Below, one piece after another: positions 1 to 64,000 of a stretch of DNA of 64,000 nucleotides (position 1 is its first letter; each line of letters starts with the position of its first letter). The stretch covers positions 2,944,001 to 3,008,000 of the forward strand of contig CP166615.1 of NCBI GenBank assembly GCA_041937175.2. Reading direction: 5' to 3'. The DNA is from Limnothrix sp. BL-A-16. GTDB taxonomy: Bacteria > Cyanobacteriota > Cyanobacteriia > CACIAM-69d. The position numbers were made by a program, and so were the translations under genes. Under the pieces are notes generated by a model. That model was not told the origin of the DNA. It did no database searches and saw only the letters and a list, made by a program, of their open reading frames with translations.

Positions 1-48
1 CGACAATAGGGAGCAGTTCGATCGCACATTTCCCATGGCTTTGCCCCT

Positions 49-2799
49 ATGGCTTTGATTGATCCGGCTCCGTTGTTGGCCTTTTCGGAAGCAGCAAAAG
101 TTTTTCAAGGCGATGAAAAAGGCGAGGCCCAAACCTTTTTGAATCGCTTTTTTGCGGCCTTTGGCTATGCGGACGCGATCGCGGCGGGGGCGGTGTTTGA
201 AACGCGGGTGGCCAAGGGCAGTGCCAGCGGCCACACGGGCTTTGCGGATTTGGTGTGGCGATCGAGCGACAAACCGCCCCGGCCGGGGGTGCTGTTTGAA
301 ATGAAAAAACGCGGCGAACCCCTGGAAAAACACCGTCGCCAAGCCTTCACCTATTGGGAGCGCCTGGTTCCAAACCGGCCGCGCTACGTGGTGTTGTGCA
401 ATTTCGATTGGTTTTGGATTTACGATTTCGACACGCAAATTGATGAGCCGGTCGATCGCATTGCTTTGGCAGATTTAAGCCAGCGAGCCACCGCGTTTTC
501 GTTCATGAAATCGAGCGAAGACAAGCCGATTTTCAAGAATAATCAACAGGAAATTACGGCGCTTGCGGCTAGGCGAATGGGAGACCTCTATCGGGATTTA
601 GTCGATCGACTCTGCACCGGTTCTAGCGGTCTGCAACCGATTCAAGTTCAGCGATTTGTCTTGCAATGCGTGCTGGCCATGTTTGCAGAAGATCGGGGAT
701 TATTGCCACCCGATATTTTTACCAGAACGATCTTAGATTGTTTGGACGGTGCAAGCTCTTACGATTTAATTGGGGGATTATTTTTGCAAATGAATCGTCC
801 TGGAATTACCCGGGGAGGACGATTTAAAGGTGTTGACTATTTCAATGGTGGTCTATTTTCAGAAATCACAGAAATCGAGCTAGAAACTAAAGACTTAGAA
901 GTTTTAGAATCCCTGGCGAGGGAAGATTGGAGCCAAGTGCGGCCGGCCATTTTTGGCAGCATCTTTGAAGGCACAGCTCAGGGTGATGAGCGGCGGACTC
1001 GTGGGATGCATTTCACATCAGAAATCGACATCATGAAAATCGTTCGCCCGACGATTTCGCACTACTGGGAAGCGAAAATTGAAGCGGCAATTACGACTCA
1101 AGATCTAGAGCGGTTACACGAAGAATTGACAACCTATCGGGTACTAGATCCGGCTTGTGGGTCGGGAAATTTTCTCTATGTAGCCTATCAGGAAATGAAG
1201 GATCTAGAGAAGATAATTCTTGACCGCATCTGTGATCTGAAACAGTCGGTGCAAATGCCAGTGAAGACGGTTAGCCCACTGCAATTTTTTGGGATGGATA
1301 TTAATTCGTTTGCAGTGCAGTTGGCGCAGGTGACGATGACGATCGCCCGAAAGGTAGCAATCGATCGGCTCCAAATCAAGGAAGAAGCCCTGCCTTTAGA
1401 CACATTAGATCAAAATATTGTGCGCCAAGATGCGCTGTTTAAGTCCTGGCCTCAAGCGGATGCGATCATCGGCAATCCACCCTTTTTAGGTGGTAAACAT
1501 CTGCGATTGAATTTGGGTGACAAATATATCGATCGAGTCTTTTCTCGGTTTCCAGAAGTCAAAGATTCCGTTGATTTTTGTAGCTATTGGTTTCGGCTAG
1601 CTCATGATGCATTGCCCGATGGCGGTCGAGCGGGATTGGTTGCTACAAACTCTATTTCCCAAGGCAAAAGCCGCGCTGCTTCATTGGACTACATTGCTCG
1701 AAATGGTGGTGTTATTCATAGTGCTGTTTCCACGCAGCCCTGGTCAGGTGAAGCGAATGTGCATGTCAGCATTGTGAATTGGGTCAAGGAGCCAGTCTTA
1801 GAACCGTATCAGCTTTCGTTGGATGAGGTGCTAGTCGAAACAATTAATACTTCACTGAAGGCAACTTTGGATGTAACCATTGCTGCTCGCTTGCAAGCGA
1901 ATTTAAATTGGTGCTTTCAAGGTGTGATTCCAGTTGGTAAAGGTTTTATTGTCACTGAGGATCAGGTTAAAGAGTGGATCAAGGCCAATCCTAAGAATGC
2001 TGAAGTTCTGAAGCTCTTTTCAATGGGAGCAAATTTAGCCAAAAATCCTCACGGAAAACCAGAGCGTTGGATTATTGATTTTAATGATCTTAGCTTAGAT
2101 ATGGCTGATCAATATTCAAAACCATTCGCTCATGTCAAACAACATGTTAAGCCGGAGCGAGATCAAAACCGTGATTTGAGAGCCAAGAAATACTGGTGGC
2201 AATTTCTACGTGCAAGACCAGAATTGAGGAAAGCAATCAGTGGATTGCAATTTTATATTGCAGTCCCACGGGTTTCCAAGTGGGCGATATTCTTACCCTG
2301 TCCGTTAGAGTGGCTGCCTGGTGATAAAAATGTTGTTATTGCAACCGATGATTTTTATGTACTAGGGATTTTACTATCTTCTTCCCATCGCCTTTGGCTA
2401 GATAGTCAAAAATCAACACTTAAAGCTGACATTGCTTACACACCTAACACCTGTTTTGAAACCTTTCCATTTCCCCAAAACCCCAGCCCAAAAATCATCA
2501 ACGACATTCGACAAATCGCCCAGGATTTGCACGATTACCGCACCCAAATCATGGAACAACGCCAATGGGGAATCACCCAACTCTATAACGGCTATTTCCA
2601 CGAACCCGCCAGCGGCCTCGCCAAACTCCACGCCAAACTTGATAAAGCCGTCCTGAAAGCCTACGGATTCAAAGCCAGCGACGACATTCTAGAAAAACTG
2701 TTGGCGCTGAATTTGGAATTAGCAGAAAAAGAACAACAAGGCGAAGCGATCGTCGGGCCCTGGGCACTCGATCGGCCCCCAGGCGATCGGTCGAATTAG
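49..2799 (+). CDS. MmeI-like (type IIG/IIL) fused restriction endonuclease / N6-adenine methyltransferase
   Basis: 916 aa; N-terminal EAQTF..FF..FG and ADL..LFEMK (PD-ExK) nuclease region, motif I VLDPACGSGNF, motif IV IIGNPPF, C-terminal target-recognition region ending FETFPFP. Confidence 0.9.
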   Translation: MALIDPAPLLAFSEAAKVFQGDEKGEAQTFLNRFFAAFGYADAIAAGAVFETRVAKGSASGHTGFADLVWRSSDKPPRPGVLFEMKKRGEPLEKHRRQAFTYWERLVPNRPRYVVLCNFDWFWIYDFDTQIDEPVDRIALADLSQRATAFSFMKSSEDKPIFKNNQQEITALAARRMGDLYRDLVDRLCTGSSGLQPIQVQRFVLQCVLAMFAEDRGLLPPDIFTRTILDCLDGASSYDLIGGLFLQMNRPGITRGGRFKGVDYFNGGLFSEITEIELETKDLEVLESLAREDWSQVRPAIFGSIFEGTAQGDERRTRGMHFTSEIDIMKIVRPTISHYWEAKIEAAITTQDLERLHEELTTYRVLDPACGSGNFLYVAYQEMKDLEKIILDRICDLKQSVQMPVKTVSPLQFFGMDINSFAVQLAQVTMTIARKVAIDRLQIKEEALPLDTLDQNIVRQDALFKSWPQADAIIGNPPFLGGKHLRLNLGDKYIDRVFSRFPEVKDSVDFCSYWFRLAHDALPDGGRAGLVATNSISQGKSRAASLDYIARNGGVIHSAVSTQPWSGEANVHVSIVNWVKEPVLEPYQLSLDEVLVETINTSLKATLDVTIAARLQANLNWCFQGVIPVGKGFIVTEDQVKEWIKANPKNAEVLKLFSMGANLAKNPHGKPERWIIDFNDLSLDMADQYSKPFAHVKQHVKPERDQNRDLRAKKYWWQFLRARPELRKAISGLQFYIAVPRVSKWAIFLPCPLEWLPGDKNVVIATDDFYVLGILLSSSHRLWLDSQKSTLKADIAYTPNTCFETFPFPQNPSPKIINDIRQIAQDLHDYRTQIMEQRQWGITQLYNGYFHEPASGLAKLHAKLDKAVLKAYGFKASDDILEKLLALNLELAEKEQQGEAIVGPWALDRPPGDRSN

Positions 2800-2820
2800 C
2801 AATCAAAGCCAAACCGTCTC

Positions 2821-4197
2821 TTAGCTTTGTTGGGCAATCCAATCGAGACAACATTGGCGGAAATGATCGCCCCGAACTTCAAAATTCGGGAACTGGTCAA
2901 AGCTGGCACAGGCAGGCGACAACAACACGATCGGGGCCTGGTGTGCTTGGGCCAACTCAGCAGCCCGAGGCACTGCCCGATCGAGCGTTTTCACAATTTC
3001 CGTGGCCCCATAGCCAGCCGCTTGCAGATTGGCTTGGAAGGTTTCGGCCGCACTGCCAATGAGCAAAACGGCGGCGGCTCGGGACTGAATGGCCGAAATC
3101 CAGGCGCGATCGTCCCCTTCCTTGGCCTCGCCACCCGCAATCAGGATCGCCGGTTGGGCCACCGCCTTCAGCCCCACTTCAGCCGCGTCGTAATTGGTCG
3201 CTTTGCTGTCGTTGATGAAGTCGATGCCTTGCCAACTGCCCACCCGCTCCAGACGATGGGGCACACCGGGAAAGTCGCGCACCGCCTGGGCAATGGTTTC
3301 CGGGGCAATGCCAGCATAGTGGGCCGCAGCCACGGCCATCAGCAGGTTTTGTTGGTTGTGGCGGCCGGTCATGGCCAGGGCGCTCACGGGCACGATCGCT
3401 TGGCCAGCCACCACGGCCCAACCGTCTTCGACCCAAGCCCCCCGATCGGGGTTGGCGGGCAACTGGTCGCGCCCAGCCACACTCGTCCAAATCGCGTTGG
3501 GATAGGGGGCGATCGCCTGGGCCCGCAGGGCCGGATCGTCACCGTTCAAAATTTGCAGGGCCGCTCGATCGAGCAGGCTGGCTTTGATGTTGAAGTAGTT
3601 GTCTAGGCTGTAGTGGCGAGCCAGATGGTCGGGGGTGAAGGTGGTCCAAATGCCAATTTTGGGGGCCAGGCTTTGGGAGGACTCAATTTGGTAGCTGCTG
3701 ACTTCGGCAATCACCCAATCGATCGGGTCGGCTTCCGGCAGGGCCAAACCACAGGCGGCGGCTCCGATGTTGCCACAGGCGGGCGCTTGCAAGCCGGCCG
3801 CTTGGAAGATGGCAGCCGTGAGGGCGGTGGTGGTGGTTTTGCCGTTGGTGCCGGTGATGGCCACCCAAGGGGTTTGTTGCAGGTTGCGCCAAGCCAACTC
3901 CATTTCCCCGATCGTGTCGATGCCGAGCGCCCGGGCCCGGGCCACACCGGGACTATCCCAAGGCACACCGGGACTGACCACCACTAAATCCGGCCGCGGC
4001 TCGATCGGGTCGGGGTTGAAGGTGTCGCCCAATCGGACTTGGATGCCCAACTGGGTGAGCATGGCTTCGATCGGGGCCAGGCGATCGCCCGTTCCCCGAT
4101 CGCTCACGGTCACCTGCCAGCCTTGGGCCGCCAACAGTTGCGCCGCCGCCACCCCGGATTTACCCAATCCCACAATCCAAGCCGTTTGCACGCTCAA
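2821..4197 (-). CDS. murD: UDP-N-acetylmuramoyl-L-alanine:D-glutamate ligase
   Basis: [40 protein letters not shown] motifs. Confidence 0.97.
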
Positions 4198-4247
4198 CGC
4201 TCCCGTTTTGTTTCTGAACTGCTGTTTTTGAAATCAGACTCTTTTTA

Positions 4248-4335
4248 GAGGCTGTGTGAAAAGCCAACATTGCTCCGCTTTGCGCCCCGGCGATCGATAC
4301 AGACAAGGGGCTTAAGCCCCTTGCCCCCACAACTC
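4248..4335. mobile_element. Truncated MITE (family A, left end only) carrying the 20-bp palindrome
   Basis: GAGGCTGTGTGAAAAGCC matches the left end of the complete element at 27858; CAAGGGGCTTAAGCCCCTTG at 4304-4323; no right TIR. Confidence 0.6.
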
Positions 4336-4869
4336 TTAGCGCTGTCGTTCCCGTTCCAAGGCATCGATCGCATCGCCCAAGGCCGTGGTCAAATCCCGTC
4401 GGGTGCGATCGTGGGCTTCCCGTTCCGCCTGGAGCTGCCGTACCAGTTGTGCCAGTTGCTCGCGCAGTTGCCGACATTCAATTTGAGCCTCGGCCAAGGT
4501 GGCCGGGGTGCTGGCGGGCAGGGCGGCCCCGGCGCTGGCAGCATCTCCCAGCGGTTCCCACCCATCCAGCACCGCATCGGGATTGCCCCGCAGCCGATCG
4601 ACTTCCCCTTGCAGCCGGGTCTGTTGTTGCTGAAACTGTTCCCGATCGGCTCGGCGCTGCTGGGCTTCCGTGGTGTAACGGGCTTGCCAAGCGTCGGCGG
4701 CCTGGTAGGCCGCATCCCGATCGCGTTTCAGGTCGGTCACCTGTTGTTTGAGGGCTTGAATTTCCCCAATCCATTGGGTGACCTGTTCGTGGGACAGGGA
4801 CTCCGCCCCATTCAGCCCTTGGTTGCTCATGGCCGATCTCCGAATGGTTGCCAACTGCTCGCGGACCAT
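4336..4869 (-). CDS. Hypothetical coiled-coil protein (start may be ATG at 4830)
   Basis: Heptad-rich Q/E/R/L sequence, co-oriented between mltA and murD. Confidence 0.75.
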   Translation of the reverse strand: MVREQLATIRRSAMSNQGLNGAESLSHEQVTQWIGEIQALKQQVTDLKRDRDAAYQAADAWQARYTTEAQQRRADREQFQQQQTRLQGEVDRLRGNPDAVLDGWEPLGDAASAGAALPASTPATLAEAQIECRQLREQLAQLVRQLQAEREAHDRTRRDLTTALGDAIDALERERQR

Positions 4870-4871
4870 TG

Positions 4872-4946
4872 CTAATTGTTCAGCAATTAATTTTTTAGCA
4901 ACTAATTTTTCAGCAACTAATTTTTCAGCAACTAATTTTTCAGCAA
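4872..4946. repeat. 5 x 15-bp tandem repeat (CTAATTTTTCAGCAA) reiterating the last codons and stop of mltA
   Basis: Three perfect copies at 4902, 4917 and 4932, two degenerate at 4872 and 4887. Confidence 0.9.
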
Positions 4947-5966
4947 CAGGTAGTAGAGCCGGCCGCGCGACCCGGTGACCCCGGCGCGATTCCCGGCGAT
5001 CGGGCCCGTGCCCATGAAGTAGTCGGCTCGGCCGGGGCCAATCATGGCGCTGCCGGTGTCTTGATCCAACACAAACCGGCTGACATTGCGATTCACCACC
5101 CGTCCGTCCGCGCTGGCATAGGGCAGCGTTGTGTTGACCAAGGCCAAGGCTCCGGGGGGCATCAGGGAGCGATCGGTGGCGATCGAGCGATCGGGCGTAA
5201 CGGGTACTCCCAAGGTTCCCGTGGCCGGTGCGCCAAAGGTTTCCCGGAAGAAGATAAACCGCGTGTTGCGGGGCAAGTAGTTATCCAATTCCTGGGGATT
5301 TTGGCGGAAATAGCGAATCATCACCGGCAGGGTCAACCCTTCAAAGGGCAGCTTGCCATCTTTGGCCAGCTCGCGGCCCACGCTGGTGTAGCCATAGCCG
5401 TTGTGGTTGGCATAGCCGACGGTGATCACGTTGCCATCGGGCAATTGCAGCCGGGCCGAACCTTGGATATGCACCAAAAAGGCCTCCAGGCGATCGCTTA
5501 ACCAAGCAATTTCCTGACCGCGTAGGGGGCTGTTGGTCCCTTGGCCGTCTTTCCCTTCCAGGACTTCGCGGGTGGGCATGGGGGTGCGCCAACTGGCCAA
5601 GTCTGCCGGTTCCCGATAAATCGGATAGCGATAGGTGGCGGAGGGGGTGCGGCTGGCGCGATAAATCGGTTCGTAATAGCCCGTGAAGAACACATCACCG
5701 TTGCCATCCCGCCCGATCGATTGGTAAAGCGTAAATTCCCGATCGACCAAGGTGGCCAACTCGCGGGCCGATCGCGCCTGGGTCACCAGTTGCCGAAACC
5801 GTCGCACACTTTGCAACACCCGATCGCGCGTGATGCCTGCCACGGGATAGTTTTGGTAGGCGGTGGCGGCCGCTGGCGATTGCAAATAGCGCAAGCTGTA
5901 GTCGATCGATTGCAACAGGTTTCGGCGATCGCCCGATCGGCCGAACAGTTGCTCATCTAAGCCCAA
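4932..5966 (-). CDS. mltA: Lytic murein transglycosylase A (catalytic part; 5' end lies in another frame, up to about 6313)
   Basis: FTGYYEP, IQGS, SIATD, DQDTGSAM.GPGRADYF.G motifs; the frame stays open to about 6145 without a start, and a signal-peptide-like segment is in ORF 5957..6313. Confidence 0.9.
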   Translation of the reverse strand: MGLDEQLFGRSGDRRNLLQSIDYSLRYLQSPAAATAYQNYPVAGITRDRVLQSVRRFRQLVTQARSARELATLVDREFTLYQSIGRDGNGDVFFTGYYEPIYRASRTPSATYRYPIYREPADLASWRTPMPTREVLEGKDGQGTNSPLRGQEIAWLSDRLEAFLVHIQGSARLQLPDGNVITVGYANHNGYGYTSVGRELAKDGKLPFEGLTLPVMIRYFRQNPQELDNYLPRNTRFIFFRETFGAPATGTLGVPVTPDRSIATDRSLMPPGALALVNTTLPYASADGRVVNRNVSRFVLDQDTGSAMIGPGRADYFMGTGPIAGNRAGVTGSRGRLYYLLLKN

Positions 5967-6563
5967 CAGACCCGCAATCGATCGCGCCTGTACCGGCCGC
6001 AGGGGAATCCGCTGTTCCGCTGGCGACAGGGGAGTTTCTCCCTGGTGCAGGGGGGCGGGGTGGGCCGAGTGGTGGACTGAGCCAGGGCCGTGGAACCACT
6101 GAAGGTTGAACCGCCCAACGCCAGAGAACCCAAAAGAGAACCCAGACTAAAAACCGCCCCCCAGTAACCCAACTTGGGAGCGGCATCATGGCCAGAACGG
6201 CGATTGGTGGCCAGGTCATCGAACTTAGCCCTTAGCTCAGATTGATCGGATTGATCGGAGCGATGGCGGAAGCGATGGCACAGGACATCTTTCAGGGAAT
6301 CTTTCAGACTCATGGGGGTGGTTGGGGTGAAGCGGTGAGGAGCAATCGCGATCCCCGATCAGCATGGAGCGACAGCGATCAGCTCAGCGGCGATCGGATT
6401 GGGGATCGACGGACTATTGCTATCAGACTGGCGGGTGATCGCGCAAGCCCCGATCGGGGAATTGCTTCCTCGATCGCCCCACTACATCGCCACACCAGTT
6501 TTGAGACCAATGGCCGACCGCCGTTCAACCCCGATCGCCCCTGAAGCGACTGCTCAAGAAGCC

Positions 6564-6818
6564 CTAAAACGATCGATCAATGCTGGAGTTAAACACCGGT
6601 TCCACCCGGATACCTAACACCTGCGATGGCCGCACCACCATATATTCACCCTGGAGATTTTGGATCGGCACGCTAATGAAGGCCGAAGAGTCCTGCTTCG
6701 GAACCAAGTCCGTGCTGTACCACTTTTGGAAGTCTTGAATCGTGCGGAAGCGAACTTCCTCGCGGTGACCGCCCGCCAACAGGATATGCACCGCAAACTC
6801 ATCAGGTGTTCTCGGCAT
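6564..6818 (-). CDS. Small hypothetical protein, divergent from cmpA
   Basis: 84 aa ATG-start ORF with globular composition and host-like codon usage; resembles a conserved cyanobacterial small protein (from memory). Confidence 0.75.
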   Translation of the reverse strand: MPRTPDEFAVHILLAGGHREEVRFRTIQDFQKWYSTDLVPKQDSSAFISVPIQNLQGEYMVVRPSQVLGIRVEPVFNSSIDRSF

Positions 6819-7165
6819 CGGCCCGGGATCCTTATAACAACAACAACTGCTGCCGCAGCAAACTACCCATCAACCCACTCATCAACATTCGTTCCAAGGC
6901 AGCTTGGTTGCCAGCGGCGATCGCCCCAAACAACCAGTGCCCCGCAATCGGCCACCTTAGTCATGGAGCTTGCCCAGACTTTACCAAAAAAATGGGTTTA
7001 AAGCCCCGTCCTTGTGGAGCGGCTGATCGATCGAGGCGGCCCAGGCATCAGCCGAAGTATTCATAACGCAGCCTGACTCGATCGATTAGCTAAATTGTGA
7101 AATTCGTGAAATCTTAGATTGTGAGAATTAATCAAGATAATCAAAACTTGTTTTCAATGAAAAAA

Positions 7166-7185
7166 TCATAAAGACAAGCTTATGA
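7166..7185. promoter_or_regulatory. Palindromic LysR-type (CmpR/NdhR-like) operator upstream of cmpA
   Basis: TCATAA-N8-TTATGA in the AT-rich intergenic region; resembles the ATAG-N8-CTAT class of Ci-regulator boxes. Confidence 0.5.
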
Positions 7186-7434
7186 AGATAATTTAGTTTT
7201 TGTTATTACCAAGCTGGTCAAGCATCTAGACTTTTTATGAAAGAACCTTTAGCATGGCTGAAGTTGCTAAAGCGGGAAGGCGCTTGACAAACGGGATTCA
7301 GCCCCCAGCCTCAAGCTCCGATTTCAATTTCCTTGGCTCTTAGCGATCGGCTTTTTCACAACTCATGACAAATTTAGCGACCCCCTGATCGCTCGGTTTG
7401 TCGTGCTCAACTTTCACTTAAGGTTGCTAGCGCC

Positions 7435-8811
7435 ATGTCTGATGAGTTCGGATTTTCGCGTCGTCGCTTTCTATTGACCGCTGGAGCCTCCGCCGCAGGC
7501 TCCATTCTTTTAAAAGGATGTTTGGGAAATCCCCCAGAACCCAGTGGCACTGCCGCGAGTCCCGCCGGAGGATCGCCCGCCAGCAGCGCCGCCAGTCCCG
7601 CAGCCCTGACCCCGGAAACCACCCCGGAAGTCACCAAAGCCAAGCTCAGTTACATCCCGATCGCCGAATCTGCCCCGCTGATCATTGCCAAGGAAAAAGG
7701 CTTTTTTGCCAAGTACGGCATGACCGAAGTGGAGGTGTCCAAGCAAGCCAACTGGGCCGCCGCTCGCGATAACGTGGTGATCGGTTCCCAAGCGGGTGGG
7801 GTTGATGGGGGACAGTGGCAAATGCCCATGCCCCACCTGATTACTGAAGGCATCATCACCAACGGCAAAAAAGTCCCCATGTACGTGTTGGCCCAACTGG
7901 TGACCAACGCCAATGGCATCGCCGTTTCTGGCAAAAATGCCGGTAAAGGATTGGGCTTAGACCTAAAGGGTGCTCAAGCCTATATCAAGGACTATGCCAA
8001 GGCCAACGGCCGCAAATTCAAAGCAGCCCACACTTTCCCCAACGTCAACCAAGATTTCTGGATTCGTTACTGGTTTGCAGCGGGTGGGATTGACCCCAAC
8101 AAAGACATCGACCTGCTCGCCGTTCCCCCGCCAGAAACCGTGCAAGGGATGCGGATCGGGACAATGGATGCCTTTAGTACCGGTGACCCTTGGCCCTATC
8201 GGATTGTGAACGACAAGATTGGGTTTATGTCCTGCTTGGTCACGGAAATGTGGCCTTACCATCCCGAAGAATATTTCGCGATGCGGGCAGATTGGGTCGA
8301 TGCCAATCCCAAGGCCACCAAAGCATTGCTGAAGGGAATCATGGAAGCCCAGCAATGGTGCGACAAGCCGGAAAACCGCGCAGAATTGGTGAAAATTGTC
8401 TCCGGTCGGAACTATTTCAACATTCCCGTCAACATTCTAGAGCCGCCTTTCTCGGGTAAATACACCATGGGAGATGGCAAGCCCGACATCAACGATTTCA
8501 ACAAGGGCCCACTCTATTGGAAAGACCCGATCGGGAGTGTTTCCTATCCCTACAAGAGCCATGATCTTTGGTTCCTCACGGAAACCATTCGTTGGGGCTT
8601 CCACAAGGACTATGGCTTCACGATCGCCAAGGCTAAGGATTTGGTTGAGCGGGTCAATCGCGACAGTATTTGGCTGGAAGCTGCGAAGGAAGCTGGCATC
8701 ACCGATGTACCCAGTAGCCCTTCCCGTGGGGTAGAAACCTTCTTCGACGGCATCAAGTTTGATCCTGAAAAGCCCGAGGACTACCTCAAGAGCTTGGCCA
8801 TTAAAGCTTAG
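7435..8811 (+). CDS. cmpA: Bicarbonate ABC transporter BCT1 substrate-binding lipoprotein
   Basis: Twin-Arg/lipobox [32 protein letters not shown] is CmpA-type (NrtA has MTFPGGTHD). Confidence 0.92.
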
Positions 8812-8916
8812 GAGTTCGCCCTCAAGGAACTGATTCCTTCAGGATGGCTCACACACCCAATTGGTTGAATTTCGCTTCATTCAACTTCTTTTTGCGACTT
8901 TCGAGAGAACATCACC

Positions 8917-9753
8917 ATGGCACCTTCCGTATCTCGATCGAATGGCATTTCCAAGCCCTCTGCCTTTGACCAATGGCTGAAGAAAAACGGCAGCACGATT
9001 CTACTACCGGCGATCGGGATTTTAGGATTTTTGGCCATTTGGCAACTGATTGCTTGGTCTGGTGTGACCCGGTTGCCCGGCCCCCTGAGCGTGTTCACCG
9101 ACGATCGCACCCGCACCCTGCTGCTCTTCCCCTTCTACGATCGCGGCGGGTTGGATAAGGGGCTGTTTTGGCAAACCCTGGCGAGCCTCGGTCGGGTGGC
9201 TCAGGGCTATTTAATCGCCTCGGTGGTCGGCATTTCCTTGGGGATTTTAGTGGGTCTTTCACCAGCCATTGATAAGGCGCTGGATCCGGTTTTCCAGTTC
9301 CTGCGGATGATTGCCCCGTTGGCGTGGGTTCCGATCGCCCTGGTGACGTTCCAGCAACCGGAAATTTCCGCAATCTTCGTGATTTTTGTGACCGCTGTTT
9401 GGCCGATTTTGATTAACACCACGGTGGGTGTGAAGCAAATTCCCCAGGACTACATCAACGTCAAACAGGTGTTGCAACTCAAGCAAAAAACCTTTTTCTT
9501 CAAGATTCTGTTCCCCTCGGCGCTGCCTTACATCTTCACGGGCTTGCGGATTGCGATCGGTCTGTCTTGGTTGGCAATTATTGCGGCTGAAATCGTGATT
9601 GGTGGCACTTTGGGTATTGGCTTCTTTATCTGGGATGCCTATCAGCAAAACTACGTCAGCGAAATCATTCTGGGCGTGGTGTACATCGGGGCTGTGGGTT
9701 TGATTCTCGATCGCGCTGTTGCCTACATCCAAACCCTGATCCTGCCGGAATAA
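8917..9753 (+). CDS. cmpB: Bicarbonate ABC transporter permease
   Basis: NrtB/CmpB-type membrane protein (DKGLFWQTLASL, PLAWVPI); operon position. Confidence 0.9.
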   Translation: MAPSVSRSNGISKPSAFDQWLKKNGSTILLPAIGILGFLAIWQLIAWSGVTRLPGPLSVFTDDRTRTLLLFPFYDRGGLDKGLFWQTLASLGRVAQGYLIASVVGISLGILVGLSPAIDKALDPVFQFLRMIAPLAWVPIALVTFQQPEISAIFVIFVTAVWPILINTTVGVKQIPQDYINVKQVLQLKQKTFFFKILFPSALPYIFTGLRIAIGLSWLAIIAAEIVIGGTLGIGFFIWDAYQQNYVSEIILGVVYIGAVGLILDRAVAYIQTLILPE

Positions 9754-9775
9754 CTCGGTAAATCGCCAGTTTCAG

Positions 9776-9799
9776 AGGGCGCAAGCATTGCGCCCCTAC
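9776..9799. repeat. GTAG-type REP-like hairpin
   Basis: AGGGCGCAAGCATTGCGCCCCTAC; related copies at 11841-11865 and 16748-16769. Confidence 0.7.
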
Positions 9800-9833
9800 T
9801 TATTCCCTCCGCTGGTTTTTAGAGGATTGCCCC

Positions 9834-11831
9834 ATGAGTGCATTCGTTGCGATCGAGAATCTCGAGAAAGTCTTTCCCCTCAACCAAGGCGAATATCTTG
9901 CCCTTAAAGGCATTGATTTAACCATTAAGAAGGGCGAGTTTGTTTCCCTGATTGGTCACTCCGGCTGCGGCAAATCTACCCTGCTGAACATGATTTCCGG
10001 GTTGGATTTTCCTACCGATGGCCTCGTCACCCTGGAAGGACAACGGATTAAGAAACCCGGGCCCGATCGGATGGTGGTGTTCCAAAACTATTCGCTGCTG
10101 CCCTGGCTAACGGCTCGCGAAAATATTGCCCTAGCCGTCGATGAAGTGATGGGTGATTTGCCCAAGGCTGAGCGCGATGCAATGGTGCAAACCCACATCG
10201 ACATGGTGGGTTTGAAACAAGCCGCCGAAAAGCGCCCCGGTCAACTGTCTGGCGGGATGAAACAACGAGTGGCAATCGCCCGAGCGCTGGCCCTCAAACC
10301 CAAGCTGTTGCTGTTGGATGAACCCTTCGGCGCACTCGATGCGTTGACTCGCGGGAATTTGCAAGAAAAGCTGATGCAAATTTGCGAGGAAAACCAAGTC
10401 ACCGCCGTGATGGTGACCCACGATGTAGATGAGGCGGTGTTGCTGAGCGATCGCATTGTCATGCTCACGAACGGCCCCGGCTCCAAGATTGGGCAAATTT
10501 TGGAAGTGGATATTCCCCGCCCTCGCAAGCGGATGGAAGTGGTGGAGCATCCCAGCTACTACAAGCTGCGATCGGAAATGATCTACTTCCTAAACCAACA
10601 GAAACGGGTGAAGAAAATCCGCGCCCGCAAGGTGGAAGTGGTCTCCAAACATGGCTTGGAAAAAGTCAATTTGGAAATTGGCTTTGTGCCCCTCACCGCC
10701 TGCGCCCCCCTGGCCGTTGCCAAAGAAAAGGGCTTCTTTGAAAAGTACGGTCTCGATGAAGTCAACCTGGTGCGGGAAACCAGTTGGCGCGGCATCGTGG
10801 ACGGGATTGCTGGGGGCTACATCGATGCGGCCCAAATGCCCTCGGGAATGCCCGTTTGGTTAACCGTTGGCGGCCATGAAGATCGCCCATTGCCCACGGT
10901 TACCTCCTTGACCATGAGCCGGAATGGGAACGCCGTCACCCTTTCCAAAAAACTGTTTGATGCGGGTATTCAAAGCGCCGCCGACTTCAAAAAGCTGCTG
11001 CGGGAAACCCCCGGGAAGTCCCACATTTTGGGCATGGTTCACCCCTCTTCGATGCACAATTTGCTGTTGCGCTATTGGCTAGCGGCAAATGACATTGACC
11101 CCGATCATGATGTGCATTTGGAAACAATTCCACCGGCTCAAATGGTGGTGGATTTGAAAGCGGGCAGCATTGACGGCTATTGCGTCGGTTCACCCTGGAA
11201 CCTGCGGGCGGCCATGGAAGGCGTGGGCGTAACGATCGCCACTGACCTGGAAATCTGGCAAGGTCACCCCGGCAAAGTCCTGGGCGTGCGCGAGGACTGG
11301 GCCAACGCTTACCCCAACACCCACGTGGCCCTCGTGAAGGCGCTGCTCGATGCTTGTCGCTACTGCTCCAATCCGGCAAACCATTTGGAAGTGCGCAAGA
11401 TTCTGAGCGATCGCGCCTATGTGGGCACCCGCGAGGAATACATCCACCTGGGCGATCCGAAGGAGCTGACCTGCGACCTGGGCAACCCGATCGAGTATGC
11501 CCACCATTGGTTCTATGGCGAAGGATCCAACCGTCCCAGCCGCACGGAACACCTGTGGATGATGGCACAGATGGCGCGTTGGGGCGATGTGCCGTTCCCG
11601 CGCAACTGGTTGGAAGTTTTGGAGCGGGTGGTGCGTCCGACCACCTACAGCATCGCAGCTCGGGAGTTGGGCTTGCTGGATGAGAAGTTCCGGCGCGGGG
11701 CGATCGAGCTGTTTGATGGTTCGGCCTTCGACGCGGAAGACCCGATCAGCTACCTAAACAGCCTGGCGATTAAGGCCAACATCTCGATCGCGGAAGTTCA
11801 CCTCGATCCGCCACGCGTGTTGGTGGCGTAA
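9834..11831 (+). CDS. cmpC: Bicarbonate ABC transporter ATPase with C-terminal CmpA-like domain
   Basis: GHSGCGKST, LSGGMKQ, LLLDEPF plus a second substrate-binding-like domain. Confidence 0.92.
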   Translation: MSAFVAIENLEKVFPLNQGEYLALKGIDLTIKKGEFVSLIGHSGCGKSTLLNMISGLDFPTDGLVTLEGQRIKKPGPDRMVVFQNYSLLPWLTARENIALAVDEVMGDLPKAERDAMVQTHIDMVGLKQAAEKRPGQLSGGMKQRVAIARALALKPKLLLLDEPFGALDALTRGNLQEKLMQICEENQVTAVMVTHDVDEAVLLSDRIVMLTNGPGSKIGQILEVDIPRPRKRMEVVEHPSYYKLRSEMIYFLNQQKRVKKIRARKVEVVSKHGLEKVNLEIGFVPLTACAPLAVAKEKGFFEKYGLDEVNLVRETSWRGIVDGIAGGYIDAAQMPSGMPVWLTVGGHEDRPLPTVTSLTMSRNGNAVTLSKKLFDAGIQSAADFKKLLRETPGKSHILGMVHPSSMHNLLLRYWLAANDIDPDHDVHLETIPPAQMVVDLKAGSIDGYCVGSPWNLRAAMEGVGVTIATDLEIWQGHPGKVLGVREDWANAYPNTHVALVKALLDACRYCSNPANHLEVRKILSDRAYVGTREEYIHLGDPKELTCDLGNPIEYAHHWFYGEGSNRPSRTEHLWMMAQMARWGDVPFPRNWLEVLERVVRPTTYSIAARELGLLDEKFRRGAIELFDGSAFDAEDPISYLNSLAIKANISIAEVHLDPPRVLVA

Positions 11832-11840
11832 ATCCCGAAA

Positions 11841-11865
11841 AGGGCGCACGGCGGTGCGCCCCTAC
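11841..11865. repeat. GTAG-type REP-like hairpin
   Basis: AGGGCGCACGGCGGTGCGCCCCTAC between cmpC and cmpD. Confidence 0.7.
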
Positions 11866-11923
11866 TGACCATCATTGCTTTGTTTTGCAATCCGAATTAA
11901 CCGATTTGTCGGAGGTTTTTAGG

Positions 11924-12763
11924 ATGTCGATCGCCACAAACAGCGCTCAAAAAGTTGCGCCGCTCCAGTCTTCCGGCACGCCCTTTCTAGAGTTCAAAGG
12001 GGTTAACAAAACCTACCCCACCGGTAAAGGCCCTTACGTCGTTTTGGATGGGGTGAACCTGACCGTTAATGAGGGTGAGTTTATCTGTGTGATCGGTCAC
12101 TCCGGTTGCGGGAAATCAACCCTGTTGAGCATGGTTTCGGGTTTTGCCCAGCCCACCCACGGCACTGTCCGCCTCAAGGGTCAAGACATCAAAAAGCCCG
12201 GGCCCGATCGGATGGTGGTGTTCCAAAACTATGCCCTGCTGCCCTGGTTGACGGTGTTTGAAAATGTCTATCTAGCGATCGATGCGGTGTTTCCCGAAAA
12301 ACCTGAACGGGAAAAGCGCGCTATGGCTCGCGACAACCTGGCCATGGTGGGTCTCAGCGAAGCCATGGAAAAGAAGCCACCGCAAATTTCCGGGGGTATG
12401 AAGCAGCGGGTTTCGATCGCCCGCGCCCTTTCCATTCAACCGGAAGTGTTGATTCTCGATGAACCCTTTGGTGCGCTGGATGCGATTACCAAGGAAGAAC
12501 TCCAAGAAGAATTGCTGAAAATTTGGAGTGGTCGCCGCTGCACGGTATTGATGATCACTCACGACATTGATGAGGCACTTTTCTTGGCCGATAAGTTGGT
12601 GATGATGACCAATGGCCCTTCGGCAAAAATCGGGGAAGTGATGGATATTCCGTTCGATCGCCCGCGCGATCGGGATCTGATCATGGAAGATCCGCGCTAT
12701 TACGATTTGCGGAACTACGCCCTCGATTACCTATTCAATCGCTACGCCCACGACGACGAATAG
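11924..12763 (+). CDS. cmpD: Bicarbonate ABC transporter ATPase
   Basis: Walker A/B, ISGGMKQ; ATG at 11924 after GGAGG. Confidence 0.92.
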   Translation: MSIATNSAQKVAPLQSSGTPFLEFKGVNKTYPTGKGPYVVLDGVNLTVNEGEFICVIGHSGCGKSTLLSMVSGFAQPTHGTVRLKGQDIKKPGPDRMVVFQNYALLPWLTVFENVYLAIDAVFPEKPEREKRAMARDNLAMVGLSEAMEKKPPQISGGMKQRVSIARALSIQPEVLILDEPFGALDAITKEELQEELLKIWSGRRCTVLMITHDIDEALFLADKLVMMTNGPSAKIGEVMDIPFDRPRDRDLIMEDPRYYDLRNYALDYLFNRYAHDDE

Positions 12764-12807
12764 GCGCGATCGGTTTTTCCAGTTTTCTCCTCAGCAACTT
12801 TGCTTCT

Positions 12808-12844
12808 TCCCCGTTTGCCCCACCAGGGCGATCGGGGATTTTTT
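12808..12844 (+). terminator. Intrinsic terminator of the cmp operon
   Basis: TCCCCGTTTGCCC-loop-GGGCGATCGGGGA followed by a T-run. Confidence 0.7.
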
Positions 12845-12885
12845 GTTAAACTAATGCTCAACAGTGAATAGCTTTCTAGCGAACC

Positions 12886-13110
12886 ATGCCCTCTTTACTA
12901 TCCAGAATCACCATCAATCCAAAGCAATGCGGCGGTCGTCCTTGTATTCGTGGAATGCGAATTCGAGTTTCAGATATCCTGGATTTATTGGCAACAGGAT
13001 TAAGTAATTCAGAAGTTTTAGAAGAACTTCCTGACTTGGAACTAGAAGATATTCAGGCAGCTCTAATTTATGCAGCTCGCAAGTTAAATCATGTGGTCTT
13101 GGTTGGGTGA
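12886..13110 (+). CDS. DUF433-family antitoxin
   Basis: RITINPKQCGGRPCIRGMRIRVSDIL..P.LE.EDI.AAL.YA signature. Confidence 0.9.
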   Translation: MPSLLSRITINPKQCGGRPCIRGMRIRVSDILDLLATGLSNSEVLEELPDLELEDIQAALIYAARKLNHVVLVG

Positions 13111-13463
13111 CAATGATTCAGACTTTGTGGCTAGATGCCCATCTTTCCCCAGCTTTAGCACCTTGGATTACTAATACATTTGATATTTCAACCCATGCCT
13201 TACGAGATGTAGGTCTTCGTGATGCAGAAGATCTGGAAATCTTTGAAGCGGCTCGCACCCAGTCAGCAGCGCTCATGACGAAAGATCGCGATTTTGTTGA
13301 GCTGGTTGAACGTCTCGGGCCGCCACCGCCCATTATTTGGCTAACTTGTGGCAACACATCCAATGCAAAACTGCGAGAGGTCTTATCGACAACCTTGCCC
13401 ACTGCATGGGAATTGCTAAAGCGGGGTGAAGCTCTTGTTGAAATTAGCGATCACGCTCTTTAA
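13107..13463 (+). CDS. DUF5615 PIN-like toxin
   Basis: LDAHLSP, D.EIF, MTKDRDF, GNTSN motifs; GTGA overlap with the DUF433 gene. Confidence 0.88.
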   Translation: MTMIQTLWLDAHLSPALAPWITNTFDISTHALRDVGLRDAEDLEIFEAARTQSAALMTKDRDFVELVERLGPPPPIIWLTCGNTSNAKLREVLSTTLPTAWELLKRGEALVEISDHAL

Positions 13464-13552
13464 CGACTCCTTAGTTCATTCTAGAATTCTCGACTTCCCA
13501 AAATCCAGCGCCCAAGGAACTCAAAAGCGATCGCCCAATATTCAAAAGCATT

Positions 13553-13620
13553 AAAAAACCGCCCGAAGCTTGTTCGAGCGGAGTGTGGTGTGAGGAGTGA
13601 ACGGAAACATGCGTCTCCGC
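13553..13620 (-). ncRNA. yfr1: Yfr1 small RNA
   Basis: Conserved ACTCCTCACAC core (minus strand 13588-13598) between two hairpins with a U-tail, TAGAAT -10 upstream, located downstream of guaB as is typical. Confidence 0.9.
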
Positions 13621-13718
13621 TATACCTCTATTCTATACGCTGCGTTTGCCTCTCGATAAGGATTGTGGCCGATCGCCCTATAAATCGAGACGAATCGACA
13701 ACCTCAGCGGGCGATCGA

Positions 13719-14882
13719 CTATTTGCCCATGCCCAACTGCTGCGCCTTCTGGTACACCTTGCCCTCGGTCAGCAGCGACGGCGCAACGGCCACCTCCACC
13801 TGCTGCATTTCCTTCAGGGTGCTGGCTCCCAAAGTGCCCATGCTGGTCTTCAGTGCGCCCAGCAGGTTGTGGGTGCCGTCGTCCAACTTCGCGGGGCCAA
13901 TCAGGATTTCTTCGAGGGTGCCCGTCGTGCCCACCTTGATCCGCGTGCCACGGGGCAACACTGGGCTGGGAGTCGCCATGCCCCAGTGGAAGCCACGACC
14001 CGGCGCACCGGCAGCCCGGGCAAAGGGCGAGCCAATCATCACCGCATCGGCTCCACAGGCGATGCACTTACAGATGTCGCCACCCGTGACCAAGCCACCA
14101 TCAGCAATGATCGGCACATATTTACCGGTCTTGGCGTGGAACTCATCGCGAGCGGCCACGCAGTCGGCCACGGCGGTGGCTTGGGGCACGCCAATGCCCA
14201 ACACACCGCGCGAGGTGCAAGCCGCACCGGGGCCAATGCCCACCAACACGGCGGCGGCTCCGGCTTCCAGCAGTTGCAGGGTCACTTCATAGGTGACGCA
14301 GTTGCCCAGGGCCACGGGCATCGGCATTTCTTTGCAGAACTTGGCCAAGTCCAGCGGGGTCACGCCTTCGGGGGAAACGTGGTTCGTGGAAACAACAGTG
14401 GCTTGGATAAAGAGGATGTCGGCTCCGGCTTCGGCGATCACGCTGCCGAATTTTTGGGCGGCGATCGGGGTGGCGCTGACGGCCGCAATGCCGCCGCCGG
14501 CCTTCATTTCCTGAATTCGCTTAGCAATCAAGGCTTCTTTGACCGGTTCGGCGTAGAGTTCTTGCATCAAGGGCACGAATTCATCTTTGCCGACGGAGGC
14601 AATCCGATCGAGGATCGGTTCGGGATCGTCGTAGCGGGTTTGGATCCCTTCCAGGTTCAACACGCCTAATGCCCCCAACTGGGCCAGCTTGATGGCGGTT
14701 TGGACATCCACCACGCCGTCCATGGCGCTGGCAATAATCGGGATCGTGCGTTCGATGCCGCCGATCGTCCAGCGGGTATCGGTGACGTTTGGATCAACGG
14801 TGCGGCCCCCCGGCACCAGGGCGATTTCATCAATACCGTAGGCCCGGCGAGCGGTTTTGCCTCGTCCCAATTGAATGTCCAC
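13719..14882 (-). CDS. guaB: IMP dehydrogenase family protein (GuaB3 type)
   Basis: ASAMDGVV, VGIGPGAACTSR, IIADGG motifs. Confidence 0.95.
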   Translation of the reverse strand: MDIQLGRGKTARRAYGIDEIALVPGGRTVDPNVTDTRWTIGGIERTIPIIASAMDGVVDVQTAIKLAQLGALGVLNLEGIQTRYDDPEPILDRIASVGKDEFVPLMQELYAEPVKEALIAKRIQEMKAGGGIAAVSATPIAAQKFGSVIAEAGADILFIQATVVSTNHVSPEGVTPLDLAKFCKEMPMPVALGNCVTYEVTLQLLEAGAAAVLVGIGPGAACTSRGVLGIGVPQATAVADCVAARDEFHAKTGKYVPIIADGGLVTGGDICKCIACGADAVMIGSPFARAAGAPGRGFHWGMATPSPVLPRGTRIKVGTTGTLEEILIGPAKLDDGTHNLLGALKTSMGTLGASTLKEMQQVEVAVAPSLLTEGKVYQKAQQLGMGK

Positions 14883-15297
14883 TGCGCTTGCTTGCTCCTT
14901 GGCTCGAATCGAGGTTTGCGATCGCTCATATAGACAACCCGAGAATTCGTTTTGCAGAGCGAATTCGGGGGGTGATTGAGCGGGTTGGCGAAATGTATTC
15001 CAGCTAGGGTATCAAATCTAGCAGACGGCGCGATCGCTTCTAGAATCTTGGGCGATCGATTCGCGATCGCCCCCTTGGCTTTCGGAGGACTGGGCCGGGA
15101 ATGGGCGGGTTGCGCGGCCCCCACAACGGTACAATTTGGGGCAGCGTTGCGGTCTGGCGCGGTTTTGCTGGCGCACGATCGCTGGTGAAATAAGGGTTTG
15201 CCCGCGTGGCTCCCTTGGTGTTGGCCGGCCCCTGGCCGACCCTGTGCTAATCACAAAAGCCGCAGTGATGTTGTCAATTGCCCCTGTGAATTGCCCT

Positions 15298-16671
15298 ATG
15301 GGTGCTGCTGAGTGGCCGGAAGTTTCTGCAACCAACGGAATCGCCACAGGTGCGATCGAACCGGAGCAATTACTCGATTTAGCCCAGCGGGCCGGTGCCG
15401 AAGCCGCTGAAGTTTATCAATCTCAGTCCCTATCGCGGCCGGTTTCCTTTGAAGCAAACCGCCTGAAGCAAATTGAAAGCGCCCAGGCCGCGGGCACGGC
15501 CTTGCGGCTTTGGAAAAATGGTCGGCCCGGCCTGGCGGTGGCCTATGGGCCCGTGGATGCCCAGGCCTTGGTGGAACGGGCGATCGCCCTCAGTGCGCTG
15601 AACGACCCGGAAGAAATTGAACTGGCTGAGAGCGCCGCCGCCGACCACTACCCAGACTTGGGCCAGGCGATCGCCGTGGAACAGTTAATTGAGTGGGGCA
15701 AAAGCGCGATCGCCCATATTCGCGATCGCCATCCCGATGTGCTCTGTTCTGCGGAGTGGGAAGCGGATGTGGAAACCACCCGATTGGTGAACTCCCGCGG
15801 CCTCGATTGTGGCTACAGCGACACCACCTTGGGCTGTTACCTATCCGCCGAGTGGGTGCGGGGCGATGACTTTTTATATGTAGCCGATGGGCAAACCCAG
15901 CGCGATCGACTCGACCCGATCGCGATCGCCCAACAGGTGGTGCAGCGGCTCGACTGGTCGCGACAAAACGCCGCCACCCTCACCGGCCGGTTGCCCGTCC
16001 TGTTCACGGCCAAAGCCGCCGACATGCTTTGGGGAACGATCCAAGCCGCCCTCAATGGCAAGCAAGCCCTCGAAGGAGCCTCGCCTTGGGGTGGGCAAAC
16101 GGGCAAGCTCGAAGGCAGCCGCCTGGGCGATCGGGTCTTGGATGGGGGAGTAACCCTGTCTCAGCAGCCCGACGAGGGGCCCTACAGTTGCCCCTTTGAT
16201 GACGAAGGCACGGCCACCCGGGCCATTGATTTTGTGAAAGACGGGGTGCTGCAAAGTTTCTACGCCGATCGCAAAACCGGCCGCCGTCTGGGCATGGGCA
16301 CCACCGGCAACGGTTTCCGGCCCGGCTTGGGCAGCTATCCGGCTCCCGGCCTGTTCAACATGGTGATTACCCCCGGCCAAGACAGTTTGGAGCAACTGAT
16401 TGCCAATTTGCCCTCGGGCCTGATCATTGACCAAATGTTGGGCGGCGGCGCAGGCATTTCTGGAGATTTCTCCGTCAATATTGACCTGGGCTTTTGGGTG
16501 GAACAGGGGCAAATTGTCGGCCGAGTCAAGGACACCATGGTGGCGGGCAATGTTTATGCAGCCTTGAAACAGGTGGTGGCTCTGGGGGGAGATGCGGAGT
16601 GGAACGGCTCTTGCTATACACCCTCGATCGTGGTGGATGGCCTGTCGATTACGGGGCGATCGGGTGATTAG
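15298..16671 (+). CDS. TldD/PmbA family protein (start uncertain)
   Basis: AEAAEVYQ..FEANRLKQ, PFDDEG, TTGNG, SGDFS motifs. Confidence 0.88.
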   Translation: MGAAEWPEVSATNGIATGAIEPEQLLDLAQRAGAEAAEVYQSQSLSRPVSFEANRLKQIESAQAAGTALRLWKNGRPGLAVAYGPVDAQALVERAIALSALNDPEEIELAESAAADHYPDLGQAIAVEQLIEWGKSAIAHIRDRHPDVLCSAEWEADVETTRLVNSRGLDCGYSDTTLGCYLSAEWVRGDDFLYVADGQTQRDRLDPIAIAQQVVQRLDWSRQNAATLTGRLPVLFTAKAADMLWGTIQAALNGKQALEGASPWGGQTGKLEGSRLGDRVLDGGVTLSQQPDEGPYSCPFDDEGTATRAIDFVKDGVLQSFYADRKTGRRLGMGTTGNGFRPGLGSYPAPGLFNMVITPGQDSLEQLIANLPSGLIIDQMLGGGAGISGDFSVNIDLGFWVEQGQIVGRVKDTMVAGNVYAALKQVVALGGDAEWNGSCYTPSIVVDGLSITGRSGD

Positions 16672-16826
16672 GCGATCGGCAGCATTCTGGCCGGATAACG
16701 GACAGGAAGGCTAACGGGCCAGCTTCCAGCGATCGCTTCCAAAAGCAAGGGCGCACCGCAATGCGCCCTCAGCTCATCTCATTTGGTTCCCGTACTTTGG
16801 CTATGCAGCCCCAGCGATCGGAACAG

Positions 16827-19676
16827 TTAGCCCACAGCCCCGGCGGTCGTCAGGGTCGATCGCAAGCTCAAGACCTGTTGCAGGCGGCGGCTTTCCAGCT
16901 CCAGCACCCGGCGGGACAGCTCGCGATCGTGATCCAGCAGGTCATCGAAGCGATCGACCGGCATCGCCAAAATCCGCGTCGGCTCCGACAGGGCCACCAC
17001 CGTGCCCGTTTGTTCCGAATGGGCCAGCACTTCCAGCTCGTCGAGCACTTGCCCCGGATGGAAGGCGGTCGGTTCTGGCTCGCCCGGGCGAGTGATTTGC
17101 GCGTCCCCTTCGATCAACACCAGCAGTTCGCGGCAGGTGTCGCCCGCTTCGACGATTTCCGCCCCGGCCCGGTAGCTGCGCACTTCCGATCGCGCCGCCA
17201 CTTCCAACAGCAATTGCCCGTTCAAATCCGCAAAGAAATCGGTGTTGGCCAAGGCTGCCAGTTTTTCCAGGGTCGGACAATCCACCAACAGTAGGGGCCG
17301 ATCGGGGTCAGCGTTCACCACCCGTTGGGCCGTGTCCGCCACGATCGGGTCAGGGGCCGCCAACCAGTCGCGGGCCATGCTGACTGCTCGGGGGCGATCG
17401 ATCCGTGCCAACCCAAACAGGGCCACCGCTTGGGCCGTGGGCGGCATTTCCACCTCACCCACCAAATGGGCCAGGTCATCGGCAATATCCGAAGCGGGCA
17501 GGTCGATCGCACAAGCGCCGCCGCCCGGGGTGTTGAGCTGCTGCCAAATCTCAGGCGCTAGGCGATCGCGCCAGCGATCGTCTGGATCGGCCAGCACATC
17601 CGGCAGGGTGACGGCGGCCAAGTTGCTGAGGGTTTGGGCAAACCGATCGGCGACCGGATCGCTGCCTAACCGCTCCAGAATTTCCAGCAGGCCGCGAATC
17701 ACCAACTCCTGCTGGTGGCGCACGGTCGATCGCAACACTGTTAATAGTGACGACAGGGCCGGCTGGGCCAGCAGTTGCGGTTGGTGCAAGCGACGGAAGC
17801 GATCAACCTCCACGGTCAGTCGCGCGATTAATCGATCGCCGCGCTGTTCCGCCGCCTGAACCCGATCGAGCTGGGCGATCGCCCGTTCTTCGTCACTGTC
17901 ACTAATCCCATATTCCAAGCGCAGGGCCGCCAACTCCTCGGGGTTAACCGCCAAGGATTCCAAGGCACTTTGGCGCGGGCCACCTCGGTTGCCTTGCAGG
18001 GCGATCGTCCGTTCCAGGGCCCGCCGATAGCCCGTCAGACGCACCAGGTTTTCCAAGCTGCGTTGGCGGCTCGGATCCAGCAGGGCCGGATCTTCCACGC
18101 CCAATTGCACCAACACTTCCCGGTGATCATCATCGGAAATATCCAACTCTTGGCGCAGTTGCCGCAACACTTCCAAGCTGCTGGCCGTGTCCGTGAAGCC
18201 TTCTTCCAAGGATTCGCGCAACACGCCTTTGTAGGCTTCCCGCCGTTGGTTTTGGGTGAAACCGGGCAGCACCTTGGCTAGCACATACAGCTCGTGGGGG
18301 TTGAGGTCATCGATCGACCGGCCCTCAAAGTATTGCGCCACATCCAACCGCATTTTCACCAGTTGCTTGCGGAAGCGGTTGGCCAAGTTCTCCAGGGAAT
18401 AGAGCCGAGGGCTACGAGACCAGGCCCGTTGCAACCAAAAGGCACTGAGCAGCACAAGGGACACATCCCACAACCACTGCACCTTGTAGGGCAGTTGGGT
18501 GATGATCGGTCGGCCGCCAAAGATAAAGAAGAAGTTGAACACCGCAAAGGTGCAAATCGTAAAAATCCGGTGTTGCAGCACTTCGCGGGGCAGTTTGGCG
18601 CTGCCGGCCCACAGTTGCCGAATCGCCCGCTCCGCCGCTAGCCCGATCGCCACCCCCAACAGGGTAAACAGCCCCAAGGTCAGGGGCACAGCCAGCAACT
18701 TGGGAATCGAGATCGCCTGGCCCGCCAGATAAAATCCGGGTTTCAGCCATTGGCCGATCGCGTCGGTTTGGCGCGCCCAATAGCCGGACATGTAGTAATT
18801 CCAGTTGCCAGCGTAGAGGTAGTAGTAGCCAAAGTAGCCCACCACCAAACCCACATAGCCGTAATAGAGCCAGCGGGTGGTGCGATCGGTGATGTCATCC
18901 CAGTACGATCGCTCGGAATCAATATCAATGCAGGGATTTTGGCAGGCCACGCAGGCGCTGCGTTCCTTGCCTTCCGGGTCGATCGTCCGGCACATGGACT
19001 GGGTGATCGGCGTTTCGCTGGTGTGGGCTTTGCTGGCAAACAGGCCGCCCGGTTCCCCATAGATCCGCTGTACCGGGGCCATGGGGCAAAAATACTGACA
19101 CCAGGATTTCCCACCATAGAAATAGCCGACGGTAATCGCGATCGCGATCGTCCCCAACAGCCAAATACCCAGGGCCAGGCGATCGGAGTTGATCACCAAA
19201 ATCCGCAAACACAGGCCCAAAAATAGCCAGCCAAATTGCAAATAGGGATAGTTGCGACCCAGCCAGGAATTGGGTTTGACCTTGGCCAGTTCCGATTTCA
19301 CCTTGCCGGTTTTCGGATCGGTTTTGGTGCGTTGCCGTTGCCAACCCAGGGCGCGGGGAATTTGCGACAGAAACGACAGGGGACAAATCCGCCGCCACAG
19401 CTCATGGCCAAACACCAACAAAATCAAAATCCCCGCCGGGACAACAATTCCCCAAAACAGGGAAGTGCCGATCGGGTAGGGCTGTTCGGGCAAGCAGTTG
19501 CCTTGCACCATCACACATCGGCTGGGGTCAACCCGAAACGGACTCCAGGTTTGCTCCCAGCGGGTCAAAACTGAGGAAAAGGGGTCATAAAACAAAGAGG
19601 CGATCGCGAGGAGCCACCCGATCGTCAGCACCCAACGAACCTGATGAAAGGTGCGTTCAGAGAAGCGAGCGAACAT
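16827..19676 (-). CDS. Multi-pass membrane Fe-S (NapH/RdxA-like) protein with HEAT-like and C-terminal cyclic-nucleotide-binding domain
   Basis: WRRICP, WCQYFCP and CVACQNPC Cys motifs among TM helices; C-terminal G.EIV.AGD..L.VL.EG..G.VLDELEVL cNMP fold. Confidence 0.8.
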   Translation of the reverse strand: MFARFSERTFHQVRWVLTIGWLLAIASLFYDPFSSVLTRWEQTWSPFRVDPSRCVMVQGNCLPEQPYPIGTSLFWGIVVPAGILILLVFGHELWRRICPLSFLSQIPRALGWQRQRTKTDPKTGKVKSELAKVKPNSWLGRNYPYLQFGWLFLGLCLRILVINSDRLALGIWLLGTIAIAITVGYFYGGKSWCQYFCPMAPVQRIYGEPGGLFASKAHTSETPITQSMCRTIDPEGKERSACVACQNPCIDIDSERSYWDDITDRTTRWLYYGYVGLVVGYFGYYYLYAGNWNYYMSGYWARQTDAIGQWLKPGFYLAGQAISIPKLLAVPLTLGLFTLLGVAIGLAAERAIRQLWAGSAKLPREVLQHRIFTICTFAVFNFFFIFGGRPIITQLPYKVQWLWDVSLVLLSAFWLQRAWSRSPRLYSLENLANRFRKQLVKMRLDVAQYFEGRSIDDLNPHELYVLAKVLPGFTQNQRREAYKGVLRESLEEGFTDTASSLEVLRQLRQELDISDDDHREVLVQLGVEDPALLDPSRQRSLENLVRLTGYRRALERTIALQGNRGGPRQSALESLAVNPEELAALRLEYGISDSDEERAIAQLDRVQAAEQRGDRLIARLTVEVDRFRRLHQPQLLAQPALSSLLTVLRSTVRHQQELVIRGLLEILERLGSDPVADRFAQTLSNLAAVTLPDVLADPDDRWRDRLAPEIWQQLNTPGGGACAIDLPASDIADDLAHLVGEVEMPPTAQAVALFGLARIDRPRAVSMARDWLAAPDPIVADTAQRVVNADPDRPLLLVDCPTLEKLAALANTDFFADLNGQLLLEVAARSEVRSYRAGAEIVEAGDTCRELLVLIEGDAQITRPGEPEPTAFHPGQVLDELEVLAHSEQTGTVVALSEPTRILAMPVDRFDDLLDHDRELSRRVLELESRRLQQVLSLRSTLTTAGAVG

Positions 19677-19831
19677 GAGTTTTTTGAGCGAAATAGGGGA
19701 GTAATGAAAACGAAATCAGGCCAATGAATCCTGCTATCAACGCACAGAACGAGGTGCAGGGCCCGCCCCGCACCTCAATCTTAAAAAATCGCTATTACAA
19801 GTTGGGAAGCGGTGGCTCCTCTGCCGGTCTC

Positions 19832-20413
19832 CTAACGATTGAGCCGATCGAGGGCGAGATTCAGCTTCAGCACATTCACCCCCGGTTCACCCATCAGGTT
19901 CAAGAAGGGGCGATCGGTGGCTTGGTCAATCAGGCTCCGCAGTTGGTCGGGGGCCAGTTGGCGGGCGCGGGCCACGCGATCGAGCTGGGCGATCGCGCTG
20001 GCGGGGCTGATATGTGGATCGAGACCCGAGCCGGAACTATAGAGCAAATCGCCCGGGGGTTCGATGCCAGTTTGTTGGATGCGCTGTTTTTCCGTGGTGA
20101 TCCGTTCCGCGAGGGCCGGGTTGGTGGGAGCCAGGTTGCTTGCGCCGGAAATACCGGTTTTGGCCACCTGGGGATCGGTGCTGTAGGCGATCGCGCTGGG
20201 GCGGGGCCAAAAGTAGCGATCGCTCGCAAAGGGCTGACCAATCAGGGCTGACCCGATCACCTGGCCTTGGTCGTTCGTCAGCAGGCTGCCATTGGCCTGG
20301 AACGGCAGGGCCGCCCCCGCCAGCAGCAGAATCACCGGGTAAATCACCGCCGTCAACAACCACAGGGCCGCCGACAGTCGCAGCGATCGCCCCATTTCGC
20401 GTAGGAAGTCCAT
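19832..20413 (-). CDS. kdpC: K+-transporting ATPase subunit C
   Basis: QANGSL, GSALIGQPF..YFWPRPS, SGASNLAP, SGSGLDPHIS. Confidence 0.95.
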   Translation of the reverse strand: MDFLREMGRSLRLSAALWLLTAVIYPVILLLAGAALPFQANGSLLTNDQGQVIGSALIGQPFASDRYFWPRPSAIAYSTDPQVAKTGISGASNLAPTNPALAERITTEKQRIQQTGIEPPGDLLYSSGSGLDPHISPASAIAQLDRVARARQLAPDQLRSLIDQATDRPFLNLMGEPGVNVLKLNLALDRLNR

Positions 20414-20416
20414 GAT

Positions 20417-20668
20417 CTAAAACCGCTCCGGTTGAAAAATCGCCACGAACAAATAAATCGACAGGGAAATGGTGGCCAGTCCCAACAGGACGGTTGCCCC
20501 CAGTTGGCCGCTATCCAAAGCGGGTTGCCCCGTGGCAGCCGTGGCTGGGGCGATCGCGGCGAGGGCGGCGAACCAAGCCAGACTCGCGCGCAGGCTCCAG
20601 CGCCCCCAACGTGTGAGGCGGCGATCGGGCGATCGATCCGGTGCGGGCTGGTTCAAGATGGTTTTCAT
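20417..20668 (-). CDS. KdpG/KdpF-like small hydrophobic subunit
   Basis: Located between kdpB and kdpC; ends with the KdpF motif YLFVAIFQPERF. Confidence 0.8.
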   Translation of the reverse strand: MKTILNQPAPDRSPDRRLTRWGRWSLRASLAWFAALAAIAPATAATGQPALDSGQLGATVLLGLATISLSIYLFVAIFQPERF

Positions 20669-20768
20669 CGAAATGGATCTCCGGGTGTGGCAGTTAAGGC
20701 TAGAAGATTGGCTGGTGTTGGGTTTCGCAAGCTCAACCCAACCTACGGGACTAACCTACGGGATCGGC

Positions 20769-22859
20769 TCAACCGACGACGCGGCCGACCAGCAGATCGA
20801 TCGCCTTGATCGCAATGAACGGGGCGATCGTGCCGCCGAGGCCGTAAACCAGAATGTTGCGCTGCAAGAGCCGATCGGCTGACAGGGGCCGGAACTCCAC
20901 CCCCCGCAGGGCCAGGGGCACGAGCGCCGGGATGATCAGGGCGTTGTAGATCAAAGCGGACAGTACCGCTGAGTTGGGACTCGTTAGGCCCATCACGTTC
21001 AGGGGCCCCAGCCCGATCGAGGCGAACAGGGCTGGGATAATCGCGAAATATTTGGCCACGTCGTTGGCGATCGAGAAGGTGGTCAAGGCTCCCCGAGTCA
21101 TCAGCAGTTGCTTCCCGATCGTCACGATGTCGATCAGCTTGGTGGGGTCGGAGTCGAGATCGACCATGTTCGCCGCTTCTTTGGCCGCCTGGGTACCGGA
21201 GTTCATGGCCACCCCGACGTTGGCTTGGGCCAGGGCGGGCGCGTCGTTCGTGCCGTCGCCGGTCATGGCCACCAGCTTGCCTTGGGCTTGCTCCCGTTGG
21301 ATGGCGGCGATCTTGTCCTCGGGCGTGGCTTCCGCGATGAAGTCATCCACCCCCGCTTCCCGGGCAATCACTTCGGCGGTGATTCGGTTGTCGCCCGTGA
21401 GCATGACGGTACGAATCCCCATCCGCCGCAGTTGGTCAAACCGCTCGCGGATGCCGGGTTTGATCATGTCTTTCAGATAGATCACGCCGTAGATTTGGTT
21501 GTTTTCGCAAACCGCCAAGGGTGTGCCCCCCAACCGCGACACTTGCTCGAAGGCCGCGTCCAAATCGGCGGGAATCGAGCCACCACGCGATCGGGCGAAT
21601 CCTTTGATCGCGTCCACGGCTCCCTTGCGAAATTCCGTGCCATCGGGCAAATCCGTGCCGCTCATCCGAGTACGGGCGGAAAAGTCCAGGCCCGTGGCTG
21701 CTTCCGGGGTGGGATAGGGGCGATCGCTCAGTTTTTCCGCCAGCCGGACGATCGACTTGCCCTCGGGGGTTTGGTCAAACCAACTGGCGGCCCAGGCCAC
21801 GCGGGCCACGGTGTCGATCGGGTGGCCGCCCACGGGGATGAACTGTTCCGCCAAGCGGTTGCCCAGGGTGATCGTGCCGGTTTTGTCCAGCAGCAGGGTG
21901 TTGATGTCGCCGCAAGCTTCCACGGCCCGGCCCGAGGTGGCGATTACGTTGAATTGGGCCACCCGATCCATCCCGGCAATCCCGATCGCACTCAACAGCC
22001 CCCCGATCGTGGTGGGGATCAGCGCCACCAACAGGGCAATCAAAATCGCAATGCTGGCGGGACTTTGCACATAGGCAGCCACGGGCGGCAAGGTGGCGAT
22101 CGCCAACAAAAACACCTGGGTCAACACCGCCAACAACACCGTCAGGGCAATTTCATTGGGGGTTTTGCGGCGCTCGGCCCCTTCCACCAGGGCAATCATC
22201 CGATCGATAAACCCTTGCCCCGGATCCGCCGTGACGCGAATCGTTAGCTCATCGGACACGATCCGCGTGCCGCCCGTGACGCTGCTGGCCGTGTCCGATC
22301 CCGGTTCCTTCAGCACCGGAGCCGATTCGCCGGTAATGGCCGACTCGTCCACCGAAGCCACCCCGGCCAGCACTTCCCCATCGGCGGGGATCATGTCTCC
22401 GGCGCTCACCCGCACCCGATCGCCCCGTTGCAGTTGGGAGGCGGCCACGGCTTCTTCGCTGCCATCGGGCAACAGCCGCCGGGCGATCGTGTCCGCTTTC
22501 GTGGCCCGCAGGGCATCGGCTTGGGCCTTGCCGCGCCCTTCGGCGATCGCCTCGGCCAAGTTGGCAAACCAAACCGTCGCCAACAAAATCAGGGCGATCG
22601 CGCCGTTCACCGTCCGGGCATTCGGATCGGCCAAGGGGCCAAACAAATTCGGGGCGATCGTCACCAGCAGCGTCACCACCGTGCCCAGCCAGACCACGAA
22701 CATCACTGGGTTATGCACCGCCTGGCGCGGATCCAGCTTCCAAAAGGCCTGCTGGACAGCGCGGCCATACAAGCCCTGATGACTGACTTTGGGCGTGTGG
22801 CGACGTTGCGATCGGGGGCCACCCGGTGTGCGCCGCATCTTATTCGCAAGACTATTCAT
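20769..22859 (-). CDS. kdpB: K+-transporting ATPase subunit B
   Basis: TGES, IPTTI, DKTGT, GDGTND motifs; ATG at 22859 preferred because the longer ORF runs through a repeat. Confidence 0.97.
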
Positions 22860-22916
22860 AAAACAGACGGTTCCTAACCACAGCGCTGGATTGATCAACC
22901 GCCCCACCGCCCGGGG

Positions 22917-22936
22917 CAAGGGGCTTAAGCCCCTTG
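22917..22936. repeat. Dispersed perfect 20-bp palindrome CAAGGGGCTTAAGCCCCTTG
   Basis: Identical copies at 4304, 22917, 24834, 27914, 39296 and 44803; half copies near 44839 and 55878. Confidence 0.9.
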
Positions 22937-22988
22937 TCTCCAACGGCTTCGATGGTGGCATCAGGGTTTTGGGAAATTACGAAGCGAC

Positions 22989-24629
22989 CTAACGCAGGGC
23001 GAATTCTTCGGCGATCGGCCCCAGGGCCAACACCGGGAAAAAGGTCAACAAGCCCAAAATCAAAATCGTTACGCCCGTCACCGTTGTGAACAAAAACGTG
23101 TCCGTGCGCAGCGTGCCCGAGGTGGCCGGAGCCGGTTGCTTTTGGGCCATGCCGTCGGCCAGTAACAGCAACGCCGCGATCGGCAGGTAGCGCCCCGCCA
23201 AAATGCTGACCGTGGCCGACAGGTTCCACCACAGCGTCCCGTCACCCAAGCCCTCAAAGCCCGAGCCGTTGTTGGCCGCCGCCGAGGCGTATTCATAAAT
23301 CACCTGGGAAACTCCGTGAAAACCGGGGTTCGAAATGCCCGCCAATTGCTCGGGAAAGGCCAGGGCGATCGCCCCCGGAATCAACACAAATACCGGGTGA
23401 ACCAGCAGGATCGCACTGGCCAAAATAATTTCCCGTTTTTCAATTTTTCGGCCCAGGAATTCCGGCGTGCGACCCACCATCAACCCCGTTAAAAACACCG
23501 TCAAAATCAGGAACACATACAGATAGGCCGTGCCGGTGCCTTGACCACCCCAAACCATCTGCAAAAACAGCCCTAGCAAGGTGGCCAAACCACTGCCGGG
23601 CATTAGGGAATCATGCATTCCGTTCACTGCGCCGCACATGGTGGCCGTGGTGGTGACGGCCCAAAGGGCTGTTTGGGCCCAACCAAAGCGCTGTTCTTTG
23701 CCTTCCAAGTTGGGGCCAGCCGCCAGGGTCGGGTTGCCTTGCCATTCCGCGATCGCACTGAGGGCAACTAACCCCACAAAAATGCTGCCGACGAGGCCAA
23801 ATAACCACCAAGCTTGCCGCCGGTTTTGGCTGATTTCCCCATAGGTGAAAATCAAACTGGTGGGAATCGCCAACATCGCCAAAATTTCTAACGTGTTGGT
23901 GACATTGTTGGGATTTTCAAAGGGGTGAGCGGAGTTAATCGCAAAAAATCCGCCGCCGTTTTCCCCCAGTTGCTTAATCGCTTCAAAGTGGGCCACGGGG
24001 CCACGGGCGATCGCCTGGGTGGCTCCGTCCAAGGTGCTCGCGATCGCCGGCCCAGCCAGGGTTTCCGGCACGCCATTCAGCAACAACAACAGGGCGATCG
24101 GGATCGACAGGGGCAACAACACCCGCGTGATCGATCGGGTCAAATCCCGATAGAAATTGCCCAGGGGTTGCCCACTCAGACCGCGAATAAACGCAATTCC
24201 CACCGCCAGCCCTGTGGCCGCCGAAAAAAACAGCAAATAGCCCAAAATTCCCACTTGGGAACCGTAGGTAATCGCCGTTTCACCCGAATAATGTTGCTGG
24301 TCGGTGTTGGTTAAAAAGGAGGCGATCGTATGCACCGCCAAGTCCCAACTGGGCGCACCCAACCCGGTGGGATTCAGGGGCAAGCGGTCTTGTAGCCAAA
24401 ACCCGCCAAATCCCACCAGCCCGATCGCCAAATTACTGGCCAGCACCGCCCGCAGGTATTGCCCGCCGGTCATCGGCTCATCGGTGCGGTGGCGAATTTG
24501 CCGGTATAGCCAGCGTTCGGGCAGCCAGTCCGGCCCTTGGAATGCCCGCGCCATGTAGCGCCCTAAAAACGGGGCGATCGCCCCGACGATCAACAACGTC
24601 AGGGCAATTTGCAGCCAGCCCGATAGCAT
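22989..24629 (-). CDS. kdpA: K+-transporting ATPase subunit A
   Basis: [49 protein letters not shown]. Confidence 0.97.
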
Positions 24630-24833
24630 AAAGACCCGATCGCTCGATCGGACGAAAGACCAAACCCCCATCCGCCCCATCACGGGCGCTGGGAGATCCC
24701 TTTAATAGTCGGGCGATCGCCCGGAATCTGCCATCTATCAATCGGTCTAAACATTGGGTCTAGGCGATCGTCGATCTATACCAATCGTTTAGCCTGCCAC
24801 TTGACCGATCGATTGCCCCATCAGCCGGCCAGA

Positions 24834-24853
24834 CAAGGGGCTTAAGCCCCTTG
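24834..24853. repeat. 20-bp palindrome copy in the kdpA / histidine kinase intergenic region
   Basis: CAAGGGGCTTAAGCCCCTTG. Confidence 0.9.
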
Positions 24854-24902
24854 CCCCCACGATCTCGCAGCGCTACCTCACTGCCAACCCCAAGACAATG
24901 CC

Positions 24903-26027
24903 ATGACTCGGCGATCGCCCTCATCAGCCCCTTTCGCCCAGCAACGGGTTTGGATCGCAAGCGCCACAGTGTTCTGGACAGTGCTGGCGATCGCCGCTGA
25001 ATTTTCCACGCCCACCGATTACGTGTTGGGCTATTTGTATGTGCTGCCTGTTGGCTTGACGGGGGCTTACGGTCGGCCCAAAACCACGATGGTTGTCACC
25101 CTGGTGGCGATCGGGCTGGTGTTGCTGAATTTGTGGATCCCGGTCGGGGCGATCGGCTCCCCCGCCGCGATCACCAATCGGTTGCTGGTGGCGTTGGCCC
25201 TGTTGGTCACGGCCCTGTTGAGCGATCGGGCCCGGCGCGATCGCACCCGCCTAGCCCAACAACAGGCCCAACTGGCCGCCCAAAGCCAGCTTGCTCAACT
25301 GCGCGAAGACTTTGCCGCCACCCTCACCCACGACCTAAAAACGCCATTGTTGGGGGCGATCGCCACCCTGGAAGCCTTCCAAGCCCAGCAACTGGGCCCC
25401 ACCAGCGAACCGCAACAGCAGGTGTTAGCGGTGATGTTACGCAGCCACCGCAACAGCTTGCGCCTGCTGGAAAGCGTCCTGGAAATCTATCGCAACGACG
25501 CGGAAGGGGTTTTGCTCGATCGCCAGCCTTGGGAGTTGGGGGAGCTGGCGGAACGGGCGATCGCGCCGTTGCGGGTGTTGGCGGCGGGTCGGCGGGTCAC
25601 GATTCGCCTAGAGCGCGGCGACTCGGGCTTTTGGGCCAGCTTTTGGGTGGCGGCCGATGCCTTGCAGTTGGAACGGGCAATCGATAACTTGTTGCTGAAT
25701 GCCCTCAACCATGCGCCGCGCGACTCGCAAATTTTGGTGCAGTTGCGATCGCTCGGATCTTGCCACCGGCTGGAGGTTTCGGACTCGGGCCCCGGCATTC
25801 CCCCGGCGGCGCTGCCCAAGCTGTTCGATCGGTTCTATCAAGCGGGCAGCGATCGGCAGCTCACCGGCTCCGGCTTGGGTCTTTATCTCAGCCGCCAAAT
25901 CATCGAAGCCCACGGCGGTAGAATCTGGGCAGAGAACCGATCGCCCCAAGGCGCGACCTTTTTGGTAGAGCTGGCCGCTTGCCCGCCGCCGATCGCCCCC
26001 CAAGCCCATGCAGATTCTGCTGATTGA
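24903..26027 (+). CDS. Membrane sensor histidine kinase
   Basis: About 4 TM helices, H-box LTHDLKTPL, N/G1/F/G2 boxes (NLLLNA, DSGPG, FDRFYQ, GSGLGL). Confidence 0.93.
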   Translation: MTRRSPSSAPFAQQRVWIASATVFWTVLAIAAEFSTPTDYVLGYLYVLPVGLTGAYGRPKTTMVVTLVAIGLVLLNLWIPVGAIGSPAAITNRLLVALALLVTALLSDRARRDRTRLAQQQAQLAAQSQLAQLREDFAATLTHDLKTPLLGAIATLEAFQAQQLGPTSEPQQQVLAVMLRSHRNSLRLLESVLEIYRNDAEGVLLDRQPWELGELAERAIAPLRVLAAGRRVTIRLERGDSGFWASFWVAADALQLERAIDNLLLNALNHAPRDSQILVQLRSLGSCHRLEVSDSGPGIPPAALPKLFDRFYQAGSDRQLTGSGLGLYLSRQIIEAHGGRIWAENRSPQGATFLVELAACPPPIAPQAHADSAD

Positions 26028-26697
26028 AGATGACGAGCTATTTCGCCTGGGGTTGACCATTCGGCTCCAGCAGGAACCCGATTGGCAAGTGGCAGCGGCA
26101 GCCGATGGGGAACAGGCGATCGAGCTAGCGCGCCAACAATGTTTTGCGGTGGCGCTGCTGGATATTGGGTTGCCGGGGATGGGTGGCGTAGAAACCTGTC
26201 GGCAACTGGTGCAGATTCAGCCCGCTTTGCCTGTGCTGGTGCTCACCTCCCGTGCCGAACCCGACGCGATTGCCCGGTTGGTGGCCGCCGGAGCACGCGG
26301 CTATTGTCGCAAGGGGATCAGCGCCGACACCCTGATTTTGGCCATGCGCTCGATCGCCGCCGGGGCCTCCTGGTGGGACGATCTGGCCACCAGCCAAATC
26401 CAAGCGGCCATGGCCCAATCGGGTGATGCAACCGCTGCCCAACCCGTTACGCATCGAAGCGATCGCCTGGACAGCGGGGCGATCGAAGACCTCACCCACC
26501 GGGAGCAGGAAATCCTGAACCTAATCGCCCAGGGCCAAAGCAACCAAGACATCGCCCAAACTCTGCATATTGCTCCCGGTACGGTGCGGGTGCATGTCCA
26601 CGCGATTTTGCAAAAACTGGGCGTGCGCGATCGCACCCAAGCTGTAGTTCACCTCCTGCAACACCAAGCGCCCATGGGCGATCGCGCCATCTCCTAG
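26008..26697 (+). CDS. NarL/LuxR-family response regulator
   Basis: REC domain (IEDD, LLDI) plus LTHREQEIL..G.SNQDIA HTH; overlaps the kinase gene. Confidence 0.93.
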   Translation: MQILLIEDDELFRLGLTIRLQQEPDWQVAAAADGEQAIELARQQCFAVALLDIGLPGMGGVETCRQLVQIQPALPVLVLTSRAEPDAIARLVAAGARGYCRKGISADTLILAMRSIAAGASWWDDLATSQIQAAMAQSGDATAAQPVTHRSDRLDSGAIEDLTHREQEILNLIAQGQSNQDIAQTLHIAPGTVRVHVHAILQKLGVRDRTQAVVHLLQHQAPMGDRAIS

Positions 26698-26748
26698 GTG
26701 CTCTTGGGGATTTTTCACCTAATATTCGTGCAAGAGGTTGATTGCATC

Positions 26749-27042
26749 ATGGCCCATGTGTTGATCATTCATGAAGTGGAAGATTACGCCACTTGGAAAG
26801 CGATTTTTGACGGCGCTGCCAACATTCGCCAACAGGCAGGTGAGCGCTCCTATCAGGTGTTGCGGGATGAATGCAATCCCAACAAAATTGTTCACTTCTC
26901 CCATTGGACTTCGATTCAAAACGCTAGGGCGTTTTTTGAGTCGCCGGAGTTGGTAGAAATTCGTAAACAAGCCGGTGTAAAAGCACCAGAGTTTATCTAT
27001 CTTGATCAATTGGAAGCGGGAGTTTTGAAACCTGAAGATTGA
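26749..27042 (+). CDS. ABM/cyclase-like dimeric alpha-beta barrel protein
   Basis: HEVEDY..WK..FD, W.S...ARAFF.SPEL pattern; GAGG RBS. Confidence 0.7.
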   Translation: MAHVLIIHEVEDYATWKAIFDGAANIRQQAGERSYQVLRDECNPNKIVHFSHWTSIQNARAFFESPELVEIRKQAGVKAPEFIYLDQLEAGVLKPED

Positions 27043-27172
27043 CTGCTCCTCGAAGTCACAAGGTCGTTTCTCCCAGCAATTCATCCACAGGGAGCGAAAG
27101 TCGCCTATCTTGCATCAGTGGCGGCAGCATATAGGGCGATCGAGCGCACCCGCGCTGAACAGAGACGGGCGA

Positions 27173-27817
27173 TCACGATTCAGCCGATCGAGCAGAATCT
27201 ATGGAATTTGGATCGATCGCTTGGCTCAGTTCCACCTCTTCGTAAACCAACAACAACGGACAAGCAAAATTGAGGCTCATCAGCTCAAGAATCGGCTGAT
27301 TTGGATCGGCTGCATCGTCAGGATATGCGGTTAATTCCCATTTCCCAGCACTCGTTTTGCGGTAGCAATCAACTCCTACCTTTTCCGCATCAATTAGCAC
27401 GTATTCTTCCAAGGTTGGAATGCGGCGATAGTAGCGAAATTTGTCACCACGATCGAACCCAGCGGTACTGGGGGATAGCACTTCCACAATTAATTTGGGG
27501 TAACTGATGGCCTCGATCGCCCGTTGATCGCGATCGTCGCAACTCACAACTAAATCGGGGTAAAAATATGGCCCGGCAGCGCTAACCCGCACCTTGGCAT
27601 CAGCCATTCGCACTTTGCAGCCTGTTTCCCGCAAAAATCCCCGCAGGGCGCTGGTTAAGTTCACCGCAATATCGTTATGGGGCAAGGTTCCGACAGCCAT
27701 GGCATACACCTGCCCATGGATATATTCATGCTTAATGGGCTGCTCAGATTCCCAAGCCAAATACTCCGAAACGGTCATGAACTGAGACGGAAATGGAGGC
27801 TGAATTTGAGCAATCAC
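27173..27817 (-). CDS. Uma2-family (DUF820) endonuclease-like protein
   Basis: KHEY..G..YAM, YPDLVV, LIVEVLSPST..DRGDKF..Y, EYVLID. Confidence 0.92.
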   Translation of the reverse strand: MIAQIQPPFPSQFMTVSEYLAWESEQPIKHEYIHGQVYAMAVGTLPHNDIAVNLTSALRGFLRETGCKVRMADAKVRVSAAGPYFYPDLVVSCDDRDQRAIEAISYPKLIVEVLSPSTAGFDRGDKFRYYRRIPTLEEYVLIDAEKVGVDCYRKTSAGKWELTAYPDDAADPNQPILELMSLNFACPLLLVYEEVELSQAIDPNSIDSARSAES

Positions 27818-27857
27818 GATGCAGCTCCACCTTGATCATTTCAGCGTTGCTATCTCA

Positions 27858-27988
27858 GAGGATGTCTGAAAAGCCAAAATTGCTACTCTGTATACTCCAG
27901 CGATCAACGCAAACAAGGGGCTTAAGCCCCTTGCCCCCACGATAATTGATGCTTGGCCCGTACTGAAAGATGCTTCTCAGACATCCTC
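27858..27988. mobile_element. Complete MITE, family A
   Basis: TIRs GAGGATGTCTGAAAAG / CTTCTCAGACATCCTC, flanking TCA direct repeat, internal 20-bp palindrome. Confidence 0.85.
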
Positions 27989-28055
27989 TCAGTTGCTATC
28001 TCAGATCTCTCGATCCAATTCCCGTTTTCGCTTGAATAGAAAAATAATTGAAAGT

Positions 28056-28367
28056 TTAGGTGACGCGGTGGGGTTCGCTTTCGGGGGTGTAGTCGATCGG
28101 CATCACGCCCTCCGTGTTTTCGTAGGGGTGGGGGATGATGTAGTGGCTCATTACCTGGCCGCCATAAACCGCTTTCGCCGCTTTGATCCCTTCTTCCATG
28201 GCCCGCTCCACTTCGGACACAGGGCCGCGAATGGTGATGAAAAAGTTGCCCTTTTCGGCCTTGTCAAAAAACACCAAGGTGACGCGCCCGCCTTTCACCA
28301 TGGCATCGGCGGCGGCCAGGATGGAGGGAAAGCCAAGGGTTTCGATCGTTCCAACGGCAATGGGCAT
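28056..28367 (-). CDS. ccmK3: Carboxysome shell protein (BMC-H), CcmK3 type
   Basis: AVGTIETLGFPSILAAADAMVKGGRVTLV.FD.AE.G..IRGPVSEV is CcmK3-like. Confidence 0.8.
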   Translation of the reverse strand: MPIAVGTIETLGFPSILAAADAMVKGGRVTLVFFDKAEKGNFFITIRGPVSEVERAMEEGIKAAKAVYGGQVMSHYIIPHPYENTEGVMPIDYTPESEPHRVT

Positions 28368-28973
28368 GGGACAGCAGGGACGCGAAAGTGAAGGGCGCGG
28401 GTCGCTGGGCGGCTTAGCCAACCCTGGCAAAAGTGTAGCGCGATCGGGTCGAATCGCCGCCAGGGATCTGAACAACGGCAGGATTGGGGCTGGGGAACCC
28501 ATCCGGGTCTCTTCGCTCGCGGGGAAATGGCAGCGAGGTTGAACCATTCAACGGGCAGTTTTGACAACCGGGTCAGCAACTCGAATCGATTCCAATCAAC
28601 ATTCGATCAACAATCGTTGGCCGATCAGTTGCATAAACGCCAAGGGCCGATCTAGATTAAAGCGCTACAGTTTCTTTAGAATTGGGTTTGCTGACTATCC
28701 TGAAGGCTCGAATCATTTTGGTGCACCCCCTCACTCCCCAGTCATCTGTACGACTCGATGAATGACGATTTGTGCTGGCGGATGTGCGCACCAATCTTCC
28801 GATCCGACCAACCCAATCGCGGTTAACTGGCTCTGCTTCCGGCAGTTTTGGCCCTTGGCCATGGGATTGAACTGGGTCATGGGATTAAAGTCGATCGCCC
28901 GCGTGCTCATCCCGTGCTCCCGATGCCGGTTCCGCCAACGATTGACACGATCGTTACCGATCAGTGCTAATCA

Positions 28974-28988
28974 GTAGTTGCCAATACA
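28974..28988. promoter_or_regulatory. Possible NtcA box upstream of glsF
   Basis: GTA-N8-TACA (GTAGTTGCCAATACA) about 260 bp upstream of the start; no clean TAN3T -10 at canonical spacing. Confidence 0.3.
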
Positions 28989-29246
28989 ACCAGTGCAACC
29001 GCGTTCACCGGACAATCAGTAAGGCCCTCTGGCTATGTATTCCGGTCGTTTTGCCGGGGACTCAAGACCAAGCTCAACAGACGGTCTTTTAACCCAGTCA
29101 TAACGCAAACTCTGTAGTTTCGATCGCATCCGATCGACTCTAGCTTGATCGATCTCAGCAGCGGCTACCTGATTGCCGCTGTGGCTCGATCGCCCTCGCC
29201 GTCCGTTTTTTTATTCACCCCGATCGCCTAGTCCACCCGATCCACT

Positions 29247-32200
29247 ATGAGTGACCGCACCAGCCAAGCCCCTGTGTTTTCCAGCAATCCGTTGCCGGTA
29301 ATGCCGGAATCCGGGTTGCGCTACCTGACTGAGGAGCGCGATGCCTGTGGCGTGGGTTTCATTGCCCAGCGCCAGGCCCAAGCCAGTCACGACTTGGTGG
29401 AAAAAGCCCTGATTGCCTTGGGCTGCATGGAGCACCGGGGCGGTTGCAGTGCCGATCGCGACTCGGGCGATGGCGCGGGGGTGATGACGGCGATTCCCTG
29501 GACCCTGATTGAGCAGTGGGCCGCCACTGAAGGCAAGACCATCGATCGCGATCGCACAGCGGTGGGGATGTTGTTCCTGCCGTTGGATGCGGACAAGCTG
29601 GCCAAAACCAAGGCCGCCATTGACGCGACGATCGCGGAGGTTGGCTTGACCCTGTTGGGTTGGCGTGTTGTGCCCACCCGCCCCGAGGTGCTGGGCATCC
29701 AAGCCCGCGAGAACCTGCCGACGATCGAGCAGGTGATTATTGAATCCACCCTAACCGGCGATGCCCTGGAACGGCAACTCTACCAACTGCGCCGTCGGTT
29801 CGGAAATGCGGTGGTGAAGGCACTGGGTGAGGATGATACAAAAGTTACATCCCAGTCCGTAGGATTCTACGCTTGCTCCCTGTCGAACCACACGATTATT
29901 TACAAGGGAATGGTGCGATCGGAGGTCTTGGGTCGCTTCTACCAGGACTTGACCAACCCCGACTACACCAGCGCCTGGGCGGTCTATCACCGACGCTTCA
30001 GCACCAACACGATGCCCCGTTGGCCCCTGGCGCAACCGATGCGGATGTTGGGTCACAACGGCGAAATCAACACCCTGCTGGGCAACCTGAACTGGATGCT
30101 GGCCAAGCAGGCGGATTTGGCCCATGAAAATTGGACCACTGAGGAGCTGAACGCCCTGAAGCCGATCGTCAGCTACGAAAACAGCGACTCGGCCAACTTG
30201 GATAACTCGTTGGAACTGCTGGTGCGATCGGGCCGCAGCATCCTGGAAGCCGTTACCCTGCTCGTGCCGGAAGCCTACGAAAATCAGCCGGACTTGGCCG
30301 ATTACCCGGAAATCGTCGATTACTACAACTACTATCGCGGGGTGCAAGAACCCTGGGATGGCCCGGCACTGCTGGTGTTTGGCGATGGCAAGATTGTGGG
30401 CGCAACGCTCGATCGCAACGGACTGCGGCCCGCTCGCTACTGCATCACCCGCGACGACTACATCATTGTGGGTTCGGAAGCCGGGGTGGTGGACATCCCG
30501 ATCGAGAACATCCTCGAAAAGGGTCGCCTCGGCCCCGGTCAGGCGATCGCCGTGGATTTGGAAGCCGGTGAAGTTTTGAAGAACTGGGATCTGAAGCTGA
30601 AGGTCGCTCGCCAGCATCCCTACGGCGACTGGGTACGCGACCATCAACAGCAATTGACGGCCCAACCTTTCGCCACGGACAAGAGCCTAGAAGAAGCCAG
30701 CCTGCTGCAACACCAAACGGCCTTTGGCTACACCGCCGAGGATCTGGATCTGGTGATTGTGGACATGGCGGCCAACGGTAAGGAGCCGACCTACTGCATG
30801 GGCGATGACATCCCCTTGGCGGTGCTCTCGACCCGGCCGCACTTGCTCTACGACTACTTCAAGCAGCGGTTTGCCCAGGTCACGAATCCCCCGATCGATC
30901 CCCTGCGCGAAAAGCTGGTGATGTCCCTGGAAATGCACCTGGGTCGGCGCGGCAACCTGCTGACTCCGGCTCCGGAAGCGGCCCGCTTGGTCAAAATCAG
31001 CTCACCCGTGTTGAACGAAACGGAGTTGGGCAAGCTGTCCGAGTCCGGGATGCAAGTGGTTACGCTCTCGACCCTCTACAGCACCGCCGATGGCCCAGCG
31101 GGTTTGCGGGCGGCGATTACAGCTCTGCAAGAGCAGGCCGTGGCAGCGGTGCAAGGCGGCGCAGAAATCCTGATCCTGAGCGATCGCACCGATAGTCTGT
31201 CGCCGGAAACTACCTATATTCCGCCGCTGGTGGCGATCGGCTCAGTCCACCACCACCTGATCCGCCAAGGAATGCGGATGCAGGTGTCGATCGTGGCGGA
31301 CACGGCCCAATGCTGGAGTACTCACCACTTTGCCTGTGCGGTGGGCTTTGGGGCCAGTGCCGTTTGCCCCTACCTGGCGCTGGAGAGCATCCGCCATTGG
31401 TGGAACAGCGATCGTACCCAAAACCTGATGGGCAGCGGTAAGTTGCCGGCCTGCTCGATCGAGCAAGCCCAGGCTAACTACCGGGCCGCCGTGGAAGCCG
31501 GGTTGCTGAAGATCCTCTCGAAGATGGGGATCTCGCTGCTGGCCAGCTACCATGGGGCGCAAATTTTCGAGGCGATCGGGATTGGCCGCGAGCTAATCGA
31601 TCTGGCCTTTGTCGGTACGCCTTCGCGCGTTGGCGGTTTGGGTGTGGCGGAACTGGCCCAAGAGGTGATGACCTTCCATGCGGCGGCCTTCCCCGAGCTG
31701 ACGGCCAAAAAGCTGGAAAACATGGGCTTCGTCCAGTACCGCAAGGGCGGCGAATACCACATGAACTCGCCGGAAATGGCCAAAGCCCTGCATAAGGCCG
31801 TAGATGCCTTCAAGGCCCAAACGCCCGAGGGTGAATGGATGCCCGGTGCCCAAGCCCTCAGCACCGAAGCCTACGATCACTACAGCGTCTACAAGCGCTA
31901 TTTGCAGCAGCGCACGCCCACAGCATTGCGGGACTTGCTGGACTTCGACACCAGCCGCGCGCCGATTTCCGTGGATGAGGTGGAGTCGATCGAGTCGATT
32001 CTGAAGCGGTTCTGCACGGGCGGCATGTCCTTGGGTGCTCTGTCGCCGGAAGCCCATGAGGTGCTGGCGATCGCCATGAACCGGATTGGCGGCAAGTCCA
32101 ACTCCGGCGAAGGCGGCGAAGATCCGCGCCGCTACACCACCCTGAATGATGTGGACGAAAACGGCTTGTCGGCCACCTTCCCGCACCTGAAGGGCCTGCG

Positions 32201-33962
32201 GAACGGCGACACGGCCAGCTCCGCGATCAAACAGGTGGCTTCGGGACGCTTTGGCGTGACCCCGGAATACCTGATGAGCGCCGAGCAAATCGAAATCAAG
32301 GTGGCCCAAGGCGCGAAACCCGGTGAGGGCGGTCAGCTCCCCGGCAAGAAGGTCAGCCCCTACATCGCCATGCTGCGGCGATCGAAGCCCGGTGTCACCC
32401 TGATTTCGCCGCCGCCCCACCACGACATCTACTCGATCGAAGATTTGGCTCAACTGATCTTTGATCTGCACCAAATCAACCCGCGCGCCAAGGTGTCCGT
32501 GAAGCTGGTGGCCGAAGTGGGCATCGGCACAGTAGCCGCCGGGGTGGCCAAGGCCAACGCCGACGTGATCCAAATTTCTGGCCACGACGGCGGCACGGGC
32601 GCTTCGCCCCTCAGCTCGATCAAGCACGCCGGTAGCCCCTGGGAATTGGGACTGGCGGAAGTGCACAAGTCCCTGATGGAAAACGGCCTGCGCGATCGGG
32701 TCGTCCTGCGGGTCGATGGCGGCTTCAAAACCGGCTGGGATGTGTTGATGGCGGCCCTGATGGGTGGCGAAGAATTCGGCTTCGGCACGATCGCGATGAT
32801 CGCCGAGGGCTGCATCATGGCCCGCGTTTGCCACATGAACACCTGCCCCGTGGGTGTCACCAGCCAACAGGAGCACCTGCGCAAGCGGTTCCCCGGCATT
32901 CCCGATCACGTGGTCAACTTCTTCTACTTCGTGGCCCAAGAAGTGCGACTATTGCTGGCCCGGTTGGGCTTCCGTCGCCTGGATGAGGTGATCGGCCGCG
33001 CCGATCTGCTGAAGCGCCGCGAAGATGCCAGCCTGACCAAGACCCAGGCGATCGACCTGTCGATTTTGACCAACCTGCCCGACACCCGGAGCGATCGCAC
33101 CTGGCTAAACCACAGCCCCCGCCCCCACAGCAACGATGTGGTGCTGGACAACGCGCTCCTGGGCGATGAGGACATCCAACGGGCGATCCGCTACCAAGGC
33201 TCAGTCGCCAAGACGATCAAGATCATCAACACCGATCGCTCCGTGGGCACGCGGGTTTCCGGCAACATCGCCAAGCGCTACGGCGACAAGGGCTTTGAAG
33301 GGCATTTGCACCTCACCTTTATCGGCAGCGCCGGCCAAAGCTTCGGAGCCTTCAACATCAATGGCATGACTCTGGAACTGGTTGGTGAGTCCAACGACTA
33401 CGTGGGCAAGGGCATGAACGGCGGTGAAATCATTGTCCGGCCGCCCGCCGAAGCCACCTTCGCGCCGGAACACAATGCGATCGTGGGCAACACCTGCCTC
33501 TATGGTTCAACCGGCGGCGTGCTCTACGCCAGCGGTCGGGCCGGTGAGCGGTTCGGCGTGCGCAACTCCAAGGGCCAAGCGGTGATTGAGGGCGCAGGCG
33601 ACCACTGCTGCGAATATATGACCGGCGGCACGATCGTGGTGCTCGGTTCCACGGGTCGCAACGTGGGCGCAGGCATGACCGGCGGTTTGGCCTACTGCTA
33701 CGACGAGGACGGCAGCTTCCCCGGCAAGGTGAACGACGAAATCGTCAAGATCCAGCGGGTTTGCACTCCGGCGGGCGAGGAGCAACTGAAGACGCTGATC
33801 GAAGCCCACGCCGAAAAGACCGGCAGCCCGAAGGCGAAGGCAATCCTAGCCGATTGGGCGAACAGCTTGCCCAAGTTCTGGCAGGTGGTTCCGCCGTCGG
33901 AAGCGAACACGCCGGAAGCCAGCGCCAACCCCGCCGAGGAAAAGGTGGCTGCTACGGTTTAG
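29247..33962 (+). CDS. glsF: Ferredoxin-dependent glutamate synthase
   Basis: ERDACGVGF amidotransferase start, [31 protein letters not shown]5-C-X4-C cluster motif; no small subunit gene adjacent. Confidence 0.95.
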
Positions 33963-34010
33963 GTTTGATGTTCTAGGGCGATCGGGTGTCTAATTGCTAC
34001 CCGATTTCCT

Positions 34011-34056
34011 AACCCCAGTTGGTTGCTCATGCAGGGCGATCGACTGGGGTTATTTC
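34011..34056 (+). terminator. Hairpin terminator after glsF
   Basis: AACCCCAGTTGGTTGC...GCGATCGACTGGGGTT followed by ATTT. Confidence 0.6.
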
Positions 34057-34157
34057 ATGTCGTGTTCGGAAATCCGTACTTTTTTCTAAAACTCTCTAAT
34101 TGTTCTGATTGCTAATTTAGGAAAAGCTTGTAAACTGCTTGATTCGGGATTGTTTTT

Positions 34158-34721
34158 ATGAGTAATAGTCAGCAGTCATCCGGTATCTGGGTTGGTCTTG
34201 CTGTCATTGTTTGGTTAGCATCTTTTTTTGTCATTAGTGTAATTGACAAATTAAATGCCATTAATCCGGATCTTTCTAAATCTCTTGTTTCGGCAGGCAC
34301 TCCAATTGTCATAGCACTAATTTCTGTAATGATTGCAAAACTTTGGGAGCAACGCCTTCAAAAACAGCAAGAGATTAGGATGAAAAAAATGCCTGTTTAT
34401 GAAAAGCAAATCAAAGATATATTGAAGATCATCCTCGCAGAGAAGTATGGCGATACAATTCCAGAACAAAGTGCAATTGAGAAAGGGTTTCTAGATTTCA
34501 CGCAAGAATTGATAGTCTGGGGAAGTCCTGAGGTCATTCAAGCTTGGTCAAGCTTTAAAACTTATGACTGGAGTAGCAGTAGCCCAAAAGATTCACTTCT
34601 GAGATTAGAAGAGTTCATGCTTGTAATTCGCAAAGATCTTGGCAACAACAACTCTATTCTTAAAAAAGGCGATTTAGTCAAGCTTTTTATTAATGACTTC
34701 CATGAGTTAGACATGGAGTAA
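34158..34721 (+). CDS. Hypothetical 2-TM membrane-anchored protein (AT-rich)
   Basis: Two N-terminal hydrophobic helices plus a helical cytoplasmic domain (WGSPEVI..IRKDLG); low GC, no HIP1. Confidence 0.8.
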   Translation: MSNSQQSSGIWVGLAVIVWLASFFVISVIDKLNAINPDLSKSLVSAGTPIVIALISVMIAKLWEQRLQKQQEIRMKKMPVYEKQIKDILKIILAEKYGDTIPEQSAIEKGFLDFTQELIVWGSPEVIQAWSSFKTYDWSSSSPKDSLLRLEEFMLVIRKDLGNNNSILKKGDLVKLFINDFHELDME

Positions 34722-34775
34722 TTAATTCAAGGTCAAGAAACTAGCTTGATCGTCATCATCACTTCTAGAAAAGCC

Positions 34776-35732
34776 ATGAACAATAACCTATTCTGCGGCT
34801 CTGTATCATACCAGGTTAATTGGTCTTGCTATAAACCAAGTATTAATAGAGAAGTTATAAATATTTCTCAAGATGGTCAACAGGGTGAAACCAACTTCAG
34901 AATTCAAGCATCAGAATTAAAAGTTGAGATCCTGAATGATCAGAGTCTAGAGTTTATCTTAAGTCTTAGAACTTCTTTTTTTTCATCCGATCTATCTGTA
35001 GCAAGAGAGAAGTTTGCAGATTATCAGGAATGGATTTTTGCAAATTTTGTAATGAAAACCGGTTCGATCATAGAGAGACATCAAGAATTTGTTGTGTCTG
35101 AAGTCAACCCTCCTGAGTTTAGGATTACTGGTAGTTTCTTCGGAAGTGAGTCGGCATGTTTCTTGCAAGTATACAGCTCTAGTCCCTTATCACAGAAATT
35201 CGGTGATTGGTCATTTCTAAGCCCAAATCAATTTATAGAAACTCATACAAAAATCAAAACTATTTATAAGCAATATGGATTCTGTCTTCAGTGTAAAGAT
35301 TCAATTGTGCGCTACATGCTTCTTTATAATCTGCTATTTCAAATCAATGAATATCGAGGGAAAAGTGACCGACAAGATGACGTTGATGATTTGATTAGAG
35401 AAGTCATCCAGGCAGCCAAAGACAGAGAAGAACTTATCAAAAACCAAGAAACCTATAGGCCAGATCCACCTGAAGATAAAAAGAAAACTGAAGATAAAAA
35501 GAAAAACAGAAAGCAATGTGAAACGATCTATACCTGCTTAAGGAATGAGATTGCACACAAAAGAACATGTCGAATTCTTGTATTTGATGATAAACCTGAT
35601 GAATCTGAATTAACTCTAGAGCAGACAGTGAGTGATATTAAGAATTATGTTGATTCTCTAGCAAGAATCGTGCAACTTTCTATTCTCAACCTTTCATCTA
35701 AAGCGAGTTTAGATTCAAGCGAGGAACTATAA
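34776..35732 (+). CDS. Putative HEPN-domain protein (MauJ/ApeA-like architecture)
   Basis: C-terminal helical domain with an Rx4H motif (LRNEIAH); AT-rich. Confidence 0.6.
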   Translation: MNNNLFCGSVSYQVNWSCYKPSINREVINISQDGQQGETNFRIQASELKVEILNDQSLEFILSLRTSFFSSDLSVAREKFADYQEWIFANFVMKTGSIIERHQEFVVSEVNPPEFRITGSFFGSESACFLQVYSSSPLSQKFGDWSFLSPNQFIETHTKIKTIYKQYGFCLQCKDSIVRYMLLYNLLFQINEYRGKSDRQDDVDDLIREVIQAAKDREELIKNQETYRPDPPEDKKKTEDKKKNRKQCETIYTCLRNEIAHKRTCRILVFDDKPDESELTLEQTVSDIKNYVDSLARIVQLSILNLSSKASLDSSEEL

Positions 35733-35734
35733 CA

Positions 35735-35902
35735 AGCTGGGACGATCGGCAACTGATGCCCAGCGGTAGCCTGACGGATATTTTGGCTGAGTATTGCGAT
35801 GCGTCTCAGCGCCCGTTGCCGCAACCCGGTTATCGATTGCGCGATTATGTGCGGGTTGAGTCGGCGATCAATCCGCAATTTCCCGCCGCCAGCAATCACC
35901 GC
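35735..35902 (+). pseudogene. Probable internal fragment of a cyanobacterial hypothetical gene
   Basis: Host-like frame SWDDRQLMPSGSLTDILAEYCDASQRPLPQPGYR.. begins right after the AT-rich gene; family resemblance from memory only. Confidence 0.3.
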
Positions 35903-35985
35903 TGCCTCAGCACTTTGAGTTGATCGCCCGTTGTCAAAGTGCTTGTGTCAAGATCGCAGTAGACGATCGAGTGGAGAATCAAGCG

Positions 35986-36396
35986 ATGAACCCAGGAGAA
36001 TTGCGATCGGCCGCACTGCGGTTATCGGTGGGCGATCGGTTGCGGCTAATTTGGGACTTGGTGCAATCACTCCTGGGGTGGGATGGGGCGATCGAGCCGG
36101 CCGCGCCCGTAGAACCCACCCTAGAACAGGCGATCGCCCGAATTGAGCCGCTGATTGACCGGGCGGCAAGTCACCAGCCGCACTACCAACCACAACTCAA
36201 GATCCGTTTGCTGGATCACTTGCGTCACACATTTGCCCAATCCCCTAACCATTGGCAAACGCTATTAGCGATGCCAGAAGCGGAGTTATCAAAAAAAGCC
36301 GCGTTGCTATTAGCCACTGAAGCCCTGCTAGCAGCCAGTGAAGACGAATCTGAGGCGGATCAGGCAGAATTACAGCAACTGATTGAAGGGCAATAA
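35986..36396 (+). CDS. Putative antitoxin (addiction-module-like N-terminus, acidic C-terminus), copy 1
   Basis: LRSAALRLSVGDRLRLIWDLVQSL; directly upstream of a PIN gene. Confidence 0.75.
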   Translation: MNPGELRSAALRLSVGDRLRLIWDLVQSLLGWDGAIEPAAPVEPTLEQAIARIEPLIDRAASHQPHYQPQLKIRLLDHLRHTFAQSPNHWQTLLAMPEAELSKKAALLLATEALLAASEDESEADQAELQQLIEGQ

Positions 36397-36401
36397 ACCG
36401 A

Positions 36402-36803
36402 ATGGTTTATTTACTAGATACCAATATTGTCAGTGAGTTTTTAAAACGGGATTCTCCACTGCTAACTCAGCTTCTGTTGTTATTGGCAACTGAGTCCGTA
36501 GCCATTAGCGCCATGACCTACTATGAAATTAGGCGGGGTCTATTAGCGAAGGCAGCGCCCAAACAATTAGAACTATTTGATCGATTTTGCCAGCTTGTTA
36601 ATATTGTGCCTGTGACGCATCCCGAAATTGTCAATATTGCCAGTGAAATCTATGCAAATTTACGATCGCGCGGTTGCCTGATTCAAGATGCGGATATTTT
36701 GATTGCAGCCACGGCGATCGCCCAAAATTGGATTTTGATTTCCAATGATTCCGATCTCACACGAGTCCAAGGATTACGACTAGAGAATTGGTTGATTCGT
36801 TGA
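36402..36803 (+). CDS. vapC: VapC-family PIN toxin, copy 1
   Basis: YLLDTNIVS, E, DADILIAATA, SNDSD. Confidence 0.92.
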   Translation: MVYLLDTNIVSEFLKRDSPLLTQLLLLLATESVAISAMTYYEIRRGLLAKAAPKQLELFDRFCQLVNIVPVTHPEIVNIASEIYANLRSRGCLIQDADILIAATAIAQNWILISNDSDLTRVQGLRLENWLIR

Positions 36804-36830
36804 GCTTAAAAAGTAGTGGAGGACAAGGGG

Positions 36831-37241
36831 ATGAACCCAGGAGAATTGCGATCGGCCGCGCTGCGGTTATCGGTGGGCGATCGGCTGCGGCTGATTTGGG
36901 ACTTGGTGCGATCGCTCCTGGGCTGGGATGGGGCGATCGAATCGGCCGCGCCCGCAGAACCTAGCCTAGAACAGGCGATCGCCCGGATTGAAAAACTAAT
37001 TGACCAGGCCTTGGCAACACATCCCGACTGGGATCCCGGCTTGAAACGGCCAGTGCTCGATCGGGTGTCATCTTCCCTTTCGCAATCGCCCGATCGTTGG
37101 CGAGCCATCTTAGCCGCACCAGAAGAAACGCTTCTGAAGCGTGTGAGCCTATGGCTAGTCATGGAAACATTTAGTCAGATTACAGCCGAAGAATCCGACG
37201 CAGAGAAAGCGGAATTCGTAGCCATCATTGAGGGGAAATAA
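36831..37241 (+). CDS. Putative antitoxin, copy 2
   Basis: First ~55 aa nearly identical to copy 1; TAATG coupling to the toxin. Confidence 0.75.
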   Translation: MNPGELRSAALRLSVGDRLRLIWDLVRSLLGWDGAIESAAPAEPSLEQAIARIEKLIDQALATHPDWDPGLKRPVLDRVSSSLSQSPDRWRAILAAPEETLLKRVSLWLVMETFSQITAEESDAEKAEFVAIIEGK

Positions 37242-37648
37242 TGTTGGTTGGCTATCTGCTGGATACAAATATTGTGAGTGCCATTATTCAGGGCAATGCC
37301 TTAGTAAAAGCTAAGTTTCTGGAAAGGATTGTGGTGATGCCAATCGCTATTAGTGCCATTACCTACTTTGAATGTCGGCGTGGATTATTGGCGAACAAGT
37401 CGCAGAAGAAAATCCAAGCCTTTACTGATTTTTGCCAATTGGTCGATATTTTGCCGGTGACGCATCCCGAAATTGTTAATATTGCCAGCGAGATTTATGC
37501 GGATCTGCGATCGCGCGGTTGCTTAATTCAAGATGCGGATATTTTGATTGCAGCCACGGCGATCGCCCAAAATTGGATTTTGATTTCCAATGATTCTGAT
37601 CTCACACGAGTCCAAGGATTGCGGTTGGAGAATTGGTTGATTGGTTAA
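37241..37648 (+). CDS. vapC: VapC-family PIN toxin, copy 2
   Basis: YLLDTNIVS; C-terminal half nearly identical to copy 1. Confidence 0.92.
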   Translation: MLVGYLLDTNIVSAIIQGNALVKAKFLERIVVMPIAISAITYFECRRGLLANKSQKKIQAFTDFCQLVDILPVTHPEIVNIASEIYADLRSRGCLIQDADILIAATAIAQNWILISNDSDLTRVQGLRLENWLIG

Positions 37649-37708
37649 TTTGCTAACCTTGGCCCGCGATCGGCTCTTCAGCTTTGGCTCGAAATGATAT
37701 CGAGACGA

Positions 37709-39127
37709 TTAGGCTTTTTGGGCTTTGTAGAGTTGCTTAAAGCGCTCCTGCTGAATTTTGTGATCAACGATCGGGGCGGGATAACCCAATGATCGCCGCT
37801 CGATCGGGGTAATTTTTCCCGTGAGTAATGATCCCGTATCCAACCGGCGTAACTCAGGAACCCATTGGCGAATATAGTCACCTTCTGGATCAAATTTTTG
37901 GGCTTGGCTAGCGGGATTAAAAATGCGTAATGGCTTTGGATCCATCCCACTGGAAGCGCTCCACTGCCAACCACCATTGTTCGCAGAAAGATCGCCATCC
38001 ACCAGATTTTGCATGAAGTATTTTTCACCCCAACGCCAATCGATGATCAAATCTTTGGTTAAAAAACTGGCCACAATCATGCGACAGCGGTTGTGCATCC
38101 AGCCAGTTTCATTCAGTTGACGCATCGCCGCATCAACGATCGGATAACCCGTTTGGCCATTGCACCAAGCTTCAAATAAGGCCTCGTTGTTGTCCCAAGG
38201 AAAAGTTTTGAGGGGGGCGCGATAGGCTCCTTCTGAAAGTTCGGGAAAGTGATACATCACATGCTGATAAAACTCGCGCCAGGCCAATTCCTGTTGCCAG
38301 GTGCGAATACTGTTGATGGCTTCTTCGCTGCGGGCGTTGTCGAGGGCGCTGGCGCTGGCTTGCCAAATTTCCCGAATCCCGATCGCCCCAAATTTCAAAG
38401 CGGCGCTCAGGCCCGATGTGCCCTCCAAGGCGGGGAAGTTGCGATCGGGATCGTAGGCTTCAATGGCCCGCTGGCAAAAGGTTTCTAGGCGCGATCGGGC
38501 GGCGGCGGTTCCCGGTTCCAAAATCCAAGGCCCATCCCAGGGATAGCCCAGTTGGCGCGCGGTGGGCAGCGGGATCGCCTGGGTTTGGGCCCGTTCAGCT
38601 TCGGTGAGGGGCAAGAGGCGATCGGGCGCGGGAACGGGGGCTGCTTTCGATCGGGACTGCCAGTTTTTCCAAAAGGGCCCATAGACCGTGTAGGGCGTGC
38701 CGGAGCCGGTGCGAATTTCGTCCGGCACATGGAGCAGTTGATCCCATTGGGTTTGGGCGGCAATGCCCCGCTCTTTTAGGGCCACCAACAGGGCCCGATC
38801 GCGCTCCAAGGCATAGGGTTCCACGTCCCAATTCCAGGCCACGGCCACGGCTCCCAGGCGATCGGCCAAGTTAGGAATTTCCACCCTGGGATCTCCTTTG
38901 AGAATCAGGAAATCTCCGCCCCGTTCTTGATAGGCTTGCTGCAATTCTGCCAAACAACCAATCAGATAGGCCACTCGCGCAGGAGCCACATCATCCCGAT
39001 CGAGAATCCCAGGATCAAGACAGAAAACACCAACCACTTTGGGCGATCGGGCAACGGCTTGGGCTAGACCTAAATTATCGGAAATTCGCAGGTCTTTTCG
39101 ATGCCAAAACAGAATTAAGTCAGTCAT
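37709..39127 (-). CDS. phrA: Deoxyribodipyrimidine photolyase (class I CPD)
   Basis: [42 protein letters not shown]. Confidence 0.93.
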
Positions 39128-39230
39128 GATCTCTGTCAATGATTCAGAGTAACGGATTAAGGAAGATAGTTTCAGAGTTTGCTCCAGACCCTGAATCAGA
39201 CACTAAATAAGCCTGCCAAGAAGGAGCTTA

Positions 39231-39372
39231 GGGCCTGTCGTCATTTCCTAGGATCGGGCGGAGACGATTGATTTTCCAGGTCCCAGTCGTTGTAACAAGG
39301 GGCTTAAGCCCCTTGTCCCCCACGATTTACCAACGGCAGAATCAAGGTTTCAGGTGATTTGACGACACGCCC
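39231..39372. mobile_element. MITE, family B
   Basis: TIRs GGGCCTGTCGTCA / TGACGACACGCCC flanked by TA; inserted in a degenerate GAGCT-TA-AGCTC palindrome; carries the 20-bp palindrome. Confidence 0.85.
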
Positions 39373-39489
39373 TAAGCTCTTTGTCTATGCCATGGATTTC
39401 GTTTTGCCTGTGGTTTAGATCGCACATTGCGGATTGCAAGACTCAGCCGCTGATCTGTACGGAACCACGGAACTTCTGAGGCAATTGGA

Positions 39490-40047
39490 TTAGTTTGATC
39501 CCGCTAGGAATGGTTTGGCTAGAAAGTAGCTGGTGACGGTTTTGGCATCAACCATCACGCCCGATCGCACCGTTTCTTCAAACACTTCAGGAGTCATCAA
39601 CACCACTTCAATATCTTCGTCGTCGTCTTGCAGTGGTGGTTTTTCTAGCTTGGTTAAATTCGTAGCCAAGAAGGCATAAATTAGCTCATCGGAATAGCCC
39701 GGGGCGATCGGGAAATCTCCCAAACAATGCCAAGTGGCGGCCGCATAGCCCGTTTCTTCTTCAATTTCCCGCCGAATGGTTTCCGCCGGATCTTCACCCA
39801 ATTCCACGGTTCCAGCCGGAAACTCTAACAAGCGCCCTTGCATGGCGAAGCGATATTGCCGCACCAACACCAGTTGCCCATCGTGGGTGACCGGCACGGC
39901 CAAGGCCCCGCCGGGATGGCGAATACATTCCCATTCCCCCTCTGCGCCGTTGGGTAACCGCAATTGGGCAACCTCAAAGGCAAACTTACGACCGCGATAG
40001 GTGAGGCGATCGCGGAGTTTGTGGGCGAGTTCGGTTCCAAGGGGCAT
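39490..40047 (-). CDS. NUDIX hydrolase (ADP-ribose pyrophosphatase-like)
   Basis: Nudix box G-X5-E-X7-REIEEETGY. Confidence 0.92.
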   Translation of the reverse strand: MPLGTELAHKLRDRLTYRGRKFAFEVAQLRLPNGAEGEWECIRHPGGALAVPVTHDGQLVLVRQYRFAMQGRLLEFPAGTVELGEDPAETIRREIEEETGYAAATWHCLGDFPIAPGYSDELIYAFLATNLTKLEKPPLQDDDEDIEVVLMTPEVFEETVRSGVMVDAKTVTSYFLAKPFLAGSN

Positions 40048-40066
40048 AGGACGGATGAATCGTGAG

Positions 40067-40848
40067 TTAGGCTAGGGGAATGACTGCTGAACAGTCTAGC
40101 GTTTGGGCGATTTGCGCGATCGCCCGGCCCGTGAGCGGTTCCACCCAGTCGGGGGCAATTTCCGCCAGGGGAACCACAAAAAATGCCCGATCGCCCAATC
40201 CTGGATGGGGCACCTGTAGCCGAGGCGTTTGCACCACCTGATCGCCATAAAGCAACAAATCCAAGTCCAAGGTGCGCGGCCCCCAATGCACCGTCCGCAC
40301 TCGTCCCGCCTCGTTTTCCAGAGCTTGCAGCCGATCGAGCAAGGCCTTTGGGCTGAGGGCGACCTTCAACAGGGCACAACCATTCAGAAAGTCCGGCTGG
40401 GGCGGGCCCATCGGCGGGTTGCGATACCAGCGCGATCGACCCGTGACCTGAATTCCCGGTGTGGCATCCAAAGCCGCCAGAGCACGCTCAAAGGTGGCGG
40501 CCACGTCGCCCAAGTTGCCCCCCAGGGCGATCGCACAGGGGATCGCACAGGATACTGAATGCTTGGGTATTGAATACTTGGGTATTGAATGCGTTGGCTC
40601 CCTCTGTGCCACATTCATGGAATCCGCCAAATTCTGCCCCGGAGTCGAATCATTGCTCTGAGGGCAAGGCAAAGGCTCCATCTGCGGCGTTATTTTTGCC
40701 GTTACCGGTGCTGTTAGTGGTGTTGTCGTGGGTACTGTTGTGGGTGTTGCTCTGGGTGCTGCGGTCGGTGATGTTGTCGGTGATGTTGTCGGTGTTGTTT
40801 CATCGTCCGCTGCCCGATCGCCCGTGAATTGCGCCATCGTTTCCGTCA
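40067..40848 (-). CDS. folK: 7,8-dihydro-6-hydroxymethylpterin pyrophosphokinase (start uncertain, 40618-40909)
   Basis: IALGGNLGD, QPDFLN, WGPRTLDLDLL, VPHP..RAF. Confidence 0.9.
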
Positions 40849-40970
40849 TTCGCTGCCTGTTCATTAGCCATTGATTAGCCCTACGGCTCCCGCCCCGTGC
40901 CGTTGCCAAACGGTCACCGCCAAACCGCTCCTTAAAATACCGCCGATTCTGAACTTCTCCTCAACTTCTG

Positions 40971-41438
40971 ATGAATCTTCCCCCCGATCCCTCCTGGTTC
41001 CATTTGTTGATTCGTTTAGGGCTGGCTCTGTTTGTGGGGGGAACCATTGGGATCGATCGCCAGTTGCGACACAAGCCCGCCGGAATGCGCACTCATATGC
41101 TGGTGAGTTTGGGAGCTGCCCTGTTTGCTATCATTCCGGCGGAAATGGGGGCGGGTCTCGATGCCATCAGTCGATCGGCCCAAGGTGTGGCCACCGGGGT
41201 GGGTTTCTTGGGCGCAGGGGAAATTTTACGCACCAAACGCAGCGAAGAGAAGGTGAAGGGATTGACCTCAGCAGCGGCCGTTTGGGTCTCGGCCGGATTG
41301 GGGTTCGCGGCGGGCTGCGGCTTGTTAGGGTTGGCCACCCTCGGGGCCCTGATGGCTTTCCTAGTCTTGCGCTTGAATGGGGTGGAGCGGCGTTTAACTC
41401 GCAATTTTGATATGAACGCAATTATGGACGATGACTAA
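40971..41438 (+). CDS. MgtC/SapB family membrane protein
   Basis: IGIDR..KPAGMRTHMLV, GVGFLGAG, GLTSAA.VW. Confidence 0.92.
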   Translation: MNLPPDPSWFHLLIRLGLALFVGGTIGIDRQLRHKPAGMRTHMLVSLGAALFAIIPAEMGAGLDAISRSAQGVATGVGFLGAGEILRTKRSEEKVKGLTSAAAVWVSAGLGFAAGCGLLGLATLGALMAFLVLRLNGVERRLTRNFDMNAIMDDD

Positions 41439-42660
41439 ACTACAGCAGCTCCCACTTGCCAAAGCCGCCTGGCCCAAGATGGCGAATTTGGTTTATTTAG
41501 ATTGTCATGCCACCACCCCGATCGATCCCCGGGTAGCAGAGGCCATGTGGCCTTTTTTAACGGACTATTTTGGCAACGCCGGCAGCAACCACGCCTATGG
41601 TTGGGCTGCGGCGGCCGCGGTCGATCAATCTCGGGCCACCTTGGCCGCGGCGATCAATGCCAGCCCTGAGGAAATTTTGTTCACCAGCGGTGCAACGGAA
41701 GCCAACAATCTGGCCATCAAGGGCGTGGCCGAGGCCTATCTCAACAAAGGGCGGCACTTGATTACGGTGGCCACGGAGCATTCGGCGGTGCTGGATCCCT
41801 GTCGCTATTTGCAATCCCTGGGGTTTGAGGTGACGGTTTTGCCGGTTGATCGCCTGGGTTTATTGGATCTGGAGGAACTGGCCCAGGCCATGCGGCCGGA
41901 AACGGTGCTGGTGTCGGTGATGGTGGCGAACAATGAGATCGGTGTTTTGCAGCCGATCGAGCAAATTGGGGCCCTCTGTCGCGATCGGGGCGTGCTGTTT
42001 CACACGGATGCGGCCCAGGCGATCGGGAAAGTGCCCCTTGATGTGCAAACCCAATCGATCGATCTCATGTCCCTGACGGCCCACAAGGTCTATGGGCCCA
42101 AGGGGATTGGGGCCCTGTACGTGCGGCGGGGCAACTCCCGCGTGGCCTTGGCTCCCCAATTGCACGGCGGCGGCCAAGAACGGGGACTGCGGGCGGGAAC
42201 CTTACCCGTGTCGCAAATTGTTGGGTTTGGTCGGGCGATCGAGCTGGCCATGGGGCACCTGGCCACTGAAGCGGAAAAACTGCAAATGCTGCGCGATCGG
42301 CTTTGGGAGCGATTGCAAACCTACTTTGCCACCGCGCCGGGTTTAGACCTGGAACTCAATGGCCACCCCAGCCTTCGCTTGCCAGGTAACTTGAACGTCA
42401 CGATTGAGGGCTTGCCCAACGGGGCCGTTTTGAAAGCCATCCAGTCGATCGCCGCCGTGTCTTCTGGCTCCGCTTGCCAATCGGAAACCGGCCGCCAATC
42501 CCATGTGCTCAAGGCGCTCGGGCAATCGGCCGGCCCCCTGACCACAACGCTGCGGTTTGGGTTGGGTCGATTCCATGACTTCGCCACGATCGATCGAGTC
42601 GCGACCCGGTTAATTGGGGCGATCGAACAGATTCGCCGCAACGCTGGAACCCTTGCTTAA
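41431..42660 (+). CDS. iscS: Cysteine desulfurase (IscS/NifS group I)
   Basis: YLDCHATTP, FTSGATEANN, HTDAAQ, TAHKVYGPKG, SSGSAC. Confidence 0.9.
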   Translation: MTKLQQLPLAKAAWPKMANLVYLDCHATTPIDPRVAEAMWPFLTDYFGNAGSNHAYGWAAAAAVDQSRATLAAAINASPEEILFTSGATEANNLAIKGVAEAYLNKGRHLITVATEHSAVLDPCRYLQSLGFEVTVLPVDRLGLLDLEELAQAMRPETVLVSVMVANNEIGVLQPIEQIGALCRDRGVLFHTDAAQAIGKVPLDVQTQSIDLMSLTAHKVYGPKGIGALYVRRGNSRVALAPQLHGGGQERGLRAGTLPVSQIVGFGRAIELAMGHLATEAEKLQMLRDRLWERLQTYFATAPGLDLELNGHPSLRLPGNLNVTIEGLPNGAVLKAIQSIAAVSSGSACQSETGRQSHVLKALGQSAGPLTTTLRFGLGRFHDFATIDRVATRLIGAIEQIRRNAGTLA

Positions 42661-43571
42661 AGGCTCCTCAACGGATTCAGGTCATATCCTGAGAGGGGTC
42701 ACCCCCGCTGAAACGCTCCCGTTAACCAGCAGGTCTGGAGTCAAAAATCTAGCCAATCCATGGCGACCGGCCACGGTATTTTGCGCTAAGGGCAGAATTT
42801 TCCCCTCAATTTCCAAAATTTCTGCTACCTTGCGCTGTATCGCGCCAAGGCCACAACCATCGCTCACCCCACCCCCCGGCTATTCAAAGCCGTTGTTCAA
42901 AATCTCTGTGAACAATCCGGTTTTCAGCACCGAGCGATCGGGTTATGCAATCAAGGTGGCATAACCGGCGCGATCGGGTAAAACTGATGGGGAGTTTGCT
43001 GGAAAACGCGGGTGATCTGCCACAACTGATTCTTCGCCGATCGCCATTCATCTGTCATGAATCGATCCCCATCGATCAAGATATGAATCTCAAGGCATGA
43101 ATGATGGCTCAATGGCGGGAGCATCAGACTGATGGAGCAGGTTTTTCAACTGTTTCTGCGTAGCCCAGTGAATCGAGTTAAAGCATCATTTAGGGCGAAA
43201 CAGCCTTCTCATGCACCCTAAATAATTTGCTTCCAAATAATTCATGCAAAATGCTCTGGAGTTGATTGAATTTCTAATTTCGCCTGAATTTTGTTTTTTT
43301 CATGTCATCTCATTTTTCACGTCATTGCAGTTTCATTTTCAAAAGCCTTTTTTGAAATAAACGAAATTTCGCTCTATTCATAATTCAATTTTATGGATTT
43401 AGAACCCTTAATTTTCAGCAACTGATAACCACCGATATCTATTGCTCACGTCCCCTGACCGCATCGACCCTCAACTTGCCTCGTTCATCGTGAGTCTGCC
43501 GGTTAATTCCGTTGCCCCACGATGTTTTCTCAACCGCTATTCCTACCCTTCCGGCTCTTTCTGTTGCCCCT

Positions 43572-44684
43572 ATGACTCGGCTGTTTTCTAAACGATCTGG
43601 TTCTTCGCGATCCCAAGCCGCCCGTGGCTATCGTTCCAGTAAGGTGGGGCAAAACTTCAATCAGCGATCGCGGTTTTCTTGGCGATGGTGGCTGTTGGCG
43701 TTGGTGACCTGTGCGGCGGTGTTGGGCGGCAGCTATGCCTGGACGACCAACAATGCTTCGCTCAAAACTGCCCTGGACAATTCCGCCGTGGCCTCTCAGT
43801 CGGCTCCGCCCCCTTCCCTGGGTGAAGCGCTCGATCGCAGCATTGGTAACTTTCGCCAGCAAGTGACCAGCCAAGAGCAGGAAATTTTGATGGCCCTGGG
43901 GAATTTGCCCCAATCGTTTGTGGGCAAACTGGTGCGGGATCAACGCCTGGCCAGCGGTGAGAAGGTGGTGGCCTTGACCTTTGACGATGGACCAGCCCCC
44001 CGTTACACCGATCAGGTGCTGGACATTTTGAAACAGGAAGACGTGAAGGCCACGTTCTTTGTGATTGGTCGCATGTTCCAGGCCTTCCCGACGATCGGGC
44101 AGCGCGTGGCCCGGGAAGGTCACGTGCTCGCCAATCACACCTGGTCCCATGGTTACCATCGCCATGCTCCGGCGGCGGCGGCCCGGGAAATTGACCAAAC
44201 CGCCGCCATTATTCAAGCCAAAACCGGCCAGGTGGCTCGCCTCTATCGGCCGCCGGGTGGCGTTTTGAACAATGGGATGGATACCTACGCCCAAGGTCAT
44301 GGATACGCCACGGTTCTGTGGGGCACGGATACGGGCGATTGGCGCAGACCTCCGGCGGCCACCATTGTCGATCGGGTGATGCGTACCATGCACCCGGGCG
44401 ATATTGTGCTGATGCATGATGGCGGGGGCGATCGACACAACACGGTGGCGGCCTTGCCCATCATCATTCGGCAACTGAAAGCCCAGGGTTACCGCTTCGT
44501 CACCATGCCGGAACTCTTGCAACTGCGGGTCCAAGCCAACCGCTCCGCCACCACCCGCGCCACGGCAAAACCTCAACCAACCGCAGCCGCAACGCAACCG
44601 GCTAACCCGACCGCCGGGGCGATCGACCCGGCGGTCAACGCTCCCATGAGTGCCCCCAATTCCACCATGGATCTACCGCTGTAG
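43572..44684 (+). CDS. Polysaccharide deacetylase (NodB/CE4), membrane-anchored
   Basis: LTFDDGP, NHTWSH, YRPPGG, IVLMHDGGG. Confidence 0.93.
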   Translation: MTRLFSKRSGSSRSQAARGYRSSKVGQNFNQRSRFSWRWWLLALVTCAAVLGGSYAWTTNNASLKTALDNSAVASQSAPPPSLGEALDRSIGNFRQQVTSQEQEILMALGNLPQSFVGKLVRDQRLASGEKVVALTFDDGPAPRYTDQVLDILKQEDVKATFFVIGRMFQAFPTIGQRVAREGHVLANHTWSHGYHRHAPAAAAREIDQTAAIIQAKTGQVARLYRPPGGVLNNGMDTYAQGHGYATVLWGTDTGDWRRPPAATIVDRVMRTMHPGDIVLMHDGGGDRHNTVAALPIIIRQLKAQGYRFVTMPELLQLRVQANRSATTRATAKPQPTAAATQPANPTAGAIDPAVNAPMSAPNSTMDLPL

Positions 44685-44745
44685 TTGGGTGGGCAAGACC
44701 CGCCCTGATCGCTACTTGAAAGCAAATTGCCAAAGACCCATGCTA

Positions 44746-44930
44746 GAGCCTGTCGTCAAATCGCCTGAAACCCTGATTCCACCGTTAGCGGATCGTGGGG
44801 GGCAAGGGGCTTAAGCCCCTTGTCTGGGGTGGTTAGGTTTAAGCCCCTTGCCTGTAGTGGTTAGGGTGGGGTGGTTAGGGTATGGACGATCAATCACTTG
44901 CACTTGATCTGAGGAAATGACGACAGACCC
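44746..44930. mobile_element. MITE, family B (inverted relative to the 39231 copy)
   Basis: Ends GAGCCTGTCGTCAAATC / GAAATGACGACAGACCC, TA-flanked, with the 20-bp palindrome and internal GTGGTTAGG repeats. Confidence 0.85.
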
Positions 44931-45058
44931 TAAAGCCAATTGCCAAATTAAATAGGCGCGCTATGGTGTATGGAACTTGTGCCGATCCCCGACAATTGCC
45001 TTGGGGATCGGTTCACGAGTGCCGCCCTATGCCAGATTTTGGCGCGAGGAGATCCCCT

Positions 45059-45280
45059 ATGGCTAATGTGCAGACTTGCTCGACTTGCGGTGTGCGGATT
45101 GAGATGAATCCGCTGGGTGATCGAGTGCTGTTTTCCTATGGCAGCCCAGGCACGAGGGCGCGTCTTTGGAGCCGAGTTTGTAAGTTTGTAGCCGATCGGG
45201 GAGGTTGCATTAATCAAGATCAAGGGGCGATCGGGGCCACTGAGCCGAGTGATGAATATAATCCGATGCCGGAAGGGTAA
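45059..45280 (+). CDS. Small Cys-rich hypothetical protein
   Basis: GAGGAG RBS; CxxC ... VC ... CIN pattern. Confidence 0.7.
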   Translation: MANVQTCSTCGVRIEMNPLGDRVLFSYGSPGTRARLWSRVCKFVADRGGCINQDQGAIGATEPSDEYNPMPEG

Positions 45281-45442
45281 TCGAGCACGGATCTAAAACT
45301 GAGCAAGAGGCGTGGCGGGTCAACCAACGACGATCGAACATGGGACAGAGAAAGTCCATCGGGTATTGCGTTGGGCCCGCCGATGGGGGCAGGGGATCGG
45401 CTCATCATCCCCTGCCTTTGGTTTTGGGGGAGCATTTTGAGA

Positions 45443-48139
45443 ATGGGTCAAGATTTGGGCGATCGCGCCGGCCGGCTAGGCAGCGGGTTCAAGGTTCACG
45501 GGTTCAGAATTCACAGGTTTAACCACTGGCTCAATCCAGACCATTGGCAAAGCTGGTGGCAGCGTGGGTGGCAGACCGATCGAGCCAAGCTGCTGGGTCT
45601 GTGGCTGTTGGTGTTGCTGGTCGATCGGGCTTGGTTCGCGATCGACCAATCGGCCCCCGCCTGGGATCAAGCGGAATATCTGACGGCGGCCCTGACCTAT
45701 GCCGATGCCCTGCGGGATCCCCAGTGGTTGTCTGGTTCCTGGTGGGTGGATTTTTGGCGACTCTCCCCCAAAGTGCCGCCTCTGGTGGCGATCATCACTG
45801 TGCCGTTTCTATGGCTGTTTGGCCCCACGGCCGATGCCGCAACGGCGTTGAATTCGGCCTGTTCGCTGGTGTTGCTGGGGTCGGTTTATGCGATCGGGCG
45901 GCGATTGTTCGATCGCGCCACGGGCTGGTGGGCCGCCCTGTTGTGTAGCGTGATGCCCGGCCTGTGGCGCGTGCGGCTGGACTATCTCACCGAATTCCCC
46001 TTGGTGACCGTGGTAACAGCGGCCTTTGCGGCCCTGGTGTTTTGGGCAACGGGGGGGCAGTTTGGCCCCTGGCGCGGACGGTTGGCCCATTGGTTGTGGG
46101 CGATCGGGCTGGGGCTGTTGCTGGGGGCTGGGCTGCTGACTAAGCAACCGGCGGTTTTTTTCTTGGGATTGCCCTTGGCGGGGGTGTTGGCCATTGCGCT
46201 CTGGCGATCGCGCTGGGAACGGGTCACCCAAGGTCTGTTGGCTTTGGGGATCGCCTGGATTGTTGCGGCTCCTTGGTATCAGGCGAATTGGCTCTTTGTG
46301 CTCAGTGGTGGCAAACGGGCCACGGTGGATTCCGCGATCGTGGAAGGTGACCCGGCCCTCAACACCCTTGATGCTTGGATTTATTACCTGAAGCTTTTTC
46401 CGCAACACCTGTCTTGGCCCCTGTTGGGTTTGGCGATCACGGGGGGCTGTTTGGCTTTTCTGAAATATCAACGACAACTGGCCTGGCCCGATCGCCCCTG
46501 GCCCAGCTCACCGATCCCCAAGGGCGATCATCGGGGATGGCTCTGGACACTGGGCTTTTGGCTTGGAGCCTATGTGCTGTGCTCCTTGCTGGTGAACAAA
46601 GACTGGCGTTACGTTTTGCCCTATTGGCCCGTGGGGGCGATCGTTTTGGCCCGAGGCTGGCTGGTTTGGGGGGCGCGGGTGCGGTGGAGCCTGTTGGGGC
46701 TGACGGTGTTGCTGTCGGTGCTCAGTTGGTTGCCGCCCACGGCCGCCGGGGTGGCTCCCTTGGTTCCCGGGCCGATGCGGGTGGTGCAATGGGGGCCGGC
46801 CTTGCCCCATGCCCAGGTGGTGCAGGCCGTGATCGATCGCGCGCCCCATTTGCAATCCACCGTTGGCGTGTTGCCCTCCACCGCCGAACTGAATCAACAT
46901 AACCTCAACTTCTTTGGAGCCGCCCGAAATTTTCAGGTTTACGGCCGGCAGGTGGGGACTGATCCGCAAGCCGTGGCCCAAGATGCCCGATCGCTCGATT
47001 GGTATTTGCTGAAAACCGGCGACCAGGGATCGATGCGCGGCCGGCGGCGACGGGAAGCCCAAGCAGCCACCAGCCAAACCCTGCGCCAAAGTCCCGATTT
47101 GCAGTTGGTGGAACGTTGGCCCGTGGCGGTGGATTCCGAATGGCAACTTTGGCAGCGGCGATCCCCGTCGGTGACGGTCGCTCCCTTGGCCAATCCGGCT
47201 CCCCTGAAGCTTGTGGCCCAACTGCCGGAGCGGCTGCCCCCGGGCCAAGTTGCGCCGGTCACCTACCGTTGGCAGGGCCCGGCGGCCCAACTGCAAGGGG
47301 GCTTGGCCCTGTTGACCTGGCAGCGGGAACCCACCCCCGATCGCCTGGCGGGTCGCACCGGTTGGATTGACGATCGGGCCATTGGTCGCGGTCGGTTAAT
47401 GGCTCCTCTTCCCCCATCCACCCAGTCCTTGGAGGTTTGGGATCGATCGGCCATGGTTTTGCCGCCGGACTTGGCCCCGGGTCGGTATCGTCTTTGGGCG
47501 AGTCTGTTGCCCAACGATCCCCAATGGGGCGATCGGGCCCAGCCGATCGCAATTCCCACCGAAGCCACCGTGGTGATTGACCCCGCCGCCCCGGCCCAAC
47601 CGGCCCCCGAGCTGGACGGATTGGCCCAACTGCGACTGCTGGGATTGCAATTGCGATCGGGGCGATCGGGCTTGGAGTCCGTGTTCAACACCATCGGCCG
47701 AATTAACCAATACAACCCCAATCAACCCTACGTGGCACAGGCGGAACTGACCCTCCGTTATCGCCTCAGTCAACAACCCGATCGGCTCGGTTGGCGCTAT
47801 GCCCTCGGTTTGGCCCAAGTGTTGGATCAAAACACCAGCGGCGCGATCGCCACCTTTGAGCAAATCACCCAAGCAGAACCACGCAACCCTTGGGCCCAGG
47901 CTTACTTGGCCGTGGTGCGGCTGTATGAATTTCAAACCGATGCCGCCTGGCCCGCCATCCAACAAGCCTTAGCATTGGCTCCCCGAGTGCCCGAATTCCA
48001 TTACCTAAAAGCCGTTGCCCATGCCCAACGCTGGGAACTGGGCCGGGCGATCGCTGAGTTGCGGATCGGTCAGTCCCTGGAGCCGGCCGCCACCCAAAGC
48101 CACCGGCCCCCGATCGGGTTCATCCCGCCCGCCAGTTGA
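45443..48139 (+). CDS. GT-C fold (family 39 / ArnT-like) glycosyltransferase with C-terminal TPR
   Basis: PAWDQ.EYL, K.PPL, many TM helices, NKD.RY.LP, TPR-like C-terminus. Confidence 0.85.
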   Translation: MGQDLGDRAGRLGSGFKVHGFRIHRFNHWLNPDHWQSWWQRGWQTDRAKLLGLWLLVLLVDRAWFAIDQSAPAWDQAEYLTAALTYADALRDPQWLSGSWWVDFWRLSPKVPPLVAIITVPFLWLFGPTADAATALNSACSLVLLGSVYAIGRRLFDRATGWWAALLCSVMPGLWRVRLDYLTEFPLVTVVTAAFAALVFWATGGQFGPWRGRLAHWLWAIGLGLLLGAGLLTKQPAVFFLGLPLAGVLAIALWRSRWERVTQGLLALGIAWIVAAPWYQANWLFVLSGGKRATVDSAIVEGDPALNTLDAWIYYLKLFPQHLSWPLLGLAITGGCLAFLKYQRQLAWPDRPWPSSPIPKGDHRGWLWTLGFWLGAYVLCSLLVNKDWRYVLPYWPVGAIVLARGWLVWGARVRWSLLGLTVLLSVLSWLPPTAAGVAPLVPGPMRVVQWGPALPHAQVVQAVIDRAPHLQSTVGVLPSTAELNQHNLNFFGAARNFQVYGRQVGTDPQAVAQDARSLDWYLLKTGDQGSMRGRRRREAQAATSQTLRQSPDLQLVERWPVAVDSEWQLWQRRSPSVTVAPLANPAPLKLVAQLPERLPPGQVAPVTYRWQGPAAQLQGGLALLTWQREPTPDRLAGRTGWIDDRAIGRGRLMAPLPPSTQSLEVWDRSAMVLPPDLAPGRYRLWASLLPNDPQWGDRAQPIAIPTEATVVIDPAAPAQPAPELDGLAQLRLLGLQLRSGRSGLESVFNTIGRINQYNPNQPYVAQAELTLRYRLSQQPDRLGWRYALGLAQVLDQNTSGAIATFEQITQAEPRNPWAQAYLAVVRLYEFQTDAAWPAIQQALALAPRVPEFHYLKAVAHAQRWELGRAIAELRIGQSLEPAATQSHRPPIGFIPPAS

Positions 48140-48329
48140 TCGCAACCGGTTGATTGCAACCCGTTGATCGCGATCGGTCGCCTTGCCTTACAATAGGATG
48201 CTTGCTTATACCCTTTTTTGCCGCCAAGACCCAGCATCTGTTTAGGGCTGTGCAGTCCAGCGGTCTCAAGCATTAGCCCCTGTCGAGTTTCGACAGTCCA
48301 ACCCTTAGTCACCAAGCAGAAACACCGCA

Positions 48330-48632
48330 ATGGCTAAAAAGTCCATGGTCGAGCGCGAAAAGAAGCGCGATCGCCTGATTGCTAAATATGCCGCCAAGCG
48401 TGCCGATCTGAAGGCGCAGTTTGAATCCGCCCAGGATCCGATGGAAAAGCTGGCCCTGCATCGCCAAATTCAGCGCCTGCCCCGCAACAGCGCCCGGAAC
48501 CGCCACCAAAACCGCTGCTGGTTAACTGGCCGTCCCCGTGGCTACTACCGCGATTTTGGTCTGTGCCGGAATGCTCTGCGCGAAATGGCTCACCAAGGCT
48601 TGTTGCCCGGTGTGGTCAAGTCGAGCTGGTAA
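48330..48632 (+). CDS. rpsN: 30S ribosomal protein S14
   Basis: [33 protein letters not shown]. Confidence 0.98.
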
Positions 48633-48916
48633 GCAACGAACTGGCCAGCATCAGCAGCACCATTACCGCACCGTTTTGGGGCTTCTTGCCGAAGTCCATC
48701 CCGTTTCCACAAAAGCACGCCGATCCACCCGATCGACGTGCTTTTGGTTTTTGATCAGTCAGAATCAAAATAGCATCAGCCTTTAATTGAGACTGTGATT
48801 GCCAATTTCAACTATTTTTTCCTCGGCACAAATTCCTGATTGATCTCTCCGTCCCAATACTTTCAAACACCACCCGATCGCCCACGCCAAACACCACAAC
48901 GACTCTATAGGCTGCC

Positions 48917-49465
48917 ATGATCGCTATTCCAAACTACATCAATTCTGATGAATACCTGATCATCGATCGCGATAGTCCCACCCGCCACGAATACCGTCGC
49001 GGCCTCGTCTACGCGATGGCAGGCGGCAGCGATGCCCACTCACAGATTGCAATCAAGCTACTGGGCCTGATTGACTGTCATCTAGAAAATACGCCGTGCC
49101 GTGTTTACAACGAGGTCAAGGTCAACTACAAAGATGAGTTTTACTACTACCCCGATGCCTTCGTGACCTGCGATCCCCGCGATCGCGCCGATCACTACAT
49201 CAAACGCCACCCAAAATTGATCGCCGAAGTCCTATCCCAAAGCACGCGGGTCTTTGATCTGGGCCAAAAATTCGAGGATTATCGGCAAATCCCAGACCTA
49301 GAGGAATACGTTCTCATCGATCAGGATCAGCGCTGGATGGAATGCCGCCGCCGCCAACCGGACAACACTTGGACAACGGTGATCTATGGAACAGGGGATC
49401 AGATTACGCTTCAAAGTATTAATTTAACCTTCCCCCTTGAGCAACTCTATCGAGGCTTGGATTAG
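48917..49465 (+). CDS. Uma2-family endonuclease-like protein
   Basis: RHEY..G.VYAMAGG, YYPDAFV, LIAEVLS.ST, EYVLIDQ. Confidence 0.92.
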   Translation: MIAIPNYINSDEYLIIDRDSPTRHEYRRGLVYAMAGGSDAHSQIAIKLLGLIDCHLENTPCRVYNEVKVNYKDEFYYYPDAFVTCDPRDRADHYIKRHPKLIAEVLSQSTRVFDLGQKFEDYRQIPDLEEYVLIDQDQRWMECRRRQPDNTWTTVIYGTGDQITLQSINLTFPLEQLYRGLD

Positions 49466-49522
49466 TGTTAGTTTGGGTCAGGCTCCAATGACCGTGAATG
49501 GGTTAATATTCCCTAAACAAAC

Positions 49523-51778
49523 CTAAACAAAATAGAGGCGGCGTTCGCAGCGCACATCGGCGGGCAGGCAATCCTTGAGGGCAACTTCGGCGATCCGATC
49601 GGCGTAGTAAGTGGTAATCGGAAGGCGAATCACTTGGGTGCTGCCGATGTGCATTTCGCTGAGCCAATAGATTTGGGCGGCGATCGTCAGGATGTCCGTT
49701 TGGCCGTGGCGGCGACGCACCAAAAGGGGCTGGGGGCTGGCGTTGGGGGCAACTTTGGCCTGTTTAGCACCGGTTGTGAGGACGATCGCCTCATGATCGT
49801 TGTGAACCCAAGCCCAGCCTCGATCGGGATTTTGCCACTGTTCCTGGTTGGTGTTGGGGTCGATCGCCCGCACCGCCGCCCGCGCCAACACATCCTTCAC
49901 CACTTCCACCACCTCCAATTGCTCTAACCCATGGGGCCGCAATTCGGCTTCCAGGGCTTGCAGGGTGGCTAGTTCGCTGTTTTTGATGGTTCCATCGCGA
50001 TGAATCACCACATGGCGCGGGGGTTCACCGCTTTGCTCAGTAAATGCACCAAATAAATCGAGCAAAATATTGCGCAGGCTGACTTCGCTGAAGGTTTCGC
50101 CCCGCTGCATGGAGGCGCTTGACCAGCCGATCGCCTGGCCTTGGCGGTTCACCACAAAGGCAGAAGCCCCGATCGTCCGTTCCTCTTTGCGGCCCAAATC
50201 TAGCCCCACAAAGGCTTGGGCAGCGCCGGGCATTTGGTGCAACTGCCAGGGAGCATAGCCGAGCTTTGCCAGAATGCCGAACACCACATTTTGATCGCGC
50301 CCATCGTTTTTGATTTGGCGCATGGTTTCGCGCGTCACCATTTGCGAACAGTAACTTTGTTGATTGAGGATTCTTTTTAAGGTGAAGTAGGGATTAACTT
50401 GAGCGTTGTAAATTGGGTCTTGTCCGTTGGGCACAAAGGCAAAAATTAGGTCATTAACATTCACAGGCAAGTTCTGGCAAACCTGACGCAGGGAAAGGGA
50501 ATTTTGCGGATCATAGGGACGTAAATCGCCAGCCCTTGTGAGTGTAATTCCAAATTCTTGGAACCGACTTTTTAGGGCTACCATATACTTTTTCACCTCT
50601 GCTTCCCAAGCTTGGGGATACAGCACTTGCGTCCGAATTTCTGCCGGTTTTTGGTGAAGGACTCGTTGTTTCCAACCACGCCAAGCTTCGTCTACTAAAA
50701 GCGGTCGATCGGGCTGTTGTGGATCTGCGCCAAAGGATAGGTTTCTGGCCATGGAACCAGCGGTCAATTGAGTGAGGTGATCGGGCTGCCAAGGGTTGGG
50801 ATCAAATTCAATCTGATCGCCACAAATAAATCCTCGTTTGTTTAAAAGGTCGATGGTTCTTTGCATTAATTCCTGACGCTTAGCCAGTGGCAAAATGCAA
50901 TGGTTCAGCGATTTGCTGGGTAGGTCTTCACGGGCATAGATTCGTTTCAATAGTTGTGGTAGATGATGCAACGGTTGGTAGCGGGGAGCATAACCCACCG
51001 CAACGGCGGGTTGATTGGGATCCAGTTGTGCGGCCAATTCTGGGGCCAGGTTTTGGCGATCGCGGTGATAATCCAATAGGCTTTGGTTGCCTAATTCCGC
51101 TAAGGGCTGACCGATAGTAATCGGCGCAACGCCTAGAAATTGGCAACTTTTGCCATCGTAAGTATGAATCAGGCGCTGTTTGGGCGGAAACTGCTGCCAA
51201 TCGAATTGGTCGATCGTGCCGATGGATTGATATTCATTCCGAAAGTGCAAGGTTAGGAAGAGAAATCCCGTCGAGTTTTGCCAAAAATCAAAGGTTAAAT
51301 ATCGTCTCGCTTCGGCAATAATTCGGACTTGGGCATCTCGAATTTGAATCGGCGGTTCGTTGGAATAAATGCGTTTGCGATTTTCTTGGACTTTCTTGGC
51401 ACTATGGGGATTAATGGTTTTGAAAATGCTGCACAGCCGATAATTACAGAGTTGAAACAGCCAGGTTTGATATCTGGGTTCGCTCAGGTCGATCGCCTCG
51501 CTTTTGAGGATCTCAATTTCCAAAGGTTCTGAGGAAGTTTCGCAAAACTGCCGCAAACAGGCTAATAAGTTCGCTGCCTGTCCCCGGTCTTCGGAGATTA
51601 GGGCGAGGCTGGACTGATCGTTGGTAACCCACTGATTGAGCCGAAATTTGCAAAATCTTGCGAGGGAGTAGAGGGTGTCGATCGGGGTGGCACTGCCGAT
51701 GATTCGCAGTCGATCGCGCCGGGCGGGTACAGATCCAAGGGGATTACGCGATTGAAAGCTGAGTTCTCGAATATCCAC
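49523..51778 (-). CDS. Long prokaryotic Argonaute (PAZ-MID-PIWI), predicted catalytically active
   Basis: MID YFTLK..SQMV..N...LAKLG; PIWI tetrad GLDLG (D), RGETF (E), IHRDG (D), YYADR (D); C-terminal LYFV. Confidence 0.93.
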   Translation of the reverse strand: MDIRELSFQSRNPLGSVPARRDRLRIIGSATPIDTLYSLARFCKFRLNQWVTNDQSSLALISEDRGQAANLLACLRQFCETSSEPLEIEILKSEAIDLSEPRYQTWLFQLCNYRLCSIFKTINPHSAKKVQENRKRIYSNEPPIQIRDAQVRIIAEARRYLTFDFWQNSTGFLFLTLHFRNEYQSIGTIDQFDWQQFPPKQRLIHTYDGKSCQFLGVAPITIGQPLAELGNQSLLDYHRDRQNLAPELAAQLDPNQPAVAVGYAPRYQPLHHLPQLLKRIYAREDLPSKSLNHCILPLAKRQELMQRTIDLLNKRGFICGDQIEFDPNPWQPDHLTQLTAGSMARNLSFGADPQQPDRPLLVDEAWRGWKQRVLHQKPAEIRTQVLYPQAWEAEVKKYMVALKSRFQEFGITLTRAGDLRPYDPQNSLSLRQVCQNLPVNVNDLIFAFVPNGQDPIYNAQVNPYFTLKRILNQQSYCSQMVTRETMRQIKNDGRDQNVVFGILAKLGYAPWQLHQMPGAAQAFVGLDLGRKEERTIGASAFVVNRQGQAIGWSSASMQRGETFSEVSLRNILLDLFGAFTEQSGEPPRHVVIHRDGTIKNSELATLQALEAELRPHGLEQLEVVEVVKDVLARAAVRAIDPNTNQEQWQNPDRGWAWVHNDHEAIVLTTGAKQAKVAPNASPQPLLVRRRHGQTDILTIAAQIYWLSEMHIGSTQVIRLPITTYYADRIAEVALKDCLPADVRCERRLYFV

Positions 51779-51990
51779 AATTGAAGCGGCTATAATTAAC
51801 GCATGAATTATATCACTTAAAGCATTTTTATTTTAAAGCACCTTGAAATTCATTCAAAGGTCATTGCGAAACAATGCAACCCCATGAACCCGATCGCCAT
51901 CAAGTCGCCATCAATTGAATTCAATTAATCCAATTCAATTAGCCCAAATATTCATCTAATCTAATCAACAAAAATCAGCCAAAGTCATTC

Positions 51991-52161
51991 GACCTCTTGC
52001 ATCAATCAAAACCCTCACCCTAAATCCCTCTCCCGACTTGGGAGAGGGACTTGACAACCAACAACGAAATCGCCGTAATTCCCGATTTCTGGCTCCCCTT
52101 CGCCATCCTTGGGAGAAGGGGTTGGGGGATGAGGGCTGTTAGCTAGTTCGCGCAAGAGGTT
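51991..52161. mobile_element. MITE-like element (family C) containing an inverted pair of CCCTC/GAGGG hairpins
   Basis: Ends ACCTCTTGC / GCAAGAGGT; internal CCCTCACCCTAAATCCCTCTCCC..GGGAGAGGG and an inverted counterpart (52012-52135). Confidence 0.65.
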
Positions 52162-52184
52162 TATTCAAGGTCAGCCAATATCAA

Positions 52185-54386
52185 CTAACCAAAATAAATG
52201 AGTAAATTCAGACCTGGAATAGTTCGGGAAAGCGTCCACAAAAGCAGGCCGATATACATTAAACCCAACGTCCATTGATACCAAACTACCAAGGAAATTT
52301 CGGCGGGTAAATGTTCATCTCGCATCCGCACATCGCTAAACCCAATCCGAAAAAGATTGATGGCGCTGAGGTCGTAATAATTCAACCAGGCCCAACGCCG
52401 GTTCCACAGAAGCGGCATGAATCGTTCCCGAAAGAAGTGATAGCGGGGCATGAGGGGTAAACGGGCGATCGGGAGTTGCACTTGCCGAATTTCACCATTT
52501 TCCACAAAGTAGCTCACATCCATCAGGTCATGGAACCGGCCGCGCCAATAGAGCTTGATCAGCAGGGCGATCGGGATGGGGCCGATCGAGATGGCAACGC
52601 TGGCCAACGTCCACCAAGGGCGATCGCTGGTTTGGAAAATGGTCGCTAAACCCAGGCTGAACAACAGTCCGGCGCTGCTGCCCATCCAGAGGGTTTCGGG
52701 CCAGGTGGGCACGATCGGTTGGGGGCGCAACTTGCGGAGTCGATCGACCAACCAAAACCAAAGGGCAAAAAAGGTCATGGCCACCAACCCCACCCCCAAC
52801 ACGAGGCCGGCGCTGGTGCCGGCCCGACTCAGCAAAATCAACAGGTTGGTTCCCAGCCATTGCAGGGCGATCGTGCCCCAGGAGAGGGGCGTGCTGGTGC
52901 GATCGGCCGTGACCCGATCGCGCACTTTCACATAGGTTGCCAGGTCAACGCCCTCGATCGACAGCATTTCCGCCACGGTGCGCAGGGGTTGCCGATCGCG
53001 GGCTTGGGCGATCGCCTGGGCCTGGGTGGGCGAAAACCCGATCGACACCAACACCGCTGGCTTGGCCGCGTTCAGGTTCACCCCCGTGAGCCGCTGTTGC
53101 AGGGTCTTGAGCCGCAATTTAAACAGGGTGTAATCCACCTGGTTGGCATCCGCAATCTGTTCCACCCGCCGAAAATTCCGCACCAGGGTTCGCAAAACCG
53201 TTTCATTGCCCTGCAAAACCGGCACCGACAAAATGCGCCCAATTTCCCCGGGGGAGCCGATTAATTTTGCTTGGTCGCTGTCAAAGTCCAGCCCGGACAC
53301 GTTGATATAGGCTCCGGGGGCAAAACTAGCGCTGGTGAAGTCGGCTTCGTCCAGAATGGTGGCCCCGCGCAGGTTCAGGGGTTTGGCAAACCGAGCATTC
53401 CGAAAGGAGCTTTCGCCATGAAATAGGCTGTCGATCGCATAAAAGGAACTGGCAAAACTGGCCCCATCAAACCGCACTTCGCCTTGCCAGTCGGCTTGGG
53501 TGAGGTCGGCGCTGCCATTCCAATGGCTTTTGCTGAAGTTGGCGATCGCCTGAAATTGCGATCGATAAAAATTGGCTCCCCGCTCAAAGGTGCTGGACTG
53601 GAAGCTAGCATTTCCGGCAAACTTAGCCCCATCGAACCGCGCTTCGCCCGTGAATAGGCTGTTCCGAAACTGGGCACTTTGGGTCACCAAACCGGAAAAG
53701 CGGGCCCCTTGGCTGAAGCGGCTGAGGGAACCCACCAAGGCTCCGCCCAGGCTCAGGCCCCTGGCTTCCACCGGTTCCAAAAAATAGGTGTTGGCTAGGC
53801 GTAGGGAACCGCTAATTTGCAGACCTTCAAGGACGATCGGGCCGCGAAAAACGGAAATCTGCCAATCCAGGGGGCTGCCTTCATCGAGCAACAGCGATCG
53901 GGACAATCGGCTGAGGTGCAACAGCCGCAGTCGATCGCGCCCCAGTTGTTCCTGTTCCGTGGGGGTCAGCAAGGGCGATAGGGCCTTGCCATAGAGCGGC
54001 GCGCGCAGGCCCAACCGAGCCAAATCCAAATCGCCTTGGATGCTGGATCCGCGCAAGTCGAGGCCCAGGCGTTCCTGTTGCAACTTGCTGGCGACCTGTT
54101 GATAAAAGGCTTCCCGAAAGTTGCCATTGTCGCTGCGCAGGTCGATCGCACTCTGGCTGAGGTCGATCGCGGGCTTGCCATCCAACAGTTGGGGATGTTC
54201 CAGGCGATCGCGCAAGGACTCCAGGGTCAGGGCCGGGCGATCGACCGGAGCCGCCTGCACAGGACTGGCCGCCCACAGCCACCCACACCCGATCGCCAAA
54301 GCCCAGCAGATCCCCAGCCCCCAGATCCGCCAGCCCTTGAACCGTTGCTGAAATCCTATGTTTCGCCCAATTGCCACCCACGCCAT
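52185..54386 (-). CDS. Pentapeptide-repeat protein with ComEA-like HhH and C-terminal membrane domain
   Basis: Signal peptide, A.F..A.F repeats, VNLNAA..L..IG..A.AI...R..EGV HhH, several TM helices. Confidence 0.8.
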   Translation of the reverse strand: MAWVAIGRNIGFQQRFKGWRIWGLGICWALAIGCGWLWAASPVQAAPVDRPALTLESLRDRLEHPQLLDGKPAIDLSQSAIDLRSDNGNFREAFYQQVASKLQQERLGLDLRGSSIQGDLDLARLGLRAPLYGKALSPLLTPTEQEQLGRDRLRLLHLSRLSRSLLLDEGSPLDWQISVFRGPIVLEGLQISGSLRLANTYFLEPVEARGLSLGGALVGSLSRFSQGARFSGLVTQSAQFRNSLFTGEARFDGAKFAGNASFQSSTFERGANFYRSQFQAIANFSKSHWNGSADLTQADWQGEVRFDGASFASSFYAIDSLFHGESSFRNARFAKPLNLRGATILDEADFTSASFAPGAYINVSGLDFDSDQAKLIGSPGEIGRILSVPVLQGNETVLRTLVRNFRRVEQIADANQVDYTLFKLRLKTLQQRLTGVNLNAAKPAVLVSIGFSPTQAQAIAQARDRQPLRTVAEMLSIEGVDLATYVKVRDRVTADRTSTPLSWGTIALQWLGTNLLILLSRAGTSAGLVLGVGLVAMTFFALWFWLVDRLRKLRPQPIVPTWPETLWMGSSAGLLFSLGLATIFQTSDRPWWTLASVAISIGPIPIALLIKLYWRGRFHDLMDVSYFVENGEIRQVQLPIARLPLMPRYHFFRERFMPLLWNRRWAWLNYYDLSAINLFRIGFSDVRMRDEHLPAEISLVVWYQWTLGLMYIGLLLWTLSRTIPGLNLLIYFG

Positions 54387-55309
54387 ATCGCGTCTGCCAC
54401 CCGCACCACATCGCGCATTTGCTGAATATCATGCACCCGCACCCAGTCAGCCCCGCCGGCCACACAGGCCGCACAGGCCGCTCCGGTTCCCCAAACCCGC
54501 TGTTTCGGATCCGGTTGCTCCAGAATTTTGCCAATGAAGCTCTTGCGGGAGGGGCCCACCAAAAGGGGATGGCCCAGCGATCGCAAGCTGGGCAAATGTC
54601 GCAGGAGGGCGAGGTTTTGTTCGGCGGTTTTGGCAAAGCCAATGCCCGGATCGATCGCAATTTGGGCCGCCGAAATTCCCGCCTCGATCGCCGCCGCCAC
54701 CCGTTCCGCCAAGCTCGATCGCACAGCAATCACCACATCGGGCAACTGTTGACCAGGCAAATCACCCGCCCCACCCTGGCCCGCAAAATCACTGTAATCC
54801 GTAAGCTGCTGCATGGTTTGGGGTGTGCCGCGCAAATGCATCAAAATCACCGGCACACCCAAGGTTGCCACCGTGGGCAGCAAGTCCGGGTCATACAAGC
54901 CCCCAGACACATCATTCACCACATCGGCTCCCGCCTCGATCGCCGCGCGGGCTACAGCCGCCTTGGTCGTATCGATCGAAATGGGCAAATCCAACGGCGC
55001 AAAATCCCGCCACCCCCGCCGCAGGGCCGCAATCACCGGCACAACCCGATCGATCTCTTCCTGGGCAGAAACCGGCTGGGCATCGGGGCGCGTCGATTCT
55101 CCGCCAATATCTAACCAATCGGCCCCGTCCGCCGCCAGTTGGTGGGCCTGGGCGATCGCCGGTTCCAGTTGGTCAAATTGCCCCCCATCGCTAAAACTGT
55201 CGGGCGTGACATTCAGCACCCCCATCAAATAGGTGCGATCGCCCCAAGTCCAAGGGCGATCGCGCAAAATCCAAGGGGTCAAAGCACAGGCAGACAAGGG
55301 CACATCCAT
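54356..55309 (-). CDS. folP: Dihydropteroate synthase
   Basis: MGVLNVTPDSFSDGG, DIGGESTRP, DPGIGF, SRKSF, VRVHD. Confidence 0.97.
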   Translation of the reverse strand: MDVPLSACALTPWILRDRPWTWGDRTYLMGVLNVTPDSFSDGGQFDQLEPAIAQAHQLAADGADWLDIGGESTRPDAQPVSAQEEIDRVVPVIAALRRGWRDFAPLDLPISIDTTKAAVARAAIEAGADVVNDVSGGLYDPDLLPTVATLGVPVILMHLRGTPQTMQQLTDYSDFAGQGGAGDLPGQQLPDVVIAVRSSLAERVAAAIEAGISAAQIAIDPGIGFAKTAEQNLALLRHLPSLRSLGHPLLVGPSRKSFIGKILEQPDPKQRVWGTGAACAACVAGGADWVRVHDIQQMRDVVRVADAIWRGWQLGET

Positions 55310-55650
55310 TGGCGATAAATTGGCGATCGCTGGTTAGCGATCACTGGGTGACACCAGCACCTGAAAACAGGGCGCTTTCAACAAAAGCAAAAACGAGCGA
55401 TGAAAACCAACCGAATGGGTCAAAAAATCATCAAGCCGGAATCCACCCGGCCCATATCCACCCAGTCAAAACATGCTCAATCTTGACCTGGCCCCAACAC
55501 CAAATGCCCAACAAAAAAGGCAGCGAAGATCGCTACCTTTTACCTTGTGGACTGTTAGTCATCTGGGAGTGGAATGGCTCTCAGATCGGGGTTTTCGGAC
55601 TTTCGCCAAACAGTTCATGCTGAAGAGTTTTCATGGAAACTGTTTGCAAA

Positions 55651-55724
55651 TCGGAGCGGCGGGATTCGAACCCACGACCCCCACTACCCCAAAGTGGTGC
55701 GCTACCAAGCTGCGCTACGCCCCG
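55651..55724 (-). tRNA. trnP: tRNA-Pro(GGG)
   Basis: CGGGGCGTAGCGCAGCTTGGTAGCGC..CCACT-TTGGGGT-AGTGG..GGTTCGAATCC cloverleaf. Confidence 0.97.
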
Positions 55725-55888
55725 ATAGCCCAGTTACTATAGCATGTTTATTTGATTTGCCAAGGGCCCGGGTTAAATTTCTGTGTCCAAAGTGGCCAAG
55801 GGGGGTCGATCGAGCTGGCCAGTCCGGGCCGGCGCGTCCTCAGAAATGATCGATTGCCCATACCCCGATCGTCTTAACAAGGGGCTTA

Positions 55889-56076
55889 GAGGATGTCGTC
55901 ATTTCCATCGCCGTAGGGGTTGGGTCTCCCAACCCTAATCCGGGCGATCGCTACAACCCTGTTCACCCCTGGGAACACCCAAGATCACGGGAACTGGGCG
56001 AGGAGACCCCGCCCCTACGACTGATCGGTTGGGAGAACGAGATCATCAGAGTTTCAGGCGATCGGACGACAGGCCC
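55889..56076. mobile_element. MITE, family B ends with a GTAG-REP doublet as cargo
   Basis: Ends GAGGATGTCGTCATTTCC / TTTCAGGCGATCGGACGACAGGCCC; inverted REPs at 55913-55936 and 55996-56018; preceded by half palindrome CAAGGGGCTTA. Confidence 0.8.
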
Positions 56077-56104
56077 TTGTATGTGGAAGGCGGTGGAGCA
56101 GGAA

Positions 56105-57346
<1,242 letters not shown>

Positions 57347-57399
57347 GCTTTACATTTTGTCACTTTCAGACCCTTGCGCCTCCTCGGCGAACACAGTAT

Positions 57400-57756
57400 C
57401 TAGGATTCTTCGGGTTTCAGGGGCTTTTCCCGCCCATCTGGCCCTGGACGACCATTCCGGCTACCCAATTGACGGCGCACATCGTCGATCGCGTCATTCA
57501 ACTGAGCAATCTTGTCCTCCAGTCCTTGGCGCGCCGTTTCCATCCGGGCTTCACTGCTTTCGCTGGCGGCCAAACGAGGGCGACGGCGGGGACGCGGCGG
57601 CAGTTCGGCCCCGTCCCGATCGCCCTTCTCCGTCAGTTCTTCCAGTCCCTCATCGGAGTTGCGCGAGGCCAGGGCAGCCCCCACCAGGCCCCCCACAGCG
57701 CCCCCCAACAGGGCCCCCCAAAAAAATCCACTACCAAAACCCTCTCGGTTTGCCAT
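57400..57756 (-). CDS. YtxH-like hypothetical protein (Gly-rich TM + coiled coil)
   Basis: GFGSGFFWGALLGGAVGGLVG, LEDKIAQLNDAIDDVR; follows upp. Confidence 0.85.
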   Translation of the reverse strand: MANREGFGSGFFWGALLGGAVGGLVGAALASRNSDEGLEELTEKGDRDGAELPPRPRRRPRLAASESSEARMETARQGLEDKIAQLNDAIDDVRRQLGSRNGRPGPDGREKPLKPEES

Positions 57757-57915
57757 AACTCGCCCTGCGATGAAATTGCTGGAAACAATGTTACTTGGGA
57801 TGTTACTTGCGATCGGCGGGCCAATCAGAGCGATCAATGGGGTATCAATGCGGCGTATCAATGCGGCACTGAAGAGACCAGAACTGAAGAGACGGAAAGC
57901 CCTGAGCAAACACCC

Positions 57916-58569
57916 CTAGAAGGTTCCAAAGGCGCGATCGCCCGCATCTCCCAAACCCGGCACAATCCAGCCCTGATCATTCACGGACTCATCGATCGCC
58001 GCCGTGTAAATCACCAGACCGGGGAATTGCTGATTCAGGCGTTGCAGGGCCGGAGGGGCCGCCACGATCGAAATAATCCGAATTTGCTCCGGCGTGAGGC
58101 CCCGTTGGGTCAACTCCTTCATGGCCGCCTCGATCGATCCCCCCGTTGCCAACATCGGCTCTGAGATCAGCACCCGCGCCTCCGCCGGAAACTGTGCCGG
58201 TAATCGATTGAGATAGCAGGATGGCTCCAGGGTTTCCTCATTGCGCACCAAACCCAAGTGATAAACACTGGCCAGGGGCACTACTGGCAAAATCCCTTCC
58301 ATCAACGCCAACCCCGCTCGCAAAATGGGCACCACAGCCATGGGGGTTGCGGGCGAAATAAACGTTGCCGGGCAAGTGCCCAAAGGCGTTTCCACCTCTG
58401 CCGTTTCCATGGGCAACCATTCACGCACCGCCTCATAGGCCAGCCAACGCCCCAATTCCGTCAGCGCACTGCGAAACAAAGTCGGCGGCGTTTGGGCATC
58501 GCGCACCACACCCAACCAATGCTGAATGAGGGCATGGGGTGGCACGTAAACGCGAAGTTGCAACGGCAT
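57916..58569 (-). CDS. upp: Uracil phosphoribosyltransferase
   Basis: VPILRAGL, PMLATGGS, IVPGLGDAGDR.FGT. Confidence 0.97.
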   Translation of the reverse strand: MPLQLRVYVPPHALIQHWLGVVRDAQTPPTLFRSALTELGRWLAYEAVREWLPMETAEVETPLGTCPATFISPATPMAVVPILRAGLALMEGILPVVPLASVYHLGLVRNEETLEPSCYLNRLPAQFPAEARVLISEPMLATGGSIEAAMKELTQRGLTPEQIRIISIVAAPPALQRLNQQFPGLVIYTAAIDESVNDQGWIVPGLGDAGDRAFGTF

Positions 58570-58850
58570 GGGAAGAGCGAAGGGAAAGGTTTAAGGATCC
58601 ATCAACCCGGCCCAAAACCGCCGACAGCGGCCCAGAACCGCAATTCAGCGAATTCAAATTTGAGGGTTACGGGCAGATTCAGGTTGATTTTACCCGGTTG
58701 TTGGGACGGGCTGACCGCTGGCTAGATTGCGCCAACCTCGATCGCGCAAGGCTTGATCGCACAGAATCTGTGTACGCAATGCACAGCAAGGATCAGGGGC
58801 GGGGGAATTGTGGGGCGATCGGGGCGTGTTTGTGGGTGGAGGAGAATTCT

Positions 58851-58903
58851 AATGAGAATATCTTGCAAGAGAGTTGACAAAGATTCCTAGTAGCCGCTAT
58901 TGT
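58851..58903 (+). promoter_or_regulatory. sigma70 promoter with upstream Fur-like box
   Basis: TTGACA (58874) - N18 - TATTGT (58898); AATGAGAATATCTTGCAA just upstream. Confidence 0.65.
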
Positions 58904-58907
58904 ATTG

Positions 58908-58976
58908 AGCGTGTTCTTCTCTCTAGTAAACGGCGGGTGGGGCTAGTCTGCAATTGCGGATTAGTCCTTTTTTTTT
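58908..58976 (+). ncRNA. isaR1: IsaR1-like iron-stress sRNA
   Basis: About 68 nt, 5' GTGTTCTTCTCTCT seed, terminator hairpin plus T9, located between upp and crtH. Confidence 0.75.
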
Positions 58977-59203
58977 GGTTATTTTCCGGTTAAGACCAAG
59001 ACCCGATCGCCCCAACCACTTCAGCCCAGCCCGGCGATTCAGGTTCCACCTTGATCGATAAACTCTTGCAATAAATGCCGAAAAGCCGTTGGCACACCCC
59101 AACCGCGATCGGCTCCAAAATGCCCCAGAGGCAACAGCGCGATCGGCCTCCGGTGTTGAATGGTCAGGATCATCGAACGCCCAGCGATCGTGCAGAGCAT
59201 TCG

Positions 59204-59279
59204 CTTTGGGTGATTGATCAGTTTGGGTAATGGATCGGGTGATTAATCACTTTGGGTACTGGATCGCTTTGGGTGATTG
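59204..59279. repeat. Imperfect ~17-bp tandem repeats (TTTGGGTRATTGATC)
   Basis: About five degenerate units upstream of crtH. Confidence 0.6.
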
Positions 59280-59428
59280 CTTTGAACCTAATTGCTCGAT
59301 CGACTCGGGAAAACCAGCAGCAGCGGCATCTCTGGGCGATCGGGTTGGAGCCGCGCAACGAGAACGCTACACTCAAACATGGCCGCGCCCCTGGGCCTTG
59401 CCGTTGCTGTTTCGCCCTTTCCGTCGCC

Positions 59429-60985
59429 ATGACCGCCGTGGATAAGCCCTCGATCGCCCCGACCGCCACCGCCCTGCAAACCGACCCATTACCCCGTGAT
59501 TGGGATGCGATCGTCATTGGTTCCGGCATTGGCGGATTGGTCACGGCCACCCAATTGGCCGCCAAGGGAGCCAAGGTGCTGGTGTTAGAGCGCTACCTGA
59601 TCCCTGGCGGCAGCGCCGGTTATTTTGAGCGCGAGGGCTACCGCTTCGACGTGGGCGCATCGATGATTTTTGGCTTTGGGCAACAGGGCACAACCAACTT
59701 GCTAACCCGCGCTCTGGCAGCGGTGGGCCAAACGATCGAAACCATTCCTGACCCCGTGCAAATTCACTACCACCTTCCTAACCAACTGGAAGTGAAAGTG
59801 CATCGGGACTACGAACAGTTTTTGCAGGAGTTGGGCGATCGATTCCCCCACGAACGCCAAGGCATTCGCCAGTTTTACGACGAATGCTGGACCATCTTTA
59901 ACTGTCTGAATGCGATGGAGCTGCTATCGCTGGAAGAATTGCGCTATCTCATGCGGGTCTTTTTCCAAAACCCGTTGGCCTGTTTGGGCTTGGTGAAATA
60001 TTTACCCCAAAATGTCGGGGCGATCGCCCGGCGCTACATCAGCGATCCGGAACTACTGAAGTTCATTGACATCGAATGCTACTGCTGGTCAGTGGTTCCG
60101 GCGGATCTCACCCCAGCCATCAACGCAGGTATGGTTTTCAGCGATCGCCACTACGGCGGCATTAACTATCCCAAAGGCGGCGTGGGTCAAATTGCCCAAA
60201 AGCTGGTGGATGGGCTGGAAACCCACGGCGGCCGAATTCAATACAAAGCGCGGGTGACCCAAATTGTGACGGAAGGGGGCCGCGCCGTGGGTGTGAAGCT
60301 CGCTTCGGGCGAACTGTTGCGGGCCAAACGGGTAATTTCCAACGCCACCCGCTGGGATACCTTTGGCCAACTGCTCGATCGGGATCAACCCCTAGACGAA
60401 GATCGTTGGCAAGAACGCTATCAAAAATCCCCCAGCTTCCTCAGTGTCCACATGGGTGTGCGCGCCGATGCCCTGCCCGCTGGCACAGACTGCCACCACA
60501 TCCTAGTCAAGGATTGGGAACAGATGGAAGCCGCCTACGGCACGGTGTTTGTGTCAATTCCCACCCTGCTCGATCCAGACTTGGCCCCGCCCGATCACCA
60601 CATCCTGCATGTGTTTACCCCTTGCTGGATCAGCGATTGGCTCAATCTCAGCCCCGAAGACTACCAAGCTCAAAAGGAACAGAAAGCCCAAGAACTGTGC
60701 GATCGCCTCGCCCCGATCGTGCCCCAGTTAGACGCGGCGATCGACTACATCGAAATTGGCACTCCGCGCACCCATCGCCGTTTCCTGGGCCGAGTGGATG
60801 GTTCCTATGGGCCCATCCCCCGGCGCAAGCTTCCCGGTTTGCTCACCATGCCCTTTAACCGCACCGCCGTTAAAAATCTCTATTGCGTGGGCGACAGCAC
60901 TTTTCCCGGCCAAGGCCTCAACGCGGTGGCATTCTCCGGGTTCGCCTGTGCGCACAGCGTGGCGGCCGACCTAGGCTTGGTTTAA
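59429..60985 (+). CDS. crtH: Carotenoid cis-trans isomerase
   Basis: [55 protein letters not shown]. Confidence 0.95.
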
Positions 60986-61012
60986 AGTCCCAATCCTATT
61001 CAGCCCCTTGCG

Positions 61013-61642
61013 CTAATTTGCCCCTGGGTGCTCGGCTCCCGATCGCACCCAATTCACAAAGGCCTTCATCGCCGTTGGTTGATTTTGGGGCTGAATAAAC
61101 TGTGCTAACTGTGCAATTTCCAAAGCGGGAAAAAATTCGCTGCGATCGGCAATTTGGATCTCATCCCCCCGCAGGTTATAGAGCGTGAGTTGTTGGTCTT
61201 GCCAAATCAACACCTCTGGCACCCCGATCGCTCGATAAATTGCCAACTTATCCAATCCACCGCTGGTTAGGTTCACTTCCACCGCTAAATCTGGTTGCGG
61301 CTTTAAGGTGCCAATGCAGTAGCACTCATCGGGTTCCAATCCTGCCGCTTTCGATGATTGCCGAAACGTTGTGGAGCCATAGGCATGAAGTGCAATCTCC
61401 ACTTCTTCTGCATAGCGTTCGAGCAATCGAGCGATCGCCTTTTTGATTAATTCATGCTCCGGCGATGGCATAAAAATTTCTAGAACCCCATCGAAATACA
61501 ACAGCCGCAAACCCGACTCATCTCCCACATGATCGAGCCAACAGCCATAGCGCTGCCAACTGATTCCCGGCATCAGCAACCGCTGATCCGATCGTCCAGC
61601 CTGAGGCAGAGTGGGTAAATCATCAGCCACCAAAGTAGTCAT
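61013..61642 (-). CDS. Uma2-family endonuclease-like protein
   Basis: ISWQ.Y, G.LEI.MPS.EHE, EPDECY, PDLAVEV, GVPEV. Confidence 0.92.
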   Translation of the reverse strand: MTTLVADDLPTLPQAGRSDQRLLMPGISWQRYGCWLDHVGDESGLRLLYFDGVLEIFMPSPEHELIKKAIARLLERYAEEVEIALHAYGSTTFRQSSKAAGLEPDECYCIGTLKPQPDLAVEVNLTSGGLDKLAIYRAIGVPEVLIWQDQQLTLYNLRGDEIQIADRSEFFPALEIAQLAQFIQPQNQPTAMKAFVNWVRSGAEHPGAN

Positions 61643-61647
61643 CAGCT

Positions 61648-62142
61648 CTAAAAAGAACGGGACTGAAAAAGCTGGGAAACGGGCAACGAAAACCCAGGAA
61701 TAATTTCTTCGCCGTCTAATTGATCGGTCAATTTCAAGAGGCGATCGGGTTCCGTTGCCGATCGATATACCAACACATAATTTTGACGCGGATTAATCAC
61801 CCAGATCAACCGAGCACCATTTTCAAAATATTCAATGAGTTTCTCGTCGATTTCCTCGATCATATTGGTCGGCGAGAGAATTTCAATCACCAGATCCGGT
61901 GCACCCTCCAAGAACCCGATCGGCAAGTCATCCAATCCCTGAAGCCGTTCCTTGGCAAAGAAAGAGATATCAGGCGATCGCTTGTTGCCATTCTTCATCT
62001 TGAAGGCGGTGCTGGAATCAAACAACGCGCCCAACTTTTGAGCCGCCACCACCGTAAACAAAGCCGCACTCAGCACGATCGCTCGATAGCTATCTTTTGC
62101 GCCCAACTTGTCCGTATCACTGCAACGATCCTGCGAGTCCAT
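61648..62142 (-). CDS. Uma2-family protein, apparently 5'-truncated
   Basis: RSPDISF, GAPDLVIEILSP, EYFENGARL.W; lacks the usual N-terminal E...G.L segment. Confidence 0.75.
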   Translation of the reverse strand: MDSQDRCSDTDKLGAKDSYRAIVLSAALFTVVAAQKLGALFDSSTAFKMKNGNKRSPDISFFAKERLQGLDDLPIGFLEGAPDLVIEILSPTNMIEEIDEKLIEYFENGARLIWVINPRQNYVLVYRSATEPDRLLKLTDQLDGEEIIPGFSLPVSQLFQSRSF

Positions 62143-62233
62143 CAGGTCGGGAAGCCTTGTGGGACAATCAATGCGATATCGATGCGATACATTATAAAAC
62201 CGCCAACCGTTGCCCCCAGGAGGATCGATCGCC

Positions 62234-64000
62234 GTGGACGCTCGCTATAACCCCAACGAAATCGAAGCAAAGTGGCAAGCCGTTTGGGCCGAGCAAAACG
62301 CCGATCGCACGCCTGATCTAGACGATCGCACCCCAACGCCCAAAAAGTTTTACGCCCTGTCGATGTTCCCCTACCCCTCGGGGAATTTGCACATGGGCCA
62401 TGTCCGCAACTACACGATCACCGATGCGATCGCCCGGGTGCGACGGATGCAGGGCTACCAGGTGTTGCACCCGATGGGCTGGGATGCCTTTGGGTTGCCT
62501 GCTGAGAATGCGGCGATCGATCGGGGGGTGCATCCCGCCGTTTGGACGGAGCAAAACATCGCCCAAATGAAGGGCCAGCTCCAGCGCTTAGGTCTTTCCT
62601 ACGATTGGGAACGGGAAGTGGCCACCTGCCGCCCGGACTATTACCGCTGGACTCAGTGGATTTTCCTGCAATTTTTCGCCGCCGGTTTGGCCTACCAAAA
62701 GGAAGCCACGGTGAATTGGGACCCGATCGACCAAACCGTTTTGGCCAACGAACAGGTAGACAGCGAGGGCAAATCCTGGCGATCGGGCGCATTGGTTGAA
62801 AAGCGGCTGTTGCGTCAGTGGTTTTTCAAAATCACCGACTATGCCGAACAATTGCTGACGGATTTGGACAAGCTGACCGGCTGGCCTGATCGCGTGAAAA
62901 CCATGCAGGCCAACTGGATTGGCAAATCTACCGGAGCCTTGCTGGACTTCCCGATCGTCGGTAACGATGCCCTGGCCGGCGAAAAAATCACCGTCTTTAC
63001 CACCCGCCCCGATACGGTCTATGGCGTGACCTACGTGGTGTTGGCTCCCGAGCATCCCTGGGTGGCCCAGGTGACGACGAGCGATCGCCGGGAAGCCGTG
63101 GAAGCCTTTGTGCAGGAAATTTCCGCCCAAAGCGAAATCGATCGCACCGCCGACGACAAACCCAAGCGCGGCATCCCCACAGGCGGCACGGCGCTGAATC
63201 CCTTTACCGGGGAAGAAATCCCGATTTGGATTGCCGATTACGTGCTCTACGAATACGGCACGGGCGCGGTGATGGGTGTGCCCACCCACGATCAGCGGGA
63301 CTTCCAATTCGCCAAAAACAACGGTTTGCCCCTGAAGGTAGTGATCGTGCCGGAAGCGGGCGCGTCGGCCGATGCGGCGGCCCTGACGGCGGCCTATACC
63401 GAAACGGGCCTGCTGGTAAACTCGGGTCAATTTGACGGCATACCTTCCCCCGAAGCCAAAGCCAAAATCACCGAATTTGCCGAGGCCCAAGGCTGGGGCA
63501 AAGCCAAGGTGCAATACCGGCTGCGGGATTGGCTGATTTCTCGCCAGCGCTATTGGGGTGTGCCGATCCCGATCGTCCATTGCCCCAACTGCGGCGCAGT
63601 GCCCGTACCTGACGATCAGTTACCGGTGGAACTGCCCAGCAATGTGCAGTTTTCCGGGCGCGGCCCCTCGCCCCTGGCCAAGCTGGACGAGTGGGTGAAC
63701 GTGCCTTGCCCCACCTGCGGCACACCGGCCAAGCGGGAAACGGACACCATGGACACCTTCATCGATTCCTCCTGGTATTTCCTGCGCTACCCCGATGCGC
63801 GCAACGAGTCCGCGGCCTTCGACCCGGCCAAGACCAACGCTTGGGCCCCCGTCGATCAATACGTGGGGGGCATTGAGCACGCAATTTTGCACCTGCTCTA
63901 CTCGCGCTTTTTCACGAAAGTGCTGCGCGATCGCGGCTTGCTCAACTTCGACGAACCCTTCAGCCGCCTGCTGACCCAGGGTATGGTGCAAGCCATGGCC
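62234..64000 (+). CDS. leuS: Leucine-tRNA ligase (runs off the window)
   Basis: GTG start; [62 protein letters not shown]. Confidence 0.97.

Follow-up and report, generated by a model that had tools for sequence, protein, structure and literature searches.

The gene described here encodes a long prokaryotic Argonaute (pAgo) and lies on the reverse strand of the window, by which we mean the whole 64,000-nucleotide stretch of the Limnothrix sp. BL-A-16 genome that was analyzed. We place it in the long-A class following a published catalogue (PMC6299218). The features of the locus are collected in Table 1. On its 3' side, the pAgo gene converges on a gene of the Uma2 family. On its 5' side there is a spacer of 406 bp and then a gene on the same strand that encodes a pentapeptide-repeat/HhH_3 protein (733 amino acids, 52185-54386), with folP beyond it. 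Judging from Pfam, the pAgo's neighbors in the window are housekeeping genes. A first-pass annotation, made from the sequence, had reported this 751-amino-acid reading frame, its convergence on the Uma2 gene, and a MITE-like element at its border, and all three are indeed there.

Table 1. Features of the pAgo locus in the window, with the basis for each
Feature	Position	Strand	Basis or remark
Uma2 (PF05685) gene, 182 aa	48917..49465	(+)	Pfam; convergent with the pAgo gene, 57-bp gap
Long-A pAgo coding sequence, 751 aa + stop	49523..51778	(-)	ORF list, Pfam, PADLOC, fold; GTG start
PIWI domain, aa 511-732	49583..50248	(-)	Boundaries of the orthologue (Ryazansky 2018 Table S1), Pfam, alignments
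Predicted tetrad codons	D527 50198-50200, E561 50096-50098, D595 49994-49996, D727 49598-49600	(-)	Checked in the window
MID domain, aa 373-510	50249..50662	(-)	Boundaries of the orthologue (Ryazansky 2018 Table S1), alignments
Predicted MID 5'-end pocket codons	Y464 50387-50389, K468 50375-50377, Q479 50342-50344, K505 50264-50266	(-)	Checked in the window
PAZ domain, aa 185-286	50921..51226	(-)	Boundaries from Ryazansky 2018 Table S1, 96%-identical gap-free orthologue
Promoter-like site, TTAAAA-18 nt-TGnTATAAT	51807..51836	(-)	Consensus match; -10 hexamer stops 28 nt short of the start codon
MITE, ~170 bp	51991..52160	(.)	Terminal inverted repeats GACCTCTTGC / GCAAGAGGT; imperfect 6-bp flanking repeats

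The GTG start of the pAgo gene is supported by its closest relatives, which share the N-terminus MDIRELSF in the alignment of the clade. The gene is present in a single copy in the genome (4.56 Mb in 2 contigs). By cluster look-up, five or more named strains of Limnothrix have intact orthologues; these have 751 amino acids (759 in L. redekei), and those that are at least 90% identical and 751 amino acids long come from Limnothrix sp. FACHB-1083, PR1529, FACHB-881, and CACIAM 69d. Comparison to the L. redekei orthologue gives a dN of 0.025 and a dS of 0.185, and with a dN/dS of 0.136 the gene is under purifying selection. This ratio is similar to those of the flanking genes in the same comparison (0.139 for folP and 0.081 for the pentapeptide gene). 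The GC content of the pAgo gene is 0.518, which is at the 21st percentile of genome windows (the genome has 0.552 +/- 0.046). We considered a recent transfer, as judged by composition, and rejected it, as this GC content is no outlier.

The predicted structure suggests that the protein has the full N-L1-PAZ-L2-MID-PIWI architecture of a long Argonaute. The AlphaFold2 model, which was built from an alignment of 85 sequences, has a mean pLDDT of 95.2 and a pTM of 0.94. When compared to known structures by Foldseek, it aligns across the whole chain with CbAgo (TM 0.72/0.72) and KmAgo (0.74/0.77), and also with CpAgo, TtAgo, CtAgo, and eukaryotic PIWI/Ago proteins; the whole-chain matches to long Agos have TM scores of 0.66-0.77. 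Pfam's Piwi family matches amino acids 463-733 (E = 4.5e-19). The match to PAZ_3, at amino acids 202-278, is below threshold (17.2 bits, with a cut-off of 27); the whole-chain fold alignment spans this region, and the PAZ domain of a close orthologue has been catalogued as normal. Among the models in PADLOC, 23 Argonaute models match the protein, and the best of them is PprPIWI (E = 5e-92), a name for which we found no explanation in the literature that we searched.

The PIWI domain is predicted to carry a catalytic tetrad of the DEDX type (in this case, DEDD), and the 5'-end motif of the MID domain appears to be of the YK type. In a phmmer comparison to solved structures, amino acids 440-750 align, up to the C-terminus, with CpAgo (E = 7.8e-33) and CbAgo (6qzk, E = 2.7e-31). 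The 6qzk chain is catalytically dead, and its two D-to-A alanines align with D527 and D595. E561 aligns with the GE of these enzymes' glutamate finger, D727 with the aspartate of their YAD motif, and Y464, K468, Q479, and K505 with the Y-K-Q-K of their MID domains. Among 15 sequences from the protein's clade, the four MID residues do not vary, and neither do D527, E561, and D595; D727 is kept in all 14 that reach this position (the 15th, P0010, is truncated). E561 lies on a loop of the AlphaFold2 model that has lower confidence, as expected of a glutamate finger. For the N-terminal half of the protein, phmmer gave no sequence match among solved Argonautes. The PAZ-like segment, the Y-K-Q-K pocket, and the complete DEDD tetrad that the first-pass annotation had read from the sequence all stand, and the tetrad residues do align, whereas a failure to align would have counted against its claim. 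Its broader claim, of a stand-alone and predicted active long pAgo, agrees with the evidence from domains, residues, fold, selection, and gene neighborhood.

This prediction is not new, since it has been published for an orthologue. The window's protein is 96% identical, over all 751 amino acids and without gaps, to WP_099531684.1 from Limnothrix sp. PR1529. Table S1 of Ryazansky et al. 2018 (mBio, PMC6299218) lists WP_099531684.1 as a long-A pAgo with a normal PAZ (185-286), a MID whose motif is given as YK-putative (373-510), and a PIWI (511-732) with a putative tetrad. The entry concerns another strain and is bioinformatic, and we did not find any experiment on WP_099531684.1 in the literature. 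Similarly, in the literature that can be searched without a subscription, we found no member of the clade that had been assayed or studied biochemically, nor any paper that deals with Argonaute in Prochlorothrix or in the five genera of the clade that we looked for.

The pAgo belongs to a small, well-supported, and almost purely cyanobacterial clade. When we searched 1.84 billion cluster representatives with HMMER, there were 503 relatives (E <= 0.001), yet only 6 full-length representatives had E values below 1e-100; the next match was a truncated fragment of 273 amino acids (1.5e-75), after which the matches weakened to 1e-54. We built a quick tree with IQ-TREE, using the C-terminal 400 residues of 98 rows. 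This tree includes HMMER-found relatives only, without long-B or short outgroups, and two frameshifted matches (L022 and L029) were left out. The window's pAgo falls within a clade of 27 rows with an SH-aLRT of 100 and a stem of 0.91. The named rows of this clade are all cyanobacterial, except for one contig that was binned as Tatlockia, and they represent Limnothrix, Prochlorothrix, Geitlerinema, Pseudanabaena, Aerosakkonema, Hormoscilla, Prochloron, Snowella, Crocosphaera, and Chroococcidiopsis.

At E <= 1e-50, 9 of the 401 genomes sampled from the class contain the clade, as do 5 of 169 genera. Within the family, it is found in all three genomes of the window's genus (including the window's own) and in none of the five genomes of other genera. 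Two genomes of the genus that share the genes upstream of the pAgo (G000 and G001) have pAgos that are just 56% identical at the amino acid level, while the flanking genes are 78-82% identical, and their synteny stops at the pAgo. Such rapid divergence at a fixed locus within one genus (56%, compared to about 80% for the flanks) would be a tidy example of how defense genes evolve.

Among proteins of solved structure, the best matches by both sequence and fold are CbAgo and CpAgo (from Clostridium butyricum and C. perfringens; PDB 6qzk and 9jh7). Like the window's pAgo, they have the DEDD tetrad and the Y-K-Q-K pocket, they can be aligned to the C-terminus, and they are stand-alone mesophilic pAgos of the long-A type. 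However, the sequence alignment is limited to the end of MID and PIWI, the identity across the whole chain in the fold alignment is 18-19%, and their clade (as located via P0037) lies across the midpoint of the tree from the window's clade.

The first-pass annotation had cited SeAgo and LrAgo as cyanobacterial long-A pAgos and had proposed a phylogeny of long-A pAgos as a check. Both are analogues, but the comparison of sequences suggests that neither is a close relative, and in our tree of HMMER-found relatives the window's pAgo sits apart from LrAgo and from a group that is probably SeAgo-like. LrAgo (from [Limnothrix rosea] IAM M-220; WP_075892274.1, or P0093 in the tree) likewise has an active tetrad, and D527 aligns with the aspartate in the GLD motif of LrAgo (for which a D516A mutant has been published). 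But LrAgo is 29% identical to the window's pAgo over 321 amino acids only, with no match at the N-terminus; it has 724 amino acids and is catalogued with a small PAZ, in contrast to the normal PAZ of the window's orthologue; and it lies in another clade of the tree. Given the low identity and the separate clades, we rejected orthology with LrAgo, and the common genus name is misleading. We also rejected membership in a SeAgo/TtAgo-like clade. The tree has a TtAgo-like cyanobacterial group (L005-L007) that is separate from the window's clade, and the 735-amino-acid ORF of L007, which groups apart, is most similar to TtAgo (E = 7e-73). Judging from ORF length only, this group is probably SeAgo-like, and L007 may be SeAgo itself.

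Other cyanobacterial long-A pAgos with a DEDD tetrad are reported to carry out DNA-guided DNA interference, namely the APACE1 systems (CtAgo or MaAgo with ACE1; PMC12094033) and ChAgo, whose tetrad is described with CtAgo-like numbering. CtAgo is a much weaker match to the window's pAgo (E = 9e-13 by phmmer). There is no Cas4-family ACE1 gene beside the window's pAgo, whose neighbors are the Uma2 gene and the pentapeptide/HhH gene. The genome does contain two stand-alone PDDEXK_1 genes, over 1.6 Mb away from the pAgo, and at E <= 0.01 neither of these matched the ACE1 chains of solved structure. We therefore rejected membership in APACE1.

After the pAgo's own clade and the lone P0017, the next-best HMMER matches (E = 1e-47 to 1e-34) are pAgos of haloarchaea (P0018-P0030; the P0021 cluster is named from Halorubellus, Halobellus, and Halomarina). 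These proteins have 840-900 amino acids, with about 130 extra residues at the N-terminus, are 30-35% identical to the window's pAgo, and come from archaeal hosts. We presume that this is the group that contains NgAgo. They group with the window's clade in the tree, with weak support (SH-aLRT of 86), and we draw this branching as open.

The region just upstream of the pAgo gene (51779-51984) is AT-rich, with a GC content of 33.5% as compared to 55.2% for the genome, and it contains a TATAAT, as the first-pass annotation had stated. The TTAAAA-18-TGnTATAAT site as a whole is consistent with a promoter; a promoter scan gave 4 sites, as against 2.7 +/- 1.7 in shuffled sequences, so promoter-like sites are not enriched. 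The terminator scan found no terminators. A MITE has been inserted farther upstream than the promoter-like site, at a distance of about 210 bp from the start codon. This is a short, non-coding element with terminal inverted repeats of 9-10 bp, and elsewhere in the genome there are 15 near-full copies of it, with 86-94% identity, as well as 2 that are partial. L. redekei has an empty site at this position, as has a close relative, whose contig from a freshwater metatranscriptome skips from 51987 to 52165. Because of the inverted repeats, the multiple copies, and the empty sites in relatives, we conclude that the element is a genuine MITE and was inserted recently. As for the pAgo gene itself, two sets of contigs from rRNA-depleted metatranscriptomes (93-99% alike) cover it at low depth, though such contigs are not necessarily derived from RNA. 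Two RNA runs at the level of raw reads yielded none, which does not bear on expression either way.

The pAgo is stand-alone, without a conserved partner gene. When we clustered the flanking ORFs at 22 genome loci, no gene family was common to the flanks across the clade; the flanking genes include ABC-F, SufBD, histidine kinases, and GGDEF proteins. Nor does any RNase or guide-biogenesis gene adjoin the pAgo, either in the window or at the 22 loci. This agrees with the earlier statement that there is no operonic effector, with the caveat that the pentapeptide/HhH gene is on the same strand. The pentapeptide/HhH gene is beside the pAgo in four related genomes. We rejected it as a partner, because full-length orthologues (47-51% identity) are also present in five genomes in which no clade pAgo was detected; it is syntenic baggage.

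We propose, with a probability of roughly 0.75, that this is a catalytically competent, stand-alone long-A pAgo that uses DNA guides to cut DNA and that interferes with plasmids, phage, or transforming DNA, with its own promoter and no partner gene. Small 5'-phosphorylated single-stranded DNA guides would be loaded with their 5' end in the MID pocket (Y464, K468, Q479, and K505) and their 3' end within PAZ. The guide would then pair with complementary DNA, and the target strand would be cut by the RNase-H-like site of PIWI (D527, E561 on its loop, D595, and D727). For the cell, this would mean that plasmids, phage, and transforming DNA that comes in are interfered with. The gene would be transcribed from its own promoter, and a dedicated partner gene would be unnecessary. 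We infer the guide and target chemistry and the role in defense by analogy: DNA-guided cleavage of DNA seems most likely given what has been reported for LrAgo and CbAgo (PMC6582412), for CtAgo and MaAgo (PMC12094033), and for SeAgo (PMC10653904). The enzymes behind this analogy are only 15-35% identical to the window's pAgo. Multicopy elements such as the genome's MITEs and IS, which the first-pass annotation had suggested as targets, would be hypothetical targets too.

Some long-A pAgos are reported to prefer RNA targets or RNA guides (PMC9122594, PMC10448046, PMC11162769), so the window's pAgo could be an active Argonaute with one of these other chemistries. A long branch (0.91) parts its clade from all of the assayed enzymes, and the N-terminal half of the protein lacks sequence similarity to solved Argonautes, which would leave room for this. 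Nevertheless, we consider it unlikely, as the MID is of the YK type, the best matches by sequence and by fold (CbAgo and CpAgo) are DNA-guided DNA nucleases, and there is no adjacent gene for an RNase or for guide biogenesis. The main role of the pAgo might be to maintain the chromosome (finishing replication, or decatenation) instead of defense: TtAgo, SeAgo, and LrAgo are reported to help cells divide when topoisomerase is inhibited (PMC10269773), and the window's gene lies at a conserved locus among housekeeping genes, with no defense island and an unexceptional GC content. But its distribution is rare and patchy, and it diverges much faster than its flanks. These features fit defense better than a core function, and we think it quite unlikely that maintenance is the main role. 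We give almost no credence to the idea that the gene is a relic that has lost its activity and serves no function today. We found nothing in its favor, and the intact frame, the conserved catalytic and guide-binding residues, the dN/dS ratio, and the intact copies in several strains all speak against it.

We also doubt strongly that the Uma2 protein, which belongs to the PD-(D/E)XK nucleases, is an accessory nuclease of the pAgo in the way that ACE1 is in APACE1. There is a precedent in the PD-(D/E)XK partner that has been reported for cyanobacterial pAgos (PMC12094033), and the Uma2 protein matches a candidate-defense model in PADLOC (PDC-S03). Furthermore, a Uma2 gene lies directly 3' of the pAgo in 3 of 3 genomes of the genus. 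G000 has one convergent Uma2 gene, and L. redekei has its orthologue (88%) along with a tandem duplicate. In G001, the Uma2 gene is another paralogue, which BLASTP does not match to the one in the window; it is on the same strand as the pAgo and begins 3 bp after the pAgo's stop codon. On the other hand, there are 57 Uma2 matches in this genome of 4.56 Mb, so any gene has about a 3% chance of having a Uma2 neighbor, and because the two genes in the window are convergent, they cannot share a transcript. The first-pass annotation had suggested testing for co-occurrence with Uma2, and outside of the genus this gave no adjacency apart from one borderline case. Of the 22 genome loci, just 2 have an adjoining Uma2 gene, both of them in the window's genus. 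None of the 20 loci outside of the genus do, and the 4 of these that have Uma2 at 2-4 kb are about what is expected by chance. The closest relative outside of the three genus genomes (L035, with 63% identity and the same upstream synteny) has no Uma2 within 5 kb. In the metagenomes, where we surveyed the first 11 (L035-L045) of 80 loci, one member of the clade (L038) has, immediately downstream, a Uma2 fragment of borderline score (26.7 bits, with a cut-off of 27) and another locus has Uma2 at 2 kb, which is not above chance. We found no link between Uma2 and pAgos of prokaryotes in the literature that we searched. The adjacency is thus confined to the genus, except for L038, and is suggestive at most. 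A more elaborate version, which we find just as doubtful, is that the clade is a functionally distinct long-A lineage and that in the Limnothrix genus, Uma2 proteins were recruited as accessory nucleases that process guides or degrade targets. Such a recruitment would be analogous to the partnership with ACE1 and independent of it, and, if true, it would be the first defined role for the huge and function-less Uma2 family.

The pAgo adds nothing new in kind, as its prediction has already been catalogued: it is a correct and ordinary finding. Its practical value is modest, in that it is an intact, mesophilic, and apparently partner-free member of a clade that seems not to have been assayed, and it is a reasonable candidate for the characterization of its enzyme activity. 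It is also likely to be a barrier to the transformation of Limnothrix strains, much as SeAgo is reported to be in Synechococcus (PMC10653904).

The pAgo of the window is only 56% identical to that at the same locus in another genome of this genus (G001, locus L013), and folP and the pentapeptide/HhH gene, which lie upstream on the same strand, are 78-82% identical between the two (window 49523-55309). Synteny with L013 ends immediately after pAgo. The MITE upstream of pAgo is a recent insertion, because it is missing at the corresponding site in both L. redekei and a relative's metatranscriptome contig. The genome contains other copies of this element (15 near-full and 2 partial).

In the almost purely cyanobacterial clade of pAgos that holds the window protein, all four Hormoscilla loci have an ORF of 413-427 amino acids on the same strand at the 3' end of the pAgo match, and in L022 and L023 the two overlap. 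We found no Pfam family in this ORF in the two of the four loci that we scanned (L022 and L034). It might be a pAgo partner that is specific to this subclade.

In two related members of the clade, L026 and L027, the pAgo matches have an in-frame stop in common, at around codon 122 (about 121-123), and those at L022 and L029 appear to be frameshifted, with 21-24 stops in a straight translation. These four matches could be pseudogenes or assembly errors. The contig of L026 was binned as Tatlockia (Legionellaceae), which is the sole non-cyanobacterial label in the clade; its neighbor in the tree is a sequence from a Chroococcidiopsis MAG, and mis-binning seems more likely than transfer.

We also note that 4 of the genome's 57 Uma2 matches fall within this 64-kb window, versus about 0.8 expected, and two of the four are in tandem. 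Outside the window, the same genome has two stand-alone, Cas4-like PDDEXK_1 genes, one of which directly adjoins another Uma2 gene. Neither of them matched the solved chains of ACE1, the Cas4-family partner nuclease of other cyanobacterial pAgos, at E <= 0.01.

Coordinates of features at the pAgo locus, elsewhere in the genome, and at related loci
Feature	Location	Strand or detail
Uma2 match	window 27299-27769	(-)
Uma2 match	window 48917-49465	(+)
Uma2 match	window 61142-61555	(-)
Uma2 match	window 61678-62085	(-)
MITE, ~170 bp	window 51991-52160	9-10-bp terminal inverted repeats
Cas4-like PDDEXK_1 region, genome of the window (G000)	C1:1364649-1365428 and 1365495-1366007; C1:631306-632016	
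Hormoscilla ORF	L022 10080-11357	same strand as pAgo
Hormoscilla ORF	L023 10075-11355	same strand as pAgo
Hormoscilla ORF	L033 8368-9648	same strand as pAgo
Hormoscilla ORF	L034 9970-11208	same strand as pAgo
PIWI-like match, L. redekei (L010)	G002:C64:115-648	

Finally, the L. redekei genome has a second, short PIWI-like match at the end of a contig, with an open frame of 203 amino acids that is 29% identical to amino acids 547-730.
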